From positions 169,092 through 189,091 of the forward strand of contig JABVCE010000041.1 of the NCBI GenBank assembly GCA_014905635.1: a stretch of 20,000 bases of DNA, read 5' to 3'. Source of the DNA: Scenedesmus sp. PABB004. Its lineage: Eukaryota. The notes beneath the pieces are model-generated. The model was not told the DNA's origin. It was given only the letters and a program-made list of their open reading frames with translations, and made no database searches. Of this stretch, positions 1 through 20,000 are shown piece by piece (the first letter of the stretch is position 1; each line of letters begins with the position of its first letter). The position numbers were made by a program, and so were the translations under genes.

Positions 1-2210
1 GACCTCGTGGCGTTGGCTGTCGATGATCGCCCACGCTGGCGGCTGCAGGCCGGGCATGTCGAACACCGCGGGCCCCCGCCCGCGCACGATGCCCTTGACC
101 GCCTGCACGCTCTCGCCCTTGGTCACGACCAGCACGCGCGAGAGGTCGACGTGGATGGCCTCCAGCCAGGCCAGCCAGTTCTGCAGCACCGCCTCGTAGC
201 CGTTGCTGACCTCAGTCACGATGATGGGCTGCACCTTGCCGCTCGCGGTCGACACCTGGATGGCCAGGTCGCGCAGCTGACCCATCACGTCCGGCGCCTC
301 CAGCCACAACGGCATCACTGCAGCAGCGCGTGGCGCGGGCGCGCAGCAGCGCGTGGCGCGGGCGCGCAGCGGCGCGCACGCACTGAGCAGGGCGCATGGC
401 AGACCTGACCTGACCGCTGGTGCAGCCCACGCCGTCCAGCCTCTGCCCCCCCCCCTCCCGCAAGCAGGCGCAGCACGCGTGCCCCGCACCGAGGCCGGTC
501 TCCGAGCGGTAGTCAAACGCCTCCAGCGCGTTGGTGATCTCCCTGTCAATGCTGCGGATGGCCTGCGCCAGCGCCGGGTCCGGGCCGAGCCACGCGCTCT
601 GCAGCAGCGGCAGCCCCGGGCAGCAGCTCAGCGGAGCGGGGCGCGAGCGAGCCGCGGCAGGCTGGGCACCGCGGGGCGCGCGCGGTCCGCCGCCGTGCCA
701 GCCTCCGCCGCCGCGCCAGCCTCGCCGCACCCCACCTGCCAGCGGTTGACCTCACACTTGTTGACGTCGATGGCGCTGGCCGCCCGGCTGACGGCGGCTT
801 CGTCGTAGGGGATGCCGGCGTTGATGAAGAGCGTGCGGATGGCGCCGTGGATGGTGCTCGCGTCACAAAAGTCCTCCAAGCTGCGCCCGCAGGCGCGCGG
901 CGTCAGACATCTCCACATGGGGCCGCCGGTTGCTGTGTGGCCGGCGCTGGCTGCGCCCAGGCTGTGCCGCACTCACCGCGTGATCGAGTAGCGCCCGCTC
1001 ACGCCCAGGCCGTTGCTCGTTGCCCACTTCTTGGCGTTCATGTTGACCGCCGCCCACGTTTCAGCCGCCGCTCGTGAAAAGTTGGATGTGTGCAGCTCCG
1101 TGTCAGCGTACTCGTCTCCTGTGCGAGCGGCGGTGGCTGGGCGCCTGCGCCAGCTGCGCCCGCGGCCGGCCGTGGCAGCTGCGGCAGCCGCGCCCTCACC
1201 TGTCAGGGTCTGGATGTAGTGCCGCTGGAACGGCATCGTCGTGCGCAGGTTGGTGCTGTTGAGGTTGCTGAGCGCCACGTCGCGCCCGTCACGCACTTGG
1301 TGGACGACGTGAAGGTTGGGGAACACCTGCCGGGAGGCGTGCGGCTCAGCGCGGCAGCACGCACAGCTCCTAAACCCTGCCGCACGCACGCACCTCCACC
1401 AGGAACGGCAGCGTGAAGATGGCCTGCGGCTCCTTCCACGCCCACACGGTCACGTCGTCCGGCACCGCCGCCAGCATCTCTTCGGCGGCCTGCGGTGCGG
1501 CGGCGGGCAGCACCTCGCACCGCGCGCACATGCGCTCGCTGCCGTTGGCCGCCAGGACGCCCGCGCGCGTGCGCCAACCGCGCCGCCCACCTGCTTGTGT
1601 CCCCGCAGCAGCTGCCGGCGCACGCCGTCCGACAGGTCGGACAGCCGGTAGCCCGCGGGCGAGCGCCGCGTCTCCCAGATCAGCCCCTCCTCGGTGCCTG
1701 CGGGCGCGCCGCGCGTCGGCTGCTGAGCATGGGCACGGTCAAGGCGCCGCCGCCTCTGGCGCCGCCCGAGCCTGCTCCTGGCGCCGCCCAAGCCTGCTGG
1801 CGCCGCCCGCTGCCGCTGCTGCCACCGCTGCCCAGCCGCTGCTGTGGCGCTGCCCGGGCAGCGCGCGCCTGGCAGTCCGAACGCTGCCGTGTTCTTCACG
1901 TTGTCGATGAAGATGCGTGAATCAAACTCCTCGTTGGTGTCGGGATGCATCCACACGCCCGCCGCCTCCAGCAGCCGGTGCACCGTGCGCGTGCCCGAGC
2001 CTGCGCTCGCCGGGACGGCGGTGACCCTCGCGCGCCGCTCACGCTGCGCGCCGCGCAGCGCCCCTGGCGCGCGGGCAGTACCCCGAGACTCTCGTCACCT
2101 GCGGTGCCTACGATGACAACCACGCGCTTGTCCGCTTTGCCGCCTGGGGCCGCCGCCGCCGCTGCGGCCGCGAGCAGCAGCGCGCCCGCCAGCGCGCCCC
2201 AGCGCGCCAT
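1..2210 (-). CDS. Secretory-pathway sulfotransferase (Sulfotransfer_3-like) fused to a C-terminal nucleotide-diphospho-sugar transferase (GT77/PF03407-like) domain; 3' end beyond window
   Basis: Manual splicing, exons (-): 2210-2099, 2000-1869, 1697-1591, 1489-1394, 1326-1200, 1118-977, 880-736, 598-490, 317-<1; all phases consistent. Signal peptide MARWGALAGALLLAAAAAA; 5'-PSB-like VIVGTAGSGTRTVHRLL; WAWKEP; 3'-PB motif FPNLHVVHQVRDGRDVALS; RLEDF. The last exon has IIVTEVSNGYEAVLQNWLAWLEAIHVDLSRVLVVT, resembling the GT77 N-terminal motif. Confidence 0.8.
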
Positions 2211-2531
2211 CGGCCTGCGCGCCGGCCTCAGCTACGCATGGCTGAACCACGCCGTTACCGCATGCTGGCGCAGCGCCGCGTTGCGCGCACGCGAGCGCGG
2301 CCGCGTTTGCGCGAATGCGTTTGCGGCGGTCGAGCGCAGCGGGCAGCGCGCCGGGGCTAGGTGAAGAGATGTCGAAGCTATGACGGTGAGCGGAATGCGG
2401 TGAGGCTGCAGCCAGGAGCTCGCGGCCTTCGCTGGCAGCCGGGCGGCCGCGCCCGCGCCGTCTTCGGCGCGGCGGCCGCGTGGGCGGCGCGGGCCACGCG
2501 TGGGGCGCCGGCAGCTGCCAGGCACGTCGCT

Positions 2532-4233
2532 TTACGCCTCACGCTCCTTGGAGACCCAGTGGGACACCATGATCGAGTCGAACACGATCTGCCCGAGGTG
2601 CGCCAGCACGCATGGCACGACCGCGGCGCCCACCGCCGCCTCGCCCAGCACTGGCGCGAGCTTGGCGCACACGGTCACCGCGACCGGCAGCGTCTTGACG
2701 GACGCGACCAGCAGCACTGCGCGCCGCACGTCCCGACCCGCGCGCCCCGGGCCGCCCAGCTGCAGCAGCCTGCGGGGGCGGCGGCGGGTGCCACACGCTC
2801 GGCGAGCGCCAGCGTGCGCAGGGCCGCCCGAGCGCGCGCGCCCGTCGCCGGCGCGCCTGGTGGCGGTCAAGTTCAGCGCAAGGAACGTTGCGTGGATTCC
2901 GATGCCGGCAGCAGCTGTGCACAGCAGGGCGGCCGCGTCGAGCGCGACTCGCTGGCTGACGGCCTTGCTGATCTGCATCCACGGCACCAGCGCCAGCAGC
3001 CCCGCGGCAACGTACGAGAGCAGCCGCTTCCGCGCGTCGATCGCCTGCGCAGCGCCTGCCAGAGCAGCGCGCAGCGCGGGGCTCGGCGGTCAAATGCGCA
3101 GGCGACAGGCGTCGGCGCCGCATCGGCGCGGCGCCAGGCGTCGGTGCCGCGCGGCGCGGCGCAGCGCCGCCGCACCTGGCACGAAGCCTCGGATGGAGGC
3201 GCCCAGCAGCGTGGGCAGCAGGATGGTCTGGCACAGCTGCGCGAGGAGCGGCAGCGGCTCGAGCACGAGCCCCGCCGCGCCCGCGGCCTGCGCGGCGGGC
3301 GCCGCCGCGAGGACGTGGGGCAGCAGGAAGGGCATCGTGAAGATGCCGAGAATGTTTGACGCCACCGTCAGCAGCAGCGCGAGCGACACGTTGCCGCCCA
3401 CTTGCTGCGCGCGGGCGGATGCGGGGCGCGGAAGGTGGGCGCGGGCGCCCGCGCGGGGCGGGGCGCGGCGCGCGCCGCCGACGCCCGGCGCCGCGCCTGC
3501 GTGAACGTGACGCCGCTGGAGAGCGCGGTGGGCATGGAGCAGAACACGCCGAGGCCCAGCGCGAGCGTGGACGGCTGCAACGGCAGCCGCACGACCAGCA
3601 GCCCGAGCAGTGGCGTGAGGAGCAGGATTGAGAGCAGGCCGTACGCGATCGCGCCCCGCGCCGACAGCGCGGCCGCCGCCTCCTTGCGCCGCAGCTGCAG
3701 GCCCTGCGCGCGGCGCGGCGCGGCGCAGCGAAGGCCGTGCGCGGCCGCCGCGCGCCGCGGCGCGTGCGCCCGTCTGGCCGCGCCGCACGCGCCCTGTGCC
3801 GCACCTGCACCACGAAGATGCCAAACGTCGTGATCGCTGGGACCTGCAGCCCCGCCGCCGCGACGCCCAGGCCCGGGCAGGCCGCGCCGAGCGCCATCGC
3901 GGTGAGCAGCGCAAGCGGCAGGAAGTGCGCCTGCGCAAAGGCCGCCACCGCGGCCGCCCAGCCAGCGACTGCTGCAGGAGGGCCCCCGGCTGCGCCGCCA
4001 GCCGCCGCAGCCGCGCGCCAGCAGCGCCGGAGCGCCGCAGCAGCGGCGCCCGCCCGCGCCGGCGCGGGCCACGGCGGCGCCGCGCGCGTGCCCGTCCGCG
4101 AGGCCTGCAGGCGCCATGCGCGGCAAAGCGCAGCGCCGGAGGCACGCCGCGGCGCGCACGGCGCCGCTGCTGCCGCCGGGCGCGCCGCCGCCGCTGGGCG
4201 CCCCGCCGACAGGGCGCGTTGCGGGCTCGCCAT
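2532..4233 (-). CDS. BASS4: Plastid sodium/metabolite (bile acid:sodium symporter family, SBF-like) transporter, BASS4-like
   Basis: Exons (-): 4233-3805, 3703-3497, 3404-3176, 3055-2857, 2769-2532 (TAA). Ala/Arg-rich transit-peptide-like N-terminus; motifs HFLPLALL, FGIFVVQGLQLR, FCSMPTALSSGVTFTQQVGGNVSLALLLTVASNILGIFTMPF, LVPWMQISK, ASVKTLPVAVTV, PCVLAHLGQIVFDS match the BASS4/SLC10A7 group. Alternative start ATG at 4242. Confidence 0.85.
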
Positions 4234-4521
4234 GACGCGCATGTGAGTCGTTACGATCTCGGGAGGGCTGTTCTGGTCGGTGCGAAGGGGTCGCTCCACG
4301 CAGCAGCAGCAGCAGCAGCGCTGGCAAGAGCCGGTCAAACGATGGCGTCGCTTGGCTGCTCGAGCGCGGCCAGCTGCGCGCGCGCCGGCCGACTCGTCGG
4401 CCTGCCGACGACGGCGCCGAGCCCTCACGGCCGCCGCCATTGCTGCTCACCGCTGGTGACGCGCCGCTGGGGGTCCAACGTGGCGGTCACAGGCCGCGGT
4501 GAGCGGCGCGCCGCCCGCCGC

Positions 4522-4551
4522 TCAGCGCGCGGCGCTGTCCAAGCGCGCCCG

Positions 4552-4638
<87 letters not shown>

Positions 4639-5307
4639 CTCGCCGCCGCCCTCGCCCTCGCCGCCGCCCTCGCCCTCGCCCTCGCCCTCGCCCTCGCCCT
4701 CGCCCTCGCCCTCGCCCTCGCCCTCGCCCTCGCCCTCGCCCTCGCCCTCGCCCTCGCCCTCGCCCTCGCCCTCGCCCTCGCCCTCGCGCTCGCTCGCCGC
4801 CGCCGCGGCGAGCGCGGCCACGTACGCGTGCTGCAGCCAGAGCAGCAGGGACCAAAACCCCAGCATCAGCGTCCAAAACTCCACCTGCTCGCTCAGCTGC
4901 GCCGCTCCAGTCGCGGCCTGCTCGCTCAGCTGGGCGGCTCGCTGCGCGCGGTTGCGGCGGCGTGTTGCCGCAGCGGCAGCTCCCACGGCCCGCCTCTGCT
5001 CTGCGATCGAACGCGTAACCAGGTGCGCCGGCAGCGGCTCGCCCGGGTGCTGCGGGCGCGCGGCGCGCGGCGCGGCGCGGCAGGGCTCGGCGCCGACCGC
5101 CTGCGGCAGCGGCGTGGCCGCCGCGCGCGCGCGCAGGGCGCAGCTCACGCTGCCGGCGTAGGCGGCGGCCAGCTCGGGCTTGCGGTCGCTGTACCACCGA
5201 TCGGACACAGCGTCCACGGTCCTGTCGCGGCGGCGAGGGTGAGGCGGCAGGGTCGAGGGCAGCGTGTTAACAGCAGCCGCGGGCGCAAGAAGCTGCGGGG
5301 CGCGAGC

Positions 5308-5375
<68 letters not shown>

Positions 5376-7906
5376 AGCGGCGCCCACCTGTCGGCGAGGC
5401 CGGGCGGCAGGCCCCTGAGCGCGAGCGCGGTGCGGCCCATGGACGAGCCGGCGCCGTACTGGCTCTCCGCCAGGTCCGCCACCAGGTCGTCCTCGTCCTG
5501 GTCCCAGCAAGCGTCGACACCCAGCTTGGGGAACGCCGCGCTGAACTCGGCCTCCAGCTCGCGGCGCTGCTGGACGTCTGTGCACAGACGGCGACGAGAG
5601 CGCAGCGGGCTCAGCGGCGACGACGGGGCGGTGCCGCCCGACCCGCCCCGCGCAGCGCGCAGCACGCTGCGCGCAGCCCCGCGGCCCGGTGCTCACTCTC
5701 GGCCGTGAGCGGCGTGAGCAGCTCCGTGGCGGCGCGCACGGCCTCGGGTCCGATGCTGGCCAGGTCGAACAGGCTGCCCAGGCCGGGCAGGTAGCTGGCC
5801 ACGCTCGCGCTGCTCAGCAGCAGCGGGGGCAGGCCGCTGGCGAGGAGCCCGTCCACGCGCGTGGGCGCGCAGAGCGCGACGTAGCCGCGGCGGGCCGCGG
5901 GCATGTCCTGCCAGAGGCCGACCGACGCGCGCTGCGGGAGGATGCGGGTGAGGTAGGCCTTCGGCCCGTTGGTGTCCTCCGCGCAGAGCGCGGCCAGCTG
6001 CGGCGGGCAGGGGCGCGGCGACGGCGGCGTCGGCGCTGCGGCGGCCGCACGCGCGCCCAGCACGCGCCCAGCACGCGCGTGCGCAGCGCGCCGCCGCCGC
6101 GGCCGGCACGGCCCCCGCCCCACCGCCCCACGCACCAGGCCCGCGGGGCCGCCCTTCTCCCCGCTCATCCACTCGCCCACGCTGCGCCAGTGGTTGCGCA
6201 GCCACCCGCCCACGCCGGCCCAGATCGCGACAGCGCCGCGGCCTGGTGCGAAGGGAGGAGGGACGGGGGCGGGGCAGGGGGAGAGAGATGTTGACGCCAG
6301 GGGGGGGGGGGCTGCAGTGGGGCAGCAGCGCTGAGGCGGCGCCCGCGCGGCGCGCGCAGCGGCGCCCCCCGCCGCACCGCGCCAGAGGCAGTAGTCGCCG
6401 GGCGAGGTGATCGCGGTCACCTCCCAGAACGCGGCGACCTGCAGCGCGTTGACCGGGTCCGTCGCGAGGCGCTGCAGCGTCATCACCTCGCCGAGCTGCA
6501 TGTTGACGAAGCATGGGGCCGTCAGCAGCATCGACTTAAAGTCGTACCGCTGCAGCGGCGACTCGGCGCCGCCCCTGGCGGCAGACGGCGCGGCACGGCG
6601 CGACGCGTGTGGGCGCGCGGCGCAGCGCCCAGCGCGCGCAGCCGCCAGCAGCGGCGCAGCGTGGCCGCGCGTGCTGCCGCGCGCCGCGGCCGAGCGCCAA
6701 CGCGCAGCGGCGCGGCGGCGGCGCGGTGACGCACTTGGACCTGGGGTCGAGGCGCACGACGACCGTGGCGGTCGTGAACACCTGCTCCGCCGCCGCCGCT
6801 GCCTCCATCTCGAGCGCGACAACCTGCGCCTCCGTGGCCGCCGGCAGCTGCGCCTGCAGCTGCGCGAGCGCCTGCCGCGCGGCAGCCAGGCGCCCGATCG
6901 GCTCCACAAACTGGGACCAGCGCGGGCCGTTGATGCTGCCCCGCCTGGACTGACTGGCCTCGGCCAGGGCAACGCCCAGGGCAACGCCCGCGTCGCGCAC
7001 CGCTGACAGCGCTGCTGCCAGCTGCTCCGCCGCCGCTGCGAGCACCGCGGCCTTTGCATGCTCGAAGTCCAGCGCGATCTTGAGCACGCGGAGCGTGTGG
7101 TCCTTTGTGAGCGCGAAGAGCACATCGCCATCCTGCTCGATGAGCAGGCGCTGCCGCTGCCAGATGATGCTGCGCAGCGGAGCGCCGCGGAGCGCCGGGC
7201 CGTCAGAGGGGGCCGGGCCGTCAGAGGGGGGCGGGTATCATGACGGGCGGTCCGGGGGGAGGAGGCGAAAGGGTGCCCCGCGGCCGTGCAGCGCGGCCGC
7301 GCAGGCGCCTGCGCCGCACGCCGCGGCGGCGGCCGCTCACCAGCGGAGCATGAACTCCCAGTCGCCCTCGCCACCGTCGGCCACGGTGACGCTGATGGGG
7401 AAGGGCTCGGCGCCGTCCTCAAACACCTCGCGCAGCATGCCCGCGCGGTCCTCGCGGTCCTTGCGCGCGTCGCCGCGCACGCGGCAGGAGGCGACGTTGG
7501 CCACGGCCTCAGAGCGGGCCGCCCAGGGGTGCTTGTAGAAGGGCAGGAACGACTCCTGGGCCAGCTGGGCGCGCGTGGCAGGGCGGAGGGCGAGCGTGAG
7601 GCGGGGGGCGCGCGCGCCGCGCGCGACGCGCGGCGGCGCGCGCAGCGGCGGCGCGCGCAGCGGCGACGCGCCCGCCCGCCGGCGCACCTCAAACTTCATC
7701 TGCGACGGGCAGGCGCTGCGCAGGCGCTCGAAGAAGCGCTCCAGCTTGCCGTTGCCGGGCAGCCGGTACGCCAGGTAGGCGTCCGCCAGCATCGCCAGCA
7801 TGGCGTCGTCGCCCCGGCCGAAGGCGGCGACGACAAGCTCGTAGAGATCGCCGTCCGTGATGGCCACCCAGCAAAGGACCTGCCACTGCAGGGCGGTGAG
7901 CGCCAT
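4522..7906 (-). CDS. Hypothetical multi-exon protein with a C-terminal hydrophobic segment and (EG)n/poly-Gly tail
   Basis: Exons (-): 7906-7688, 7564-7341, 7169-6735, 6574-6378, 6242-6136, 5997-5697, 5577-5388, 5221-4522. All junctions are GT-AG with consistent phases and strong GC3 bias; globular-looking sequence (e.g. YDFKSMLLTAPCFVNMQLGEVMTLQRLATDP). No family recognised; the last exon and stop are uncertain. Confidence 0.65.
4552..4787. repeat. Compound microsatellite: (GCC)~29 followed by (CTCGCC)n
   Basis: Pure GCC run 4552-4638, then mixed GCC/CTCGCC units grading into a pure hexamer array to ~4787. Confidence 0.95.
5308..5375. repeat. (GGC)~22 trinucleotide microsatellite, intronic
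   Basis: Direct reading; lies inside predicted intron 5222-5387 of the hypothetical gene. Confidence 0.95.
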
Positions 7907-8719
7907 GGCGGCGACGTCTGGCGGCGGTCGGGCGCGGCGACGGCGCGGCAGGTGCGGCGTGAGCCGGGCGCCACGCCGGGGCGGTCGCGGGGAGGGGACG
8001 GCGTGCAGGGTCTGCGACTAGCCCCCAGGCCAGGCCCGCAGCGGCGACGGGCGCGCCGCGGCGCTGCGTCGAGCGCGCGAAGCAGCGGCGGCGCCGGCGC
8101 CGCAGCGCGCCCCCCGACGCGCCAGCGCACCCTTGAGCCTAGACGCGGGGCCGGGCGCGTGCCCAAATGATCGGCAGGCGGCTGTGCGGCGGCTCGACGA
8201 GGCTCAAAGGTGGCGGCGGAGAGCGGAAGTGATCGCACCGGCCGCGACGGCGCTCGTGCGCCCTAGGAGCGCGCCTGGTTGCGCGGAGTGCTCTTCCAAA
8301 GCGCGATCGACGCCGGGCTGCGCGGCGGGTGCTGCAAGGGCGGGTGCGTCCGCCAAACCGCAGCCCGCGCCGCGCCGGCCTCGCAGCGCCGGCACGCCCG
8401 CACGGGCCCAGCAGCAGCAGCAGCAGATCTGGCTGGTTGGCCAGCCGGCAGCTGGCCCCTGGCCCAGGAAAGCGCGCACCCAGGCGCCGCCGCCGCCCGG
8501 CAGCGCGCGCCGCCGCCGCCGCGCCGCGCGGTCACGCGTCCTGCGCCACCGCCCTGGAGTCAGGGGCGGCCATGTGACTGGCCCGCGTCACTGCTACCTG
8601 CAACCGTCACTGCCGCCTGCCTCCGTGCGTCGGCCAGCCTGCGCCGTCGCGCCGTGCGCGGCCGCGCGGCCGACTGCGCGCGCGCGCGGCTGCGGCCAGG
8701 CTGCGCACGCGCGCGCGTC

Positions 8720-8724
8720 TTACA
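8720..8724 (-). promoter_or_regulatory. Putative chlorophyte polyadenylation signal TGTAA
   Basis: ttaca on + = TGTAA on -, about 100 nt downstream of the predicted stop at 8826. UGUAA is the established Chlamydomonas-type poly(A) element and is rare in this GC-rich DNA. Confidence 0.55.
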
Positions 8725-8825
8725 CGGCGCGCAGCTGCTGCCTGGCCCGGCGGCGCGGCAACTCAATGCCCCGCCAGACTCGCCTGCCCGCCACCGCCAA
8801 TGCGCGCCACCGCAGCACGCCCTCT

Positions 8826-9559
8826 TCATGCCAGGCTGGCGCGCTGCGGCGTGACCGCCTTGCGCCGGTGGCTGCCCGTGCTGCGCACGCTGTGGTCGCT
8901 GTCGTTGCCGTCGCCGCTGCCGTCCGCGCCGCCGCGCCCGCCGCCGGCAGTCGGCGGCGTGGCGCTCGCGCTCGCGGGGTCAACCGCCGGCCACGCTGCG
9001 TCGGCCACGCGCCGGCGCCGCCTGCGCGCCCACTCCCAGCCCAGCCCAGGCGGGCGCAAGGCGCTCACTTCCAACCCATCTCGTGCAGCAGCATGCGCAT
9101 CTCGCGCGGCAGCGGCGCCACGACGGTGACGGGCCGCTGGCGCGGGCGGAGCAGCACCACTTCGCGGCAGTGCAGCAGCAGCGGCGCGGCGCCGCCGTCT
9201 CCGCTGCCGCCGCCACGCTCCCCCGCCGCCGGGTCGGCGGCCGGCAGCTCCGCCTGGTCCTCGCCGCTGCCGTCGGCCGCCGCCAGCGCGGCGCCCCAGG
9301 CTGCGCCGGCGCCCCAGGCTGCGCCGGCGCCCGGCGAGGCAAAGCCGCCACGCACGCTCAAGCCGGACAGCGCTGACCCCAGCATCAGCCGTCCGCTCAA
9401 GCCCTGCGCGCGCGGCAGGTCGCTCGCCGCCGCGGCGGCCTCCAGCGCGTCCAGCAGACCCTCGCGGTGCTCTGCCAGGCCGGACGCGTTGTCCAGCGGC
9501 TTGGCGGCGGCGGCGGCGGCAGCGAACAGCAGCAGCGCGATCGCGGCCGTGCGGCGCAT
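8826..9559 (-). CDS. Small signal-peptide-bearing hypothetical protein containing an RluA/RluD pseudouridine-synthase-like C-terminal motif
   Basis: ATG 9559, MRRTAAIALLLFAAAAAAAKP signal-like; exon 9559-9069 ends LLLHCREVVLLRPRQRPVTVVAPLPREMRMLLHEMGWK. It either stops at TGA 9065-9067 or splices (AA|GTGAGC, 47-nt intron 9022-9068) to exon 9021-8826. Confidence 0.5.
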
Positions 9560-9650
9560 GGTGGCGACGCCTGGCGCGGGTTGGTGGCGACGCCTGGCGC
9601 GGGTTGGTGGCGACGCCTGGCGCGGGTTGGTGGCGACGCCTGGCGCGGTT
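9559..9650. repeat. 23-bp minisatellite x4 (TGGTGGCGACGCCTGGCGCGGGT)
   Basis: Three perfect copies and one near-perfect copy, abutting the minus-strand ATG at 9559. Confidence 0.95.
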
Positions 9651-9957
9651 CGGCGCTATGAGCGATGCCCGGCTTGACCCGGCTCGCCGGCTCCCCGCGA
9701 GTGACCGGGCTCCCCCCGCCACTGGCTCCGGTCGCACCGCACGCAGACTTGCACGCTGCACGCAGCGCGCGCGACCGAGCTGCAGACCCTGGGCGCGGCC
9801 AGGCCGGCTGGGGAGCGCGGGAGCAGCTGCCCGAGCGCCGCGGCTCGCGCCAGCCCACGCACAGCTCGCAGAGCTCGCGATACTGATTCTGGAGCTTGTC
9901 GGTCACTGCGCCAGCCGCCCACGCCGCCCGGCACGCCGGACCGCCGCCCCTGCCAGC

Positions 9958-12889
9958 ATGGCTCTGGCGCCGCGCCGGGCTCTGGCGCTCCTGGCAGGCG
10001 TTCTGCTGTCGCTGCTCAGCAGCGGCGCGGCGGCACCGCAGGCGCCGTTCGTGGTGGAGTACGAGCCGAGCGCGGCCGCCGCCGTGCGCGGCGCGCTGCA
10101 GGCGCAGGGCTTCCGCGTGCTGCGCGACCACCGCGACTTCAACCGACTCGTCGTCGCGGCCGGCGCGGCAGCGGCCACCGCGTCCACGGCCAGCGGCGCG
10201 GCCGGCGCCGACCTGGAGGGCCAGCTCGCGGGCGTGCCGGGCGTGGCGGGCGTGGCGCGCGCCGGCGTGCGCAGCCTGTTCCCGCAGCCCGTCGTGGCGG
10301 CCAGCCCCGCGCCGGGCAACGCCAGCGAGCAGTGCAGCGCGGACGACGGCAAGCTCGGCCCCGACGCCGACCTCGCGCGCGAGGGCGAGGGCACGCCGTA
10401 CGGCATCAAGCTGGTGCAGGCGGACGACCCGGTCATGGTTGACATCAGCCGGCGCCACGCGGGCAAGGTGCTCTTCTGCGTCATTGACACGTGAGCGTGG
10501 TGGCGGCGGCGGCCACGGCGGCGCGGGAAGGGGCGGTGGGGGCGCGGGGGTGGCGCGCGGGGAGCAAGGGGGCCCGGGGGCTGCCACGGCGTGCACTCGA
10601 CCGCCCCCCCCCCCCCCCTGCTCTGCTCCTGCCCCGGTGCCCCGGCGCGCAGCGGGCTGGACCGCACCAACAAGGACTTCCCCGCGACCGTGTCGGGCTG
10701 CACCCCCGGCTACCCCAACGGCGACGTGACCGCGCCGTTCAACTACTGCTACCCCTGGGCCGAGGACAGCAACCGCCACGGCACCCACACCTCGGGTGGG
10801 CGCCACCGCCGCGCCACAGCAGCCGCGGCCGCGCCGGCCCCTAGGGTGCGCGCCACGGCTGACCGCGCCGCCCGCTGGCCGCGGAGCAGGCACAATCGGC
10901 GCGGTGCGCAACGGCGTGGGCGTGGTGGGCGTGTCTGCCGAGGGTGCAGCGATCTATCACTACAACTTCTTTGGCCCCAACAGTGAGCCCGCGCAGCGCA
11001 GCGCCGCGGCACCCCACCCGCTGCCGCCGCTCAACCCCCGCCACGGCCGCCGCCCGCCGCGCCTCCGTGCCCGCAGTGGACGCCAGCGACGACCTCGAGG
11101 TGGAGGCCTGGCGGCACTGCATCGCAGAGCTCGACGCGTGAGCCGCGCGGGCGGGCCGCACGACGCGCCCGCCCCCACGCGTGCGGACGGCGCCGGCGCC
11201 GGCGGCGGCGGCGGCAGCGCCCGCCCTCGGCGCTCAGACAGCCACGCGGGCCCGCGCTCCACCCCCCGCCCCGCGCGTGCCGCAGGCGCCGCGCGTCGAG
11301 CGGCGTGCCTGACATGAAGCTCGTCATCTCCATGAGCTACGGCAGCGCCGCGGACACCGAGTTCAGCCGCTCCGCGATCAAGGCCCTCGCGGCGGCGCGG
11401 CGCGACGTGCTGTGGGTCGCCGCGGCGGGCAACAGCGGCGACAACTCCACGCACTTCCCCGCGGGCTACGACGAGGTCATCAGCGTCGCCGCGGTCAACT
11501 GGGACGGCGCCGTCGCAGACTTTTCGACCTTCAACGCCGACGTGGAGCTCGCGGGGCCGGGCGTGATGACGCTGAGCACCATCCCCCTCGCCATGAGCAA
11601 CGCGTCCGAGTACCACGCGCGGCCCTACGCCGCCGACGTGCTGTCCGTGTCGCCGCAGCTGCCCGCCGTGGCCAGCGACGGCGGGTTCTTCAACCGCCCC
11701 GCCGTGGCGCGCGTCGAGGGCGCGCCGGCGGGCACGCTCACCGCGGAGCTCGTGGCGTGCGGGCTCGCGCAGGAGCCGTGCGCCGGCGCGGCGGGCAAGG
11801 TCTGCCTCATCCAGCGCGGCAACAACACCTTCTGCGACAAGGCGCGGCCCGCCCCGCGGCGGGCCAGGGCGCGCCGCCGCGCGGGCGTGGGGCCGCCGCG
11901 CCGGACCGAGCCGACCCGCGCCGCGGCCCCGTCCGCCGGCGCCGCGCGCAGGTGGTCAACTGCGCTGCCGGCGGCGGGGTGGGCGCCATCATCTACAACC
12001 GCGACGACGTGCCCGACTGCGAGCGCCTGGCGGGCGTGTCCCTCGGCCTCTGCGACGCCGACGCCCGCCCGCCTGCGGGCTGGCCGCTCGCGGTCACGGT
12101 GACCGCGCGGCAGGGCGCCGCACTGCGGGCCGCCATCGACGCGGGCACGGGGCCGGTCAGCGCCACGCTGCGCGTGACGGACGTGCCGCCGCAGCCGGAG
12201 ATCGGGCTGGACCTGCTCAGCGGCACCAGCATGGTGCGCGCCCGCGCGCGCCCGGCAGCGACCCGCCGCCCAGCCGCCGCGGTCGGCCGGCCCCGCCACC
12301 GCCACCGCCGCCGCGCCGCACTGCCCGCTGGGGCCCGCAGGCCTGCCCCACCGTCGCTGGCGTGGCCGGCCTGGTCTGGAGCGCGCACACCGAGTGCAGC
12401 TCGGCCGAGATCCGGCGCGCGCTGCAGGCCACGGCGTACAAGCCGGCCGGCCCGGCCGCCGGCGCGAGCGGCGCGGGCGAGCGCGACGAGCACTTCGGCT
12501 ACGGCATCGTCCAGGCGCGCGCGGCGCACGAGTGGCTGCTCGCCAACCCCTGCGCCGCCGAGGGCGGCGTGCAGGTCGCGCTGCGCTTCACCACGGTCGG
12601 CGCGCCGGCGACCGGGGACGTGGCCAGCGCAATCGGCGTGCGCGTCGAGGTCACCGATGGCGCGACCGGCTCCCCGGTCGCCGGCCAGCGCGTGGCGCTG
12701 CTGGTCGAGCCCAGCCGCAAGGCCGTCGCGTGCCGGTCCTACGCGCTGACCACCAACACCGCCGGCGTGGCCACCACCAGCTGCACCCTGGCCGAACCGG
12801 CCTCGGCCAAGATTACGGCGCGCGCGGTCGGCGGCATCGCGCGCGGCGCGTCGGCAGTCGGCACCGTGCCCGCGGCGGCTGGGCGGTGA
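9958..12889 (+). CDS. Secreted subtilisin-like serine protease (S8A) with prodomain, PA insert and C-terminal Ig-like domain
   Basis: Exons (+): 9958-10490, 10653-10795, 10890-10982, 11077-11137, 11286-11841, 11952-12233, 12341-12889. Signal peptide; catalytic Asp (FCVIDTG), His (HGTHTSGTI), oxyanion Asn (AAAGNSG), Ser (SGTSMACPTVAG); PA domain CLIQRGNNTFCDKVVNCAAGGGVGAIIYN; RDEHFGYGIVQA. Confidence 0.92.
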
Positions 12890-13259
12890 GAGCGAGCGTG
12901 AGCGCAGCCCTGCATAAGGGCGACGCTGATGGGCTGAATTGGGCGTGAGGGAGTGGGGCGCTGGCCGGTGCTGTGCAAGCACCTGGGCAGTGCGGCGAGT
13001 GCGGCGAGTGCGCACCGCGTCGCACGAGCAGCGGGCGGCCGTCACGACGGGTGACCCACCTCCTCCTCCCGCTGCTCGTCGCCCGACGCGCTTCCCGAGC
13101 TCCGCCGCGATCGACTCCGTGCGCGCCGGCGCAGCCCGACCCCGCTCGGGCGCTGCAGGGAGCGAAACTGCCAGCAACCGCTGCCGCCGTCCTCGCCAGC
13201 TGGCGCGCGGGCGGTGCCAGCGATGCTGGCTCTGGAGCCAGTAGAGTAGCTGAAACGCC

Positions 13260-16200
13260 ATGCTCGTGCAACGGCAGCGCCCGGGGTGGCGCACTGCAGC
13301 GCCGGCGGCTCGGTGCCAGCTTCTGCTGCTCGTTGTGCTGCTGCTGCGCCGCGCCAGTGGCCTTGAGTTCGAGATCCGGGTCCCGCCGGGAGTGCAGACG
13401 AAGGGGGAGGACGCCTACGTCTGCACCACGCTGCAGCTCCCCGACGACCGCCCGCTGAAGCTGGTCGGCGTGGAGCCGCTGGCGCACGCGTCGGTCGTGC
13501 ACCACATCCTGCTCTTCGGTGCGCGCGCCGCCGCCCGCCGCTGCAGCCTGCTGCCGCTGGCCTGCAGTCTGCCGCCGGCAGCCGGCCGGCGGCTGCAGCC
13601 TGCTGCCACCGGCAGCCGGCTGCAGCCCCGCGCGCGCGTGGCTGAGCGCGCGCCGCCCGTGGGCGCAGGCTGCGACGTGCCGTATGTGCAGCCCAAGCCC
13701 GGCGAGCAGGCGGCGTGGGACTGCCGTTCGGCGCCCACGTGCGGCGGCGCGGCCGAGACGGTGCTTTATGGCTGGGGCTCCAACGCGCCGCGCCTGGACC
13801 TGCCCGCGGGCGTGGGCTTCAGCGTCGGCGCGGGCAGCGCCGTGACGTGGGTGGTGGCTCAGTTCCACTACCTCGCCGAGCGCCCGCCCGGCGACGCGTC
13901 CGGCGTGCGCCTCAAGTGAGCGGCCGCCGCGCACGGGCGATCGCCGGCGGCGGGCACCGGCCGCCGCAGCGCCGACGCCCCGCCCTCCGCCGCGCGCGCG
14001 CAGCCTGCAGGACGCACCGCTGCCGTTCAGCGGTGGGCTGCTGTCCTTTGCGAGCCGCTTCACCATCCCGCCGCGCAAGGCGCACCACGTGGTGTCCATT
14101 GACTGCTGCTACCGGGGCTTCCAGCCCCTCACCAGCTTTGCCGTGCGCGTGCACACGCACACGCTGGGCCGTGCCGTGTTCATGACCAAGGCTCACGCCG
14201 CGCCGGGAGGTGCGCGCATGCGGGCGACGCGGGGCTCGGGGCTGCCCGCGCGGCGGGCCAACCCCACCCTCCCTGCCGCCCGCCCGGCAGGCCACGGGCA
14301 CGTCGTCGCCGCGGCGGACCCCCAGCAGCCCCAGGGCTTCCACCCTGTCGCGTCGGCCGTGCTCTGGCCGGGCGAAAGGCTGACCGTGGCTTGCGACTTT
14401 GACTCCAGCGACATGGCGGCCCCCGTGTCGGCAGGGCCGACCCACGCACACGAGATGTGCAACATGTGAGGCTGGGGAGGGGGGGGGGGGGGCTCAGCCC
14501 CAGCTTCGCGCGAGCCCTAGCCTACCGACCCGCCGCACACCGCCGCACACCGCTGCACACCGACGCGCCACGCGCCGCCGCCCCCCCCCCCCAGGTACCT
14601 CATGGTCTACGGCGCGCTGCCGCACAGCGAGATGTGCGACGACGGCGCGTCGCTCGCGGACGAGGCGGCGCCGGGCAACATGCGCCGCGCGTCGGTGCTG
14701 CTGCCAGACCCCTTTGTGCTCTGGGCGCCGCCCGCGCCCAGCACGCTCCTCAACCAGGTGCGCCGCGGCGGCCGCCGCCGCGCCTGCGCCGCGGCGCTGC
14801 GCGCCCCTGCCACGGCGCGGCCCCCGCTCGGTCAGGCTCAGGCCCGACCCGGCGCCGCTCGTGCCCCCGCCGCCGCCGCCGTCGTGCAGAGCGCGGTGGG
14901 CAGCGCAGCGTCCGTGGCGGTCGGCCCGGACGGCACGCTGTGGGCGCTGTTCCGCGGCGACCGCGTGTGGGCGGGTCACACGTTTGACGCGGACGACCGC
15001 GTGCTCTACAAGGACGCGCTGCGCGGCGACGTGGTGGTGCAGATGCACGCAGACACGGGTGCGCGGCTGCGGGGGCGCGGCCGGCGGCAGGGCGCCGCGG
15101 CCGCCCAGCGGCGGCCGGCTGACGCGGCGTGCTGCCGCTGCACCTGCAGGCAAGGTGCTGCGCCACTGGGGCGGCGGCGTGTTTGTGCTGCCCCACGCGC
15201 TGGCGGTGGACCGCAACAACAGCGTGTGGGTCGTCGACGCGGGGCGGCACCAGGTGCTCAAGTTCTCCGCCAGCGGGCAGCTCGAGCTGGCGGTCGGCAA
15301 GGCCTTCAACCCTAGCAATGCGCGCTCCCTCTGCAAGCCCCGCGACGTGCGTTGCGCAAAGCCGCGGCGGCGGGGCCGGCGGCGGTGTGCGCTTTGGGGG
15401 GCAACCCCAGGCGCTCAGCCCGGCCATCGCTCAGCCCAGCCGCTGCCGCCACGCCGCAGGTGGCGGTGCTGAACGACGGCGGCTTTCTGGTCAGCGACGG
15501 CTGCAGCCCGCGCGTGGTGCGCTTCAACGCGGACGGCTCGCAGCACAGCGAGCTTGCGGTGCCCGCGGGGCGCGGCGCCGCGCCCGTGCTGCACAGCCTG
15601 GTCTTGGACGAGTGCGACGGCCTGGTCGAGGTGGCGGACAGCGCCAACGCGCGCGTTCATCGCCTGCACCTGCCGACCGGCCGCCTCAAGAGTGAGTTGG
15701 CTGCCCCACGCCGACCGGACCTCAGGGGGTGCGCCCCGGGCTTGTGCGCTGACGGGCCCACGCCGCACTGCGCGCGCCGCGCAGGCACGGTCCAGCTGCA
15801 GGAGCACGGCAGCGTGCGCGCGCTCGCCAAGGGCCCGTACGGGCGCACGATCGCGCTCGTGACGGTGCGCGAGGGCGAGGACGCGGCGCTCGTGGACGTG
15901 GGCGCCCCGGACATCAGCTGGCGGCTGCCAAACAGCAGCGCCCTGGCGCCGCACGACCTCGCGCTCGGCGCGGCGGCGCTGCCGCTCACGGGCGCGGGCG
16001 ACCGGCTGCTCGCGGTCACGCTCGCGGCGCTGTGCCCTGGCTGCGGCCCGCTCGCCAAGTACGTGCTGGTGCCCAGCAGCTTTGAGCCCGAGGCTGCCAA
16101 CGCCGCGTTGGCACCGCCTGCAGCTGCCGGCGCCGCGCGGCCCGCGCTCGCGCACCGGCATGCCGACGGCGCCGACGCGGGCGCCGGCGGCGTGCATGCG

Positions 16201-16629
16201 GGGGCGGCGGACGACGCGGCCGACGACGCGTCGGTGGAGGCGCGGGAGGCGGCCGCCGACGCGGAGGAGGCCGCGGCAATGGCCGACCCGGAGCTCGCGG
16301 CGCGACTGCGCGAACGGCTGGCGCACGTGCGAGCAGAGCTGGCCGCCGCGCGCGCGGGCGACGGCGCAGAGGCGGAAGCGTTCCGCACCCTGCGCCCGGG
16401 GCCGCGCCAGGCACGCAGCGCCGGCGGCGCTTTGGCCGCACTCGTGGCGGTGAGCGTCGCGCTCGGGCTGGCTGCAGGCGCGCTGGCCATGAGCGCCCTG
16501 CAGCGGCACGCGCTGGCACCGGGGGGCGCGACTGGACAGGAACGGGAACCGCCGTTGTCTGTTGGCGGCGGCGACGCTGCGGCGCGCGCGGACGAGGGCG
16601 TGCGCCTGCTTGACGGCGGCCGGGTATGA
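13260..16629 (+). CDS. PAM: Bifunctional peptidylglycine alpha-amidating monooxygenase (PHM + PAL-like domains, TM anchor, cytosolic tail)
   Basis: Exons (+): 13260-13518, 13669-13915, 14004-14209, 14291-14465, 14595-14757, 14890-15058, 15150-15346, 15460-15691, 15785-16629. PHM Cu ligands VVHHILLF, AQFHY, RVHTHTLG, HEMCNMY, plus DAYVC and PQQPQGFHP. PAL beta-propeller motifs FRGDRVW, LPHALAVD, CKPRDVAV, LHSLVL, APHDL. TM ALAALVAVSVALGLAAGALAM. Confidence 0.93.
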
Positions 16630-17774
16630 CAGGGCGACTCGTTGTGGCGTCATCTTCCGCCGCCTGCTCGCGGCCGCGCGCGTCAGCCCCCGGGGCGAGG
16701 CGGCCGCGCCGGCGCGCAGCAGGCGCCGGCGGCGAGAGTACTAATCCCTTTGTTTGAGGCTCTGCCTTGCGTGCTGCTTTGCTCGGTCGTGCTGCTCCGT
16801 CATGCGCCACTTCCCACGCGGCACCTTGTGCTGCACCCTCCCCCCTCCTGCTGAGCAGTGCTGTCTTTGTTGCCAATGGACTGCCTTGGGCTGCCCGCGC
16901 GCGCGGCGCGGCGCTGAAAAGACAAAGATAGTTACACCACAGCTGAAAAGCACCCCTGCGCCTGACTGCTGCTCTGTGTATCGCTGCGCGCCGCGCAGTC
17001 ATCTGGCCCAGGTGACTCTGGGTCGCCTCGCGCATGGCGCGCATCCGGCCTCTGTGCGAGGCTGCTTGCACGCGCTGCCGGCGCCGCTGCACGCCTCTGC
17101 CGCGCAGCGCCAGCTGGTTAGGGCCGGCGCTGCCCGGGCCGCCCACCGCAGGGCAACGGGCCTTGCTCGGCCCGCCGCCTGGCTTGTGCGCGTGTGTTGT
17201 TCTTGTTGCAGCCTGACTGCGTCGCATACCGCAGCTTGCGCGCCCCGAGCAGGCCGTTGCGTCCGCGGCGCGCGGGCGAGTGTCCGAGGGTGCCGGCTGC
17301 CAAGCTGGGAGGCCCCGGCTCGCCTGGCTTGGCAGCGGCGCTGTGGCGGCACGCGCCAGACCCGCGCGCTTGCCGCACACATTGCCTGAGCGGTCGCGAC
17401 ATTGGCGCGAGAGTGCGGCGGCCGCTCCCGCGCCGTCGACTGAGCCTGACTGCATGCGGTGTGGACCGGCTCGGCGCGGTGCGCCGCGCGGCCTTGCAAC
17501 CGACTGCACGCAGCAGCCGCAGCGCAAGCGCCGCGAGTTTAAGGGCCGCGCCCACCTCGCCGGGCGCCGGGGCTGAGCGAAGCGGTTCACGCGCGCCACC
17601 TGCCGCCGCCGCGGGCTGAGCGCAAAGGGAGCAGCCCCCGGGGCGCTTTGGCAGCCGCACACTGCTGCCCACCGCCCACGCGCGCAGCGCCGCCCGCCGT
17701 TTCGCACCCGCCGCCAGCGACCGCCCGACCCGCCGCGGCCCGCAGTCCACGTCGCGAGCCCCGCCCGCGCTGCG

Positions 17775-18397
17775 ATGGCCTCTCGCTCCGCAATCCGCGC
17801 CCTCGTGGCGCTGCTGGCGCTGGCGGGGGCCCACGGCGCCGCCGCGGGCGCCGCGCGCTTTGGCGCTGCCGGCGAGGCGCCGGTGCCCCGCCGGCTGCTC
17901 GGCGGGCTCTGGGAGTGAGCGGGGCATGGGGAGGGCTCACACCAGCGCCGGCGCGCCCGCCGAGGGCCCGCAGCGGCGGCGGCGGCGCATTGCAGCGCAG
18001 CGACGGCGCCGACCGAGAGCGTTCGCCCGCCGCTCGCAGGAAGTTCCACGCGCCCGCGCCCGCGCCGGCACCCGCGCCGGCGCCGATCATCATCATCACG
18101 CCCCCCGCGCAGCAGCAGGTCGTGGCGGCCCAGCCGGTCGTGGCCGCGCAGCCGGTCGTCGCCGCGCAGCCGGTCGTGGCCGCGCAGCCGGTCGTGGCGG
18201 CCCAGCCGGTCGTGGCCGCGCAGCCGGTCGTCGCCGCGCAGCCGGTCGTGGCCGCGCAGCCCGTCGTGGCCGCGCAGCCCGTCGTGGCCGCGCAGCCCGT
18301 CGTGGCGGCCCAGCCGGTGACGGTCAACACGCAGGTGAAGCAGACCAACATCCAGCTCGGCGGCGGTGGCGGCCAGGCGCACCCGTTCTTTGGCTGA
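17775..18397 (+). CDS. Small secreted repeat protein / putative amidated-peptide precursor (165 aa)
   Basis: Exons 17775-17914 and 18040-18397 (GA|GTGAGC...CGCAG|G, phase consistent). MASRSAIRALVALLALAGAHG signal, RRLL, (AP)6, QQVVAA+(QPVVAA)10, ending GGGGGQAHPFFG-stop. Confidence 0.8.
18113..18310 (+). repeat. Coding 18-bp tandem repeat x11 encoding (Q[Q/P]VVAA)
   Basis: Unit CAGCCGGTCGTGGCCGCG; the ten QPVVAA copies differ only at synonymous positions. Confidence 0.95.
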
Positions 18398-18581
18398 GCG
18401 GCAGCGCGCGAGGCGGGCGGCTGGCGCGGCCGGTGTGGTGGCCAGAGTTGCACCTGCGGCGCGGGGGGGGGGGGGGGGCGGGTGAGCAAGACCACCGGCG
18501 CGCCGGCCAGGCGGCGCTGCGGCCGCGCCCTGCAACCGAGCGGTTGCTCCTGGGCACCCGCGCCCGCACCTCCGCGCGCGC

Positions 18582-19725
18582 TCAGAAGCCGTCCGTTGCG
18601 AGCAGGGCGTGCAAGGCCTCGACCACGCGCTGCCCCGCGAGGTCGAGGCTGGGGTCGGCGACCTTGGCCGCCAGCAGCGAGGCGACCGCGGCGCGCAGGT
18701 GCTTGATGAGCACGCCGACGCGCGCGGGCGCCTTGAACTTGGCCCACCCGTCCAGCAGCAGCAGGCCCTGGTCGTGCAGCACCTCCAGCTCCCCGCCAAA
18801 CGCGAGCAGCGACCACACCGGGACCATGCTCACCTCGCGCGCAAACGCGCGGCTCGTCTCCACGAGCTGCGAGTACACCAGCCAGCTTGCGCGCCGCGGG
18901 GTCAAGGGGGGATGGGTCGGAGGCGGCCTCGCCGGCGCGAACAGCGCCGCGCACGGCGCCGCGCACGGCGCCTGCGCGCCGCGCACCCGAGCTGTAGCTG
19001 CCCGCGGTGAAGCACACGCTCGCGGGGTGCACCCACACGCGGCCGAGGGCGCGCTCAAAGAGCTTGATCGACCCCGGGTCCGCCTCCACGCGCGCCGCGC
19101 CGCCCGCGACCTGCGTGTACTTGACCGGCGCCTCGACGCGCAGCACGCGCGGGTAGAAGCCTGGGGGGGGGGGGGGGGTGAGCAGGCGGCAAGCAGCGCG
19201 TGCGGCGACGCCAGCGCGTGCGGCGATACCAAGCGCGTGCCGCGACGCCAGCGCGGCGGCTGCCCCGCTCCCTCCGATTGACCCGGCGCACCCGCGGCGA
19301 GGGCGGCCTTGACGATGCGCGCGTTGTGGCTGAACTCGTCCGGCGCGCCCCGCGCCACCGCGGCGCGGCCGTACGACGCCGCGCCCGGCGGCGCGCCCGC
19401 GGCGGCGTCGTCGCGCGACGGGCCGCCCTGCTGGCGCGCGCGCAGGTGGTCGACGTACCAGTCGGGCAGGAAGCCGCGCCCCGCCAGCGTGGCGGCGTAG
19501 TCCAGGCGGCCCTTGGCGATGGCCTCCAGCACCTGCCGAGGGGGCAGGGAGGGTGTGTGTGTGTGGGGGGGGGGGGGGTCGAGGTGAGCGCGCGGTGGCG
19601 GTAGCGAGGCGGCCCACAGGGTGTGGGCCCCGCCCGCCCGCCCGCCCGCTCGCCCGCCCGCCCGCCCCGCGCGCCGCTGGCCCACCTGCTCCGACACAAA
19701 GTTGGCCTGCGCAAACTCCCGCCCC
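18582..19725 (-). pseudogene. 3' fragment of a DExH/DEAH-box RNA helicase (DHX57/DHX36-like; HA2 end + OB-fold), 5'-truncated by the telomere
   Basis: Exons (-): 19725-19686, 19532-19292, 19160-18987, 18886-18582. REFAQANFVSEQVLEAIAKGR, IVKAALAAGFYPRV, RVWVHPASVCF, WLVYSQLVETSRAFAREVSMVPVWSLLAFGG, LDGWAKF are typical DHX C-terminal motifs. No RecA core or start codon before the telomere repeats. Confidence 0.8.

Positions 19726-20000: not shown

What the first reader, a model, noticed from the sequence alone, without database searches (positions are those of the whole stretch)
9958..18397. Candidate amidated-peptide maturation cluster: subtilase - PAM - Gly-extended secreted precursor
Seen: three consecutive co-oriented secretory-pathway genes: a protease, PAM, and a small secreted protein with a proprotein cleavage motif (RRLL) whose last residue is Gly (…HPFFG*). 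Known: PAM acts only on C-terminal Gly; in Chlamydomonas an amidated chemotactic peptide is made from a Pro-rich precursor by PAM and a subtilase. Inference: enzyme, processing protease and substrate are physically clustered at a subtelomere, like a RiPP-style gene cluster, which I do not know to be described for PAM. Chance adjacency in a compact genome remains possible.
Basis: partly seen in the sequence, partly recalled or inferred. Interest (0 to 1): 0.85.

Follow-up and report, generated by a model that had tools for sequence, protein, structure and literature searches.

The report
Alga amidating enzyme beside likely substrates
At a chromosome end of a very GC-rich green alga, the gene for the peptide-amidating enzyme PAM lies between a secreted subtilisin-type protease and a small secreted repeat protein that both end in the glycine signals PAM acts on; this may be an enzyme-plus-substrate gene cluster, but it is seen in one genome only.

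Summary
The window is a 77% GC eukaryotic chromosome end with a TTTAGGG telomere. It carries three consecutive + strand genes. The first is a secreted S8A subtilase (9958-12889). The second is a complete bifunctional PAM, with PHM, PAL, a membrane span and a tail (13260-16629). The third is a two-exon gene for a 165-aa secreted protein (17775-18397) with RRLL, (AP)6 and 11.5 AAQPVV repeats, ending in -FFG.

New here:
- The small protein has only three detectable relatives. The two whose C-termini can be read also end in amidation-type signals: -FFG followed by RKLL, and -QLGR as I read it.
- The subtilase itself ends in -GR, an ending shown to be amidated in Chlamydomonas.
- RRLL and RKLL are known plant subtilase processing sites.
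- The subtilase is not a kexin/furin-type convertase.

Against a conserved cluster: the closest PAM found (Scenedesmus sp. PABB004, 52% identity) has an M3 peptidase upstream, not a subtilase. No RNA data exist, and no relative's locus could be fetched, so the PAM-precursor linkage is untested elsewhere.

Verdict: the small protein is probably a PAM substrate (about 0.6). A functional cluster is plausible but unproven (about 0.45). I rate it a new variant of a known pathway.

The parts
9958..12889 (+). Secreted S8A subtilase gene. My reading of the exons: 9958-10492, 10653-10795, 10890-10982, 11077-11137, 11286-11841 (or -11886), 11952-12233, 12341-12889. It has a signal-peptide-like N-terminus, a prodomain, the Asp/His/Asn/Ser motifs, a weak PA-like insert and a Big_1-like C-terminal domain.
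   Evidence: Peptidase_S8 E 1.9e-11 and 2.8e-4. PA E 0.0092, below the curated cut-off. Big_1 E 2.9e-5, below the cut-off. Best solved relative is 1v6c, an alkaline serine protease, E 6.5e-15.
12881..12889 (+). C-terminus of the subtilase: Gly-Arg-stop. This is a -Gly-(Lys/Arg)n end of the kind that becomes a PAM substrate after carboxypeptidase trimming.
   Evidence: translation ends AAAGR, then stop. Precedent: Cre12.g487700 ends -GR and is amidated.
13260..16629 (+). Bifunctional PAM gene with several exons. Signal peptide and PHM lie at about 13260-14757, PAL (NHL propeller) at about 14893-16080, a membrane span at about 16420-16500, and a cytosolic tail runs to 16626.
   Evidence: The window aligns with residues 620-1457 of P0118 (pam-b, Scenedesmus sp. 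PABB004).
16630..17774 (.). Non-coding spacer of 1,145 bases. It holds the PAM 3' UTR (a less GC-rich stretch at about 16740-16990) and the promoter and 5' UTR of the small gene.
   Evidence: Codon-usage scores are negative on both strands.
17775..17914 (+). Exon 1 of the small secreted protein. The signal-peptide-like segment is about 17775-17837. A short pro-piece ends in RRLL (17889-17900).
   Evidence: The signal peptide was judged by eye; no predictor was run.
17915..18039 (+). Intron of 125 bases, GTGAGC...CGCAG.
   Evidence: Of 7 frame-keeping GT-AG combinations, this one has the best consensus at both ends. No RNA confirms it.
18040..18397 (+). Exon 2. It holds KFH, (AP)6 at 18050-18085, 11.5 copies of an 18-base unit encoding AAQPVV at 18112-18318, a conserved tail, then Phe-Phe-Gly (18386-18394) and the stop (18395-18397).
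19722..20000 (+). Telomere repeats: degenerate units first, then perfect TTTAGGG to the end of the window.

Best explanation
PAM is flanked by two of its own likely clients, and the small downstream gene encodes a dedicated amidated secreted protein.

Proposed course (the gene anatomy is shown; every biochemical step below is inferred):
1. The 165-aa product enters the ER through its signal peptide.
2. Its (AP)6 stretch is probably hydroxylated and glycosylated, as in other algal Pro-rich secreted proteins.
3. Its free C-terminal Gly is hydroxylated by the PHM domain and cleaved by the PAL domain of the PAM encoded 1.1 kb upstream. This leaves a C-terminal Phe-amide. No endoprotease or carboxypeptidase is needed.
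4. A subtilase removes the short N-terminal pro-piece after RRLL. The plant-type S8A enzyme encoded on the other side of PAM is the obvious candidate.
5. That subtilase ends in -Gly-Arg and may itself be amidated after loss of the Arg.

The amidated product may stay a roughly 12-kDa repeat glycoprotein, as the amidated proteins of Chlamydomonas do, rather than a short peptide. On this reading the linkage reflects shared regulation or co-inheritance in this lineage, not chance.
For: - The three genes are real, adjacent and co-oriented.
- PAM keeps the residues that align with the rat PHM copper sites: the HH pair, and HxH and the Met. It also matches rat PAL, E 4e-11.
- The small protein belongs to a tiny family. 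2 of 7 hits are members (P0001, P0007). 2 of 111 hits in the exhaustive search are members (P0001, P0040). I told them apart by the conserved tail motif, checked over all 120 stored proteins. 14 of the 111 were read in full.
- The non-repeat tail aligns with P0001 at 11 of 16 identities, E 3e-5 pairwise.
- All 3 readable C-termini are amidation-type: -FFG stop (window); -FFG then RKLL stop (P0001); -QLG-R stop (P0007, after I read 55 codons that begin V-R-V-R and end P-Q as an in-frame intron).
- In C. reinhardtii, proteins ending -GRRR and -GR were found amidated by mass spectrometry. Only 49 and 24 of 771 soluble secretory proteins end in -Gly or in -Gly-(K/R)n.
- From this window's coding composition, the chance of a -G end is 0.105, of -G[KR] 0.009, and of R[RK]LL in 165 aa 0.009-0.045.
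- RRLL and RKLL are processing motifs of Arabidopsis pro-pectin-methylesterases, which are cut by subtilases.
- Chlamydomonas VLE1, a subtilase, is itself amidated and acts as a convertase for an amidated precursor.
Against: - The linkage is seen in one genome only.
- In Scenedesmus sp. PABB004 the gene model fuses an M3 peptidase to the front of PAM, so the upstream neighbour there is not a subtilase. The window has no match to that M3 part.
- PAM is a general enzyme with many candidate substrates (73 of 771 in Chlamydomonas). In Chlamydomonas, PAM and its three proven substrates have 'distinctly different expression patterns'. Clustering is therefore not needed for function.
- The FFG tail is not kept in P0007, and the Lys in the tail is not kept in P0001. 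No single conserved peptide epitope is evident.
- RRLL sits in different places in the window protein and in P0001 (there RKLL, at the very end).
- The subtilase is a general S8A type. No P-domain hit was listed among the 12 frames scanned at E up to 0.01.
- The signal peptides were judged by eye.
- P0007's C-terminus rests on an intron inferred from protein letters alone.
Confidence: 0.45

Rival explanations
1. Chance adjacency with an unrelated extracellular structural protein. The small gene encodes an arabinogalactan-like or wall-type repeat glycoprotein whose terminal Gly has no role. The subtilase is a general secreted or hatching protease. PAM just happens to lie between them in a compact genome.
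For: - (AP)6 and 11.5 AAQPVV repeats make up most of the protein.
- About one protein in ten would end in Gly by composition.
- The genome is compact, with spacers of 185-1,146 bases, so any gene has close neighbours.
- S8-PAM linkage is absent in Scenedesmus sp. PABB004.
- VLE1-type subtilases serve wall lysis in Chlamydomonas.
Against: - Three different amidation-type ends occur in 3 of 3 readable family members.
- The subtilase also ends -GR, chance about 0.009.
- Both flanks of the single PAM gene being secretory proteins with such ends is rare. Taking the 73 of 771 over a recalled total of about 17,700 Chlamydomonas genes gives roughly 0.4% per neighbour.
- There is no hydrophobic C-terminal GPI-type signal, which classical arabinogalactan proteins have (direct reading).
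Confidence: 0.3
2. The small protein is a true PAM substrate, but the gene order is accidental. PAM amidates it as one of many clients, and neither the linkage nor the neighbouring subtilase has any special relation to it.
For: - PAM has many candidate substrates scattered over the Chlamydomonas genome. Its proven ones (Cre03.g204500, Cre12.g487700, Cre17.g722300) are not described as neighbours of PAM.
- The upstream neighbour differs in Scenedesmus sp. PABB004.
Against: The same rarity argument applies: both neighbours carry C-terminal signals, and an R[RK]LL site lies next to a plant-type subtilase gene.
Confidence: 0.2
3. The small gene is not real: a chance open frame in 77% GC DNA, where all six frames stay open.
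For: - Long open frames occur in every frame of this window.
- There is no Pfam hit, no Atlas hit and no RNA run.
Against: - Homologues share a non-repeat tail.
- Codon usage is positive in the right frames of both exons.
- The splice sites are canonical.
- The listed differences in a close relative are synonymous inside the frame, with indels only outside it or summing to 6 bases.
Confidence: 0.03

Closest known systems
Chlamydomonas reinhardtii PAM - proGATI (Cre03.g204500) - VLE1 pathway (Luxmi et al. 2019, PMC6919629; 2022, PMC9351486; passages and named sections read)
   Same: - A green-alga bifunctional membrane PAM.
- A secreted Pro-rich precursor amidated at its own C-terminus without prior endoproteolysis.
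- A subtilase as convertase, and a subtilase that is itself amidated.
- The amidated product may remain a large glycoprotein.
   Different: - The genes are not described as linked there.
- proGATI is 91 kDa with folded domains and ends -GRRR. Here the precursor is 165 aa, mostly repeats, and ends in a bare Gly.
- VLE1 is a type II membrane protein compared there to PCSK7. Here the subtilase looks soluble, with a signal peptide.
[quoted passage not shown] 2018, PMC6313938, section 3.1 read; 2019 section read)
   Same: The small protein (-G) and the subtilase (-GR) fall in exactly this class. So do P0007 (-GR, inferred) and P0001 (-G followed by RK).
   Different: That class was defined by a screen of one proteome. 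Only three members are proven amidated, and none is reported next to PAM.
Plant subtilases (SBT3.x; S1P/SBT6.1 recalled) cutting RRLL/RKLL in pro-pectin-methylesterases (bioRxiv 10.1101/2022.07.28.501549, one passage read)
   Same: - The same tetrad motifs: RRLL in the window protein, RKLL in P0001.
- An S8A subtilase with a PA-like insert encoded next door.
   Different: - The substrates are unrelated.
- The specificity of the algal enzyme is unknown.
- The PA hit is weak (E 0.0092).
- In P0001 the motif is at the extreme C-terminus, where cutting after it would do nothing.
RiPP biosynthetic gene clusters of bacteria and fungi (recalled, not searched here)
   Same: A precursor, a tailoring enzyme and a protease side by side.
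   Different: - PAM is a housekeeping-type general enzyme, single in the window.
- There is no leader/core logic and no evidence of co-transcription.
- The linkage is not shown to be conserved.
Animal neuropeptide precursors with Gly-Lys/Arg amidation sites (textbook)
   Same: -FFG followed by RK in P0001 is the classical signal. Phe before Gly is, by recall, a favoured PHM substrate.
   Different: There are no multiple peptide copies between dibasic sites, no kexin/furin-type convertase here, and no dense-core granules in algae.

Membership tests
Bifunctional peptidylglycine alpha-amidating monooxygenase (PAM) | PHM catalytic core: both copper monooxygenase domains | tested here: met
   PF01082 E 1e-12 and PF03712 E 3.1e-12, both above the curated cut-offs. 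Rat PHM chains match at E 2e-7 and 3.5e-6.
Bifunctional peptidylglycine alpha-amidating monooxygenase (PAM) | Copper ligands: the His pair and a third His at CuH; His-x-His and Met at CuM | tested here: met
   The HH pair aligns with rat PHM. HxH and the Met align with rat PHM. The third CuH His is visible as FHY but was not aligned here. The residue roles are recalled from the rat enzyme.
Bifunctional peptidylglycine alpha-amidating monooxygenase (PAM) | PAL domain (NHL-type six-bladed propeller) after PHM | tested here: met
   NHL E 1.3e-5. Rat PAL 3fvz E 4e-11 over 66 residues. The last PAL exon gave no PDB hit at E 0.01, but it is 52% identical to Scenedesmus pam-b.
Bifunctional peptidylglycine alpha-amidating monooxygenase (PAM) | Amidating activity on Gly-extended peptides | not testable with these tools
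   Needs an enzyme assay.
Subtilase, family S8A | Asp/His/Ser triad with oxyanion Asn, in subtilisin order | tested here: met
   The motifs are read. Peptidase_S8 E 1.9e-11. 103 PDB sequences match at E up to 0.001. Of the 60 shown, 59 are named as subtilisin-type, alkaline or intracellular serine proteases (the other is Deseasin MCP-01), and none is named kexin or furin.
Kexin/furin-type prohormone convertase (S8B) | P-domain after the catalytic domain, and closest similarity to kexin/furin | tested here: not met
   No P-domain family was listed for any of the 12 frames at E up to 0.01. The C-terminal domain is Big_1-like. None of the 60 PDB hits shown is named kexin or furin.
PAM substrates of the 'C-terminal -Gly or -Gly-(K/R)n' class (Luxmi et al. 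2018) | N-terminal signal peptide, soluble | tested here: inconclusive
   Basic n-region, an 11-residue hydrophobic core and small residues at -3/-1, read by eye. No predictor was available.
PAM substrates of the 'C-terminal -Gly or -Gly-(K/R)n' class (Luxmi et al. 2018) | [quoted passage not shown] | tested here: met
   Small protein: -FFG stop. Subtilase: -GR stop.
PAM substrates of the 'C-terminal -Gly or -Gly-(K/R)n' class (Luxmi et al. 2018) | Signal kept in relatives | tested here: met
   3 of 3 readable C-termini (window, P0001, P0007) are amidation-type. P0007's rests on an inferred intron. P0040's C-terminus is not readable.
PAM substrates of the 'C-terminal -Gly or -Gly-(K/R)n' class (Luxmi et al. 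2018) | Amide detected on the mature protein | not testable with these tools
   Needs mass spectrometry.
Functional (RiPP-like) gene cluster | Precursor, modifying enzyme and protease adjacent | tested here: met
   This holds in one genome.
Functional (RiPP-like) gene cluster | Linkage conserved in other taxa | tested here: not met
   For S8-PAM: Scenedesmus sp. PABB004 has an M3 peptidase fused upstream of PAM, and there is no M3 match in the window. For PAM-precursor: not tested, because no relative's DNA could be fetched.
Functional (RiPP-like) gene cluster | Co-expression | not testable with these tools
   No RNA run was listed.

The most novel reading that the evidence does not exclude
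A eukaryotic, RiPP-like amidation locus. In this algal lineage the general amidating enzyme PAM is co-inherited and co-regulated with a dedicated precursor and its processing subtilase. Together they make a Phe-amide-tipped secreted glycoprotein or peptide that serves as a cell-cell signal, for example between gametes or daughter cells. The precursor family evolves fast but always keeps a C-terminal amidation signal.
Probability: 0.3. Interest if true: 0.85.

Novelty: new variant of a known kind. Interest (0 to 1): 0.6.

Why it matters
Peptide amidation by PAM is the hallmark of animal neuropeptide signalling. Its presence in green algae is the main evidence that peptidergic signalling predates animals. 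Only three algal substrates are known, all from one species and all found by mass spectrometry.

A locus where PAM sits between two candidate substrates, one of them a protease with a matching cleavage motif in the other, would do two things:
- It gives a directly testable enzyme/substrate/protease trio in a second algal order.
- If the linkage proves functional, it would be the first physical clustering of PAM with its clients that I could find. Three full-text searches found none.

It also defines a new, tiny family of repeat proteins whose only constant besides the repeats is a short tail and an amidation-type end.

Tried and rejected
- Whole-genome search: no genome is held for this window.
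- RNA evidence: no RNA holder was listed. The only two runs are DNA from one freshwater-metagenome study, each holding 0.08 of the words. When laid, they gave only 60-500-base pieces of a 90-99% similar organism. No piece bridges two genes, so they say nothing on linkage.
- Fetching relatives' loci in genome contigs, with the family alignment: 9 loci, all on named bacterial records. The 3 I translated (L002, L003, L007) are unrelated Q/P/V repeats. The other 6 were not read. None lies on a contig of the size of P0007's or P0040's.
- Fetching relatives' loci in metagenome contigs, with a 30-base degenerate pattern for the conserved tail: 9 matches, 0 of 9 family members (22-61% GC, no repeats).
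- C-terminus-only word search: 4,995 candidates, none at E up to 10 (after a parameter slip).
- ESM Atlas: no usable hit.
- Earlier notes of this scan: only bacterial PHM/PAL items and unrelated items.
- TGTAA polyadenylation signal: 2 matches in the window, both on the minus strand, no more than chance.
- Last PAL exon against PDB: nothing at E 0.01.
- Kexin/furin identity of the protease: rejected.
- Bicistronic subtilase-PAM transcript (spacer of 370 bases): considered and set aside as unlikely, because a 2.2-kb upstream coding region would block scanning. This is reasoning only.
- Complex prediction and structure prediction were not used. An enzyme-substrate pair and a repeat protein would not have changed my odds.

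Full report
**What the window is.** The DNA is 72-81% GC until the last kilobase. It ends in degenerate and then perfect TTTAGGG repeats from 19722, so it is a eukaryotic chromosome end. No whole genome is held. All six frames stay open for hundreds of codons, so open frames alone mean nothing here. I therefore relied on Pfam, on homologues and on a codon-usage scan trained on the confident exons.

That scan, with Pfam on 95 further frames (5 of 95 had a hit), gives this gene map:
- Minus-strand genes up to about 9560, among them an SBF-like transporter at about 2535-4486.
- Three + strand genes from 9958 to 18397.
- A minus-strand fragment with an OB_NTP_bind hit (E 3e-5, below the curated cut-off) that runs into the telomere.

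**The protease.** From the frame translations and the DNA, I read seven exons from the ATG at 9958 to the stop at 12887-12889.
- The donors are GTGAGC, GTGGGC or GTGCGC. The acceptors are CAG.
- One junction is ambiguous. A GC donor at 11842 would give PA-domain spacing that looks right to me. A GT donor at 11887 would add 15 residues.
- The product starts with a signal-peptide-like segment and carries the Asp, His, Asn and Ser motifs of subtilisins.
- Pfam gives Peptidase_S8 (E 1.9e-11 and 2.8e-4 on two exon frames), a weak PA hit (E 0.0092, below the cut-off) and a Big_1-like C-terminal domain (E 2.9e-5, below the cut-off).
- The best solved relative is the alkaline serine protease 1v6c (E 6.5e-15). 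The 60 PDB hits shown are subtilisin-type or other serine proteases, and none is named kexin or furin. It is therefore an S8A enzyme of the bacterial and plant kind, not a prohormone convertase in the animal sense.

**PAM.** The gene runs from the ATG at 13260 to the stop at 16627-16629.
- Pfam finds both copper monooxygenase domains (E 1e-12 and 3.1e-12) and NHL repeats.
- Exon translations align with rat PHM across the His pair, and across the His-x-His and Met positions.
- They also align with rat PAL, 3fvz, E 4e-11.
- A hydrophobic span at about 16420-16500 and a tail of about 40 residues follow.
- The closest protein among 5.8 billion is 'pam-b [Scenedesmus sp. PABB004]', 52% identical over the last PAL exon. 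tblastn of it on the window matches its residues 620-1457 along 13287-16596.
- This places the organism near the Sphaeropleales, but not in that species.

**The small gene.**
- With the ATG at 17775, seven GT-AG combinations keep the frame. The pair with consensus at both ends (donor 17915, acceptor ending 18039) gives 165 residues.
- In order, these are: a signal-peptide-like start; a short piece ending RRLL; KFH; (AP)6; 11.5 copies of an 18-base unit (91% matches) encoding AAQPVV; a 26-residue non-repeat tail; and -FFG before the stop.
- Codon usage is positive in the correct frame of each exon, and negative through the 1.1-kb spacer upstream.
- Contigs of a 90-99% similar organism in two runs of one freshwater-metagenome study cover parts of all three genes.
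- In the contig over 18268-18525, the four listed differences inside the coding part (18298, 18304, 18337, 18391) are all third positions and synonymous by my reading. Its three listed indels lie after the stop. Nine of that contig's 18 differences were not shown, so this is supportive rather than complete.
- Three listed indels in exon 1 sum to six bases, so they keep the frame.
- The gene is real.

**Its relatives.**
- A word-based search with exon 2 gave 7 hits at E up to 0.01. Two are relatives, P0001 and P0007. The rest share only Q/P/V repeats.
- An exhaustive profile search of 1.84 billion representatives gave 111 hits. By the tail motif, checked over all 120 stored proteins and by reading 14 in full, only P0001 and P0040 belong. 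The family is therefore tiny.
- P0001 (75 aa, an ORF on a 1.7-kb contig) matches the non-repeat tail at 11 of 16. It ends -FFG followed by RKLL and stop. That is Gly followed by two basic residues, the classical amidation signal.
- P0007 (an ORF call on a 5.6-kb contig) has the repeats and the start of the tail. It then has 55 codons that begin like a GT donor (V-R-V-R) and end like an acceptor (P-Q). It then has the next part of the tail, ending -QLG-R and stop. I read those 55 codons as an in-frame intron. This is inference from protein letters only.
- P0040 (5.2-kb contig) shares KFH, the repeats and the start of the tail, then diverges. That is presumably also at an intron, so its end is unreadable.
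- In sum, 3 of 3 readable ends are -G, -G-RK.. or -G-R.

**What is known.**
- In Chlamydomonas, mass spectrometry found three amidated proteins. Two need only carboxypeptidase trimming, because they end -GRRR and -GR, and they stay large proteins.
- The subtilase VLE1 acts as convertase for proGATI and is itself amidated.
- RRLL and RKLL are processing motifs of Arabidopsis pro-pectin-methylesterases, which subtilases cut.
- The window's two PAM neighbours thus both fall in the narrow class of secretory proteins with a C-terminal amidation signal. The small one also carries a plant-type subtilase site.

**Is this chance?**
- From the window's own coding composition, a -G end has probability 0.105, a -G[KR] end 0.009, and R[RK]LL somewhere in 165 residues 0.009-0.045.
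- I took the Chlamydomonas counts (73 of 771 secretory proteins) over a recalled total of about 17,700 genes. That gives roughly 0.4% of genes in this class, so both flanks of one given gene would be of the class about 2 times in 100,000.
- These are rough figures from another species. They ignore any tendency of secretory genes to gather near chromosome ends, and the pattern was noticed after the fact. Even so, they make pure chance an uncomfortable explanation.

**Is the linkage conserved?**
- The only relative visible to me says no for the protease. The Scenedesmus model joins an M3 peptidase (residues 1-619, no signal peptide) to the front of PAM. This most simply means an M3 gene lies directly upstream on the same strand. 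The window has no match to that part.
- For the precursor I could not test it. The genome contigs and metagenome-contig scans returned only bacterial repeat proteins and chance pattern matches.
- No RNA run was listed.

**Mechanism proposed.** The signal peptide is cleaved. Pro in (AP)6 is hydroxylated and glycosylated (by analogy). PAM acts directly on the terminal Gly to give Phe-amide. A subtilase, most simply the neighbour, removes the pro-piece after RRLL. The neighbour itself is a candidate for amidation after loss of its terminal Arg. The gene anatomy, enzyme identities, family and C-terminal signals are shown. Every biochemical step is inferred.

**Rivals.**
- A wall-type repeat protein with an incidental Gly: 0.3.
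- A true substrate, but accidental gene order: 0.2.
- A false gene: 0.03.

**Novelty.** PAM, algal amidated proteins and subtilase convertases are known. I found no report of PAM lying next to its substrates:
- 'peptidylglycine' + 'green alga' + 'synteny' gave 0 papers.
- 'peptidylglycine' + 'gene cluster' + 'alga' gave 9 papers. In the two relevant ones the phrase refers, in the passages shown, to a cluster of precursor-like genes and to zygote genes. The other seven I judged from the listing only.
- 'peptidylglycine' + 'Scenedesmus' gave 1 paper, which by its title and abstract start is unrelated.

Supplementary tables of the Chlamydomonas papers were not opened. They could list gene positions that bear on linkage there.

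I rate the finding a new variant of a known kind, with interest 0.6.

Noticed in passing
window 18582-19721 (minus strand) and telomere 19722-20000: The telomere repeats abut what looks like only the 3' part of a DEAH-type helicase gene. The evidence is an OB_NTP_bind hit, E 3e-5, below the cut-off, and positive minus-strand codon usage up to about 19600. There are no subtelomeric repeats. The first telomere units are degenerate. This suggests a healed chromosome break or a truncated assembly end.
   Followed up: partly
window 9559-9648: A perfect 23-base tandem repeat, 3.9 copies at 100% identity. It lies in the 400-base divergent spacer between the subtilase ATG (9958) and a minus-strand ATG at 9559. 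It may be a promoter or 5' UTR element.
   Followed up: no
window 9065-9559 (minus strand), perhaps continuing to about 8850: A divergently transcribed gene. Its product begins with a signal-peptide-like segment, so it is a fourth candidate secreted protein beside the trio. It has no Pfam family. Its C-terminus and splicing are unresolved.
   Followed up: partly
window 11842-11951: A possible GC-AG intron in the subtilase gene. A GC donor at 11842 gives PA-domain spacing that looks right to me. The alternative GT donor at 11887 would add 15 Arg/Ala-rich residues and leave a 65-base intron.
   Followed up: no
P0118 (Scenedesmus sp. PABB004 'pam-b', 1,498 aa): The public gene model joins a cytosolic-looking M3 peptidase (residues 1-619) to a complete PAM that has its own start and signal peptide. 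It is very likely two genes merged by annotation.
   Followed up: partly
window 18462-18480, 19166-19180, 19568-19580: Runs of 13-17 G on the + strand recur in non-coding stretches near the chromosome end. One follows the small gene's stop and two lie in likely introns of the helicase fragment. Metagenome contigs break or vary in length at the first run (table 5c).
   Followed up: no
window 4552-4793 and 5308-5382: Long hexamer and trimer microsatellites, (GCCGCC)n, (CGCCCT)n and (GCG)25. They lie in a stretch where the minus-strand codon-usage score is positive, although the scan's own composition may inflate the score on such repeats.
   Followed up: no

Follow-up and report, generated by a model that had tools for sequence, protein, structure and literature searches.

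The locus described here raises the question of what becomes of a bifunctional PAM when its hydroxylase half (PHM) is intact and its lyase half (PAL) has lost both catalytic residues. Within the acidic secretory pathway the PAL domain is regarded as indispensable, and PAM has further roles in ciliogenesis and trafficking. According to PMC4482046 and PMC6529398, no enzyme other than PAM is known to produce C-terminal peptide amides. The gene lies in a stretch of 20,000 nucleotides, which we call the window, and encodes a membrane PAM of the bifunctional type; the source is a green alga very rich in GC (77% in this sequence) that groups with the Scenedesmaceae. Because both catalytic residues are gone from the lyase half, it may be a natural "half-dead" PAM.

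The spliced model places the PAM gene at 13260-16629 on the + strand, in nine exons separated by GT-AG introns only. The protein has 830 amino acids, in the order signal peptide, PHM, PAL propeller, acidic linker, transmembrane helix and cytosolic tail. By the spliced model and hydropathy, the layout of a bifunctional integral-membrane PAM is complete in this single polypeptide, which is collinear with the PAMs of Scenedesmus and Tetradesmus (P0003 and P0004). Over the 830 codons (2490 coding bases) there are no frameshifts and no stop codons, and every splice site is intact.

The PHM half occupies the first five exons, which we placed with the gene model, Pfam and rat PHM alignments. Exon 1 (13260-13518) carries the start codon, the signal peptide (13260-13361, also supported by hydropathy), the start of PHM and the CuH His-His pair (cac cac, 13500-13505), and exon 2 (13669-13915) carries the PHM N-domain with the third CuH His at 13866-13868. 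In a direct phmmer alignment of 13260-13913 with rat PHM, these ligands are His107, His108 and His172, in vvHHillfg and aqfHy. The PHM C-domain follows in exon 3 (14004-14209), where R-V-H-T-H contains the equivalent of Arg240 and the two CuM His (14152-14154 and 14158-14160), and in exon 4 (14291-14465), where the CuM Met (atg, 14455-14457) lies within HEMCN; aligned directly over 14005-14463, they correspond to rat His242, His244 and Met314 (rvHtHtlg, heMcn). Arg240, Asn316 and Tyr318 are the peptidylglycine-binding residues of PHM. The first two are retained in the direct alignment (avRvhth, emcN), and Tyr318 is retained in EMCNMY, whose Y spans the exon 4/5 junction and matches rat emcnlY via P0004. 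Exon 5 (14595-14757), supported by tblastn with P0004 and P0002, contains the end of PHM and the PHM-PAL linker. Pfam Cu2_monooxygen and Cu2_monoox_C were both matched exon by exon (E 1e-6 to 3e-4); as a single exon is a fragment, its score lies close to or under the cut-off for whole proteins. PHM matches in the PDB reach E 1e-14. Only one of 67 near-invariant PHM columns is broken. The claim of the sequence-only reading that all PHM copper ligands are kept therefore stands for all six residues, and the PHM half is predicted to be a working peptidylglycine alpha-hydroxylase.

Four exons encode the PAL domain. Introns 6 and 7 would break the reading frame, but intron 8 (15692-15784, 93 nt, GTGAGT...AG) preserves it and has no stop codon, which makes 15460-16080 usable as an unspliced 207-residue query in searches. 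Exon 6 (14890-15058) encodes blade 1 and has a weak direct match to rat 515-546; it retains the equivalent of Arg533 (cgc, 14953-14955) in FRGDRVW. Exon 7 (15150-15346) encodes blades 2-3 and retains the equivalent of Cys634, but the Thr637 position is Arg (cgc, 15341-15343). Blades 3-4 are in exon 8 (15460-15691). Exon 9 (15785-16629) contains blades 5-6, a PHD motif with its His at 15952-15954, a CxxC pair, the acidic linker, the transmembrane helix at about 16423-16503 (residues 765-784, Kyte-Doolittle peak 2.34), the cytosolic tail and the stop codon (16627-16629).

Tyr654 is essential for PAL catalysis as the general base. For rat numbering we counted residues in an alignment of the 976-residue rat chain 5wm0_A with the Tetradesmus PAM P0004, where Y654 falls in sdgYcnsr, H690 in vpHsl and R706 in adRengr. 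The translation of exon 8 (15460-15693) reads VAVLNDGGFLVSDGCSPRVV...LHSL...EVADSANARV, with SDG-C in place of SDGYC, the Tyr codon being missing between 15501 and 15502, and Ser at the position of Arg706. The same is seen when the window is aligned with P0004, itself aligned to rat: one residue is skipped at Y654, and Ser stands opposite R706. Absence of the Tyr654 and Arg706 equivalents had been proposed in the sequence-only reading and is confirmed; the codons it named (agc gac ggc tgc at 15493-15504 and agc at 15640-15642) are exact, and the limits it gave, 15460 and 15691, coincide with the acceptor and donor sites that bound exon 8 in the nine-exon GT-AG model.

A sequence of 77% GC is difficult to read, and a sequencing or assembly artefact that removed the Tyr and Arg codons from a gene truly carrying them has to be considered. 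The nearest independent data come from two DNA runs of one freshwater-metagenome study, which contain 12% of the sampled words (there is no RNA run among the matches). Contigs from this study, about 96-97% identical to the window, cover 13200-13476, 13982-14285 and 15117-15466, and end short of the Tyr and Arg codons, with none over 15467-15890. However, an artefact would require an exact in-frame loss of three nucleotides outside any repeat or homopolymer, together with an independent substitution at a distance of 140 nt and five further changes at conserved PAL positions, yet there is no frameshift anywhere in the coding sequence. We also rejected alternative splicing or an alternative exon that restores the Tyr: the motif is mid-exon, the flanking introns 7 and 8 (113 and 93 nt) leave no room for a hidden exon, and tblastn found no second match in the window. 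We consider an artefact very improbable.

Tyr and Arg are termed the PAL catalytic dyad in PMC10303134, where R706A is given as losing 97% of PAL activity, rat R706Q as about 4-fold lower, with about a quarter of the activity left, and human R703Q as keeping about 1%. Loss of the dyad in the window is unique among the 69 PAL-type homologues that we compared. The Tyr654 column is Y in 67 and H in two of them (P0034 and P0067, which have SDGHC), with no gaps, and the Arg706 column is R in 65, K in three and Q in one, with no Ser. Since the Tyr that serves as general base is deleted and the Arg that binds the carboxylate is changed to Ser, PAL would have little or no activity as a peptidyl-alpha-hydroxyglycine lyase; we infer this loss of activity from the residues.

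The closest relatives of the window protein are 'pam-b' of Scenedesmus sp. PABB004 (P0002) and the PAMs of Scenedesmus sp. NREL 46B-D3 (P0003) and Tetradesmus obliquus (P0004). In a tree the window PAM nests inside this Scenedesmaceae clade. The three share its architecture, including the acidic linker and transmembrane helix, and are 70-73% identical to it in PHM and 59-64% in PAL, but unlike the window all have SDGYCNSR and ADRE, and each has zero or one near-invariant PAL column broken, compared to seven. Searches for closer relatives gave no candidate in the protein collections when exon 8 was the query at near lengths, and 15 matches for the 207-residue read-through query at near lengths, all to the exon 9 part only and at no more than 69% identity; a search of longer proteins gave five matches. 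HMMER against 1.84 billion representatives returned 204 matches, none closer than about 64%. Two short loci (L001 and L002) found when JGI metagenome contigs were scanned with exon 8 were rejected as spurious.

The loss of conserved positions is specific to PAL. The window departs from the conserved residue in 7 of 45 near-invariant PAL columns, compared to the 1 of 67 in its own PHM (Fisher p=0.0068) and to 1 of 127 for the three sisters combined (p=0.0004). Both altered loops, judged by their motifs, now resemble generic NHL repeats: VSDGCSPRVV has the D-x4-R spacing of such repeats and aligns without gaps to those of TRIM71, and VADSANAR(V/I) is found too in an unrelated multi-NHL protein (P0077). 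More broadly, the two former catalytic loops fit the pattern V-[AS]-D-x-x-x-x-R-[IV] of generic NHL propellers (TRIM71, Thin and the designed Pizza proteins), to which exon 8 as a whole is also alignable ungapped in the case of TRIM71. Unlike those propellers, the window retains the PAL-specific P-H zinc motifs, the cysteines, GPYG and the fusion to PHM.

Taken with the intact PHM sites and the unique dyad loss, this PAL-specific erosion supports, at the level of sequence, the earlier proposal of a hydroxylase joined to a dyad-less lyase domain. The reading that we favor, with a probability of about 0.6, is that the gene encodes an active hydroxylase and a lyase that is dead or crippled but persists as a folded module, with amide release either spontaneous or done elsewhere.

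Much of the PAL domain is kept, including three zinc-His motifs, Arg533 (in FRGD), Asp787 (in PHD), Cys634/Cys655, the EC and CxxC cysteines and the GPYG motif. Asp787 is a structural-calcium ligand. Of the zinc motifs that the sequence-only reading listed as kept, PHAL is placed by exon 7, which matches rat PAL 572-638 directly (E 1.3e-10), its His (cac, 15194-15196) being H585, and the His of LHSL (cac, 15592-15594) falls in the H690 column via P0004. PHDL is also present, and its PHD is invariant in 17 of 17 other PAMs, but the equivalence of its His and Asp to rat H786 and D787 is only by inference, because HMMER leaves blades 5-6 of the algal and rat PAL unaligned: a 15-sequence profile aligns to rat PAL only as far as residue 738, and rat PAL was absent among the PDB matches in direct phmmer searches with exon 8, exon 9 and the read-through. 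Homology of the propeller to PALcc is evident from the exon 7 match, from Pfam NHL matches in exons 7 and 8, and from the algal PAL domains to which the window is 59-64% identical, which match rat PAL at E 4e-42. Identity of the window to P0002 is 64% in PAL and 73% in PHM, and between the canonical sisters it is 73% and 85%; the gap is the same, and the PAL domain is not in overall decay. We predict that it still folds into a six-bladed NHL propeller and binds metal.

Since PAL is well kept and its zinc ligands are present, the lyase could still be catalytic, with a zinc-bound water or hydroxide or another residue serving as the base and the Arg at 637 holding the substrate carboxylate. The retained zinc His, Arg533, Asp787 and disulfide cysteines are consistent with this, as is PAL conservation relative to PHM at about the level of the canonical sisters. 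Residue 637 is Thr in 27 of 29 homologues. It follows a Pro in blade 3, and a Pro likewise precedes each zinc His of blades 2, 4 and 6; from the pseudo-symmetry of the propeller, residue 637 would be expected to point into the central cavity, where the new Arg could compensate for Arg706. This Arg, the natural dyad variants (His for Tyr, Lys or Gln for Arg) and the quarter of activity left in rat R706Q count as evidence against a dead lyase. However, the Tyr is deleted rather than substituted and its loop is shortened to generic NHL length, seven near-invariant PAL positions are altered together, and the placement of residue 637 near the zinc site would follow from repeat symmetry. A rewired but active lyase therefore seems to us quite unlikely.

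The chromosomal setting suggests another explanation. A TTTAGGG-type telomere array occupies 19726-20000, about 3.1 kb from the end of the PAM gene, and the interval holds nothing but the C-terminal OB-fold portion of a minus-strand DEAH-type helicase, with no space for the helicase core before the telomere. Chromosome ends like this often hold gene fragments and duplicates. Being so close to the telomere and beside a truncated helicase gene, the PAM gene could be a diverging paralogue, either hydroxylase-only or becoming a pseudogene, with a canonical PAM or stand-alone PAL elsewhere in the genome and ordinary amidation in the cell. Its long terminal branch in both PHM and PAL (0.41 and 0.57, compared to 0.03-0.16 in the sisters) fits such a history. 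Against it, all PHM functional sites are retained, the frame is open and the splice sites intact over 830 codons (weak evidence at 77% GC), and tblastn found no second PAM or PAL in the 20-kb window. Divergence from the freshwater-metagenome relative also shows constraint on the gene. PHM exon 3 has four differences (three synonymous and one K>R) and the covered part of intron 3 has five, while PAL exon 7 has one and intron 7 has seven, so that both PHM exon 3 and PAL exon 7 are conserved relative to their introns. We consider a degenerating subtelomeric copy unlikely, but not negligibly so.

Under the favored reading, the hydroxyglycine intermediate that PHM makes may be dealkylated either by another enzyme or spontaneously, on reaching neutral or alkaline surroundings. 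The propeller may be retained for a non-catalytic role in PHM folding or positioning, or in binding. Compared to rat and human PAM-1 (PDB 5WM0 chain; PHMcc 1PHM/1OPM; PALcc 3FVZ/3FW0), the window protein has the same domain order and NHL propeller and shares the PHM copper ligands, R240/N316 and, in PAL, H585, H690, R533 and C634/C655. It differs in the deleted Tyr654, in Ser for Arg706, Arg for Thr637 and Ala at the Met784 position, and in blades 5-6 being too diverged for HMMER alignment. In our full-text literature search, which covers subscription journals thinly, we found no description of a PAM with a dyad-less PAL.

PHM-only genes have been described in the non-ciliated green algae Coccomyxa and Chlorella variabilis (PMC6529398), and from that account amidation chemistry without PAL seems to be tolerated. 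Like them, the window gene would be a green-algal hydroxylase without a working lyase; as those genes are described, it is set apart by a PAL propeller that is still present, spliced in and conserved, with only the catalytic residues lost. We therefore suggest, tentatively and at somewhat worse than even odds, that this is a selectively maintained 'pseudo-lyase' PAM, an intermediate in the evolution from bifunctional PAM to the PHM-only condition found in some non-ciliated green algae, in which the propeller holds or escorts alpha-hydroxyglycine peptides or aids PHM folding or trafficking, and the amide is completed spontaneously outside the acidic secretory pathway.

If true, a dyad-less PAM with an intact PHM and PAL fold would be a natural experiment on whether the lyase is dispensable in some algae, and would bear on the decay of bifunctional PAM toward the PHM-only state of Coccomyxa and Chlorella. 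It would also bear on non-catalytic roles of the propeller, since a pseudo-lyase would separate the catalytic from the non-catalytic roles of PAL in nature, and the window PAL would offer enzymologists a ready scaffold on which to find the residues that are enough to bring back PAL activity.

The PAM gene was modeled from stop-to-stop open reading frames and homology, in a window with ~77% G+C across its entire length. The model has nine exons on the plus strand (13260-13518, 13669-13915, 14004-14209, 14291-14465, 14595-14757, 14890-15058, 15150-15346, 15460-15691, and 15785-16629, the last including the stop codon). All eight introns are GT...AG with consistent phases, and exon 8 coincides exactly with the region that a sequence-only reading had singled out for altered PAL motifs. 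The predicted 830 aa product has a hydrophobic signal at the N-terminus, a PHM domain that matches Pfam Cu2_monooxygen and Cu2_monoox_C, a PAL-homologous propeller of the NHL type, an acidic linker, a TM helix (residues 765-784, the single strong one, Kyte-Doolittle 2.34), and a short tail. Judged by homology and predicted architecture, the gene belongs to the bifunctional membrane PAM family.

We take Tyr654 to be the essential base in PAL catalysis. In a published study, the Tyr and Arg are termed the PAL catalytic dyad, R706A reduces PAL activity by 97%, R706Q has about 4-fold lower activity, and human R703Q has about 1% activity (PMC10303134). Rat numbering was read off an alignment of the 976-residue chain 5wm0_A to the Tetradesmus obliquus PAM (P0004; E 1.5e-78), in which counting places Y654 in sdgYcnsr, H690 in vpHsl, and R706 in adRengr. 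When the window PAM is aligned to P0004 and 16 other PAMs, Y654 falls on a one-residue gap and R706 on a Ser. The exon 8 translation bears out the earlier claim of S-D-G-C without Tyr at 15493-15504 and, together with the alignment, that of a Ser codon in the Arg706 position at 15640-15642. The three zinc-His motifs said to be kept are indeed there: H585 by a direct match of exon 7 to rat 572-638 (E 1.3e-10), H690 via the alignment, and the third through a PHD motif that is invariant in 17/17 other sequences and from which its equivalence is inferred. The match of the R533 equivalent to rat is direct but weak, and HMMER yields no alignment of blades 5-6 between algal and rat PAL. Asp787, the cysteines, and GPYG are also retained. 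All of the PHM copper ligands (H107/H108, H172, H242/H244, M314) align directly to rat PHM, as expected from the same reading; R240 and N316 are likewise conserved, and by sequence the domain qualified as a PHM in every membership test applied.

The nearest proteins are the PAMs of Scenedesmus sp. PABB004 (P0002), Scenedesmus sp. NREL 46B-D3, and Tetradesmus obliquus, and 3/3 carry SDGYCNSR and ADRE. In P0002, 1498 aa as annotated, the PAM part is preceded by an M3-peptidase domain (PF01432) that spans about 640 residues; the annotation has probably joined two adjacent genes, the alternative being a genuine peptidase-PAM fusion. Our homologue sample comprised 166 database proteins, 70 with the D/N-G-x-C context, 69 of which carry the H690 His as well. 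In this set of 69, the Tyr654 column holds Y in 67 and H in 2, and the Arg706 column R in 65, K in 3, and Q in 1. With no PAL-type gap in the former and only R, K, or Q in the latter, the window's dyad state is, on this alignment, unique within the homologues sampled. The sole gapped sequence among the 70, P0095, was rejected as a PAL with a Tyr gap because it is a multi-NHL protein lacking the zinc His. Four natural fragments from Logan/JGI are PAL-type proteins with dyad variants (P0034, H and K; P0067, H and Q; P0039 and P0046, K at Arg706), and strict invariance of the dyad therefore does not hold for microbial eukaryote-like PALs.

In FastTree trees of both PHM and PAL, the window PAM nests among Scenedesmaceae PAMs on a long terminal branch (PHM 0.41, PAL 0.57; sisters 0.03-0.16). 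It shares 73% identity with P0002 across PHM and 64% across PAL, a gap resembling that of the canonical pair P0002/P0004 (85% and 73%), so by this comparison the window PAL as a whole is not decaying faster than expected. Its changes are concentrated at conserved sites. If near-invariant columns are those in which no more than one of the other sequences differs, the window PAM departs from 1/67 of them in PHM versus 7/45 in PAL (Fisher p=0.0068), and its three sisters jointly depart from 1/127 in PAL (p=0.0004 versus the window). The seven changes are Met to Ala at the residue following H585, a Gly to Asn common to P0002, Gly627 to Ser, Thr637 to Arg, deletion of Tyr654, Arg706 to Ser, and a blade-5 Trp to Val. 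It is very improbable that the dyad loss is a sequence artefact, since one codon would have to be lost precisely and in frame where there is no repeat, six further PAL changes would have to arise as well, and the 2490 coding bases are free of frameshifts. The lyase could also be rewired yet active, with the new Arg at 637 compensating; that position follows a Pro in blade 3, as the zinc His do in blades 2, 4, and 6, and its closeness to the zinc is an extrapolation from propeller symmetry. We consider this unlikely.

With the Tyr deleted, its loop returns to the D-x4-R spacing seen in the NHL consensus, TRIM71 repeats align to exon 8 without gaps, and VADSANAR is found too in an unrelated NHL protein; both PAL catalytic loops now resemble common NHL repeats. 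Eroded catalytic sites with kept fold residues are what would be expected where selection is relaxed on catalysis and not on the fold. Short contigs from two freshwater-metagenome runs belong to a relative with ~96-97% identity; they end at 15466, upstream of the Tyr654 and Arg706 codons. At 15117-15466 a single Asn to Ser change separates the relative from the window in PAL exon 7, and intron 7 has seven differences; at 13982-14285 it has four differences in PHM exon 3 (three synonymous, one Lys to Arg); intron 3 has five in 76 nt. Having fewer differences in exons than in introns supports the exon model and suggests purifying selection on both the PHM and PAL halves.

In 19726-20000, up to the window end, GGGTTTA (the telomere repeat TTTAGGG of the plant type) recurs about 39 times, with degenerate variants on the proximal side. 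The window end is therefore the end of a chromosome, which makes the PAM gene, ending about 3.1 kb away, a subtelomeric one. All that we found of a DEAH-type RNA helicase gene in between, on the minus strand at ~18585-19600, is the C-terminal, OB-fold part (Pfam OB_NTP_bind, E 3e-5) with helicase-tail-like exons upstream. The chromosome end seems to have truncated this gene, whose N-terminal helicase core has no space here and would need to be on the far side of the telomere repeats. These surroundings favor a reading, in our view rather unlikely, in which the PAM gene is a paralogue diverging near the telomere and a canonical copy sits elsewhere. An 18-nt unit is repeated in tandem at 18112-18318 (11.5 copies, 91% match); read in one of the plus-strand frames, it would give a stretch resembling (QPVVAA)n. 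There are further GC-rich tandem arrays, such as 4552-4793. A subtilase gene on the plus strand (~10987-12886) stops about 370 bp before the start codon of the PAM gene, which has the same orientation; two of its exon pieces match Pfam Peptidase_S8, and its C-terminal part weakly resembles Big_1. This secreted protease and the adjoining amidating enzyme might form a gene pair for peptide processing. The minus strand at ~3100-4480 holds exon fragments of an SBF-like transporter gene (DUF4137, bile-acid/sodium symporter-like; PF13593, E about 1e-7).

The proposal of an active hydroxylase joined to a pseudo-lyase has support at the sequence level in the intact PHM sites, the missing dyad, and the PAL-specific loss of conserved positions. 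We give a probability of roughly 60% to the joint reading that follows. Glycine-extended peptides would be hydroxylated by PHM, the product would no longer be cleaved at a useful rate by the propeller, and the amide would form spontaneously once outside acidic compartments or through another enzyme, while a structural or binding role would retain the propeller. A full-text literature search, mostly outside subscription journals, found no description of a PAM whose PAL lacks the dyad. The window domain is homologous to canonical PAL, yet it lacks two defining catalytic features, Tyr654 and Arg706, and on that basis we do not class it as a lyase (EC 4.3.2.5). With its candidate pseudo-lyase, this PAM would stand between the canonical enzyme and the PHM-only state.
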